32,000 nt of DNA from Halomicrobium mukohataei DSM 12286. GTDB lineage: Archaea > Halobacteriota > Halobacteria > Halobacteriales > Haloarculaceae. The DNA is taken from NCBI RefSeq assembly GCF_000023965.1, contig NC_013202.1, positions 1,680,001 to 1,712,000 of the forward strand, written 5' to 3'. How positions within the stretch are numbered: position 1 is the stretch's first letter; every line of letters begins with the position of its first letter. The translations under genes were made by a program, and so were the position numbers. The notes beneath the pieces are model-generated. The model worked only from the letters and a program-made list of their open reading frames with translations, searched no databases and was not told the origin of the DNA. This document shows, in pieces, positions 1 to 32,000 of the stretch.

Positions 1-1
1 C

Positions 2-448
2 GTACTGGGCCTCCGGTACGGGATCCCTGTCGCACTGGTCGGAGCGACGCTGACGACGATCCCGCCCTTCCTGTTCGCCCGCTATGCCGGGCGTAGCGGC
101 GGCGGGCTGTTCGCCCGGCTCAACGACGCGGGCCGGCGGTTCATCTCTGTCACGGGCGCGACCCGCGGCGTTCTCGCGGCACGCCTCTCGCCGCTCCCCG
201 CGGATCCGGTCTCGTACGGTGCCGGCTTCTCCGGCGTCTCGACGCGGGCCTACGTCGTCGGGACGTTCCTCGGAGAGATCCCGTGGGTGTTCGTGGAGGT
301 GCTCGCCGGTGCGTCGATGCGGACCCTCTCGACCGAGGGGCTGAGCGCGGGCCTGCACGTGCTGCTTGGCTCGTTCGCGGTGGCTGTCGTGTTGCTGGCG
401 GGGCCCGCGTACCGTCACGTCCGGTCGGCTCGTCCCTCGCGCAACTAG
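2..448 (+). CDS. TVP38/TMEM64 (DedA-like) family membrane protein, C-terminal fragment; the 5' end lies outside the window
   Basis: The frame is open from the window edge to TAG 446-448. It is missing from the ORF track only because it has no in-window Met. The translation ...GIPVALVGATLTTIPPFLFARYAG...LSPLPADPVSYGAGFSGVSTRAYVVGTFLGEIPWVFVEVLAG... is hydrophobic and GC3-rich. The family call is by eye. Confidence 0.55.
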   Translation, partial: VLGLRYGIPVALVGATLTTIPPFLFARYAGRSGGGLFARLNDAGRRFISVTGATRGVLAARLSPLPADPVSYGAGFSGVSTRAYVVGTFLGEIPWVFVEVLAGASMRTLSTEGLSAGLHVLLGSFAVAVVLLAGPAYRHVRSARPSRN

Positions 449-2937
449 GTCGTGACCTCGAAGCGCGCACCGCCCGCGTCGCTTCGTCCGACCGTGATCG
501 ACCAGTCGTGAGCCCTCACGATGGTGTCGACGATCGCCAGTCCGAATCCGGTCCCCTCCTCGCTGGTCGTGAACCCCCGTTCGAAGATCGTCTCACGCTG
601 GCTCGGCGGAATCCCGTCCCCGTCGTCGACGACGGCGAACCCGTCGTCGGTGTCGACGACGCGGACCGTCTCGGCTCCGCCGTGGGTGATCGCGTTGCAA
701 AACAGGTTGTCGAACAGTTCCTGGAGTCGGTCGAAGTCGGCCTCGACGCGGCTGTCGGTCTCGGCGACGAGATCCTTCTCGTCGGCGTCGAGTTGCGACC
801 AGGCCGCCTGGGCGACCACGTCGAGAGCGACCGGTTCGAGGTCGCCGACCCGCCGTCCCTGGCGGGCGAGGGTGAGGAGGTCGCCGATGAGCGCTTCCAT
901 CCGATGGGCGGCGTCGGCCGCGTCGTCGAGGTGTTCGAGCTCGCCGGTCGCAATAGCGTGGTTGACACGTCCCTGAACGACGTTGAGCGGGCTCCGGAGG
1001 TCGTGGCTGACGACGCTGGCGAACTGTTCGAGCTGTCGCTCCCGCTGTTTGCGCTCGCTGATGTCCCGGATGACTCCGGCGGTCCCTCTGAACCGCCCGT
1101 CGTCGGCCGGCAGCAGGGCGACGTGGTTCTCGCAGGTGATCCGGGTTCCGTCGGCCGTCTGGAGTCCCATCTCGAAGGTCCCGTTCGTCCGATCCGGGTC
1201 GGCGAGCAGTTCGGCGATGAGGTCTTCCCCGGCCGCAACGTCTTCCGGGGTCATCAGCTTCGAGATGTGCTCGCCGATCAGTCGATCGCGGTCGTAGCCC
1301 GAGAGCGCCTCCATCGCGTCGTTGACGACGGTGAACTGCCCTTCGGCGTCGAGCGTGTAGACGGGATCCCCAACCGCCTGCAGGATCGTCTCGTAGCGCT
1401 CTAGCTCTCGTTGGCGTTCGGTCCGCTCGGTGATGTCTCGGATGACGCCGGCCGTTCCCTCGAACTCGCCGTCTTCGTCGGTCATGACGGCGATTTTCGT
1501 CTCGTTGTAGGTCTCCTCGCCGTCGTCGTCGACCGTCCACATCTCGAAGGTCGCCACGTCTCGATCGGTGGTCAACAGCTCGCGGATGCGTTCCTCGGCC
1601 CGTTCGACGCCGTCTCCGACGACGAACTCCTCGGGCGACGCTCCGACGATCTCCGACCGCTCGTAGCCGATGTGGTCGGCCAGCGCGTCGTTGATCATCT
1701 CGATGGTCCCGTCGGGAGCCATCACGTACATCGGGTCCGCGACGCTCTCGGCCAGCGTCTCGTACTGGCGCAGCGTCTGTTCGCGCTCCTTGCGCTCGGA
1801 CACGTCACGGCCCACACCGGCGATGCCGAGGAACTCGCCGGTCGTGTCCGACAGCGCCGTGCCGTGGAACTCGTAGGGAATCGTCTCGCCGGACTTCGTC
1901 TGTACCGTGGCCTCGTATCGCGACGAGCCGCTCTCGATCGCACGCTCGATGGCAGCTTCGACCGTGGGAACGTCCTCGGGAGCGATGAACTCCAGTGCAG
2001 TCATCTCCGCGATCTCCTCGTCGCTGTATCCCGTCACGTCGACCACCTGCTCGTTCCACTGGCGCAGCGACCAGTCGGGCGTGACGACGTAGAAGAGGTC
2101 TTCGAGCGAGTTCAACACGTCCTCGACGTACGCTCGCTGCTCTTCGAGCGCCCGGCGGTGCTCCGTGCGAGCCGTGATGTCCGTCATAAACCCCTCCAGA
2201 ATCTCCGTCTCGTCGTCGCGCGTGAGCAACTGGCCCCGCTCCCACAGCCACCGCCGTTGCCCGTCGTCCGTCTCGATCCGGTAGGTGACTTCGAAGGGCT
2301 CGCCGCTGTCGAGTGCCGACTGGACCGCCTCCCGGACGTCGTCGCGATCCTCGGGGTGAACCACGTCGGTCTCCCAGTCGACCCGTCCGCTCTCCAGGGC
2401 GTCGGGCTCGTAGCCGGTCAGCTCCCGGACTCCCGCGCTGACGAACTGCATCGGCCAGCCCGGTTCGTTTCGACAGCGATACACCATTCCGGGGAGGTTC
2501 GACACCAGCGTCGAGAGGCGCTGTTCTTGCCGTTCGATCGGCGTCGTCGCTCTGTACTCAGAGACCGTTCGCTCGACCCGATCCACGAGCGCGCGATACC
2601 CGTCGTCGCCGTCGCGAGGGAGGTACTCGGTGACGCCGGCAGCGACCGCCTCGCTGGCGAGCGCTTCACTTCCGGCGTCGGTACACAGCAGGAACGGAAG
2701 GTCCGGATACTCCGAGCGGACGGTTTCGAGGAGCGCGACGCTGTCGAGGGCAGACTCGTCGTGGCCGCTGACGACGCAATCGAACCGACCGTCGGCGAGT
2801 TCCTCGACGGCTGCCTCGCTGGTCGAGACGCTCTCGACGACGATGTCGTCGTCTGCCAGCCGCGCCGCGACGGCGTGTCGGACCTGCGGGTCGCGGTCCA
2901 CGTGGAGCACTCGAATCCCGTCCACAGGCTGGGTCAT
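445..2937 (-). CDS. Sensor histidine kinase with an N-terminal receiver-like domain and multiple PAS domains
   Basis: 830-aa ORF. It has a CheY-like N-terminus (IRVLHVDRDP...FDCVVSGHD...FLLCTDAGS), then 4-5 PAS-like repeats (for example GMVYRC...WPMQFVS, GTAGVIRDITERTERQREL). It also has an H-box FASVVSHDLRSPLNVV and HATPase motifs NLFCNAITHGG, VVDDGDGIP and GTGFGLAIV. Confidence 0.9.
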   Translation of the reverse strand: MTQPVDGIRVLHVDRDPQVRHAVAARLADDDIVVESVSTSEAAVEELADGRFDCVVSGHDESALDSVALLETVRSEYPDLPFLLCTDAGSEALASEAVAAGVTEYLPRDGDDGYRALVDRVERTVSEYRATTPIERQEQRLSTLVSNLPGMVYRCRNEPGWPMQFVSAGVRELTGYEPDALESGRVDWETDVVHPEDRDDVREAVQSALDSGEPFEVTYRIETDDGQRRWLWERGQLLTRDDETEILEGFMTDITARTEHRRALEEQRAYVEDVLNSLEDLFYVVTPDWSLRQWNEQVVDVTGYSDEEIAEMTALEFIAPEDVPTVEAAIERAIESGSSRYEATVQTKSGETIPYEFHGTALSDTTGEFLGIAGVGRDVSERKEREQTLRQYETLAESVADPMYVMAPDGTIEMINDALADHIGYERSEIVGASPEEFVVGDGVERAEERIRELLTTDRDVATFEMWTVDDDGEETYNETKIAVMTDEDGEFEGTAGVIRDITERTERQRELERYETILQAVGDPVYTLDAEGQFTVVNDAMEALSGYDRDRLIGEHISKLMTPEDVAAGEDLIAELLADPDRTNGTFEMGLQTADGTRITCENHVALLPADDGRFRGTAGVIRDISERKQRERQLEQFASVVSHDLRSPLNVVQGRVNHAIATGELEHLDDAADAAHRMEALIGDLLTLARQGRRVGDLEPVALDVVAQAAWSQLDADEKDLVAETDSRVEADFDRLQELFDNLFCNAITHGGAETVRVVDTDDGFAVVDDGDGIPPSQRETIFERGFTTSEEGTGFGLAIVDTIVRAHDWSITVGRSDAGGARFEVTT

Positions 2938-2961
2938 TACACGAGTCTCTGTCGCCCACCG

Positions 2962-2969
2962 TATAAAAA
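2962..2969 (-). promoter_or_regulatory. TATA box candidate for the histidine kinase gene (leaderless-type spacing)
   Basis: The minus strand reads TTTTTATA, ending 25 nt upstream of the ATG at 2937. AT-rich boxes are rare in this GC-rich background. Confidence 0.45.
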
Positions 2970-3096
2970 TGTGTAGTTGTGTCGATATGACGGTCCACGA
3001 GCCGGCGTCGGTCCCAGTCGTCGCACTGTCACTGTTTCGAGCGACTCGCGACCACGTGATCGCGAGATCGGCCCAGACTGACAGTCGGCAGTGTCA

Positions 3097-3118
3097 TACG
3101 GACGGTTGTCGTTGCGTA
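3097..3118. mobile_element. 22-nt internally deleted relic of the TACGG...CCGTA foldback element, flanked by TCA/TCA
   Basis: TCA(3094-3096) TACGGACGGTTGTCGTTGCGTA TCA(3119-3121). The first 13 nt are identical to the left end of the copies at 9886 and 28647, and the right end keeps CGTA. Confidence 0.5.
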
Positions 3119-3238
3119 TCAGTAGAACGTGTCGGCGCAGTCGTACACGACACCGTGCACGGGACAGACGTACTTGCAGTGGCGGTGGTACATGGGCGTC
3201 TCGCACATCGGACAGGGCCGCCCACCGGTCTCGGTCAT
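3119..3238 (-). CDS. Small zinc-finger micro-protein (39 aa), below the ORF-track size cut-off
   Basis: The minus-strand ATG at 3238 to TGA at 3121-3119 encodes MTETGGRPCPMCETPMYHRHCKYVCPVHGVVYDCADTFY. It has two Cys pairs (CPxC and CxxxCPxH, plus one further Cys). Almost all codons end in G/C, as in the neighbouring genes. Confidence 0.55.
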   Translation of the reverse strand: MTETGGRPCPMCETPMYHRHCKYVCPVHGVVYDCADTFY

Positions 3239-3349
3239 GACACGCTCTGGGGTGCGGTCGGGCAAGAGCGTGTCGACGTTCGGCGTCGCGGACGAATTTG
3301 GTACGGAATCCGAAGAACCGTTAAGGGGGTAGTGTCCCCAGCAACGGGC

Positions 3350-4867
3350 ATGACACGGTTCGCTCGCTTTCGTCCGTCGGCCGACGATGCGGTGGCGCTG
3401 TTTGCCGGCGTCGCGGCCGTCGTGGGCTCGTTCGCCGCCGTCGGCTTCGCCCCGTCGTTCGTCGCGTCACCGATCGAGCGGTGGCTGGCCCGGCGGATGC
3501 CCGGCGCTGTGGTCTCGCTGGCGATCCAGTTTCTCGGTTCGCTCGGCCAGCAGCTGAACCTCGTCGCCGCCGCGCTCGTGGCCGTCTGCGTCGTCGCCGC
3601 CGTCGCACGCGTCGCCGGCACGCTCGGGGATCGACTCGCCAACCGCGCCGTCGGACCCGTCGTCGCCGGTGGCGTCGTCTTCGGCGTCGCGACGCTGCTC
3701 ACGGGATCTGTCCCTTCCAGCGGTGGTGCCGCAGTCGGGACGGCTCTCACACTCGGCCTCGCGGGGCTGTCGGGCTCGCTCCCGGCTCGCGGCGCGACGA
3801 GTCCCGACCGTCGGCGCGTCCTCGCGTCGCTGGGGACGGCTGCCGGACTCGGCGTCGTCGCGACCGTCCTGACCGACGACACCAGCCAGCCGACCGCGAC
3901 CATTCCGGACGACGCCAGTCCAGCGGTGCGTGAGGCACTCGAAGCGGCCGCAGACCAGTCGCTGGCCGTCGACGGACTCGAACCGCTCGTGAGCGACGAG
4001 TTCTTCAGCGTCGACATCAACGCCGTCGATCCCGAGGTCGACGCGACCCAGTGGTCCCTCTCGGTGACCGGCTCGGTCGAGGAAGAGATCACGGTCGACT
4101 ACGAGCAGCTCCGGTCGATGGACGCACGGACGGAGTTTCACACGCTGCGCTGTGTCGGCGAGTCGCTCAACGGGACGAAGATGGACAACGCCCTCTGGAC
4201 CGGCGTTCCCGTCCGGACGCTGCTGGACCGAGCCGGCCCCGACAGCGACTGTGACTGCGTGCGGGTCCACGCCGCCGACGACTACTACCAGGTGTTCCCC
4301 ATCGACGCGCTCAACGGCGCGATGCTGGCCTACCGGATGAACGGCCGCCCGCTGCCACAGGGTCACGGCTACCCGGCCCGGGCGCTGGTGCCCGGCCACT
4401 GGGGCGAGATCAACGTCAAGTGGATCACCGAGATCGAGGTGATCGACCGCGATGCGGAGGGCTACTGGGAGGAACGTGGCTGGCACGGCACCGGGCCGGT
4501 CGAGACCGTCGCGAAGATCCACGCCCAGAACACGCTACCAGACGGCCGCGTACAGGTCGGCGGCCACGCCTACGCCGGGACGCGTGGCGTCTCGGCCGTC
4601 GAAGTCTCGACTGACGGCGGCGACAGTTGGTCGGAGGCGCGACTCTCCGATCCCCTCGTCGAGTCGGTCGACTGGGCCGGCGAGCCGGGCGAGACGCCAC
4701 ACGCGCCGGACGTGTGGCGACAGTGGGCCTTCGAGTACGAGCCCCCGGCCGGCGAACACGAGGTCGTCGCCCGCGCGATCGAGGCCGACGGGACGGTCCA
4801 GCCCGAGACCGAACGCGAGGCCTTCCCCCACGGCCCCAGCGGGTGGGTGTCGAGGACGGTGGAGTAG
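3350..4867 (+). CDS. Molybdopterin-dependent oxidoreductase (sulfite oxidase / YedY family) with an N-terminal multi-pass membrane domain
   Basis: Trimmed from ORF 2630..4867 to the in-frame ATG at 3350 (MTRFARFRPSADD...). It has about 170 aa of hydrophobic helices, then HTLRCVGESLNGTKMDNALWTGVPVRTLL and AYRMNGRPLPQGHGYPARALVPGHWGEINVKWITEIEV. The C-terminal domain is Ig-like (VGGHAYAGTRGVSAVEVSTDGGDSW). Confidence 0.85.
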   Translation: MTRFARFRPSADDAVALFAGVAAVVGSFAAVGFAPSFVASPIERWLARRMPGAVVSLAIQFLGSLGQQLNLVAAALVAVCVVAAVARVAGTLGDRLANRAVGPVVAGGVVFGVATLLTGSVPSSGGAAVGTALTLGLAGLSGSLPARGATSPDRRRVLASLGTAAGLGVVATVLTDDTSQPTATIPDDASPAVREALEAAADQSLAVDGLEPLVSDEFFSVDINAVDPEVDATQWSLSVTGSVEEEITVDYEQLRSMDARTEFHTLRCVGESLNGTKMDNALWTGVPVRTLLDRAGPDSDCDCVRVHAADDYYQVFPIDALNGAMLAYRMNGRPLPQGHGYPARALVPGHWGEINVKWITEIEVIDRDAEGYWEERGWHGTGPVETVAKIHAQNTLPDGRVQVGGHAYAGTRGVSAVEVSTDGGDSWSEARLSDPLVESVDWAGEPGETPHAPDVWRQWAFEYEPPAGEHEVVARAIEADGTVQPETEREAFPHGPSGWVSRTVE

Positions 4868-4902
4868 CTCCTCCAGCGAACGGAACCGCGCGACACGGCG
4901 GG

Positions 4903-5646
4903 TTAGCTCGTCGCCCCGTCCACGTCGACGCTCTGGGACCGCTCGGTCTCGTGCCCCAGCTGGGTCTTCAGCTGATCGAGTTCGCGATCGACTCGCTGTT
5001 CGGTCGAGCGTCGGTCCAGTTCCCGGTCGATCTCGTCGCCCTCTGCGAGCACGTCGTCGAGCGCACCGCTCGCCTCGAGCTCTTCGAGCGCAGCCGCTCT
5101 GGCCTCCATCTGCTCGGTCCGTTCGGTCGCACGCTCGATTGCACGGTTCACGTCGGCCATGTCGCCGCCGACCCCGGTGAACGCCTCGGCGACGCGGGCC
5201 GACGCCTCGGCCGCTTCGTGGCGCGCCTTCAGCGTCTCTTTGTGGGTCCGGAACCCCTCGATCCGTCCCCGAAGTTCGATCTGGCGCTGGACGAGCTGGT
5301 CCTGCGTCGCCTGCAGTCTGTCGATCTGTTCGTCCAGGCCAGCGAGCTGATCGCTCGTCGCGTGTTTCTTCTCCAGGGCGCGTCTGGCCAGCTCCTCACG
5401 CTCCTGTCGGAGTGCCTCCTGGGCTTGCTCGTCGTACTTCTCGACGGCCGCCCGCAGGCGTTCGCGGTGCATCTCCAGGCGCTTCTTCTGGGTGGTGAGG
5501 TCGGCGATGCCGCGGTTGATCTCCTGGAGCTCGTCTCGGAGTTGTTCGTAGGAGTAGTCCAGTTCTGCGACGGGGTCTTCGACGCGGTTCAACAGGGCGT
5601 CGAGCCACGACCGGACGACGAAGCCAAACCGCCGGAGCAGACTCAC
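4903..5646 (-). CDS. pspA: PspA/IM30 family protein (phage-shock protein A-like coiled coil)
   Basis: The sequence VSLLRRFGFVVRSWLDALLNRVEDPVAELDYSYEQLRDELQEI... is followed by heptad-rich coiled coil. I chose the GTG at 5646, which is preceded by GGAGGGTG. The upstream 43 aa of the tracked ORF are basic and atypical for an acidic proteome. Confidence 0.8.
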   Translation of the reverse strand: MSLLRRFGFVVRSWLDALLNRVEDPVAELDYSYEQLRDELQEINRGIADLTTQKKRLEMHRERLRAAVEKYDEQAQEALRQEREELARRALEKKHATSDQLAGLDEQIDRLQATQDQLVQRQIELRGRIEGFRTHKETLKARHEAAEASARVAEAFTGVGGDMADVNRAIERATERTEQMEARAAALEELEASGALDDVLAEGDEIDRELDRRSTEQRVDRELDQLKTQLGHETERSQSVDVDGATS

Positions 5647-5932
5647 GGGCGCACCCTCCGTTCGGGACGGTCGCGTCGGTAGGGGGTACTGTCCATGTCT
5701 ACACCAGAACGACGACCGAGCGGCGGTTAATCGTGGTTTCGGGTGACTGTCCACGAAGCGACCAGTCGCCTGCAAGTTCGTCCTCGCGTCGTCACTCGGT
5801 CTCGCGTGGCGAGATCTCGACAGCGGCCTGCGTCGAAAGAAGAGAACGAACGTCGCGAACCGAGAGTGTCACACGCTCTTGGCCCCGGGTGTGGCCGGCG
5901 GTCGGCCACGGAGATCCGCAGTCAGATCCTCA

Positions 5933-6012
5933 TACGGGCAGTTGTAGACACGTTCCCGGTCGATCGCACACCGTCGTGCGATCAATCCGGCGAGGAACTA
6001 CAACTGTCCGTA
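5933..6012. mobile_element. Foldback MITE copy A (80 nt), flanked by TCA (5930-5932) and TCA (6013-6015)
   Basis: TACGGGCAGTTGTAG...CTACAACTGTCCGTA terminal inverted repeats, with an internal GATCGCAC/GTGCGATC stem. The right-hand TCA is the complement of the nrdJ TGA stop codon. Confidence 0.8.
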
Positions 6013-9000
6013 TCAGCACTCCGACCAGCCACAGGACTCGCAGGTCTTGCAGCCTTCGGAGTAGTACAGCGACAGCGAGCTACACTCCGGACACTCCGGA
6101 TTCTCGCCCGCGTCGATCAGTTCCTGCTGGTCGGCGTCGGTGGCCTCGCCCGGCGACGACGGTTCTGTGCCCGCCGCGTCCGTGGCCGAACTGTCGGCGG
6201 TGACGGCACCGCCGTCGGTCTCGGGCACGTTCGGATCCGCACTGCCCGCCTCGTCTTCGGCGGTCTGTTCGAGCGTGGCCTGGTCCGGGTACGCCTTGTC
6301 GATTTCGTCGTCGAGATAGCGACGCATCGCCGTGCCGATGGCGTCGGGGATCGACTGGATCTGTTCGCCCTTGTCCCAGGCGACCTTGGGCGAGCGGATG
6401 CCCTGCAGTTCGTCTGCGATCTCCTTGGGATCGACGCCCGAACGGAGCGCCGTCGAGATGGTCTTGGCCAGGGCCTCGGTGAAGGAGGCCGTAAAGCCGC
6501 CGGAGTTCCCGATGTTGGCGAACAGCTCGAAGGGCCGTTCCCGCTCGGGGTCCTCGTTGATGTTGACGTACAGCTTCCCGTAGCCGGTGTCGATGCGCTG
6601 GGTGACGCCGTGGAGCACGTCCGGTCGGCTCTGCTTCTCGGCGAACGGGCTGGTCTCGGGCTGCTCGCCGTCGGCCACTTCCAGCAGCGACTCGACCTGC
6701 TGATCGAGTGCCTCCTGGACGGCCTCGTGTTCGAGGAAGCCCTCGATGCCGTCGAAGACCTCCTCGATCTGGGCGACGATCTCGCCCTCGTCCATGTCTG
6801 CGAACTCGGCGTTCTGGGCCCGCGTCGTCAGCACTTGCTTGCTGCGGGTGCCGTCGCGGTAGTAGGTGACGCCCTTGCCGCCGTGCTCGTAGATGTACTC
6901 GAACACTTCCCGGGCGTCCTCGAGCGTGGAGTCGTTGGGCGCGTTGACCGTCTTCGAGATCGCGGAGTCGACGCCCTGCTGGCAGGCACACTGGATGCCG
7001 GCGTGTTCTTTCGGCGTGAGGTCGCCGGTCGTGACGAACAGCTCGCCGATGGCGTCGGGCACCGTCGTCAGGCCGTCGACGCCGTCGAAGGCGTTGTCGG
7101 CCATCTGCTCTTGGGCCTCCTCCTTGACGGCATCGACGTCGATGCCGTTCTCCTCCAGCACGCGCAGGAAGTAGTCGTCGAACTCGACGAGCATCTCGTC
7201 GCCTTGCACGTCGTCGGAGACGTTCTTGTAGTAGGCGACGTTGTAAATCGGCTCACAGCCGCCGGTGGTGTTGCCCACCATCGAGGTGGTGCCAGTCGGC
7301 GCGATCGTGGTGGTGTTGTGGTTGCGGATCGGGAAGCCCTCGGCCCACTCGTCGGCGTCGAGGCCGGTCTGGGACTCGAACCACTCCCGGTAGGCCGTCG
7401 GGTCCGCGTACTTGGAGTTGTCCCACTCGTCGAAGGTGCCCCGATCCTCGGCGAGTTCGTGGCTGGCCCACTTCGAGCCGTGGTTGATCTGGCGCATGAT
7501 CTGGCGGGCGATCTCGTCGCCCTCCTCGGAGCCGTACTTGACCCCGAGCTGGATGTACAGCTGGGCCAGTCCCATGATGCCCAGCCCGATCTTGCGCATC
7601 TCTCGGACCTTCTCCTCGATCTTCTCGACCGGGAAGTCCGACATCGTGACGACGTTCTCGAGGAAGCGCGTTCCCAACTCGATGCGGCGCTGGAACTCCT
7701 CGTTGTCCAGCGCGTCGTCGAGGAAGGCATCGACGGCGTCTTCGAGCGCATCGTACTCGTCGGCGTGGGCGTCGGACCAGACACGCCAGTCCGGGGCGTC
7801 CTGGTCGGCCAGCGTCGAGAGGTTGATGTGCCCGAGGTTACAGGCCTCGTACTCCTCCAAGGGCTGTTCGCCGCAGGGATTCGTCGCGAGGATGCGGTGG
7901 TCGGGGTGTTCCTCCACGTCGAAGGAGTGTTGCTTGTTGACGCGTTCGAGATAGATCACGCCCGGTTCGCCGTTCTCGTGTGCGCCGCCGATGATGCGCT
8001 CCCAGAGCTTCTCTGCGGGGATCGACAGCACTTCGCCGGCCTCGACGTACTCGCCGAGGTCGAACATCTCGTACAGTTCCTGGGTCTCCTCGGTGGCGAC
8101 GTGGGGCTCGTTCGTCCGCGGGTTGGTGAAGGTGAACTCCTCGCCGGCCTCCAGTGCGTCCATGAAGTCGTCGGTGATGCCGACGGAGATGTTGAAGTTC
8201 GAGAGGTGACCCTCGACGGCGTTGCGGAGGTGCTTCGGGACTTTGCCGTCCTCGTCGATGAGTTCGCGGGCCTCCTCCAGGGCCTCGGCGAAGGAGTTGT
8301 GCGTGAAGTCGTCGGGGTCGTTCAGTCGCAGGGTCTCGGCCAGCGAGACGTCCTTGTTCTTGGCGTGGATGAACTGGATGACGTCCGGGTGCGAGACGCG
8401 CATGACGCCCATCTGAGCGCCACGGCGGGCACCACCCTGTGCGATCGTCTCGCACATCTGGTCGTAGGTGCGCATGAACGTGATTGGGCCAGAGGCGATG
8501 CCGCCGGTCGAGCCGACCTGATCGCCGTACGGCCGCAGTTGCCAGAAGGCGTATCCCATGCCACCGCCCGACTGGAAGACCTGTGCGGCCTCCTTGGCGG
8601 TCTGGTGGATGTCGTCGATGTCGTCGTCGGGCGAGTCGACGAAACAGGCCGAGAGCTGCTGGAGTTCGTCACCGGCGTTCATCAGCGTCGGCGAGTTCGG
8701 CATGAACGACAGGTTCTCCATCGCGTCCTGGAACTCGCCGGCCACGTTCTCGACGTGGTCTCGTAGCTCGTCGGGCAGTTCGGGGACGACGGTGTCGTAC
8801 GCGAACTTGTTGACGTTGTACACCGACAGCTCGGTCTCGGCGTCGTCGCCGACGGTGGTTCCCTTGCCGAACACTTCCCCGGCGAGTTCGTCACGCCGCG
8901 GGTGATCGGGTTTGAGCTGGTCCGGGGTGACCGTCACGTCGACGCCCCGTTTGTCGGCTTCGAAGACGGCTTCGGCCAGGGCGACGTTCTTCCCGACCCG

Positions 9001-9174
9001 ATCGAACAGATCCTCTTGCTGTTCGATCAGTTCGCCGTCGGCGTCCTTGCGGAGATAGCGGGCGGGCAGAATGTTGTGGTAGGCGTTGCCAGTGAGTCGG
9101 TCTTCGAGCGTGTCGCCGGTCGTCCGCTTGATCGGCAGCTGTACCTCGTCGGCACCTGCACCTGCGTCGCTCAT
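6013..9174 (-). CDS. nrdJ: Adenosylcobalamin-dependent (class II) ribonucleoside-diphosphate reductase
   Basis: Start trimmed to the Met at 9174 ([21 protein letters not shown]...). Motifs include [27 protein letters not shown] and [11 protein letters not shown]. The C-terminal Cys cluster is [30 protein letters not shown]. Confidence 0.92.
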   Translation of the reverse strand: [1053 protein letters not shown]

Positions 9175-9702
9175 TCCTCGGTCCTCCTGCCGACAGTGGC
9201 CGTCTGTCGGGCGATACCCCTCTCGATGATGCGTGTAGATCCTCTCATTCGTAACGACGGTTGTGTTTGTACGGACTGCTAAATACCCAGCGATACGTGT
9301 CCCCGCGGGCACGCGGCGGGAGACAGACCGCCGGGTGGTTTCGACGCTATGCGAAGTATCACTGGTGGGTAATATCAGCCACGATCCAGCGGGCAGCGCA
9401 CGCGATTCGCTGTACGATACATAGCAAACGCCGACAGTACATTAATGGAGTGAGACCGGAGTGAAAGTGAAAACCAGGTCCCGGAAACCACTAGACGAGA
9501 GCCGAAATTTCAGTCGAAATAGTCGGGGGTTTCGACTGGAGATTCCGCAGACGGCCGGCGAGGATCGCCGGTCGATCGCGCCGCGCCGTCGTCGTTCAGT
9601 CTTGCATTTTTTGTTTCTGATACGTTCGCCGTGTCCCGGCGCGACGGCGCGGCCAGTGAGCACGGCGACAAAGCATATGCCGATGGGCGGTGAGGGGCCA
9701 GT

Positions 9703-9885
9703 ATGCTCCTGACTATCGGCGGGTTCGGAACGATCCCCGCCCTGCTGGTCGGCCTCGCCGCGCTGGCTGTCGTGATCTTGATCGGGCGGATCGTCCTCAA
9801 GTTCGCGTGGCGACTGGTCGTTCTCGCCGCGGTCGCCGTCGGCGTGCTCTACCTGCTCGGACTGTTCGGCATCTCCGTGCTCTGA
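9703..9885 (+). CDS. Small two-helix membrane protein (60 aa)
   Basis: MLLTIGGFGTIPALLVGLAALAVVILIGRIVLKFAWRLVVLAAVAVGVLYLLGLFGISVL. It has a strong GC3 codon bias and two hydrophobic spans. Its TGA stop (9883-9885) doubles as the left flank of MITE copy B. Confidence 0.55.
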   Translation: MLLTIGGFGTIPALLVGLAALAVVILIGRIVLKFAWRLVVLAAVAVGVLYLLGLFGISVL

Positions 9886-9965
9886 TACGGACGGTTGTAG
9901 GCGTTTACCCAGTCGACCGCACGACGGCGTGCGGTCGATCTGGTAAAGACCTACAACTTTCCGTA
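9886..9965. mobile_element. Foldback MITE copy B (80 nt), flanked by TGA (9883-9885) and TGA (9966-9968)
   Basis: TACGGACGGTTGTAGGCGTTTACCCAGTCGACCGCACGACGGCGTGCGGTCGATCTGGTAAAGACCTACAACTTTCCGTA. It is identical to copy D at 28647-28726. About 36 of 38 possible positions pair in the foldback. Confidence 0.85.
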
Positions 9966-9992
9966 TGATCGAGTCGACAGACGCCGCCAGGT

Positions 9993-10609
9993 TCAGAGGC
10001 CGTCGAGAAAGTTCTCGATGAGGTCGTGGCCGACTGCGGTCAGCACCGACTCGGGATGGAACTGGACCGCCTCGATGGGGTACTCGCGGTGGCGGACGCC
10101 CATCACTAGTTCGACCGTCCCGTCGTCGGTCGCCACGCCGGTCGTGGCCGTCACGTCGAAGCAGTCGGGCACCTCGTCGGCGATCAGCGAGTGGTAGCGA
10201 CCGGCCTGGAACCCCTGATCGAGTCCGGCGAAGACGCCCTGGCCGTCGTGGTCGATCGGGAACGCCTTCCCGTGGATCGGTTCGGGTGCGCGGCCGACCG
10301 TTCCGCCGTACTCGTAGACGGCGGCCTCCAGCCCCAGACAGACGCCGAGCGTCGGGACTTCGGGGCTGACTTCTCGTAGCACGTCCATCGTGACGCCCAC
10401 GTCGCGGTCGTTCTTCGGGTGGCCCGGACCGGGGGAAATGACGATGGCGTCCGGATCGACGGCCCGGACCTCGGCGAGCGTCGCGGTGTTGCGCAGTACC
10501 TCGGTGTCGGCGTGTTCCGAGACGTACTCGACGAGGTTGTAGGTAAAGGAGTCGAAGTTGTCGATAAAGAGCACGAGCGGCCGGTCGTCGCCGGCCGCCT
10601 CGTCGCCGC

Positions 10610-10613
<4 letters not shown>
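9993..10613 (-). CDS. trpG: Anthranilate synthase component II (glutamine amidotransferase)
   Basis: LVLFIDNFDSFTYNLVEY, GVCLGLEA (catalytic Cys) and AVQFHPESVLT. Its ATG overlaps the trpE stop (ATGA at 10610-10613). Confidence 0.92.
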
Positions 10614-12225
<1,612 letters not shown>

Positions 12226-12229
<4 letters not shown>

Positions 12230-12882
12230 CGTCCCGCCTCCACGGCCGCGGCGTCGGCGCGCTTCGCCTGCTGGACGAACGCCCGGACGGCGTCGTGGTC
12301 CTTGACGCCGCCTTCGGCCTCCACTCCGGAGGCCACGTCGACGCCGAACGGCCGGACCGTCCCGACGGCGTCGCCCACGTTCTTGGGGGTGAGTCCCCCC
12401 GCGAGGACGACCGGCGCGTCCAGCGTGTCGACGATCTCGCGCGTCCGATCCCAGTCGTGGGTCTCGCCGGTGCCGCCGCCGCCCTCGGCGTCGACCGAGT
12501 CCACGAGGAGGGCGTCCGCGGCGTCGGCGTACGCCTCGATCTCGGCGTGTTCGGCGTCGACGACGGCCACCAGCTGCGCGTCGACGCGCCGTCGGAGCGC
12601 GCCCAGCTGTGTCGGAGTCAACCCGTCGTGGACCTGCACCACGTCTGGCTGGACGGTCTCGACGCGGCGGGCTACGGACTGGACGGCCTCGGGCATCGTC
12701 ACCAGCACGCTCGTCACGAGCGGTGGCACGCCGGCCACGAGCGCGGCCGCGGTCTCGTCGTCGACCTCGCGGGGCGTGTCCACGCTGACGCCGTTGATGA
12801 CACCAATCGCGTCTGCGCCCGCGGCGACGACGGCCTCGCGGTCCTCGCGACGAGTGATTCCACAGACCTTGACCCGCGTCAT
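12226..12882 (-). CDS. trpF: Phosphoribosylanthranilate isomerase
   Basis: MTRVKVCGITRREDREAVVAAGADAIGV...VVLAGGLTPKNVGDAV...GVDVASGVE. It is coupled to trpD by an ATGA overlap at 12879-12882. Confidence 0.88.
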
Positions 12883-13877
12883 GCCTCGCCTCTGAGCTCG
12901 TCGAACTTCCGGGCGGCGTCGCCGGACTCGATCGCCTCGCGAGCCGCCTCGACGCCGGCCTCGTGGCTGTCGGCTTCACCGGCGACGTAGATCGCCGCGC
13001 CCGCGTTCGCGAGGATGATGTCCTGTTTCGGTCCGGTGACGGTCCCCTCGACGATCCCTCGCAGGTCCTCGGCGTTTTCTTCGGGCGTGCCGCCGGCCAC
13101 GTCTTCGATGTCGGCCGTCGTCAGTCCGATGTCCTCCGGGACGAGCGTGTACTCCTCGATCTCGGAACCGGTGACCTCTGCGACGACGGTCTCTCCGTGG
13201 ATCGCGATCTCGTCGAGGCCCGATCCGTGGACGACCATCGCTCGCTCGACGTCCATCCGAGCCAGTGCCTCCGCGATCGTCGACACGAGGGCCGGATCGT
13301 AGACGCCGAGCACCTGCGCGTCCGCACCGGCGGGGTTGGTCAGCGGTCCGAGGATGTTGAAGATGGTCCGCATGCCGAGTTCCTTGCGCGGGCCGATGAC
13401 GGCCTTCATCGCCGGGTGGAAGACGGGCGCGAGCATGAACCCGATCCCGTCGTCCTCGATGGCCTGCTCGACCTGTGGCGGTTCGGCCTCCACGTCGACG
13501 CCGGCCACCTCCAGCACGTCCGCGCTCCCCGACGAGGAGGAGACTGAGTAGTTACCGTGCTTGGCGATGGGGACGCCGGCACCCGCGGCGACCATCGTGC
13601 TCGTCGTCGAGACGTTGATCGTGTCGTAGTCGTCGCCGCCGGTGCCACAGGTGTCGACCAGCGGCCGCCGGTCGGGGTCGATCGTCCGCGCGGCGTCGCG
13701 CATCCCCTCGGCGAAGCCGGCGATCTCCGCTTCGGTCTCCCCTTTCGCTCGCAGACCCGCCAGCAGTGCCCCGATCTGGGCCTCCGTGGCGTCCTCGAAG
13801 ACCGCCGTCGCTGCCTCGCGAGCCTCGTCCTGTGTCAGATCCTCTCCCTCGGTCACGCGTTCGATGTATTCCTGCAT
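12879..13877 (-). CDS. trpD: Anthranilate phosphoribosyltransferase
   Basis: DTCGTGGDDYDTINVST, IAKHGNYSVSSSSGSADVLE, FMLAPVFHPAM and NILGPLTNPA. Confidence 0.92.
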   Translation of the reverse strand: MQEYIERVTEGEDLTQDEAREAATAVFEDATEAQIGALLAGLRAKGETEAEIAGFAEGMRDAARTIDPDRRPLVDTCGTGGDDYDTINVSTTSTMVAAGAGVPIAKHGNYSVSSSSGSADVLEVAGVDVEAEPPQVEQAIEDDGIGFMLAPVFHPAMKAVIGPRKELGMRTIFNILGPLTNPAGADAQVLGVYDPALVSTIAEALARMDVERAMVVHGSGLDEIAIHGETVVAEVTGSEIEEYTLVPEDIGLTTADIEDVAGGTPEENAEDLRGIVEGTVTGPKQDIILANAGAAIYVAGEADSHEAGVEAAREAIESGDAARKFDELRGEA

Positions 13878-14068
13878 TGTGGGTCACCAATGAACTCTTT
13901 CGTGTTGTAATGTACAACCTCGTACATCCAAATAAGGCTGTCGGGACCACGTGACGGATTCGATATCGCGACATCGCCCGAGTGGAGACGTCGTGTCGCT
14001 CGAATCGCTCTCGACCGCACCGTGCCCACAACCCACAGACGGCACTGGGATTCGGTTTCGAAACATTC

Positions 14069-14076
14069 AATTATAC
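14069..14076 (+). promoter_or_regulatory. TATA box candidate for tRNA-Val
   Basis: AATTATAC lies 38-45 nt upstream of the mature tRNA 5' end. This fits a short 5' leader. Confidence 0.35.
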
Positions 14077-14113
14077 CCCTCTGCAACGGATGAGTGTAGA
14101 TAGAAGCCAACGC

Positions 14114-14187
14114 GGGTTGGTGGTCTAGTTGGTTATGACACCTCCTTGACATGGAGGAGGCCGGCGGTTCAAATCCGCCCCAACCCA
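14114..14187 (+). tRNA. tRNA-Val (anticodon GAC)
   Basis: GGGTTGGTGGTCTAGTTGGTTATGACACCTCCTTGACATGGAGGAGGCCGGCGGTTCAAATCCGCCCCAACCCA. The acceptor stem GGGTTGG/CCAACCC, the anticodon stem CCTCC/GGAGG with loop TTGACAT, and the T-arm GGCGG-TTCAAAT-CCGCC all fold by hand. No encoded CCA. Confidence 0.9.
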
Positions 14188-14286
14188 TTTTTGACGACAC
14201 AAACCGTGAGCGGAGCGAGCGGTCTGTGTCGGCGAAATTGGTGACACGGATTGGAAGCAGACGAGACGAGCATCGCGAGTCTCGGC

Positions 14287-14312
14287 GCGGTTCAAATCCG
14301 CCCCAACCCATT
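14287..14312 (+). repeat. Orphan duplicate of the tRNA-Val 3' end (26 nt, identical to 14164-14189)
   Basis: GCGGTTCAAATCCGCCCCAACCCATT occurs twice, 123 nt apart. The second copy has no 5' half, D-arm or anticodon arm. Confidence 0.85.
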
Positions 14313-14559
14313 CTCTGATTCCTCGCGACGACGAGCACGACGATTCTTTCGCCGGTCTGGGTTCCGCCCGAGTCGACAGACGGCACCGCTTCGAGGACAC
14401 TTCCTCGTGAGTGTCGCGTGTGGCTCGGCGGTGGCCTCTCGGAAGCCGGCGTGTTCGAAACCACCGCTCGACGACGGTGTGCCCGCTGTGTCACAATTTT
14501 TCACGCACGACATCGGTGGTCCCAATAGCTTCATACGCCGCCCGCCAGAGTGTGTCCAT

Positions 14560-14916
14560 ATGGACGAGACGATCAGCTCACGTCGGCCGTTCGAACAGTT
14601 CGTGCTGCTGGCGGTTGCCGAACTGACCATCGACGGGGAGACGCCCGTCCAGTCCCACGTGGTGACGGAGACGATCAAGGACCAGCTCGATACGGTCGCT
14701 CGTGATTCGTTCGGCGGCGTCGAACGACAGGAGGTCGTGTCGGCGCTGGGATCGCTCGCGGCGGACGACCTGCTGTCGACCGAGCGGACCACGTCGGCGA
14801 CGGGGAAAGGGCGGCCCGCCTACGACGCCGAAGTCGGTGTGAAGACGATCGTGGAGACACTCCTGGACGACGACACGGTCGGTCCCTACGCCGAACGCCT
14901 GCAGACCACGGTCTGA
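14560..14916 (+). CDS. Small putative winged-helix DNA-binding protein (118 aa)
   Basis: Trimmed to the ATG at 14560 (MDETISSRRPFEQFVLLAVAELTIDGETPVQSHVVTETIKDQL...VVSALGSLAADDLLSTERT...GKGRPAYD). It is acidic. The helix-turn-helix plus wing call is by eye only. Its stop directly abuts the next ORF. Confidence 0.55.
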   Translation: MDETISSRRPFEQFVLLAVAELTIDGETPVQSHVVTETIKDQLDTVARDSFGGVERQEVVSALGSLAADDLLSTERTTSATGKGRPAYDAEVGVKTIVETLLDDDTVGPYAERLQTTV

Positions 14917-14967
14917 GTGGCGTCTCGGAACGAAATCCACTTGGAGATAGCCAACCGATCTCCGCGT

Positions 14968-15687
14968 ATGCGCGAGTTCGAGTTCACGGTCCAGTACGAG
15001 CCGGGCGCGGACGACCTGATGGACCTCTTTGTCGAGACTCCGTCGCTCTCCGCTCGCTCGCAGGCCTGTTTCGCCAACGCGGACGCGATGTGGCGAATCG
15101 ACCGCATCGTCGGCCCGTCGGACGTGCTCGACCGCCTCGACGATCTCTATCTCGACGAGTCGATCTGTAACGAGTGTCTGGACATGGAGCGGTGTTCGTC
15201 CACCCGCGAGTACCAGGTTCTTGACGCCGGCCCGGAGCATCGCCTGATCTACACGCGCCGCCAGGAGATCGACCGCTGTCACTCCATCCCGTATCTCGCC
15301 GTCGACTACGTGGGCGACGGGGTGCTGTTCGACGCGGAACGATCGGGCGACGAGTACGTCTGGCGGGTCCTGATGCCGGAAGCGACGCCGGTCGGCGAGC
15401 TGTACGACGCGATCGAGCGAAACCTCAGAGACGGACTGACGCTCGAACTGGGCCACGTCGGCGGAATCGACGGCTGGCGTGGCGACGATGCCTTCGACGC
15501 CGATCTCACCGTCGAGGAGCGCCGAACGCTGCAGGCGGCCGTCGACGCGGGATACTACCGGACGCCACGGGAGACGACTGTCGACGAACTGGGCGAGCGA
15601 CTGGACGTACCGCGATCGACGGTACAGTATCGGTTACAGCGAGCGGAGGGTAAGGCCGTCGAACAGTTCGCTGACGGTAGCCTCTAG
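14968..15687 (+). CDS. HTH_10 (bacterio-opsin-activator-like) family transcription regulator
   Basis: MREFEFTVQYEPG... is an N-terminus typical of this haloarchaeal family. The C-terminus is LTVEERRTLQAAVDAGYYRTPRETTVDELGERLDVPRSTVQYRLQRAEGKAV. An alternative GTG start lies at 14917. Confidence 0.8.
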   Translation: MREFEFTVQYEPGADDLMDLFVETPSLSARSQACFANADAMWRIDRIVGPSDVLDRLDDLYLDESICNECLDMERCSSTREYQVLDAGPEHRLIYTRRQEIDRCHSIPYLAVDYVGDGVLFDAERSGDEYVWRVLMPEATPVGELYDAIERNLRDGLTLELGHVGGIDGWRGDDAFDADLTVEERRTLQAAVDAGYYRTPRETTVDELGERLDVPRSTVQYRLQRAEGKAVEQFADGSL

Positions 15688-16169
15688 ACGATCGAGGCGT
15701 TGCTCGCTTCCTGCTCGATCGCCGGTGGTTCGCCGGCTTCCAGGCGTTCGAGTCGGTCCATGATCGTATGGACCACGTCACCATTCGTACAGGGAGCCAC
15801 GTGCTGGAGTTCTCCGCCCGCGTACTCGGCCAGTCCCATCACGGGCAGGATCATCGCCGAGTAGTCGTCGGTGATCTCCGAAGAGATCTCGGTCGTCTGG
15901 TAGAACGACTCCAGCGAGACGTTGTTCGACAGCGCCCACTGCTTGAACTCGGCGACGCGATTGAGGATGTACCGGCCCTCCTCGGTGTGGGCGGCCGCCG
16001 ACTCCCGGGACACCTGCTTGCCCCAGACGATGACCGAGAAGTCTTCGATCGCGTCGTTCTGGTCCAGCGTTTCGAGTCGCTCGATGACGGCCGCCTGTCG
16101 CTCGTGGGCACCGTCCGGAACGAGCGACCGGACGTAGAGTTCGATGTGGGGTGTGGGGGTATCGGACAT
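15684..16169 (-). CDS. Conserved acidic hypothetical protein (161 aa), convergent partner of the HTH_10 gene
   Basis: Clean acidic ORF MSDTPTPHIELYVRSLVPDGAHERQAAVIERLETLDQNDAIEDFSVIVWGKQV... with GC3 bias. I recognise no motif. Confidence 0.6.
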   Translation of the reverse strand: MSDTPTPHIELYVRSLVPDGAHERQAAVIERLETLDQNDAIEDFSVIVWGKQVSRESAAAHTEEGRYILNRVAEFKQWALSNNVSLESFYQTTEISSEITDDYSAMILPVMGLAEYAGGELQHVAPCTNGDVVHTIMDRLERLEAGEPPAIEQEASNASIV

Positions 16170-16515
16170 GGTTCAACTGATCTACGTGTCAACACTCCCG
16201 CACCACACTAATACTTTGCGTGGACCCGTTGACGTGGGTAACGTTCACATACAAAATTGTGGGTAGAGCGGTTTTGCACTGGCTCTGACACCGGTTAGAT
16301 CTGTGATCGTTCAACCGACAGGGACAAACGCTTTCCAACTATAACTGGATGTTTAAGAAATACTATATTGGTCGCTCTGCGGTGTCTCGCTGTTGGGGTC
16401 GGAGAGGCGTCACCGTCGTCGCTGGGTCTCCGGTTCCGCCTCACACCGTCTGTGAAAGCACGTTACGATAGCACTCCCTCGGTAGCGACAGCCCGGAGAC
16501 AGACAGCCGGCAGCG

Positions 16516-16824
16516 TCAGTCGTCGTCGAGTCGGGCGAGTGTCTCGTGAGCGCCGACGACCATCGCGGGGACGACGATCATGAAGACGTGTTCCTCGATC
16601 GGAATTCCGAGCAGTTCGACGCCGGTTCGCATCGGGATCGCGAACACGCCGACCGCCAGCGTGTACCAGTCCCAGACGTACGCGAACGGATAGAGGACGG
16701 CGATCGTTCGGGCAGCGGTCCGGCCCGCGTCGGCGTACCAGAGCAGGCCGGCCGCGACGAGACCCCACACGATCTCTGTCGCGAGGTACGTGTACGGGCC
16801 GAGGACGGTGATGTCCGGGAGCAC
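16516..16824 (-). CDS. Lycopene cyclase domain-containing membrane protein (single-domain, 102 aa)
   Basis: Three hydrophobic helices with YTYLATEIVWG and GIPIEEHVFMIVVP (a PxEE-type motif of CrtYc/Yd-like domains). The family call is by eye. Confidence 0.6.
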   Translation of the reverse strand: MLPDITVLGPYTYLATEIVWGLVAAGLLWYADAGRTAARTIAVLYPFAYVWDWYTLAVGVFAIPMRTGVELLGIPIEEHVFMIVVPAMVVGAHETLARLDDD

Positions 16825-16950
16825 GCCGGGTGTTCGGGCGCTGGCACAATGAACTCCGGGGGTGAGCGAGTCCGACGAGCGTTCTCAGCTGCTGGAACCG
16901 GAACCAACTTTGATTACCTCTGGCGTCGAACCCTCGTAGTGGGAAGTACG

Positions 16951-18096
16951 ATGAATATAGCTGATATTGCCACTAGTGATTTTGTTGAACTCGACGCCGA
17001 TGTCCGCCTCGGCAAAGTGCGCTCGATCTTCGAGCGCGAGAACCCCAAGGGAATCGTCATCACCGAGGACGGGGCGTACGCCGGTGTGATTACCCAGAAG
17101 CAGCTGGTCCAGTCCCACGTCGAGGACAACGCCAAGGCAGGTGCGATGATGCGGTCGGCCCCGAAAGTCGAACGCCACGACGACGTCCGCGAGGTCGCTC
17201 GCGTCCTCGTCGAAGGCGGTGCGAAGATCGCACCGGTCTTCGAGGGGGGCTCGCTGTGGGGGGTCGTCACTGGCGACGACATTCTCGAAGCCGTCCTGGA
17301 GAATCTCGATGCCCTCACCGTCGAACAGATCTACACCAAAGACGTCGTCACCATCACCGAGGAGACCCACGTCGGGCAAGCGATCAACCTCCTGCGCAAG
17401 CACAGCATCTCTCGTATCCCCGTGCTCGACGACGACGGAGACCTCTCTGGCATGGTCACGACCCACGACATCGTCGACGTGGTCGTCCGGGATATGAACA
17501 AGGCGACGCGGGGCGACCGCTCCGGCGAGAACGACCGCGTCCTCGATCTGCCGGTCTACGACATCATGAACAGCCCCGTCGCGACGACCTCTCTCGACGG
17601 TTCGGTTCGAGATGCCGTCGAGCGGATGCTCGAAAACGACTTCGCCGGCCTCGTCGTCACCCCGGACCACGACGACTCGCTGGTCGCCGGGATCGTCACC
17701 AAGACGGACGTGCTCCGCGCGCTGACGTTCACCGAGGAGGAGCATATGGACGTACAGATCACCAACATCAACCTCCTGGACAACACGATCTCTCGGGACG
17801 ACATCCGCGAAGAGATCGGCGACGTGGCCAGCAAGTACCAGGACATGCAGGTCCAGCACGCCCACGTCCGCTTCCACGAGCACAAGGAGAAACTCCGTGG
17901 CACGCCCCTGATCCAGTGCCAGATCCGTCTGCGGACCAACAAGGGCCAGGCCGCCGGCTCCGGCGAGGGCTACGGCTCCGACACGGCGTTCAACGTCGCT
18001 CTCGACAAACTCCAGCGGAACGTCCTGGAGATGAAAGGCGTCCGCGCCGACGAGGAGTACCGCGGCCAGCTGCTGCGGAAGCTGGGCGAGCTGTAG
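16951..18096 (+). CDS. CBS-domain protein (two CBS pairs) with a C-terminal HPF/RaiA-like (ribosome-hibernation-factor-like) domain
   Basis: Trimmed to the ATG at 16951 (MNIADIATSDFVELD...). There are four CBS-like repeats (for example ISRIPVLDDDGDLSGMVTTHDIV and AGLVVTPDHDDSLVAGIVTKTDVL). The tail is MDVQITNINLL...HAHVRFHEHKE...IQCQIRLRTNKGQAAGSGEGYGSDTAFNVALDKLQRNVLEMKG. It follows the b-a-b-b-b-a pattern of HPF/YfiA. Confidence 0.75.
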   Translation: MNIADIATSDFVELDADVRLGKVRSIFERENPKGIVITEDGAYAGVITQKQLVQSHVEDNAKAGAMMRSAPKVERHDDVREVARVLVEGGAKIAPVFEGGSLWGVVTGDDILEAVLENLDALTVEQIYTKDVVTITEETHVGQAINLLRKHSISRIPVLDDDGDLSGMVTTHDIVDVVVRDMNKATRGDRSGENDRVLDLPVYDIMNSPVATTSLDGSVRDAVERMLENDFAGLVVTPDHDDSLVAGIVTKTDVLRALTFTEEEHMDVQITNINLLDNTISRDDIREEIGDVASKYQDMQVQHAHVRFHEHKEKLRGTPLIQCQIRLRTNKGQAAGSGEGYGSDTAFNVALDKLQRNVLEMKGVRADEEYRGQLLRKLGEL

Positions 18097-18303
18097 CGCC
18101 CTCCTTCCTCTGTATCCGCCGAGCCCCGCGAGGCGGTTCACTCGATCGAACGGTGCGAGGCGCGCCGAAGGCGGCCCTCGATGTGAACGGGGAACGAACT
18201 GACCCGTGAACGGAGTGAGATCGAGCGTTTTTCACCCACGTTTTTACGCGAGGGTTCCCGCAGTGAGCGAAGCGAGCGAGGAAACCCGACGCGGAAAAAG
18301 GTG

Positions 18304-18348
18304 GAGGAGTACCGCGGCCAGCTGCTGCGGAAGCTGGGCGAGCTGTAG
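18304..18348 (+). repeat. Orphan duplicate of the last 45 nt (including the stop) of the CBS gene, identical to 18052-18096
   Basis: GAGGAGTACCGCGGCCAGCTGCTGCGGAAGCTGGGCGAGCTGTAG occurs twice, separated by a 207-nt hairpin-rich insert (18097-18303). Confidence 0.9.
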
Positions 18349-18422
18349 GGGTCGACGGCGTTCTTTTCCACACGTTTTGATCGGGCATCTTCGCTCTGGC
18401 ACGATGGAGTATCGCGGCACCG

Positions 18423-18815
18423 TCACGGCGCGGTTCGGCCGTCGTTCGAGCGTCGCTCTGCCAGCAACAGAACGACGCCACCGAGGAGCGTCACGTAGAC
18501 TCCGACGTCGGCGATAAACATGCCAATGATTCCGTATTTACCGACACAAAAAGTGACGGACGTCACTACTGCGACGGTTCCGACCGACACTCGAAACGAA
18601 CTCTCGCTGACCCATTTGAGGTCACTGACCATTCCCAGAGCAGTGACGAGCGCAAGTACGAGCGTGACGAGACCGTACGTTTCTGTCCCGGAATGCATCC
18701 CCGGTAGTCCGACTGTCAGGATCGCCTCGTGCGTCGGGTTAGCCCTGACCCACGGTAGATACGCCCCAACGAGGAGAAAACACAGACCGATCCAGACTCG
18801 TCTCCGTGAGTGCAT
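18423..18815 (-). CDS. Hypothetical four-helix membrane protein with atypical (A/T-richer) codon usage
   Basis: Trimmed to the Met at 18815 (MHSRRRVWIGLCFLLVGAYLPWV...). It is hydrophobic throughout. Third-codon positions are visibly less G/C-rich than in the flanking genes. Confidence 0.5.
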   Translation of the reverse strand: MHSRRRVWIGLCFLLVGAYLPWVRANPTHEAILTVGLPGMHSGTETYGLVTLVLALVTALGMVSDLKWVSESSFRVSVGTVAVVTSVTFCVGKYGIIGMFIADVGVYVTLLGGVVLLLAERRSNDGRTAP

Positions 18816-19004
18816 CGCTATCTCGTACACTGCCCGCTGGAGGTTGTAGTTCTTCTGTCCGATATTTCGGTCAAATGACTGGAACGACCACGCTGGCAGT
18901 CGGAGAACAGCCAATCAGATACGGCCGAAACTTCCGTGTCGAAGTTCGTCCCGACAGTATTTTTATGGAGTGTGCGAGTGAAATTGAAGACGCGAACCGC
19001 TCGA

Positions 19005-19488
19005 TTACGATCGATACTCGTCGATGTCGACGGCGCGTCTCGTCTCCTCGTGTGTGAGATCGCTGTCGGCGGAGACGATCGGTGCGCCCCACTCACGGCC
19101 GACCGCAGCCACGAGTCCGTCGACGCCGTCGAGATACGGTCCGCCGGCCGGAATCTCGTCTGCGATCCGGGCAGCGGTCTCGGACAGTTCCGCATCGACT
19201 TCGACGACCTCTACCCAGCCCAGCGCCTCGATCGCTTCCTCTAAGTCGCCGTCTGGGTGGTTGCCGACGCCGACGATCGCTTCGGTGTACGCTGGTGCGG
19301 GTGCGATCCAGGTTTGGTCGGCACCACCGTTGGCCTCGTAGTACTCTCTCGTCGCCGAGAGCCCACTCATACGGATTATTGTAGCGATTTACCGGTGATC
19401 GTCTACTCCGTGGCGACGATCACCGGTAAGCAACTACAATAAACCGTATCAGGTAATCGATGAGAAAATTCGCGTCCAGGACTCTCAT
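19005..19488 (-). pseudogene. vapC: vapC (PIN-domain toxin) interrupted after codon 13 by MITE copy C
   Basis: The ATG at 19488 overlaps the antitoxin stop (ATGA) and encodes MRVLDANFLIDYL. The 79-nt element follows. Removing 19370-19451 (82 nt) joins it in frame to SGLSATREYYEANGG...GAPIVSADSDLTHEE..., giving a 133-aa PIN protein. Confidence 0.85.
19370..19448. mobile_element. Foldback MITE copy C (79 nt), flanked by TCA (19367-19369) and TCA (19449-19451)
   Basis: TACGGATTATTGTAG...CTACAATAAACCGTA termini. The divergent centre is TTACCGGTGATCGTC / GACGATCACCGGTAA, a perfect 15-bp stem. Confidence 0.85.
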
Positions 19489-19727
19489 CGATCTCCCAGC
19501 CGCTCCGCGCGGTCCGCACGCTCGTCTCTGGCCTTGGCTCGTTTCGTCCGGATCCACTCACCTTGTTCCTCGGACAGCACCCCGAACCCGTCGTCGAAGT
19601 CACTCTCCGTGGTGTCGGCGATCAATCGTTCGAGGACGTCGTTGTACGACTCGCCCTCGCGTCGCCGGTGTTCGAGGCGTTCTTTGATCCGTTCACTGAC
19701 CCGGATCTGTTCGTCGGCGGTTGCCAT
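19485..19727 (-). CDS. vapB: Antitoxin of the vapBC pair (ribbon-helix-helix-like, 80 aa)
   Basis: Trimmed to the Met at 19727: MATADEQIRVSERIKERLEHRRREGESYNDVLERLIAD... is the usual haloarchaeal antitoxin pattern. The stop overlaps the vapC ATG. Confidence 0.75.
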   Translation of the reverse strand: MATADEQIRVSERIKERLEHRRREGESYNDVLERLIADTTESDFDDGFGVLSEEQGEWIRTKRAKARDERADRAERLGDR

Positions 19728-19754
19728 CGCTCGTGTCGACGTTGGCGTTGACAG

Positions 19755-19760
19755 AATAAA
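19755..19760 (-). promoter_or_regulatory. TATA box candidate of the vapBC operon
   Basis: The minus strand reads GATTTATTC, with TTTATT ending 28 nt upstream of the vapB ATG. This spacing fits a leaderless transcript. Confidence 0.45.
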
Positions 19761-19820
19761 TCGTTTGGCTCTCCCCATCCGGTCGTGTTCAGATAAGAGA
19801 TCAGTGCAGGCAGTCTGAAG

Positions 19821-20109
19821 CACCGAAAGCCCTCGTACAGTTGCGGTCCCGCGACTCGCTGTGCGCGCTTCGCGTGCTTGTTCTGAGAGAGCAAGCTCTC
19901 TCGACGTTCGCCTCTCTTCGTTCGGGTCACCTTCGTCGGGGTTCCCGCAACTGTACTCGCCCTTTCATCCGCCAGGGTTCAGACTGTGAGGCAGCCGAAT
20001 CCTGGCGGATGAAAGGGCGAGGCCCGCTCCGGGGTTCTGCGGCGGCACTATCCGAACGGAGTGAGGATATCCGCCACAGAACCCCGGAGCGGGCCGAGGG
20101 CTTTCGGTG
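19821..20109. repeat. 289-nt composite palindromic element: a 15-bp closing stem enclosing three abutting long hairpins
   Basis: CACCGAAAGCCCTCG (19821-19835) pairs with CGAGGGCTTTCGGTG (20095-20109). The three inner stems are TACAGTTGCGG/CCGCAACTGTA, the 21-bp perfect stem 19956-19976/20001-20021, and the 24-bp stem 20022-20045/20071-20094 with one mismatch. Confidence 0.8.
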
Positions 20110-20231
20110 TCTCCAACTCAGAAAATGCAGCGGCTTATCTGAACACTACCCCCCATCCGGTCGTGTTCGGATATGAGATTTGAGAGGGCACTACTCAAGC
20201 GCCGAATGATTATTAAAATTACAAGAGTCGC

Positions 20232-20405
20232 TCAAATACCGGAATTCGTATAACCTGACAATGTTGGAAACAGGAACAGTAGAAGAAGTAGTATCGCTAG
20301 AACTGCGTGTTTGTAACGTCGGTTGTATCCCGAATATCCGGCGCCGAACAGGAGTCCAAGGATGCATAGTGCATAGATGATAGAAGGGATGTTTACACCA
20401 AACAT
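20232..20405 (-). CDS. Possible 57-aa two-helix membrane micro-protein inside a low-GC islet
   Basis: The minus-strand ATG at 20405 to TGA at 20234-20232 encodes MFGVNIPSIIYALCILGLLFGAGYSGYNRRYKHAVLAILLLLLFLFPTLSGYTNSGI. It is below the ORF-track cut-off and its A/T-rich codons are unlike the host genes. Confidence 0.35.
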   Translation of the reverse strand: MFGVNIPSIIYALCILGLLFGAGYSGYNRRYKHAVLAILLLLLFLFPTLSGYTNSGI

Positions 20406-20862
20406 ATTTACAACCCGCTTCGACTACATTAGAATTCTACGATTTCCGGATAATAGTGTGCAATAGACTAGCTGATACTAACAGCTATGATAAACTGCAG
20501 GTGGCCGTAATCTGGGTGGTCTGATGTCTCTGTGAGCGTATCTGAGAACTCATCTCGTAGCTTTTCCCAGCCAGGATCGTTCCCCCGTCCCAAGTTTGTA
20601 CCTGTACTGATGTATCGGAGGTATAGCCCAACGTACAGTGACCATGTCTCCATCCGTCGTGAGGCGGGGATGAATTGACCAGGACGCCCACTGGAGATGA
20701 CCAATGGGCGGACTACCTGTTGTGTTGGGCGGCATTCGCGCGACCGAGTGGTCCGAAGGACCCGGCAGGTCGCGCAATTCACCGGACGAGCGAAGCGAGT
20801 CCGGCCTTTTTCACCACCGGGAGAGCTCGCTCTCCCGAGCCTCACTTCGCTTCGCTCAGTGA

Positions 20863-20923
20863 GACCACGTTTTTGCGCAAGTGGTTCGCGCACCGCGCGA
20901 ACCCGCAGCCGAAAAAGGTGGTC
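20863..20923 (-). terminator. Hairpin plus oligo-T immediately after the cdc48 stop (terminator candidate, symmetric on both strands)
   Basis: GACCACGTTTTTGCGCAAGTGGTTCGCGC-ACC-GCGCGAACCCGCAGCCGAAAAAGGTGGTC. On the cdc48 strand the stop codon is followed by ACCACCTTTTTCGG. Confidence 0.4.
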
Positions 20924-23145
20924 TACTGGAAGCCGATGCGGCCGCCACCGCGGGTCTGCTGGGGTTCGCCGCCGCCCTTGAATTCGTCTTGCATCTGCTC
21001 GTAGTAGTCGCGGATGTCGTCGGTGATCGTCGGGCGCACGTTCTCCATGGCCTGCCGGAAGTGCCTCATCTCGACCATCTCGGCGTCGTCGTCCTCGCGC
21101 AGCGCCTCGATGGCGGCCTCGCGGCCGATCGACTCCAGGTCGGAGCCGACGTAGCCGTCGGTCATCTCCGCGAGTTCGCGCAGGCTCACGTCCGGCGACA
21201 GCGGCGTGTCGTCGGTGTGGATCTTGAGGATCTGCTCGCGGCCCTCGATACCGGGTTCGCCGACCATCACCAGCCGGTCGAACCGACCCGAGCGGATCAG
21301 TGCCGGATCGATCATGTCCGGCCGGTTGGTCGCGCCGATCACCATCACCTCTTCCATCTCTTCGAGCCCGTCGAGTTCGGTCAGCAGCTGGTTGACGACG
21401 CGTTCGGAAACGTTGCTCCCGGTCTCGCCGCCACGTCCCGGTGCGAGGGAGTCGAGTTCGTCGAAGAAGATCACCGTCGGTGCGACCTGCCGGGCCTTCC
21501 GGAAGGTCTGACGGATCGCCTTCTCCGACTCGCCGACCCACTTCGAGAGGAGCTGTGGTCCCCGCACCGAGATGAAGTTGGCGTCAGTCTCGTTGGCGAC
21601 GGCTTTGGCCATCAGGGTCTTTCCGGTCCCCGGCGGCCCGTACAGCAGGACGCCAGATGGCGGTGAGACGCCCATGCGCTCGAACTTCTCCGGGCTGTTC
21701 ATCGGCCACTCGACGGACTCCTGGACCTGCTCTTTGGCGTCGTCGAGACCGCCCACGTCGTCCCAGGAGATCTTCGGGAGCTCGACCAGCACCTCCCGCA
21801 TGGCGCTGGGACTCACCTCGTTGAGGGCCCCGCGGAAGTCCTCCCGTTTGATGATCATGCGGTCGATCAGGCTCGGCGGGATGTCCTCCTCGTCTAAGTC
21901 GATCTCGGGGAGGTACCGACGCAGCGCCTTCATCGCGGCCTCTTTGGTCAGGCTCTCGATGTCGGCACCGACGAAGCCGTGGGTCTCGGTCGCCAGATTC
22001 GAGAGGGCCACGTCGTCCGAGAGAGGCATCCCGCGGGTGTGGATCTGGAGGATCTCCTCGCGGCCGACCTCGTCGGGGACGCCGATCTCGATCTCGCGGT
22101 CGAACCGGCCCGGCCGGCGCAGTGCCGGGTCGACGCTGTCGACGCGGTTGGTCGCGGCGATGACGATGACCTGGCCGCGTGATTCGAGACCGTCCATCAT
22201 CGTCAGCAGCTGGGCGACGACGCGGCGCTCGACCTCGCCGGTCACGTCCTCGCGCTTGGGCGCGATCGAGTCTAGCTCGTCGATGAAGATGATCGAGGGA
22301 GCCTCCTCGCTGGCGTCCTCGAAGATCTCCCTGAGTTGCTGTTCGGACTCGCCGTAGTACTTCGAGATGATCTCCGGACCGGCAATAGAAAAGAAACTGG
22401 CGGAGGTCTCGTTGGCGACGGCCTTCGCGAGCAGGGTCTTGCCCGTACCCGGTGGACCGTGGAGCAACACCCCCTGTGGCGGCTCGATGCCGAGCTTCTT
22501 GAAGATCTGGGGGTGTTTCATCGGCAACTCGACCATTTCGCGGACCCGCTGGATCTCACTGGAGAGGCCGCCGATGTCCTCGTAGGTGATGCCGCCGCCG
22601 GTCTTCTCGAAGCCGCTGATGGGCTCTTCGCGCAACTCCACGTCCGTGTCCTCGGTGATGAGACAGACGCCCTCCGGCTCGGTCTCGACGGCGATCAGCG
22701 GGATCGCCTGGCCCGGCGAGCGCATGAACGGGTGGTTCGTACTGGACATTACGGGGACGATGTCGCGCTCGACGACCGGGCGCTTGAGGATCTGGCGCTT
22801 GACCATGCCGGCCGCGTCCGAGCCGAACTGTACGCTGGCTTCCTCCGGCGGAGCCAGCACGAGCTTGTCGGCCTTCTCGGCGTCGGCCTTGCGGATCGTC
22901 ACGCGTTCGCCGATGCCCACGTCGGCGTTCTGTCGCGTGAAACCGTCGATGCGCACCGTGTCGGTGTTCCAGTCCTGTCGATCCGCACGCCACACTTTCG
23001 CGGCGGTGGTCTCACTTCCCTCGATCTCGATGATGTCGCCGGGCGAGAGCTTGAGATGCAAGAGCGTGTCCGGATCCAGGCGAGCGATACCGCGCCCCGA
23101 GTCGTTCGGGTACGCTTTCGCGACCTCCAGTTGAACCTCGTTCAT
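20923..23145 (-). CDS. cdc48: CDC48/VCP-type AAA+ ATPase
   Basis: N-domain [25 protein letters not shown]. There are two AAA modules, each with GPPGTGKTL(L/M)AKAVANE and a DEL(D) Walker B. Length 740 aa. Confidence 0.95.
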
Positions 23146-23360
23146 AGTTAGTCTGCGGGGATACCTGATTTCAGTCGTGACCGGAGATATGCTTTATGCT
23201 ACCGGCGGTCCCCTGTCCGTCCGGTAGGTACTTATGTTATCATGTGTCACACTGCCACGGCCGCGCTACCGACGCCGCCACAGTCCGTCGGTTGAACCTC
23301 CGCATGTCACACTTTGCCGTGGTGGTAGCTTTCATAGGGCTGGCCGAGAAAGCCGCGACT

Positions 23361-23774
23361 ATGGTGTTTCTCGTCCCGTACGACGGATCGTCGCCGGCCC
23401 GTGCAGCACTCGAACGCGCAGTCGAGTACGGTACGCCACTGGATCGCGACGTCGTCGCCGTCAGCTACATCCCGACTGGTAACAGCTACGCCGAGCGTCG
23501 TCAGTGGGTCGACCCCGACGACGAGTTCCCCTTCGAGACGGTCACGCAGGACCTCGAACGCAAGATCGAGGAGGCGACCGACGACACGGAACTGCGCTAC
23601 ACCGACGTGAGCGCCCACTCTCCCGCGGGCGGCTCCTCCGAGGAAGTCCGCCAGACCGCCAGCGACGTGGACGCGACCGTCCTGTTCGTCGGGAGCGACG
23701 ACGAGGAGTCGGTCGTCGTGCCGGTCGGTGATGGCACTGACGAGGAGTACGACGTACACGTCGTCCGCGGCTGA
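23361..23774 (+). CDS. Universal stress protein (UspA-like) family protein
   Basis: Trimmed to the ATG at 23361 (MVFLVPYDGSSPARAALERAVEYG...VLFVGSDDEESVVVPVG). The small acidic alpha/beta pattern is typical of haloarchaeal USPs. The ATP-binding G-x2-G-x9-G-S motif is not obvious. Confidence 0.6.
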   Translation: MVFLVPYDGSSPARAALERAVEYGTPLDRDVVAVSYIPTGNSYAERRQWVDPDDEFPFETVTQDLERKIEEATDDTELRYTDVSAHSPAGGSSEEVRQTASDVDATVLFVGSDDEESVVVPVGDGTDEEYDVHVVRG

Positions 23775-23820
23775 TCGGCGCTTCGCGGTACTTTTCTTTT
23801 GGCGCACCGACGCCACGAGT

Positions 23821-25128
23821 ATGCGAACACTCGCTTTCGACGGCCGGATGGGTGCCAGCGGCGACATGCTGCTCGCTGCCCTCCTGGCCGTCGGTGCCGA
23901 TCGAGACGCCCTCGCCCCCGTCGAGGACGCCCTCCCGATCCGGTACGACGTCTCCGAGACGGTCGAACGCGGGATCGGTGCGACGAGCGTCGCCGTCGTG
24001 TTGACCGACGCAGACGAGACTCGGACGGACGGGACCGACGAGGACTCCCAGATGCCCTCGAAGGTACCGAAACACGACCACAGCCACGACCACGCGGACG
24101 ACAGTCACGATCACACTCACGGCGGTACTGCCGCCGAGGGACACGGTCCGTCTCGCTCGCTGGGCGAGGTCCGCGAGATCGTCGGGGAGATGACCCTCCC
24201 CGACGGCGTCGAGCGCGACGCGCTGGCGATCTTCGAGATTCTGGGCGAGGCCGAAGCCGCGGTCCACGACACGACCCTCGACGAGATGCACTTCCACGAG
24301 GTCGGGGCCGACGACGCCATCGCCGACGTGGTCGGCGTCTGTCTCCTGCTGGACGACCTCGGCGTCGAACGCGTCGTCACGACGCCGCTGTCCGCGGGCG
24401 GTGGCACCGTCGAGATGAGCCACGGGACCTACCCCGTTCCCGGCCCCGCCGTCGTCGAGATCGCCGAGCGGGCCGACTGGTCGCTCGCTGGCGGACCCGT
24501 CGACGCCGAGTTGCTGACGCCGACCGGTGCGAGCATCCTCGCACACGTCGCCGACGGCGTCGACGCGCTGCCGGAACTCGCCGTCGAGGCGTCTGGCTAC
24601 GGCGCTGGGGGGTACGACTTCGAGAATCGACCGAACGTCCTGCGGTCGATCGTCGGCGACGGTGGCGGCGGGCTCCGGCGCGACGAGATCACCGTCCTGG
24701 AGACGAACCTCGACGATACGACGCCGGAGGTACTGGGTAGCTTGCAGGAACGACTACAGGACGCGGGGGCGCGAGACGTGTCGATCCTCCCGGCCACGAT
24801 GAAGAAGTCACGACCGGGCCACCTCGTCAAGGTGGTCTGCAAGCCGGCAGACAGCGAGCGCGTCGCGCGCCGACTCGCCGAGGAGACGGGAACGCTGGGC
24901 GTTCGGGCCCACGGTGCCGGCCACCGCTGGATCGCCGACCGCGAGATCGTCACCGCCACCGTCGAGATCGACGGCGACGCCTACGAGATCGACGTGAAGG
25001 TCGCCACCGACAGCGAGGGCACCGTCTTCGACGTGAGCGGCGAGTACGACGACGCCGCGGGGGTCGCCGACGAGACCGGACTGCCCGTCCGCGAGGTGCT
25101 TCGGCGGGCCGAAGACGCCCTCCGGTAA
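23821..25128 (+). CDS. larC: LarC-like nickel insertion protein (DUF111 family)
   Basis: MRTLAFDGRMGASGDMLLAALL, a His/Asp-rich stretch HDHSHDHADDSHDHTHG, and HFHEVGADDAIADVVG. The C-terminal domain contains MKKSRPGHLVKV. Confidence 0.85.
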   Translation: MRTLAFDGRMGASGDMLLAALLAVGADRDALAPVEDALPIRYDVSETVERGIGATSVAVVLTDADETRTDGTDEDSQMPSKVPKHDHSHDHADDSHDHTHGGTAAEGHGPSRSLGEVREIVGEMTLPDGVERDALAIFEILGEAEAAVHDTTLDEMHFHEVGADDAIADVVGVCLLLDDLGVERVVTTPLSAGGGTVEMSHGTYPVPGPAVVEIAERADWSLAGGPVDAELLTPTGASILAHVADGVDALPELAVEASGYGAGGYDFENRPNVLRSIVGDGGGGLRRDEITVLETNLDDTTPEVLGSLQERLQDAGARDVSILPATMKKSRPGHLVKVVCKPADSERVARRLAEETGTLGVRAHGAGHRWIADREIVTATVEIDGDAYEIDVKVATDSEGTVFDVSGEYDDAAGVADETGLPVREVLRRAEDALR

Positions 25129-25132
25129 CTGG

Positions 25133-25420
25133 TCAGGGATCTGCGCGCTGACGGTCGGTCGCCAGCGAGTCGTCCAGGACCGTCTTCGTGATCGCGACCG
25201 CCCCGACGGCCACGAGCAGGAAGCCGGCGATCTCGGTCAGGAAGCCCGAGACGCTCAGCAGCGGGCGCTGGAGGAAGCGTGGCAGCAGGGCGACGACGAT
25301 GGACAGCGGTTCGAGCACGTTCCAGTTCCGGAGGGCCAGTCCCACGAAGACGACGCCGTAGAGGACGAGCAGTTTCCGTTTGGCCGCGTACGCGAGCGTC
25401 GCACCGAGTGGAGGGCGCAT
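25133..25420 (-). CDS. Small hypothetical membrane protein (95 aa)
   Basis: Trimmed to the Met at 25420 (MRPPLGATLAYAAKRKLLVLYGVVFVGLAL...). It has three hydrophobic spans and GC3 bias. Confidence 0.5.
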   Translation of the reverse strand: MRPPLGATLAYAAKRKLLVLYGVVFVGLALRNWNVLEPLSIVVALLPRFLQRPLLSVSGFLTEIAGFLLVAVGAVAITKTVLDDSLATDRQRADP

Positions 25421-25473
25421 GGTTCGATGAGCTTGCGGGCGTGCAAAATGGATTTCGGGTCGTCGCCGACCGG

Positions 25474-26220
25474 TCACGCGTCGTTGGTGTCACCGTCGTC
25501 GCGGTGCTCGGCCAGCGCCTCCTCGATCGTCAACTGCCCGTCTGCGACACGGCGGGCCAGCGCCTCGCCGATGGCCCGGTTCGTCTCGCTGGCCTCTCGG
25601 GAACGCTCCTTGATGCGCTTGAGTTCGCCCGCCGTGGGATCGATCTCGCGGGACTCGATCTCCTCGCCCTCGATACGGGCGATGTTGACCGCCGCGAGCA
25701 CGTCTCCCATGCCGCGGGTTCCCGTTCCGAGGTGTGGCGTCGTCCCGGTCTCGTCGACCAGTTCGACGGTCACGTCGCCGAGGTCGTCGATGATCCGCGC
25801 TCCCAGCAGTCGCGCGCCGTCGCCGATCCGGACGAGCGGGTCGACCGCTTCGGCCAGCTCCTCGTGGACGGCCTCGGCGACCCGATCGGCCGGCACCTGA
25901 AACGCGGCGACGATCATCTCGCCCGAGCACACGGCGATGCCCGGCCGGTCACCGGGGTCGATACCGACGATCAGTTTCCCGTCGCCGCCCCGCAGGAGCG
26001 CGGCCACCTCGTCGACGGCCCGGCGCGGGTTTTCTGGATCGGCCCGGACCACGTCGACGCCACCCGGGTCGTGGGACTCGTCGGCCGCCGTCACGACGAC
26101 CGCCGTCCCGTCGGGCAGTTGGTCGCCGGGCTCGACCGTCGTGAAAGTCAGCCCGCGGTCCCGTAGCTCCCCGACCACCCCGTGATACACTTCGAAGTCC
26201 TCCGTTGCGACGACGATCAC
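25474..26220 (-). CDS. Conserved hypothetical protein, possibly an RNase H-fold (RuvC/YqgF-like) nuclease
   Basis: GTG start at 26220 (VIVVATEDFEVYHGVVGELRDRGLTF...). The KLIVGIDPGDRPGIAV strand-turn-strand motif resembles the first Asp motif of RNase H-fold proteins. There is no in-frame ATG. The function call is weak. Confidence 0.45.
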   Translation of the reverse strand: MIVVATEDFEVYHGVVGELRDRGLTFTTVEPGDQLPDGTAVVVTAADESHDPGGVDVVRADPENPRRAVDEVAALLRGGDGKLIVGIDPGDRPGIAVCSGEMIVAAFQVPADRVAEAVHEELAEAVDPLVRIGDGARLLGARIIDDLGDVTVELVDETGTTPHLGTGTRGMGDVLAAVNIARIEGEEIESREIDPTAGELKRIKERSREASETNRAIGEALARRVADGQLTIEEALAEHRDDGDTNDA

Positions 26221-26279
26221 TGTTCGGAGGTTGTCGTGGCCCCTGCAAGTATTTACTGCCGGGCGAGCAACCGGATGGT

Positions 26280-27131
26280 ATGTCCAACGCCGCCCCACGC
26301 TCGGCCCCCGCCCTCCCGTTCGAACCGCCCGATCCGCAGTTTCGGCTCGTCGTCGGCCTGTACGTCGCACTGCTGGTCGTCCCGCTCGTGCTGTTCGGTG
26401 CCGTCACTGTCGGCTTCTCGGACGCTGCGGCGCTCTATGGCGTCTTCCTGATCGCGGGCCTCCTCCTCGTCGCGGTCGTCACCTGGGCGCTCGGTCGCCT
26501 CGATGGCGCTGCCGTCAGACTGGGCAACAGTCGCCTTCGGTGGTTTCTCTCGCTTCCAGCGCTCGGTCTCATCGTCGGTTCGTTCACCACCCTCTCACGT
26601 ATCGGCGGGATCGCGATGGTGGGATTCTTCCTCGGTCTGTTCGCCGCCCTCGCAGGATTGCTGCTGGCGGTGATGGCTCGCAGCCGCTACGTCAAAACGC
26701 TCCTCGACGCCGTTGACGTTGATGGCGAGTGGACTGCTGGCTGGCCTGCTGCCGCCAAGCGCCGCGTCGAATGGCTCGCTGCCGTGTCGATGCTCGCCGG
26801 TGTCGTGACTTTCGCCGGCGGTCTCGCGGTCGGCGGACAGTTCTGGTTCCCGGGCCAGTTTCTGGTTGCGATCGGGGCCGCGATCACGGGCTACGGCCAG
26901 TCACAGGACTACGCGGTGACGCCGGCCGGCATCACCGTCGAACGGGGCGGCTTCCGACGCTTCTACGAGTGGAGTCACTTCGACGGCTACACGCGGACCG
27001 ACGACGCACTCGTCTGCCACCGCCCCCGTCGCGTCGACGTTCGCTTCGCGCTGGACGACCTGGACGACCCCGACGCCGTCGAGGGCATCCTCAGTCGATA
27101 CCTCGGCCGGTCCGAGGTCGCCAGCGTTTAG
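26280..27131 (+). CDS. Hypothetical membrane protein with a possible C-terminal bacterial-PH-like domain
   Basis: Trimmed to the ATG at 26280 (MSNAAPRSAPALPFEPPDPQFRLVVGLYVALLVV...). It has 5-6 helices, then GITVERGGFRRFYEWSHFDGYTRTDDALVCHRP. A TATA-like GTATTTAC lies 24-31 nt upstream. Confidence 0.55.
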   Translation: MSNAAPRSAPALPFEPPDPQFRLVVGLYVALLVVPLVLFGAVTVGFSDAAALYGVFLIAGLLLVAVVTWALGRLDGAAVRLGNSRLRWFLSLPALGLIVGSFTTLSRIGGIAMVGFFLGLFAALAGLLLAVMARSRYVKTLLDAVDVDGEWTAGWPAAAKRRVEWLAAVSMLAGVVTFAGGLAVGGQFWFPGQFLVAIGAAITGYGQSQDYAVTPAGITVERGGFRRFYEWSHFDGYTRTDDALVCHRPRRVDVRFALDDLDDPDAVEGILSRYLGRSEVASV

Positions 27132-27155
27132 ACGGGGCTCGGCGTAGTCTCGTCC

Positions 27156-27863
27156 GTGAGTGAGTACGTTTCGACCGGCTGCGCGGAGATCGACGACCTG
27201 CTCGGTGGCGGGTTCGAGCGCGGCGCGGTCACCCAGATCTACGGCCCACCAGCAGCGGGCAAGACGAACCTCGCGCTCAGTGGCGCGGTCGAGGTGGCGG
27301 CCGCCGGTGACTCGGCGCTGTACATCGACACGGAGGGGCTGTCGGCCGACCGGATGGAGCAGATCGCTGGCGCACGCGCCAGCGAGACCGACGAGACGCT
27401 CGCGGCCCTGGCCGAACGAATCGTCGTCTCCGAGGCGCTCGACTTCGAGGACCAGGAGGTCGCCGTCCAGGACGCCGCAGAGCTGGCCTCGCAGGTCGAG
27501 CTGATCGTCCTCGACAGCGCGACCGGCTTCTACCGGCTCGAACGGGACGACGGCGACGGCGGCGAGGCGCTGCGGGACGTGGCCCGCCAGATCACGCACC
27601 TGCTCTCGCTTGCCCGCAAGCACGATCTGGCCGTCGCCGTCACCAACCAGGTCTTCGCGGATCCGGACAGCGACGGCACCCGTGCCCTGGGCGGCCACAC
27701 GCTGAACCACTGGTCCGGCGCGATCCTCCGACTCGATCGGTTCCGGGGCGGGAATCGGAGAGCGACACTGGAGAAACACCGCGCCAAGGCCGCGGGCGAC
27801 ACCGCCCAGTTCCGGATCACCGAGGCCGGTCTGGCCGGCGGACAGGACCGTTCGCTCGATTAG
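27156..27863 (+). CDS. radB: DNA repair and recombination protein RadB
   Basis: GTG start. The sequence is VSTGCAEIDDLLGGGFERGAVTQIYGPPAAGKTNLAL (Walker A), LIVLDSATGFYR (Walker B), then AVAVTNQV. The length of 235 aa is typical of RadB rather than RadA. Confidence 0.88.
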   Translation: MSEYVSTGCAEIDDLLGGGFERGAVTQIYGPPAAGKTNLALSGAVEVAAAGDSALYIDTEGLSADRMEQIAGARASETDETLAALAERIVVSEALDFEDQEVAVQDAAELASQVELIVLDSATGFYRLERDDGDGGEALRDVARQITHLLSLARKHDLAVAVTNQVFADPDSDGTRALGGHTLNHWSGAILRLDRFRGGNRRATLEKHRAKAAGDTAQFRITEAGLAGGQDRSLD

Positions 27864-28540
27864 TAGATCAGTTCGTCGTCGTTCTCGACCATGTACAGCG
27901 TCCGGGCGGCGATGTTGACGGCGTGATCTCCGACCCGTTCGAGGTCTCGAATCGTCAACAGGAGACGCGACACGTCGTTCATCAGCTGTTCGATCTCCGT
28001 TTCGTCGGCACCGTCGCCGACCTCGCGCTCGATGAGGTCGCGGACGACCGCCTCGGAGGCGTCTTCACAGCGTTCGTCGATCTCGTCGTCGCGTTCGGCG
28101 ATCTGGTAGCAGGCGTCGGTGTCCTCGTCGCGGTACCCCGCCATCGCGTCCTCGATCATCTCCAGGGTGTGGTCGGCGATGCCCTGAATGTCGACCTCGG
28201 GGAACATGTCCCGGTCGGCGGTGAGCGTGTACTCGCCGAGGTTGGTCGCCAGATCGGCGACGCGTTCGAGGTCGGTGATGATCTTGAACGAGGCGGCGAT
28301 AAAGCGCAGGTCACCGGCGACGGGCTGTTGGAGCGCCAGCAGGTCGACACAGTCCTGTTCGAGTTCGAGGTACATCTGGTTGATCTCGTCGTCGCCCTCG
28401 ATGACTTCCCAGGCCAGTTCCTCGTCTTTCTGTTCGAGCGCGTCGAGTCCGACGCGGAACCGCTCCAGGACGACTTCGGACATGTAGAGTACGTCTTCCC
28501 GAAGCTCTTCGAGGCGTTCTTGATACGATTCGCGTGGCAT
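27860..28540 (-). CDS. phoU: PhoU-domain phosphate regulator (paralog 1)
   Basis: MPRESYQERLEELREDVLYM...ALQQPVAGDLRFIAASFKIITDLERVADLA...LERVGDHAVNIAARTLYMVENDDELIY. An alternative ATG lies at 28561. Confidence 0.85.
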   Translation of the reverse strand: MPRESYQERLEELREDVLYMSEVVLERFRVGLDALEQKDEELAWEVIEGDDEINQMYLELEQDCVDLLALQQPVAGDLRFIAASFKIITDLERVADLATNLGEYTLTADRDMFPEVDIQGIADHTLEMIEDAMAGYRDEDTDACYQIAERDDEIDERCEDASEAVVRDLIEREVGDGADETEIEQLMNDVSRLLLTIRDLERVGDHAVNIAARTLYMVENDDELIY

Positions 28541-28646
28541 GCACGGTCTTGCGCCGGACATCCGTATCAGGCTTTCCCTTCGCCCAACCGTCGACTGTCC
28601 ACGTCGCTTCCGGACGCCGGTCTACACGGACGCTCGTCGTTGCTCA

Positions 28647-28726
28647 TACGGACGGTTGTAGGCGTTTACCCAGTCGACCGCACGACGGCGTGCGGTCGAT
28701 CTGGTAAAGACCTACAACTTTCCGTA
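28647..28726. mobile_element. Foldback MITE copy D (80 nt), flanked by TCA (28644-28646) and TCA (28727-28729)
   Basis: The sequence is identical to copy B at 9886-9965. It lies between the two phoU paralogs. Confidence 0.85.
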
Positions 28727-28823
28727 TCAGTCACCGTCCGTCTCGTGCTGCCGGCTGTCACGTCGTGACGAGATTCGCCACTCCGGAGCGGCGAAATCCC
28801 TCACAGATGGACAGCCGGTCGTA

Positions 28824-29492
28824 TCAGTAGATCAGTTCGTCGTCGCTCTCGATCATGTAGAAGGTCCGGGCAGCGATGTTGACGGCGTGGTCGCCGACCC
28901 GTTCGAGGTCGCGGACGGTCAGGAGAAACTGCTTGGTGTCTGCCAGCAGCGCCTCGTGCTCGTCGCCGGCCGCGTCGTACGTCGCCAGGTATCGCACGAG
29001 GTCGTCGGCCGCGGCCTCACAGCGCTGGTCGAGGTCCGTATCGTCGGCCACGACCGTCCGACACTGCTCTGGGTCCTCCTCGACGTAGGCCGCGATCGCG
29101 TCGGCCACCTGGCTGCTGGCCATCTCGGCGATGTCGGCGATCGGGACGACGGTGAGGCGGTCGCGTCCGGGCGTCCCGGCGTACCGGCCGATGTTGGCGG
29201 CGAGGTCGGCGATTCGCTCCAGATCGGTGAGAATCTTGAACGTCGCGACGACGAATCTGAGATCGCCGGCCACGGGCTGTTGGAGCGCCAGCAGATCGAT
29301 ACACTCGCTTTCGAGTTCGAGATACAGCTCGTTGACCTCGTCGTCGCGCTCGGCGATCTCCCGGCCGCCGTCCTCGTCGCCGTCCTCGTAGGCGCGTGCC
29401 GCCTCGCGGAGGCGCTCGACGACCAGCGTCGCCATCGACGTGACGCCCTCTTTCAGCGTTTCGAGCTCGGTTTCGTAGCGATCTCGTGTCAT
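28824..29492 (-). CDS. phoU: PhoU-domain phosphate regulator (paralog 2)
   Basis: Trimmed to the Met at 29492 (MTRDRYETELETLKEGV...ALQQPVAGDLRFVVATFKILTDLERIADLA...LERVGDHAVNIAARTFYMIESDDELIY). Confidence 0.85.
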   Translation of the reverse strand: MTRDRYETELETLKEGVTSMATLVVERLREAARAYEDGDEDGGREIAERDDEVNELYLELESECIDLLALQQPVAGDLRFVVATFKILTDLERIADLAANIGRYAGTPGRDRLTVVPIADIAEMASSQVADAIAAYVEEDPEQCRTVVADDTDLDQRCEAAADDLVRYLATYDAAGDEHEALLADTKQFLLTVRDLERVGDHAVNIAARTFYMIESDDELIY

Positions 29493-29514
29493 GTGTCTCC
29501 GTTCGATCGGTAGC

Positions 29515-30183
29515 TCACTCGATCCGGACGCCCAGTCGGTCGGCCAGTTCGTAGAGGTCTGCGACCTCGTAGGTCGGCGTCGCCGAGAGATCGAGGTCGG
29601 CGCGGTGGTCACGCCGGAGGAACGCCGAGTCGATCCCGGCCCGCTGGGCAGCGACCACGTCTTTCTCGCTGTCGCCGACGTACAGCGCCGATCGCGTGCC
29701 GAGGTCGTCGAGCGCCGCCTCGATGTAGCTTGGGTCCGGCTTCCTGCGTCTCGCGCCTTCTATTGTGGGGACGCGTCCGTACGCGGTCTCGAAGTGTCTC
29801 CCGAGGTCGTGGTGGTCGAGGATGAACTCGATCGTCGCGTGCTGGTTGTTGCTGACGAGGCCGGTCCTGTGGGGCAGGGCTGTCACTGCGTCGCTGTCGT
29901 CGTACAGTGCTTTCTCACCGCTTCGAATCGCCTGGCGCTGGTACTCGCTGGCGATGGCTTCGCGCCGCTCCCAGAACCGTGCGGGGTCGATCCCGTACTC
30001 GCGTTCGAAGTCGCCGTCGGGTACGGCACCGGCGGCGACCATCTCGCGGGCGCGCGCCTCGTCGACCGTCACGTCGAACTCGGCGAAGGTGTCGCTTACT
30101 GCCCGGGCCAACCGTCCTCTGTCGGTCGGTTCGATGAGAACTCCGTCGTTGTCGAAGACGACCGCGTCGTACGCTGGTGCCAT
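29515..30183 (-). CDS. HAD-superfamily hydrolase (phosphatase-like)
   Basis: Motif I is AVVFDNDGVLIEP, motif II is GLVSNN, and motif III/IV is YVGDSEKDVVAAQRAG. Confidence 0.8.
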   Translation of the reverse strand: MAPAYDAVVFDNDGVLIEPTDRGRLARAVSDTFAEFDVTVDEARAREMVAAGAVPDGDFEREYGIDPARFWERREAIASEYQRQAIRSGEKALYDDSDAVTALPHRTGLVSNNQHATIEFILDHHDLGRHFETAYGRVPTIEGARRRKPDPSYIEAALDDLGTRSALYVGDSEKDVVAAQRAGIDSAFLRRDHRADLDLSATPTYEVADLYELADRLGVRIE

Positions 30184-30192
30184 TCGTCGGCG

Positions 30193-31086
30193 TTATCCGA
30201 ACTTGCCGGTGATGTAGTCCTCGACGCGCTGGTGCTCCGGGTTCTCGAAGATCGACTGCGTGTCGCCGAACTCGACGAGTTCGCCGCCGGTGAGGAAGAC
30301 GGCGGTCTTGTCCGAGATCCGGGCGGCCTGTTGCATGTTGTGCGTGACGATGACGACAGTAAACTCTTCTGCCAGTTCCTCGATGAGATCTTCGATCTTC
30401 GAGGTGGCGATCGGGTCCAGCGCCGACGCCGGTTCGTCCATGAGGATCACGTCGGGGTCGACCGCGATGGCCCGCGCGATACAGAGGCGCTGTTGTTGCC
30501 CACCCGAGAGGTCGAGCGCTGACTTGTCGAGTTGGTCCTCGACCTCGTCCCACAGCGCCGCTCGCTTGAGCGCCGTCTCGACCTTCTGGTCTAAGTTCTC
30601 GGTCTCGTCCTGGATCCGCAGGCCGTAGGCGACGTTGTCGTAGATGCTCTTGGGGAAGGGGTTGGGGTGCTGGAACACCATCCCGATCCGGCGGCGCAGT
30701 GCGACCGGGTCAACGTCGTCGTCGTAGATGTTCTTGCCCTCGAAGTAGAGCTCGCCCTCGACCCTGGCGGCGTCGATGAGGTCGTTCATCCGGTTGATCG
30801 AGCGCAGGAACGTGGACTTCCCACAGCCCGAGGGGCCGATCATCGCCGTCACCTGATTCTCGGGGATCGACATCGTGATGCCCTGTAGGGCCTGTACGTC
30901 GCCGTAGAAGACGTTCAGGTCTCGGGCCTCGATGACGGTGTCTCGGCCGGGCTGGGCACCGCCGTCGGTGCCGTCGACCTCGATCGACTGGTCGACGAGT
31001 GGCTCACCCGACGGATCCGGGGTGGCAGTGGTCCCAACGGCAGCGGGATCGGTACTGTCGTCGCTCGTCATCTCGTTCTGTGTCAT
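30193..31086 (-). CDS. pstB: Phosphate ABC transporter ATP-binding protein
   Basis: [12 protein letters not shown] (Walker A), [14 protein letters not shown] (signature) and [12 protein letters not shown] (Walker B). The acidic N-terminal extension is typical of haloarchaea. Confidence 0.93.
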
Positions 31087-31092
31087 GGATTG

Positions 31093-32000
31093 TCACTCTC
31101 GTTGATACCGGTTGCGGATGACGATCGCAGTCGCGTTCATCACCAGCAACACCGCGAGTAGCGTGATCACGCCAGCGGCGAGGACGCCGTGGCGAAACGC
31201 CGGCTCCAGTTCGCTCGACCAGCTGTAGATCTGTCGGGGCATCATACCCGCCACGTCGAAGAAGCCGTTCGGGGCGAGTCGCACCGACGCCGCCGCCCCG
31301 ATCATCAGCAGCGGTGCCGTCTCGCCGATCGCGCGCCCGAGCGCCAGGATCGTCCCGGTGAGAATTCCCGGCAGAGCTTCGGGCAGGACGACCTGACGGA
31401 TCGTCTGCCAGCGGGTCGCACCCATCCCGTAGGAGGCCTGTCGGAACGAGTCGGGCACCGAGCGGATCGCCTCCTGTGAGGAGATGATGACGATCGGCAG
31501 GATCAACAGACCGACTGCGAGGCCGGCGACGACGATCGAGCCCTGGGGCCACTGGACGATCCGGATGAACAGTGCCAGTCCCAGCAGGCCGTAGACGACC
31601 GAGGGGACGCCGGCCAGGTTCCCGATGTTGATCTCGACGAGCGTGACGAACTTGCCCATCGGCCCCTCGGAGGGAGCGTACTCTTCCAGATAGATCGCCG
31701 CACCGACGCCGACGGGGAACGTCGCCAGGACGATCACGATGATCATCATCACCGAGCCGACCATCGCGGGGTAGATCCCGGCGTCGGCGGCGGTCCGCGA
31801 GGTCGCGCTGGTCAGGAACCCCCAGTCGATCCAGGAGTCGGGACCGGCGAAACCGGCGGCCTCCACGACGACGCTGCCGACGGCCACCCCGAGGACGGCG
31901 GTGACCGGGAAGGCCAGTCCGCGCACGCCCTCACGGCGGCCCACGACGCCTTCGACGTAGATGCCGACCGGCAGCGCGACGAACGCGACCAGCAGCATCC
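31093..32000 (-). CDS. pstA: Phosphate ABC transporter permease PstA (the 5' end may lie beyond the window)
   Basis: Multi-pass membrane protein with the permease EAA-type loop ASYGMGATRWQTIRQVVLPEALPGILTG. It lies directly upstream of pstB. The ORF is still open at the window edge. Confidence 0.85.
   Translation of the reverse strand, partial: MLLVAFVALPVGIYVEGVVGRREGVRGLAFPVTAVLGVAVGSVVVEAAGFAGPDSWIDWGFLTSATSRTAADAGIYPAMVGSVMMIIVIVLATFPVGVGAAIYLEEYAPSEGPMGKFVTLVEINIGNLAGVPSVVYGLLGLALFIRIVQWPQGSIVVAGLAVGLLILPIVIISSQEAIRSVPDSFRQASYGMGATRWQTIRQVVLPEALPGILTGTILALGRAIGETAPLLMIGAAASVRLAPNGFFDVAGMMPRQIYSWSSELEPAFRHGVLAAGVITLLAVLLVMNATAIVIRNRYQRE

Follow-up and report, generated by a model that had tools for sequence, protein, structure and literature searches.

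A 79–80 bp hairpin repeat that duplicates T(G/C)A in Halomicrobium and other Halobacteria: a probable family of non-autonomous DNA transposons

Introduction

A 3-bp target duplication together with a palindromic extended target is typical of PIF/Harbinger transposons, and the PIF target is CWC-TTA-GWG. The Correia/NEMIS repeats of Neisseria are approximately 100–155 bp long and duplicate TA. IS200/IS605-type and REP transposition produces no target duplication, and it is the element that dictates the flanking sequences. In the IS1031 group of the IS5 family, a three-nucleotide insertion site is common (PMC2516522).

Several small repeats have been described from haloarchaea. The non-autonomous DNA transposons (MITEs) of Halobacterium (MITEHsal) and Haloquadratum (HqIRS) are free of transposase genes, carry inverted repeats, make target duplications, and vary between strains; they often insert beside or into other small elements and have been assigned by their termini to known ISH transposon classes (PMC3119063, PMC7002104). 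The HqIRS elements are described merely as smaller than 500 bp, and the duplications of the described haloarchaeal MITEs are longer than three base pairs, e.g., 5 and 7 bp (PMC7002104). The small mobile repeats of Haloquadratum (SMR-A) are approximately 110 bp long and have conspicuous inverted repeats at their termini; the ends resemble those of no known transposon, and how the repeats are mobilized has been termed enigmatic (PMC3119063). PATEs, which derive from IS200/IS605 elements, have subterminal hairpins only, with neither terminal inverted repeats nor a target duplication (PMC3119063). REPs are 20–40 bp long and lack a target duplication; G:T pairs are frequent in them, which suggests a function as RNA (PMC3733652). 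A MITE collection was begun in ISfinder only recently (PMC7002104), and according to a large automated survey MITEs number in the hundreds in one unclassified Haloarculaceae genome (PMC11602168).

The DNA analyzed here, referred to as the window, is a stretch of 32,000 nt from Halomicrobium mukohataei DSM 12286 (contig NC_013202.1, positions 1,680,001–1,712,000). Over its first 20.6 kb, the window is mismatch-free against GenBank record CP045142.1, a 3.09-Mb chromosome (assembly GCA_009217585.1). A preliminary description of the window proposed that it contains a foldback MITE family with TACGG...CCGTA inverted termini. Like Tourist-like MITEs, PIF/Harbinger elements, and IS1031-like IS5 elements, the members of this family are short, non-coding, and present in high copy number, with terminal inverted repeats and a 3-bp T-N-A duplication centered in an extended palindromic target. 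Unlike in those systems, the middle base of the triplet is G or C rather than A or T, the hosts are archaeal, and the element forms a hairpin over its full length, with a stem that covaries; the TACGG... termini, too, are presumably unlike IS5 or PIF ends. The Correia/NEMIS repeats differ in having bacterial hosts and unrelated sequences. MITEHsal and HqIRS share the host group, but here the elements are 79–80 bp long with a 3-bp duplication and ends that are not of ISH type. SMR-A shows no target duplication and prefers IS605-type elements, whereas the 79–80 bp family makes a TSA duplication and prefers gene ends. As in REP/BIME (RAYT) repeats, a GTAG box sits beside a stem-loop, the stem carries compensatory changes, and the termini can supply the stop codon of a neighboring gene (PMC3733652); unlike REP/BIME repeats, the family duplicates its target and is free of strand bias. 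Our literature search for a named description of the 79–80 bp TACGG family found none. It seems to be a new family of MITEs, an element type already known, and to be unnamed in the literature searched; its copies may already be included in automated catalogs.

Results

Copies in the window and their host genes

The four full copies and the 22-nt relic listed in the preliminary description were all recovered at the same coordinates (Table 1), and every one of the five is bracketed by a directly repeated T(C/G)A triplet, as had been claimed. The reported identity of copies B and D also held: the two agree at 80/80 bases in the same orientation but differ in their flanks (TGA/TGA versus TCA/TCA). 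The terminus had been given as TACGG-N3-5-TTGTAG; both boxes stand, but the spacer is exactly 4 nt rather than 3–5 nt. Eight exact arms of the form TACGG-N4-TTGTAG occur within the window. When up to two mismatches were allowed, the terminus matched at 16 window positions compared with 2.5 expected, and 0/100 shuffles reached 16. Taken as single strands, the window copies each fold into one long hairpin, with energies of -25 to -32 kcal/mol and z scores of -6.0 to -8.7. At the Rfam gathering score there was no match to the element, and the sole match in the window was a tRNA (14114–14187).

Table 1. Repeat copies in the window, with their flanking triplets and the genes that they touch. Positions are those of the window.
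Feature	Length	Element	With flanks	Flanking triplets	Basis	Adjoining or host gene
Sister copy, degenerate, right end ...GACAGTCGGCAGTG		~3019–3093	to 3096 with shared TCA	TCA (3094–3096) common to sister copy and relic	left boundary approximate	abuts relic
Relic	22-nt remnant	3097–3118	3094–3121	TCA/TCA	sequence read	39-aa gene, 3119–3238 (minus); its TGA stop codon is the right TCA (3119–3121)
Copy A	80 bp	5933–6012	5930–6015	TCA/TCA	sequence read	class II ribonucleotide reductase gene, 6013–9312 (minus); its TGA stop codon is the right TCA (6013–6015)
Copy B	80 bp	9886–9965	9883–9968	TGA/TGA	sequence read	60-aa membrane protein gene, 9703–9885 (plus); its stop codon is the left TGA (9883–9885)
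Copy C	79 bp	19370–19448	19367–19451	TCA/TCA	sequence read	inside a minus-strand vapC (PIN) toxin gene; gene fragments 19005–19369 and 19449–19490
Copy D	80 bp	28647–28726	28644–28729	TCA/TCA	sequence read	spacer between two PhoU-family genes, off any stop codon
Sister copy, degenerate, TGCTGCCGGCTGT...ACAGCCGGTCGTA	78 nt	28746–28823	to 28826 with right TCA	right TCA (28824–28826)	inverted-repeat search	right TCA is the stop codon of a PhoU-family gene, 28824–29612 (minus)

The copies had also been called intergenic except for one that splits a gene. The exception is copy C, but for copies A and B and for the relic the description needs to be sharpened, because one flanking triplet is itself the stop codon of the neighboring gene. 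The product of the 39-aa gene beside the relic ends in ...VYDCADTFY*. A Pfam scan of this product gave no match, and an orthologue of the gene has a precomputed match to PF28087 (HVO_2523). Similarly, a scan of the 60-aa product beside copy B gave no match, and an orthologue has a precomputed match to PF26072 (DUF8029).

The split gene could be reassembled. Deletion of copy C and one triplet in silico produced a 133-aa ORF in which a Pfam PIN domain spans the junction (residues 3–118, E = 8.6e-9), so that an intact PIN ORF is restored, in agreement with the gene disruption originally proposed. The target at copy C was C-TGA-G, out of frame. The ORF upstream of the split vapC has a Pfam match to VAPB_antitox (VapB antitoxin gene).

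Anatomy of the element

To describe the element from its ends to its center, 34 diverse copies were aligned and the base pairs counted. Positions 1–5 (TACGG) and 10–15 (TTGTAG) are invariant on both arms in the 34 copies; positions 6–9, which lie between them, are variable yet paired, with compensatory changes (one pair is A-T in 15 copies and G-C in 13). Next to the second box is a constant 4-nt bubble (positions 16–19), unpaired in 18–32 of the 34 copies depending on the position, which is followed by the conserved TTTACCGG (positions 20–26). The inverted end therefore extends over approximately 26 bp, TACGG-N4-TTGTAG-N4-TTTACCGG. Further inward is a variable 11-bp inner stem (positions 27–37) with many double changes, one pair being G-C in 16 copies and T-A in 12, and the center is a loop of approximately 6 nt. 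The covariation score was 0.238 compared with 0.112 after shuffling; none of 500 shuffles reached 0.238, and slid controls scored 0.055–0.125.

Mismatches between the arms are distributed symmetrically between the strands: 177 would be G:T on the TGA strand and 177 would be G:T on the other strand (A:C). This gives no sign of selection on one transcribed strand and is as expected for an element that acts at the DNA level. Some pairs of subfamilies differ solely by an inverted loop, which is what recombination between the arms would produce. A common metagenome subfamily combines a TTGTAG arm with an opposite arm that reads CTGTAA or ATGTAA, indicating that the second box tolerates change.

Census and origin of the flanking triplet

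One genome per archaeal and bacterial species was scanned, and the matches listed include at least 120 genome blocks of 8 kb, most of them from Halomicrobium katesii. The hosts among the matches listed are Halomicrobium, several species of Haloarcula, Halorhabdus, Salinadaptatus, Natrialba, Natronococcus, and uncultured Halobacteriales. Together with the window, these blocks contain at least 145 copies, of which 73 are 80 bp long and 62 are 79 bp long (135/145). The preliminary description had suggested tabulating the flanking triplets in such a census. Among the 145 listed copies the flanks are TGA/TGA in 74, TCA/TCA in 61, TTA/TTA in 1, and non-matching in 9, i.e., the triplet is directly repeated in 136/145.

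A TCA copy reads as a TGA copy when reverse complemented; a triplet that depends on the orientation of the element was thus an alternative that had to be tested with identical copies. One 80-nt sequence, that of copies B and D, occurs at least 14 times in one orientation, flanked by TGA/TGA at 10 sites and by TCA/TCA at 4. Within the listed matches, 12 of these 14 copies are in H. katesii and the other two are B and D themselves. Further sets of identical copies, each in one orientation, have similarly mixed flanks (6 versus 2 and 4 versus 3). Because identical copies in one orientation are found with either triplet, the triplet comes from the target and not from the element, and the T(G/C)A 3-bp duplication is derived from the target. 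The same conclusion had been drawn from B and D alone and now extends to several identical sets. Insertion occurs in either orientation. The presence of identical copies at many loci also indicates recent activity and shows the element to be mobile now, or to have been so recently.

Empty and filled sites in related genomes

The two genomes closest to that of the window, H. katesii DSM 19301 (approximately 98% DNA identity) and Halomicrobium sp. LC1Hm (approximately 95%), were compared with the window around the ribonucleotide reductase gene. At the site of copy A, the window reads ...GATCC TCA (element) TCA GCACTCC and H. katesii reads ...GATCC TCA ACACTCC, which is element-free with one triplet; LC1Hm has a diverged copy at this site, with a terminus mutated to TGCGG. 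The site of copy B is filled in H. katesii by a copy with 1 nt different (L121 9220–9299) and is empty in LC1Hm, where a single TGA is present. The relic of the window recurs in H. katesii, and at exactly this site LC1Hm has a full 80-bp copy (L123 17226–17305). Occupation of the same orthologous sites in all relatives, with no empty sites, had been named at the outset as a finding that would favor a conserved structural motif; instead, site A is empty in H. katesii and site B is empty in LC1Hm.

The history of empty site A may be more complex. The adjoining 370 bp in H. katesii share only 85% identity with the window, compared with 96–98% on either side, which suggests that the empty site may have arisen from replacement by a foreign allele rather than from precise excision. 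A further candidate empty-site pair (L108 against L050 and L008) was the best among the fetched blocks and was rejected because its sequences had diverged too far for a clean comparison.

Target preference and stop codons

Empty sites were reconstructed and aligned in the TGA orientation. The preferred bases, with their frequencies, are G.59, A.51, and C.75 before the TGA and G.63, A.47, C.56, and G.54 after it. The target is about 9 bp long and forms a near-palindrome, GWC-TSA-GWC, with the duplicated triplet at its center; at the W positions A is favored on both sides, and the palindrome is imperfect as a result. The flank preference is equal at stop-codon sites and elsewhere.

At 116/225 copies, the duplicated TGA is the exact end of a coding-like ORF in the same frame, compared with 2 and 4 copies for the other two frames. 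Occupancy was then modeled using crude gene calls based on third-position G+C, which overestimate the intergenic background. If every non-coding or stop TSA site were used equally, 7% of copies would fall on stop codons; use of C-TSA-G sites alone would place 21%, and a position-weight model trained on non-stop insertions would place approximately 38%; the observed share in this comparison is 47–49%. TGA is the commonest stop codon (486/844 rough gene calls), and just 3–8% of copies, approximately, lie inside predicted genes.

Sister families

A sister family with the ends TACTG-N4-CTGT...ACAG-N4-CAGTA and a length of 77–78 nt is flanked by TGA/TGA or TCA/TCA in 6/6 intact copies. Another variant, TACTGATTAGTGTC..., is also flanked by TGA. 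Copies of different families often adjoin one another, share a triplet, or nest, and two degenerate sister copies are present in the window (Table 1).

Search for the mobilizing enzyme

The preliminary description reported no transposase gene in the window, and we likewise found none, either among those ORFs of the window that were tested or in the annotation precomputed for this region. It had also proposed a search for a longer element with the same termini enclosing a transposase ORF, and this search came back empty: the 1.85 Mb of haloarchaeal DNA fetched, which contains approximately 270 short copies, has no longer element with the same or related ends, no inverted-repeat-bounded element combining a TNA duplication with a transposase ORF, and, in the fetched loci, no transposase or autonomous element related to PIF/IS5. 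Unpaired termini in the at least 120 genome blocks belong to truncated or nested copies alone. A metagenome scan with a pattern that excluded 79–80-mers returned 78-nt variants, asymmetric-end variants, and truncated halves, with no partner.

Several candidates were rejected. Pairing of TSA-TACGG with CCGTA-TSA at 100–6000 bp gave two chance pairs, in one of which (L241) an ATPase and a DinB-like polymerase lie between the ends. When terminal inverted repeats of any 7-bp sequence were sought at 500–4000 bp, together with a TNA duplication, only pairs of separate small copies emerged, and relaxed termini gave no partner (L211 encloses a metabolic gene). The multi-copy elements of H. katesii have unrelated ends; one looks like an IS1595-family element by precomputed Pfam matches, and the other, judged from its ORF and ends, looks IS66-like. 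The plasmid collection gave three weak matches with nothing annotated under them, and the first 50 kb of the H. mukohataei JP60 plasmid contain no transposase. In viral contigs, one terminus was matched once, by chance, and no full copy was present. No Y1 transposase is annotated in the copy neighborhoods seen, and no integrase adjoins the copies examined.

Discussion

The repeat is very probably a non-autonomous DNA transposon (MITE) in the form of a near-complete hairpin palindrome of 79–80 bp that duplicates T(G/C)A. It is too short to contain an ORF, has terminal inverted repeats and a target-derived duplication, and is present in multiple copies whose presence or absence varies. The evidence for this reading is the repeated triplet at 136/145 copies and its independence of orientation, the empty sites, the identical copies, the restored PIN ORF, the target logo, and the sister families. 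We infer that a transposase supplied in trans would bind the inverted ends of approximately 26 bp, cut the target with a 3-nt stagger, and join the element to it, after which gap repair would leave the 3-bp duplication. The duplication length and the palindromic extended target suggest, as a guess that falls somewhat short of probable, that the enzyme could be of the DDE type found in the IS5 family (IS1031-like) or PIF/Harbinger. Four points count against the MITE explanation as a whole: the 1.85 Mb fetched yielded no autonomous partner, the covarying 11-bp inner stem and the constant bubble exceed what simple end recognition needs, the termini begin with TA, whereas IS5-family ends usually begin with G, and empty site A may reflect allele replacement instead of excision.

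A related possibility, which we consider unlikely, is that the TACGG and TACTG families form a superfamily of hairpins of approximately 80 nt whose mobilizing enzyme is on no same-ended element. A single-copy host or plasmid enzyme might then act on them, might recognize the folded architecture of two boxes, bubble, and covarying stem instead of a linear inverted repeat, and would still make a 3-bp duplication; if true, this would be a hitherto undescribed way of moving small elements in archaea.

Movement of the hairpin as single-stranded DNA by a Y1/HUH enzyme, in the manner of REP/BIME-RAYT repeats or an IS200/IS605-derived palindrome, is an alternative explanation. Recognition would be of the GTAG box and the stem-loop, by an enzyme encoded in a single-copy gene not bounded by such ends, which is compatible with the lack of an inverted-repeat-bounded autonomous partner in 1.85 Mb. 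Each arm reads ...TTGTAG followed by a stem, the stem covaries around a conserved bubble, and a GTAG tag with a palindrome defines many REPs (PMC3733652). Such movement is nevertheless very unlikely, because identical elements in the same orientation are flanked by TGA/TGA or by TCA/TCA, empty sites contain one triplet, and the element has true terminal inverted repeats. REP/RAYT transposition has no duplication and has flanks set by the element, neither of which applies to the 79–80 bp family, and the terminal inverted repeats and duplication of the family also separate it from PATEs. The flanks, which are always T-S-A, could instead be read as the duplicated 3-bp crossover core of a tyrosine or serine recombinase acting on an attC-like folded site or a small circle, and two conserved boxes with a spacer followed by a variable stem do recall folded recombination sites. 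If the core belonged to the element, the middle base would follow the orientation of the element, and no such tie is seen; the copies are single and scattered rather than in cassette arrays, and the copies examined have no adjoining integrase. We therefore give site-specific recombination a very low probability.

The placement of copies raises two further questions, of function and of targeting. Approximately half of the copies begin directly after a stop codon, and the hairpin is strong and its stem covaries, as would be expected of a structural or regulatory motif (a 3'-end RNA hairpin or terminator) that is held in place by selection and not mobile. Presence and absence differ, however, at orthologous sites in genomes that are 95–98% identical, and these empty sites refute the motif as the primary explanation. 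Identical copies occur at many unrelated loci, copy C disrupts a gene, mismatches of the G:T and A:C types favor neither strand with respect to the gene upstream, Rfam gave no match, and the target-sequence model alone gives approximately 38% of copies on stop codons compared with approximately 47% observed. The probability left to this explanation is close to nil, and a secondary role of the hairpin after insertion is possible. The alternative that the element is a MITE whose enzyme is guided to gene ends, which would make stop-codon occupancy mechanistic, draws on the excess of the observed 47–52% over the 7% of the uniform model and the 21% of the C-TSA-G model. It is also unlikely, since the position-weight model from non-stop insertions already predicts approximately 38%, the flank preference is the same at stop and non-stop sites, and crude gene calls inflate the intergenic background.

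For the MITE as preferred here, the stop-codon association is real and arises mostly as a side effect of the target preference and of the exclusion of copies from coding sequence, because GAC-TGA fits the target, TGA is the commonest stop codon, and the protein is unaltered by an insertion there. When an element inserts on a stop codon, the left TGA still serves as the terminator and the protein is unchanged; such insertions survive, and approximately half of the copies are of this kind.

As a compact, very clean MITE family that has sister families and occurs in several genera of Halobacteria, the repeat is worth cataloging. Its sites differ between genomes that are 95–98% identical and could serve as strain-typing markers. 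Three features lift it above the routine: the exact placement on stop codons, the covarying hairpin architecture, and the lack of a detected partner despite identical copies at many loci. The copies also provide a natural experiment, in which a strong 80-nt hairpin has been placed directly behind the stop codon in approximately half of cases, and this set could be used to probe effects on translation termination and mRNA 3' ends in archaea. Finally, the insertions explain oddities of annotation, of which the split vapC gene is one. Another is found in H. katesii, where a sister copy that is absent from the window and from LC1Hm lies within pspA; the 78 nt of the element and the 3 nt of the duplication add 81 nt, which leave the frame open, and the gene call reads through the insertion.

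Sister-family copies, one of them within pspA

The sister families (77-78-nt elements with TACTG termini and the same TSA duplication as the 79-80-bp main family) are represented in the coding region of pspA in Halomicrobium katesii (Table). This insertion amounts to 78 + 3 = 81 nt with a reading frame free of stop codons, and the annotated H. katesii gene, called at 274 aa, spans it. The copy is absent from the window and from the second close relative, Halomicrobium sp. LC1Hm; the empty equivalent lies near window 5558-5560 and reads CCA, not TCA, in both. The window has two degenerate sister-family copies of its own. One, approximately 20 bp from main-family copy D, has a flank that falls on a PhoU-family gene's stop codon, and the other adjoins the 22-nt main-family relic, with one triplet common to both.

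Coordinates of sister-family copies and other repeats
Feature	Sequence	Position	Remark
Sister-family copy	L121 (H. katesii)	13508-13585	within pspA coding region
Degenerate sister-family MITE copy	window	28746-28826	ends TACTGCCGGCTGT...
Degenerate sister-family MITE copy	window	~3019-3096	ends TACTGCCGGCTGT...
Hairpin-rich repeat, ~290 nt	window	19820-20110	within 18097-20864
Palindrome, 30-nt arms	window	20862-20924	AGACCACGTTTTTGCGCAAGTGGTTCGCGC / ...

Variant, nested and interrupted copies

Main-family copies resembling copy C (C-type) occur in the H. katesii blocks as two variants, each with at least eight copies, which share the same arms and have reverse-complemented central loops (GCCACGGAGTA versus TACTCCGTGGC); the loop has been inverted between the arms. 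An abundant subfamily in the metagenome loci (L125-L244) has unequal second boxes, with TTGTAG in one arm and CTGTAA or ATGTAA in the other, and a 78-nt length class is likewise common among these loci, which were collected with a scan pattern built to exclude 79-80-mers.

Two main-family copies stand in tandem at L078 4050-4211, separated solely by a shared triplet, and a sister-family copy is nested within a main-family copy at L011 4179-4418. At L025 7801-7880, a C-type copy ends 5 bp short of its right end and is followed by sequence starting GGCCTTGTTTAGAC, which resembles the terminus of an insertion sequence that has inserted into the MITE; the block stops 120 bp beyond the interrupted copy.

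Differences among close relatives

Window 18097-20864, which includes the vapBC pair struck by copy C, has no counterpart in LC1Hm, where approximately 715 bp are found instead. The palindrome is located exactly at the edge of this stretch. The hairpin-rich repeat inside it also occurs in several H. katesii blocks among the matches listed, two of which (L072 and L076) carry copies that are 98% alike; Rfam returned only generic hairpin matches for this repeat, all sub-threshold.

Next to the site of copy A, intergenic window 5560-5932 is only 85% identical to H. katesii (L121 13160-13506), versus 96-98% in the flanks, which suggests a recombination tract. The LC1Hm ribonucleotide reductase (1425 aa) is interrupted by an intein that includes a homing endonuclease of the LAGLIDADG type (L123 11299-12414). 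The window and H. katesii proteins (1053 aa) have no intein, the equivalent point being window ~7876/7877, and the intein therefore varies among close relatives.

Follow-up and report, generated by a model that had tools for sequence, protein, structure and literature searches.

A duplicated gene end beside a palindromic cassette in Halomicrobium mukohataei, plausibly a recombination footprint kept up by homologous recombination

In Halomicrobium mukohataei DSM 12286 the last 45 nt of a gene encoding a CBS-domain protein are present twice, once as the functional end of the gene (DR1) and again, beyond a hairpin-rich insert, as an orphan (DR2) that abuts the terminus of a palindrome belonging to a genome-wide family. 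The locus lies within a stretch of 32,000 nt (contig NC_013202.1, positions 1,680,001 to 1,712,000 of the forward strand), referred to here as the window. With somewhat more belief than doubt, we regard the 45-nt repeat as the footprint of recombination: illegitimate joining at the end of the palindrome followed by upkeep through homologous recombination. The upkeep is seen across the palindrome family and, at the CBS locus itself, in the comparison of this genome (G000) with its sister species (G002); the origin we infer. The variable length of such duplicates, the lack of a partner enzyme and the locus-specific nature of the repeats together argue against the action of a transposase or an integrase.

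The repeated sequence, GAGGAGTACCGCGGCCAGCTGCTGCGGAAGCTGGGCGAGCTGTAG, was found by a repeat search and by direct reading to be identical at 45 of 45 positions, as the initial annotation had reported, with a start-to-start spacing of 252 and an insert of 207 nt (18097-18303) between the copies (Table 1). Exact 45-mer pairs are expected by chance in 3.33 Mb at ~4e-12 or less. Pfam recognises CBS domains (PF00571, E 1.5e-39) four times in the product of the gene. A Pfam search with its C-terminal ~110 aa returned no match, and the HPF part of the label given in the initial annotation is putative. Orthologues with 77-97% identity were found in 37 of 41 relatives and the stop position is identical in all of them. 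The sequences following the two copies (CGCCCTCC... after DR1, GGGTCGAC... after DR2) show no relation to each other. Local alignment of the flanks yields the 43-45 nt match alone, with no gene-like sequence upstream of DR2, and DR2 is therefore not a piece of a longer paralogue. This agrees with the view of the initial annotation that the arrangement is no tandem segment duplication and disposes of the decayed paralogous fragment that it had named as the alternative. Microhomology at the junction of the repeat amounts to 1 nt at this locus and is weak or absent generally.

Table 1. Features of the CBS locus and related features elsewhere in the window (window coordinates)
Feature	Position	Strand	Details
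tRNA-Val(GAC) case	14164..14312	+	tRNA 3' end 26 nt, 14164-14189; insert 97 nt, 14190-14286; orphan 14287-14312
CBS-domain gene, owner of the duplicated end	16849..18096	+	415 aa from first ATG; ORF open from 16546
DR1, functional last 14 codons and TAG	18052..18096	+	Repeat search, sequence
Module 1, locus-specific spacer and small hairpin CCGCC-GAGCCCCGCGAG-GGCGG	18097..18140	+	-11.8 kcal/mol, z = -1.9
Module 2, composite hairpin, outer stem CTCGATC/GATCGAG, two inner hairpins	18141..18226	+	z = -2.95
Module 3, T-run and core palindrome GTTTTTCACC-CCACGTTTTT-ACGCGAGGGTTCC-[loop GCAGTGAGCGAAGCGAGCGA]-GGAAACCCGACGCGG-AAAAAGGTGG	18227..18304	+	nhmmer E 5e-16
DR2, orphan gene-end copy	18304..18348	+	First base is the last G of GGTGG
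Spacer to convergent gene, half-core-like TTCTTTTCCACACGTTTT	18349..18422	+	Terminator-like match 18342-18359
Convergent hydrophobic 163-aa ORF, first islet gene	18423..18914	-	No Pfam match; only in G000 and G002
Second core palindrome	20865..20921	+	GGTGG end 1 nt from convergent cdc48 stop codon; right edge of islet

The insert is mosaic in structure, with three stem-loop modules. Strong copies of module 1 were not found elsewhere in the genome. Module 2 carries motifs of the type GAACGG.G.GAG, and its inner part matches C1:701582-701641 (84%) and C1:2825382 (93%), the former relative being nested in the loop of another palindrome (C1:701552-701679). Module 3, the core palindrome, has T5 runs on both strands, shares 84-87% identity with cores at C1:1197454, 3010794 and 1185393, and is also recovered by a pattern (regex) search (C1:1698236-1698304). 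All of the motifs quoted in the initial annotation were present, as was its long imperfect hairpin; the CCACG...GGTGG hairpin at 18229-18308 has a predicted stability of -35.3 kcal/mol (z = -4.07) that was equalled by none of 200 shuffles. The fold of the whole 271-nt stretch is unexceptional at 66% G+C (z = -1.06), significance being confined to the single modules. The 207-nt insert contains no ORF, integrase or transposase, and its neighbours are the CBS gene and the hydrophobic ORF that lacks a Pfam match. Searched with Rfam 15 at E values up to 1, the region 13500-19500 gave only the tRNA-Val and one sub-threshold chance match. A guide-RNA (TnpB/omega-RNA-like) interpretation was considered and rejected: filled and empty alleles are matched equally by the presumed guide, and the palindrome folds as a simple hairpin.

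The core family to which module 3 belongs consists of palindromes flanked by T runs, TTTTTCGCC-CCACGTTTTT...AAAAAGGTGG, and members were defined by a T-run and CCACG-T5 arm, a variable inner hairpin and an A5-GGTGG arm within a total of 52-130 nt. The terminal inverted repeats differ by one mismatch, and a covarying CGACG/GGTCG variant occurs at four loci. A profile search (nhmmer) gave 41 matches at ~33 loci in the genome. These are many diverged, intergenic copies, built as mosaic and nested imperfect palindromes, that are 74-94% alike and include subfamilies of related cores at different genes. Recent copy-and-paste within the genome was considered and judged unlikely, since the best intragenomic match of the young insertions is only 94% (C1:1898132 and C1:2634884). 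Of 26 genomes sampled from the same GTDB family (Haloarculaceae), 20 had the strict core pattern, against one of 63 in the next family and none elsewhere, and a reversed-pattern control gave no matches at all. In 33 of 38 cores the predicted fold (MFE) is more stable on the sense than on the antisense strand, and the hairpin is bracketed by T runs, GTTTTTCACCCACGTTTTT on the plus strand and CCACCTTTTT on the minus strand. To judge from these sequence features, the core palindrome is most likely a transcription stop working in both directions or a 3'-UTR structure. A scan for sigma-70 promoters, a model irrelevant for archaea, found nothing. A conserved block in the relatives G003 and G006 begins exactly at the CCACG of the second core palindrome of the window.

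The initial annotation had proposed a genome-wide search for further events of this kind, and these proved to be numerous. A duplicate of the left-hand gene end flanks the palindrome at 15 of the 33 loci (local score of at least 23, with a shuffled maximum of 15 or less), the other 18 having none, and 18 of 50 tRNA genes show the same orphan-end layout. Only three of 400 random positions had a comparable duplicate. Gene context was taken from stop codons inside the repeats and from inspected loci, as the GC3-based gene caller is noisy. Duplicates at the 15 loci range from 23 to 160 nt, which bears out the earlier remark that 45 bp is too long for the target duplication of a transposase, and in every case, as had also been claimed, the gene is preserved. 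At all 15 loci the orphan begins 0-9 nt past GGTGG, always on that side, and the copy joined to the intact gene lies 0-124 nt ahead of the core. The repeats are unrelated and locus-specific, the hairpin family being the element common to all. At C1:1197370 the duplicated segment consists of a promoter and the 5' end of a gene; duplication concerns whichever flank adjoins the T-run/CCACG arm and not 3' ends as such, and the usual position near a stop codon may be owed largely to selection and to the end of homology between alleles. Tandem arrays of six units (C1:819105-819948) and three units (C1:2825301-2825842) each close with an extra orphan copy. At C1:3010679 and C1:1898132 older, decayed orphans are separated from the core by fresh perfect ones, and at C1:1185376 the core itself has been swapped.

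Comparison with relatives shows how the repeats behave over time. The sister species G002 also has the CBS cassette. In G000 the two copies agree (..CTG..CTG..), and in G002 both read ..CTC..CTC.., the G002 orphan having one further substitution beyond its DR1 (GAG>GAA, synonymous). The identical two substitutions in both G002 copies indicate gene conversion between DR1 and DR2, which evolve in concert; the repeat is not a one-off frozen insertion scar. No empty CBS site was seen among the 41 relatives, of which only G002 matches beyond the stop codon, or in a sample of 121 genomes of the family, where two candidates per genome were scored and the absence is correspondingly weak. This is because synteny is lost right at the CBS stop in all genomes but G002. 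The interval between the CBS gene and cdc48 is wholly different between genomes, being occupied by an islet in G000 and G002 and by an unrelated 715 nt in G003. DR2 stands at the border of this strain-variable islet, and DNA restricted to G000 and G002 begins with the spacer that follows it.

At eight other loci, and at the tRNA-Val, clean single-copy empty sites are present in congeners. The junction has been kept across genera at four loci (C1:521539, 701446, 1898132 and 3010679), each orphan matching the gene of its own genome. Differences between orphans and genes fall at codon position 3 in 46 of 60 cases and comprise 33 synonymous changes, 15 nonsynonymous changes and five swaps of stop codon, and the orphan at C1:1185376 resembles a G003-type allele. 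The orphans at other loci are, on this pattern of substitution, taken to be fossils of functional alleles. The cassette at C1:1898132 is present in G000 and G094 and absent from G002, G003 and G006; G002 has in its place a 24-nt tandem gene-end duplicate. In G137 the gene of the C1:3010679 locus is followed by a full tandem unit. Repeat length and boundaries differ between lineages at a single gene, the right boundary varies, and some orphans are decayed or truncated. The orphan at C1:2634884 differs mostly by nonsynonymous, decay-like changes; this fits plain duplication in situ and suggests that more than one route may exist.

Under the recombination reading, DNA ending at the GGTGG terminus would have been joined illegitimately to DNA starting 45 nt upstream of the stop codon of the CBS gene, through end-joining of one allele or chromosome copy to another, or else through a template switch that ran backward at the palindrome. 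This would leave the gene end intact on the left and an orphan on the right, here where a strain-variable islet begins. Once formed, the two copies convert each other and so remain alike, a crossover of copy by copy removes the cassette precisely and leaves an empty site, and unequal exchange multiplies it into tandem arrays. The orphan could also serve as a right-hand homology arm, in which case gene end and cassette could pass between strains whatever the DNA downstream. Retention of the orphan over long times and across genera could alternatively reflect a function of the orphan. If the recombination reading is correct, a gene-end palindrome repeatedly makes and keeps a spare copy of the end that controls how the cassette is precisely lost, tandemly amplified and spread horizontally. 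It would offer a testable handle on the origin of deletion-coupled insertions and repeat-bounded indels in haloarchaea, and would bear on the reshuffling of gene order exactly at stop codons and on the enzyme-free spread of non-coding repeat families. Orphan ends of genes and tRNAs will mislead predictors of att sites and prophages as well as pseudogene callers, and orphans read as dated fossils of earlier alleles offer a record of past allele replacement.

A bolder extension, which we put forward tentatively and with considerable doubt, is that the cassettes are selfish hitch-hikers on recombination. A cassette with an orphan of the host gene end on its far side owns both homology arms and is thus copyable into empty alleles, even those of other species in which the neighbouring genes differ, by plain homologous recombination without a nuclease, transposase or integrase in the polyploid, mating haloarchaea; the arm would track the local gene through gene conversion. 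Were this so, it would be a mode of enzyme-free mobility not described before and would help to explain breaks of synteny at gene stops.

A different origin, which we think unlikely, is an error of replication in situ. The nascent strand would complete the palindrome, fold, slip back 23-160 nt and recopy the gene end, after which copying would either continue (giving a full tandem unit) or skip the hairpin block (giving a lone orphan), with no need for a second allele or foreign DNA. The full tandem units of G137 and of the G000 arrays, the fresh perfect orphans placed directly at the core end before older ones, the cassette-free duplicate of G002 and the C1:2634884 orphan, which decays as a neutral copy would, are all in keeping with such slippage. 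It requires, however, a second precise forward jump to drop the second hairpin block, and it leaves unexplained both the orphans that resemble functional alleles of other lineages and the sharing of the C1:1898132 cassette with the distant genus of G094 but not with congeners. A function for the orphan itself is distinctly improbable. Convergent read-through stopped at the T-run might yield an antisense RNA against the 3' end of the CBS mRNA, or palindrome and orphan together might form a regulatory RNA; the first T5 of the convergent transcript (CCACCTTTTT) does lie just past the orphan, and the better folding of the sense strand and the near-identity of orphans to their own genes across genera point the same way. 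That similarity is nevertheless accounted for by gene conversion alone, clean losses in close relatives have no visible consequence, and the variable length, varying right boundary and decay or truncation of some orphans also tell against a function.

Enzymatic insertion fares worse. A MITE-like non-autonomous transposon would need a trans-acting enzyme making very long, variable staggered cuts for the 45 nt to be a target-site duplication, and we consider it very improbable even though the family ends in inverted repeats (CCACGTTTTT / AAAAAGGTGG), is polymorphic for presence or absence with one copy at its empty sites, and has related subfamilies at different genes. Duplicates of no fixed short length, and of none at 18 of the 33 cores, are not what it predicts, nor are the locus-specific sequence between DR1 and the core, the synonymous-type differences in orphans and, since the cut would be symmetric, the strict one-sided polarity. 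Copies are too diverged, even insertions that postdate the G000/G002 split lack a near-identical source, and no gene is framed by element ends; a search of the same genome for an autonomous element with core ends gave one distant pair (C1:2974932-2976339), a chance match within ordinary genes. An integrase origin, in which the repeats are attL and attR of an element of the tyrosine- or serine-integrase type, which brought its own gene-end copy and then lost almost all of its interior, is scarcely credible. It would account for the preserved gene and the synonymous differences of the orphans, and tRNA 3' ends are classic att sites, with a low-G+C element following the tRNA-Val orphan in G002. 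Yet a separate att site and near-total deletion to 55-230 nt would have to be assumed for each of at least 15 protein-gene loci and 18 tRNAs, all inserts at the protein-gene loci contain the same hairpin family, no integrase lies in or adjoining the CBS insert, repeat lengths and boundaries vary among lineages at one gene, and the end of the G002 element is unlike the 97-nt tRNA-Val insert.

Several known systems share features with these cassettes. The REP, BIME and REPIN sequences of bacteria, associated with RAYT transposases, are likewise short, G+C-rich, imperfect intergenic palindromes that are mosaic, nested and lineage-restricted, lie mostly past gene 3' ends and are thought to be terminators or mRNA stabilisers; the core family differs in being archaeal and in its T5/A5 arms, and REPs are not known to be bordered by a second copy, 23-160 nt long, of the adjoining gene end. 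Prophage e14 and phage 21 in icd of E. coli, and integrative elements in tRNA 3' ends, supply a duplicate 3' end that keeps the gene intact, and the displaced end stays as an orphan differing mostly synonymously. Both features recur here, but those elements are of kilobase scale, with a site-specific integrase and one fixed att site each, whereas the cassettes are hairpins of 55-230 nt at dozens of genes with no recombinase. In atp6 of Allomyces (fungal mitochondria), where double-hairpin elements and gene hybrids with mobile ORFs occur, the inserted element supplies a new C-terminus while the original one persists as an orphan. Hairpin elements at gene ends are common to both cases, but the Allomyces example is organellar and a homing endonuclease ORF is implicated, and no nuclease gene was seen at the CBS cassette. 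Canonical MITEs are also small, non-coding, strain-polymorphic foldback sequences, often located by stop codons, but they make a fixed short duplication and exist as near-identical copies; the core family has either none or 23-160 nt, and diverged copies with compensatory stem changes.

Repeat-mediated deletions and deletion-coupled insertions have been described in Haloquadratum walsbyi, in which sequence bounded by direct repeats in one strain is matched by a single copy in the other; the repeats are mostly <20 bp and the differences were interpreted as deletions (Dyall-Smith et al., 2011; PMC3119063). That species also has conserved genes between which the same position is filled by unrelated DNA, which recalls the CBS-cdc48 interval, and its 'SwitchRepeats' at one position recall the core swap at C1:1185376. 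That study reports no hairpin family regularly bordered by gene-end orphans, no polarity and no concerted evolution. Orphan C-terminal modules of rhs, cdi and T6SS effectors, for instance in Vibrio cholerae (PMC5361080), are attributed to homology-facilitated illegitimate recombination, incoming DNA recombining through a conserved segment so that the old end is displaced downstream with homology retained. Those ends encode different toxins with immunity genes under diversifying selection, whereas the CBS ends encode the same peptide and are separated by a non-coding hairpin cassette.

The initial annotation had linked the CBS repeat to the tRNA-Val case through one shared mechanism aimed at gene 3' ends. 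The layout does recur, and the tRNA-Val (filled in G002, empty in G003) is, like other loci, a true presence/absence polymorphism with single-copy empty sites. The claim was nevertheless overstated, given the duplicated 5' end at C1:1197370 and the nature of the tRNA inserts. An attempt to derive the tRNA-Val insert by deletion from the integrated element of G002 was abandoned, as the ends do not match. The hairpins of the tRNA-Val insert have z = -4.07 and -2.28. The tRNA inserts share with the core cassettes only a small GAGCG-loop hairpin; they have no CCACG...GGTGG palindrome and carry an inverted T-arm-like module instead.

The CBS-domain gene of the window, whose product has four CBS domains, is closed by the 45-mer GAGGAGTACCGCGGCCAGCTGCTGCGGAAGCTGGGCGAGCTGTAG, and the same 45 nt recur beyond a 207-nt insert. 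The two copies are identical at 45/45 positions, as the initial annotation had it, and an exact pair of this length is expected by chance ~4e-12 times or less in the 3.33 Mb genome (3,110,487 + 221,862 bp in two contigs, 65.6% G+C). Comparison of both flanks confirmed that the sequences 3' of the two copies are unrelated, and the sequence immediately 5' of the second copy is a palindrome and no further gene sequence. The second copy, here called the orphan, is therefore not a piece of a longer decayed paralogue, a possibility that the initial annotation had named as one that would refute its reading. The C-terminal ~110 residues of the protein (17760-18096), labelled HPF/RaiA-like in another early annotation, gave nothing in Pfam at E 0.01 or below.

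The insert is made up of three stem-loop modules and is one of a family of intergenic palindromes that are structured and flanked by T-runs. A BLAST search against the source genome gave ~60 matches, mostly to the last 95 nt of the insert, and a profile built from the strict matches gave 41 matches at 33 independent loci. The core, a CCACG...GGTGG palindrome, has the consensus (small hairpin)-TTTTTCGCC-CCACGTTTTT-N5-7-GAGYGGT-(variable inner hairpin)-ACCCGA-N5-7-AAAAAGGTGG, with a covarying CGACG...GGTCG variant at four loci. Core copies inside one genome are 74-94% alike, most of their differences being compensated changes of the inner stem. The small hairpins of the family carry purine-rich loops (GAGCGGAGCGAG, GAGCGAAGCGAG or GAACGGAGTGAG) on stems that vary between copies. 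Rfam gave no match for the modules or for the hairpin of the tRNA-Val insert described below. Among the genomes sampled, the strict core pattern occurs in 20/26 from the same GTDB family and 1/63 from the next family; the remaining families sampled in the class lack it, and a reversed-pattern control found 0.

Coordinates of the elements discussed (bare five-digit positions refer to the window; C1, contig of the source genome; G numbers, genomes of relatives, of which G002, G003 and G006 are congeners; a slash marks a junction)
Element	Position	Character	Fold z	Also in
CBS-domain ORF	16546..18096	closed by first 45-mer copy
Gene-end copy	18052-18096	45-mer
Module 1	18097-18140	locus-specific spacer with small hairpin	-1.9
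Module 2	18141-18226	composite hairpin around two inner hairpins	-2.95
Module 3	18227-18304	GTTTTTCACC + CCACGTTTTT...AAAAAGGTGG	-4.07
Orphan	18304-18348	45-mer
CBS-cdc48 interval	18097-20860	~2.7 kb		G002
Duplicate-free cores at convergent stops	20865-20923 and nine others, e.g. C1:474789, 1060324, 1230898, 1586853, 2948363
Tandem array	C1:819105-819948	six 154-nt units; one extra orphan copy at end
Tandem array	C1:2825301-2825842	three 182-nt units; one extra orphan copy at end
Loci with base-for-base empty sites	C1:1437861, 1898132, 2634728, 2970844, 1197370, 1177429, 1185376, 749016
Cross-genus cassette	C1:521539	junction GGTGGTAGCGA/TGTGGA..		G043, G077
Cross-genus cassette	C1:1898132	junction GGTGGTCGCGT/GAG..		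G094; not in congeners G002, G003, G006
Cross-genus cassette	C1:701446	nested module conserved		G129
Cross-genus cassette	C1:3010679	orphans of 24-60 coding nt		G002, G007, G044, G060, G137

The prediction that the same architecture would recur in the genome held. When 700 nt on either side of each core were aligned, a significant direct duplicate of 23-160 nt was found at 15/33 core loci, with scores of 23-360 against a shuffled maximum of 15 or less; a score of 23 was reached at only 3/400 random genome positions. The GGTGG end of the palindrome is the attachment point of the orphans, the 3' copy starting 0-9 nt past GGTGG at all 15 loci, while the 5' copy ends 0-124 nt ahead of the core with locus-specific sequence or extra small hairpins between. 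At 14/15 loci the repeat contains the stop codon of the gene reading toward the core, which identifies the 5' copy as the working gene end and the GGTGG-side copy as the orphan. It had been proposed that the process targets gene 3' ends. This describes those 14 loci but not the fifteenth, C1:1197370, where the repeat covers the promoter and codons 1-17 of a gene reading away from the core and the CCACG-side copy is, as elsewhere, the one attached to the intact gene; what is duplicated is thus the T-run-side flank, not 3' ends as such. Of the 18 duplicate-free cores, 10 have a convergent gene whose stop codon is 0-4 nt away from the GGTGG end. The literature searched gave no published description of such an architecture.

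Cassettes, that is, the hairpin inserts between the two gene-end copies, have been precisely lost, tandemly amplified, swapped for other family members and are common to several genera. Twelve duplicate loci were concatenated and compared with the congeners G002 (97-98% identical), G003 (~95%) and G006. For eight of them the two alignments of a pair shared, on the subject, a stretch exactly as long as the repeat, indicating a single copy with no insert. The cassette loci are true presence/absence polymorphisms. Repeat-bounded indels in haloarchaea have a precedent in the 'repeat-mediated deletion' of Haloquadratum, as does unrelated DNA at one position in its 'deletion-coupled insertion' (PMC3119063). 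In G002 the gene of C1:1898132 has a cassette-free allele with a clean 24-nt tandem gene-end duplicate (AGCGCGCTGGCCTGAGTGGACGGC twice; G002:C2:217400-218500), which could be a relic orphan after cassette loss or a product of slippage. In the two tandem arrays each unit consists of gene end, small hairpin and core.

The CBS cassette is common to the source genome and G002 only, and must be older than their split since the insert is 97-98% identical in both. Both copies of the repeat read ..CTGCTGCGGAAGCTGGGC.. in the source genome and ..CTGCTCCGGAAGCTCGGC.. in G002, where the orphan has one additional synonymous change; two substitutions common to both copies within each genome and different between genomes imply that the copies exchanged sequence after the split. 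In every other relative synteny stops at the CBS stop codon, and no empty site for the CBS locus itself was found in the relatives compared. CBS and cdc48 are neighbours in G003 also, separated by 715 nt that hold one small membrane-protein gene and are unrelated to the interval of the source genome and G002, which contains the cassette, the orphan, a different hydrophobic ORF, a MITE-hit vapBC pair and a low-G+C islet. Conserved sequence sets in again at a hairpin module (20732-20799) and at a second core (20865-20921) lying against the cdc48 stop, in the latter case precisely from CCACG. These breakpoints place the CBS orphan at the left border of a strain-variable islet and another core at its right border, an arrangement resembling the Haloquadratum 'deletion-coupled insertions'. 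The congener-conserved block at cdc48 begins at the far end of its core, so that, together with the orphan-bearing cores, core termini are edges of conserved blocks with or without a duplicate. In G006 (C49:19511-23110) the sequence just past the CBS stop is unreadable (N and a run of G) and is followed by a core adjoining cdc48.

At four other genes the cassette occurs in other genera with an identical junction, that is, the same few bases past GGTGG and the same codon at the orphan start; the survey of 121 genomes scored only two candidates per genome. At C1:3010679 the gene in G137 has a full tandem unit. At all four genes the orphan is far closer to the gene end of the same genome than to orphans of other genomes. 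Orphans and gene ends exchange sequence and are in long-term concerted evolution. Among 14 imperfect pairs from six genomes, 46/60 nucleotide differences between orphan and gene fall at third codon positions; by codon there are 33 synonymous and 15 nonsynonymous changes and 5 stop-codon swaps. The synonymous excess over the 42% share expected for in-situ decay under a rough model (p = 1.6e-4) comes from pooled loci chosen for imperfect repeats, in relatives that are not independent samples. The C1:1185376 orphan encodes the gene's own peptide with ten third-position differences, and has states in common with the G003 allele. At the same junction G002 carries a fresh orphan, a 100-nt copy of the allele of that genome, and its core interior belongs to another member of the family, a 'switch' at one site (G002:C1:1302900-1303900 against C1:1185290-1185520) between genomes 97-98% identical. 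Two loci, C1:3010679 and C1:1898132, have a new, perfect orphan next to the core and an older, decayed one beyond it. The C1:2634884 orphan, with 3 nonsynonymous changes and 1 synonymous while the gene copy agrees with relatives, looks like a plain in-situ copy in decay.

The initial annotation drew a parallel with the tRNA-Val insert ~4 kb 5' of the CBS insert and proposed one shared mechanism. The architecture is the same and is likewise polymorphic, being empty in G003 (there the post-orphan sequence of the source genome comes straight after the tRNA) and present in G002, but we read the tRNA inserts as a probable sister family, a different element. An orphan 3' end lies 60-240 nt downstream of 18/50 tRNA genes (in the window, 14114-14312); these orphans are 21-40 nt long and usually start at the GGTTC of the T-arm. 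The tRNA inserts contain related small hairpins and have in common a GAGCG-loop hairpin together with an inverted T-arm-like module, GGATTYGARCCCTGGAAGTCGC, whose pairing partner is the T-arm of the orphan. The tRNA-Val insert starts with a hairpin of the family's purine-loop type, T5-GACGACACAAACCG-[TGAGCGGAGCGAG]-CGGTCTGTGTCGGC-GAAA (z = -4.07). In G002 integrated low-G+C foreign DNA follows the tRNA-Val orphan (G002:C1:1620617-1624048), and the post-orphan DNA of the source genome, including the CBS gene, lies on a second, 644-kb contig (G002:C2:246397-249560) preceded by a 15-nt att-like remnant, CCGCCCTAACCCATT. The arrangement is suggestive of a replicon-scale rearrangement or an integration event at tRNA-Val.

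The tRNA cases look the most att-like of all, yet integrase-mediated insertion would call for dozens of distinct att sites and, in each case, loss of almost the entire interior. No recombinase is present at the CBS locus, and against the 18 tRNAs with 3' orphans there are almost no 5'-side duplicates: one member of a tandem tRNA-Asp pair, which also supplies one of the 3' matches, and a 17-nt match at tRNA-Gly. A transposase-type target duplication, already doubted in the initial annotation, is contradicted by the spread of duplicate lengths, the one-sided polarity and the many cores that have no duplicate, as well as by the locus-specific sequence within the 'insert', the absence of any close-to-identical copy from which young insertions could derive and the lack of a gene framed by element ends in the source genome. 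Both are less probable than an origin of the orphans purely by replication slippage in situ, itself unlikely, or than a function for the orphan, which we consider very doubtful.

On balance we lean towards a composite history, in which an illegitimate founding join at the palindrome was followed by upkeep through homologous recombination. The founding step would join DNA ending at the palindrome to DNA that begins within the same gene, a few dozen bases in. The partners may be two alleles or two copies of the chromosome with breaks at different positions, joined by homology-facilitated illegitimate recombination, the archaeon being polyploid and prone to recombination; alternatively, the nascent palindrome may fold and a backward template switch follow. 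Selection would retain only products with a whole gene, and hence a repeat ending close to the stop codon in every case; the same point may be where homology ends between alleles with different neighbours. Thereafter conversion would give concerted evolution, copy-by-copy crossover empty sites, unequal exchange tandem arrays, and replacement of the gene allele with the orphan left behind the synonymous 'fossil' differences. The most interesting consequence, in our view, is the prediction that the orphan serves the cassette as a right-hand homology arm independent of its neighbours.

The CCACG>GGTGG strand is more stably folded than its complement in 33/38 copies (Wilcoxon p = 2e-6), an asymmetry that fits a role for this strand, possibly as RNA or single-stranded DNA. 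In all cores the T5/A5 arms and the inner stem are separated by an internal loop rich in purines, GAG(Y) facing (C)GA(N) (e.g. 18246-18295); its tandem G/A in both strands is reminiscent of a protein-binding motif of the kink-turn or loop-E-like type.

Follow-up and report, generated by a model that had tools for sequence, protein, structure and literature searches.

The window, a 32,000-nt stretch of Halomicrobium mukohataei DSM 12286 DNA, holds on its minus strand a vapB antitoxin gene followed by a vapC toxin gene that is split by a 79-nt element (Table 1). The vapB product matched the Pfam family VAPB_antitox (PF02697) with 44.2 bits against a cut-off of 27.9; gene callers give it 80 aa both here and at intact loci, and its sequence is identical in Halomicrobium katesii. 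As the original prediction had stated, the vapB TGA stop and the original vapC ATG share the four letters ATGA (19488-19485). Reading on from that ATG, we found MRVLDANFLIDYL, then IRFIVVAYR, and then a TGA (19422-19420) inside the element, so the prediction that the frame enters the element and stops (LIRFIVVAYR*) was borne out. The 3' part of the toxin gene is present as a 121-aa ORF, which is carried in the public databases as a 'PIN domain-containing protein' under WP_015762734.1, with copies ACV47892, QCD66331, and QFR21137. Rfam and tRNA scans of the window returned a tRNA-Val at 14114-14187 as their only match.

Table 1. Features of the vapBC locus, numbered from the first letter of the window (TSD, target duplication).
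Feature	Position	Strand	Description
Predicted vapB promoter/operator	19735-19768	minus	CCAAACGA; conserved with the intact loci
TATA-like TTTATT	19760-19755	minus	28-33 nt upstream of the vapB ATG
Imperfect palindrome	19752-19735	minus	GTCAACGCCAACGTCGAC (GTCAACG..CGTYGAC); 8-25 nt upstream of the vapB ATG
vapB antitoxin gene	19485-19727	minus	80 aa, intact; stop overlaps the original vapC ATG
5' vapC remnant	19452-19488	minus	Codons 1-12 (MRVLDANFLIDY) plus C, the first base of codon 13; includes catalytic Asp5
ORF from the original vapC start	19420-19488	minus	22 codons, MRVLDANFLIDYLIRFIVVAYR; stop within the left MITE arm
TSD copy 1	19449-19451	minus	TGA on the gene strand
MITE	19370-19448	minus	79 nt, TACGG...CCGTA; family profile E = 7.7e-27
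TSD copy 2	19367-19369	minus	TGA; its TG and the last A of the MITE (19370) make a new ATG
121-aa ORF	19005-19370	minus	vapC codons 14-133, with a junction-made Met in place of Leu13

We compared the region upstream of vapB with that of intact metagenomic loci. The 42 nt before the vapB ATG were the only upstream stretch conserved with two of these loci, L003 and L007, which are otherwise diverged there. This stretch contains the TTTATT and the palindrome, which look like a haloarchaeal TATA box for a leaderless transcript and an operator. With an 80-aa vapB and a conserved TATA-like box and palindrome, the earlier claim that the antitoxin gene and its promoter remain intact stands. We also observed a highly self-complementary segment of about 289 nt on the minus strand (19821-20109), 94 nt upstream of the vapB ATG and bounded by 15-nt inverted repeats (CACCGAAAGCCCTCG and CGAGGGCTTTCGGTG). 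H. katesii has this segment at the same site but inverted, and at least seven further H. katesii tiles contain related copies. The segment represents either another small mobile repeat or a stretch of DNA beside the vapB promoter that can invert.

The two arms of the 79-nt element (TACGGTTTATTGTAGTTGCTTACCGGTGATCGTC and GACGATCACCGGTAAATCGCTACAATAATCCGTA) form a near-perfect inverted repeat around an 11-nt loop; with the flanks counted in, the arms are 38 nt long and 84% complementary. The predicted RNA fold of the element has an energy of -44.1 kcal/mol (z = -9.3). The insertion point is at vapC codons 13/14, in TAC-C(TGA)G-TGG, where the TGA in parentheses has been duplicated, and the reconstructed empty site reads TACCTGAGTGG. 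It had been proposed that an 82-nt span be deleted to restore the gene; the span was right, but the element proper is better placed at 19370-19448, with one TGA copy on either side. The ATG at 19370-19368 does arise as proposed: the element (..CCGTA) supplies the A with its last letter, and the duplicated TGA supplies the TG. In every structural feature but one the element is a MITE, being short, non-coding, and multicopy, with terminal inverted repeats and a target duplication of fixed length; the exception is an autonomous partner IS, which did not turn up in the DNA sampled (see below).

Removal of 19370-19451 (82 nt) in silico yielded, as expected from the original prediction, a single 402-nt ORF encoding a 133-aa PIN protein. 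Against the Pfam PIN profile (PF01850, cut-off 23.6) the score rose from 23.7 bits for the 121-aa ORF, whose match begins only at profile position 29, to 36.5 bits for the reconstruction, whose match spans profile positions 2-115. A search of 5.8 billion proteins with the reconstructed protein found 563 homologues. About 118 of the 120 listed were 131-138 aa long and covered 98-100% of the reconstruction, the exceptions being the Halomicrobium entry (121 aa) and two longer calls; entries of 121 aa were seen only in Halomicrobium among the matches listed. In an alignment of 19 homologues, the first 15 residues of the restored N-terminus, MRVLDANFLIDYLSG, equal the orthologue consensus and D5 is near-invariant, which supports the reading of this stretch as a canonical PIN N-terminus with the first catalytic Asp. 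The acidic residues of the reconstructed protein (D5, E42, D96, and D114/D116) are invariant or nearly so in the alignment.

The closest view of the gene before the insertion came from four intact metagenomic vapBC loci (L003, L005, L007, and L009), relatives at 82-83% identity with the same vapB-vapC order and the same ATGA overlap. When their DNA was aligned with the locus, there was one clean gap of exactly 82 nt, and the empty site (..TAC(C/T)TGAG..) had a single TGA; the state before insertion is thus inferred from orthologues at no more than 83% identity. Together with the duplication statistics of the whole element family, described below, this alignment upholds the claim that the element entered a previously intact vapC. 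In RefSeq and GenBank the 121-aa ORF is listed as an ordinary protein, as would be expected if vapC naturally started at the ATG at 19370 and the upstream MRVLDANFLIDYL were a chance ORF. We give that reading almost no weight. All 13 of the 13 residues upstream of the junction equal the consensus, including the near-invariant D5, the other homologues listed are full length, and the 121-aa ORF barely reaches the Pfam threshold. No orthologue naturally starting at SGLSATREYY was seen among the listed homologues, and a natural short start is refuted by the homologue lengths, the N-terminal consensus, and the 82-nt empty-site gap.

An AF2 model of the reconstructed protein, built on the alignment, had a pLDDT of 95.6 and placed strand β1 at residues 2-4 and helix α1 at residues 6-13. 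Foldseek searches of the PDB with this model gave VapC toxins as the top matches, with a probability of 1.00 and TM scores of 0.71-0.77; the best were Shigella VapC, M. tuberculosis VapC15, E. coli F plasmid VapC, and FitB, and the D7A and D7N Shigella VapC structures were among the top matches. When the protein is aligned with Shigella and E. coli VapC, D5 falls on their catalytic D7; the alignments are weak by sequence (E ~0.6), were used solely for this mapping, and are supported by the fold matches. Mutation of the Asp equivalent to D5 abolishes VapC activity. A sequence search of the PDB with the family profile gave no match at E <= 0.01, and the score against the NCBIfam equivalog NF047959 (TA_toxin_VapC) was 16.3 bits, below its cut-off of 80. 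Judged by its sequence, the protein is a PIN/VapC-like toxin that falls outside the NF047959 equivalog, and it has the operon context of a VapC toxin, with a PF02697 antitoxin gene directly upstream and overlapping. The module resembles the VapBC systems of Shigella and E. coli, VapC15, and FitAB in its PIN fold, its four conserved acidic positions, the upstream antitoxin gene with an ATGA overlap, and the promoter palindrome. It differs from the solved VapBC systems in having an archaeal PF02697/DUF7557 antitoxin, in sharing only 13-22% identity with solved VapCs, and in its broken toxin gene.

We examined how widely the split gene is found. The window is 100% identical over 20.2 kb to the chromosome of H. 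mukohataei JP60 (CP039375.1). The 121-aa protein occurs in three H. mukohataei-type assemblies, and the H. katesii version (WP_018259073.1) is likewise 121 aa long and 97.5% identical. H. katesii carries the MITE at the same position, with all 79 nt identical. The original prediction had pointed to sister strains as a source of an uninterrupted vapBC allele; there was none, as all four genomes examined carry the insertion. The reconstructed empty site was also sought by exact match in metagenome contigs, again with no result. Because the insertion is common to the H. mukohataei assemblies and H. katesii, it appears to be old, and it is fixed in the four assemblies; it either predates the split of the lineages or was exchanged between them.

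The junctions are identical in independent assemblies, namely CP039375.1, CP045142.1, the H. katesii scaffold KB905379.1, and a Logan assembly of SRR017870. This refutes an assembly or sequencing artefact as the source of the insertion, an explanation whose probability we put at practically zero and for which we found no supporting point, even if the record CP045142.1 does contain some error. That record differs from the window by 11 single-gap indels over 20 kb and by nothing else, and its Rad51/RecA-like gene is split into calls of 194 and 51 aa, compared with 235 aa in JP60. The indels are probably homopolymer errors of that record.

Comparison of the H. katesii locus with the window showed one synonymous change in the 5' vapC remnant and five changes in the 3' part, three non-synonymous and two synonymous. 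The 3' remnant (vapC') has no stops and no frameshifts, and its undecayed state with five changes is compatible with either neutrality or weak constraint. From the promoter through vapC', 6 of 807 positions differed, while the MITE alone (0/79) and the promoter alone (0/84) had no differences at all; in the spacer downstream of vapC', 28 of 407 positions differed. In the neighbouring genes, pooled for the same pair of species, pS was 0.072 and pN 0.010, giving a pN/pS of 0.14. The corresponding value for the vapC' remnant was 0.49, but five substitutions are too few and the whole block is unusually similar, so this ratio is uninformative on constraint. Divergence is low in the non-coding parts of the block too and thus points to a more recent common ancestry of the block rather than to selection on the ORF. 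The vapB-MITE-vapC' block with its 6/807 differences between JP60 and H. katesii corresponds to positions 9917-10723 of the aligned loci L143 and L142, or about 19005-19811 of the window, and its sequence suggests that it was exchanged recently between the lineages. We also observed that H. katesii has about 1.4 kb of extra DNA between vapC' and a CBS-domain gene (L142, 11147-12518), which is absent in H. mukohataei and contains two unannotated ORFs of 107 and 236 aa.

We then considered what the 121-aa ORF could encode. By the alignment and the AF2 model, strand β1 and helix α1 are missing from it, and so is the catalytic Asp5, which is now encoded solely on the detached 22-codon remnant; the acidic active-site set of VapC, complete in the reconstructed ancestor, is therefore incomplete in the ORF. 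The original prediction of a 121-aa VapC without its first acidic residue was correct as far as it went, but the whole of β1 and α1 is missing as well. Since these two elements are absent, a folded 121-aa product is doubtful, and from the model we infer that the product cannot work as a PIN RNase and is unlikely to fold. The stop of the 22-codon ORF is followed 49 nt downstream by the junction AUG. The mRNA fold prediction places the A and U of this AUG in base pairs at the foot of the -44 kcal/mol hairpin, and we saw by eye no Shine-Dalgarno-like sequence upstream of it. Because the AUG lies partly in the hairpin base, little or no product is to be expected. From the sequence, translation of the 121-aa ORF is possible but is not the outcome we favour, and the ORF is in all likelihood a dead remnant that has been wrongly annotated as a gene.

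It could be argued that the truncated VapC has been domesticated. Ribosomes terminating on the 22-codon ORF would melt the hairpin and re-initiate, and the dead PIN protein would bind VapB as a co-repressor or antitoxin sponge. The 22-codon ORF does end within the left hairpin arm, the 121-aa ORF is intact in four genomes with all orthologue-invariant residues of that part kept, and the divergence of the block is low overall. The low divergence, however, is found equally in the non-coding MITE and promoter, and the pN/pS of the remnant, for what five changes are worth, is above that of the pooled neighbouring genes. The lack of the central β1 and α1 makes folding unlikely according to the model, and the start codon is paired, with no Shine-Dalgarno-like sequence seen by eye. 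We regard domestication as quite unlikely.

A full-length toxin could also be recovered if the 82 nt were removed from the RNA by an intron-like excision of the hairpin. The attraction of this idea is that removal of exactly 82 nt restores the frame and that the insert is a very stable hairpin. The archaeal splicing endonuclease recognises a bulge-helix-bulge, in which two 3-nt bulges lie 4 bp apart. The predicted fold of the insert is not of this kind, having symmetric 3x3 internal loops around a 15-bp helix, and the same element is found in many non-genic sites. None of our observations points to processing of the transcript, and there is hardly any likelihood, in our estimate, that the element is excised from it.

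Other members of the MITE family were sought in the window and in other genomes. There were no close copies within the window at up to 3 mismatches. It took the family profile to detect three diverged relatives of 80 nt there (9886-9965, 28647-28726, and 5933-6012), which share the TACGG..CCGTA ends and each have a TGA or TCA duplication. Two of them, those at 9886 and 28647, differ very little in sequence. A TCA-flanked 22-nt remnant at 3097-3118 may be the product of an internal deletion or of an excision. BLAST searches against plasmids found matches in 11 places on the 222-kb H. mukohataei JP60 plasmid NZ_CP039376.1, the best of them 98.9% identical, and weaker full-length matches in other haloarchaeal genera; the JP60 plasmid carries about nine copies of the MITE. 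We also scanned one genome per species with the core TACCGGTGNNNGTCGCCACGG, and at least 120 tiles were listed. About 70 of these 120 were from H. katesii (8-kb tiles) and five from one Halobacteriales MAG, while the remaining listed tiles were rejected as chance matches in GC-rich bacteria.

At least 60 distinct full-length copies were recovered, nearly all of them from H. katesii. Among the 60 copies listed, 58 were exactly 79 nt long and 54 had identical 3-nt flanks (TCA in 31, TGA in 22, and TAA in 1), so that a TSA duplication (TCA or TGA) was present in 53. These flanks are direct (TCA..TCA or TGA..TGA) and not inverted, and therefore represent a target duplication and not part of the terminal repeat. 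The target had C at position -1 in 36 of 54 cases and G at position +3 in 39 of 54, giving a consensus of C(TSA)G with a weaker palindromic extension, and the vapC target, C(TGA)G, agrees with this preference. Since the last letter of the element is A and the duplicated triplet is TGA or TCA, nearly every insertion yields one outward-facing ATG(A), and there were 55 outward-facing junction ATGs in the 60 copies listed. The family might thus act as a built-in 'restart' device for knocked-out genes: ribosomes that stop within the hairpin would open it and start again at the junction ATG, giving N-terminally truncated products. We hold this to be very improbable; if it were true, restart at this locus would give a nuclease-dead VapC that may bind VapB and retune toxin-antitoxin regulation.

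An autonomous partner of the MITE would be expected to be an IS with TACGGnnnnTTGTAG ends and TNA duplications. In the roughly 800 kb of Halomicrobium DNA sampled, no IS with TACGG ends turned up. Where TACGG and CCGTA ends with equal flanks were paired at a spacing of 300-4000 nt, they proved in every case to be neighbouring MITEs, 'orphan' ends all had MITE-like interiors, and a repeat search within 764 kb returned an aldo/keto-reductase paralogue only. In Haloarcula marismortui pNG400 (L136, 1000-1502) we observed a related MITE, which is flanked on both sides by TGA and runs from TACGGATTAGTGTAG to CTACACAACTCCGTA. Upstream of it is a CRISPR array with the repeat GTTACAGACGGACCCTCGTGGGGTTGAAGC, whose last repeat (~1325) is about 90 nt away. 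The IS5-like ISHma10 beside this related MITE was rejected as a partner, as its ends are unrelated. On H. katesii scaffold 1 (L054, ~3645-5660, and L121) an element with GAGGGTGTCATAGAAC ends sits inside MITE copies, so that one mobile element targets another.

Inactivation of genes by prokaryotic MITEs has been reviewed (PMC10969869), and among haloarchaea, MITEHsal3 disrupts dmsA in Halobacterium salinarum 91-R6 (PMC7002104) and HqIRS MITEs have been described in Haloquadratum (PMC3119063). We found no paper in the literature on Halomicrobium MITEs, on this 79-nt family, or on this vapC locus. Like the known gene-splitting MITEs of prokaryotes, the element is short, non-coding, and multicopy, has terminal inverted repeats and a target duplication, and leaves gene fragments that can be re-joined in silico. 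In contrast to these examples, the Halomicrobium family is only 79 nt long and forms a near-perfect hairpin, with a 3-nt TSA duplication and a CTSAG-like target. The Rickettsia palindromic elements, which insert in-frame into genes (PMC10969869), are also palindromic mini-elements inside coding sequence, but they are read through in frame, whereas the Halomicrobium insert adds an 82-nt frameshift and a stop and truncates the protein.

Both the IS1031-type elements of the IS5 family and the eukaryotic PIF/Harbinger elements make 3-bp TNA duplications. What the Halomicrobium family has in common with them is a 3-nt T-N-A duplication and a palindromic target centred on TNA. This is no more than a resemblance, and we do not assign the element to either group; the ~800 kb yielded neither a transposase gene nor an IS with matching TACGG... 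ends.

Together these data make it very probable that the locus is a type II vapBC operon in which a non-autonomous 79-nt MITE has inactivated the toxin gene, leaving an orphan antitoxin and a toxin pseudogene. The data show directly that the MITE entered TAC-C(TGA)G-TGG within vapC and duplicated the TGA, and they show its exact boundaries and the intact ancestral frame. The conserved vapB promoter presumably still drives transcription, so that VapB would be made, and ribosomes coupling into the old vapC start would produce a 22-residue peptide and terminate in the left MITE arm. The 121-codon ORF would begin at the ATG formed by MITE and target duplication and would specify a protein without β1, α1, and the Mg2+-binding Asp5; its partly sequestered AUG would allow little or no product. 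The net outcome would be an orphan VapB beside a toxin pseudogene that annotation pipelines call a normal gene.

The event is an ordinary, well-supported case of a known phenomenon, gene inactivation by a MITE, and its main value is for annotation. The two 121-aa entries, WP_015762734.1 and WP_018259073.1, should be marked in the databases as what is left, at the 3' end, of a vapC pseudogene disrupted by a MITE, and vapB at this locus should be regarded as an orphan antitoxin. A new biological question would arise only if the truncated product or the MITE-supplied ATG proved functional. The analysis also defines an abundant 79-nt MITE family of Halomicrobium with a TSA duplication and a CTSAG target, which can be used as a marker of strain history and for the correction of other split genes.
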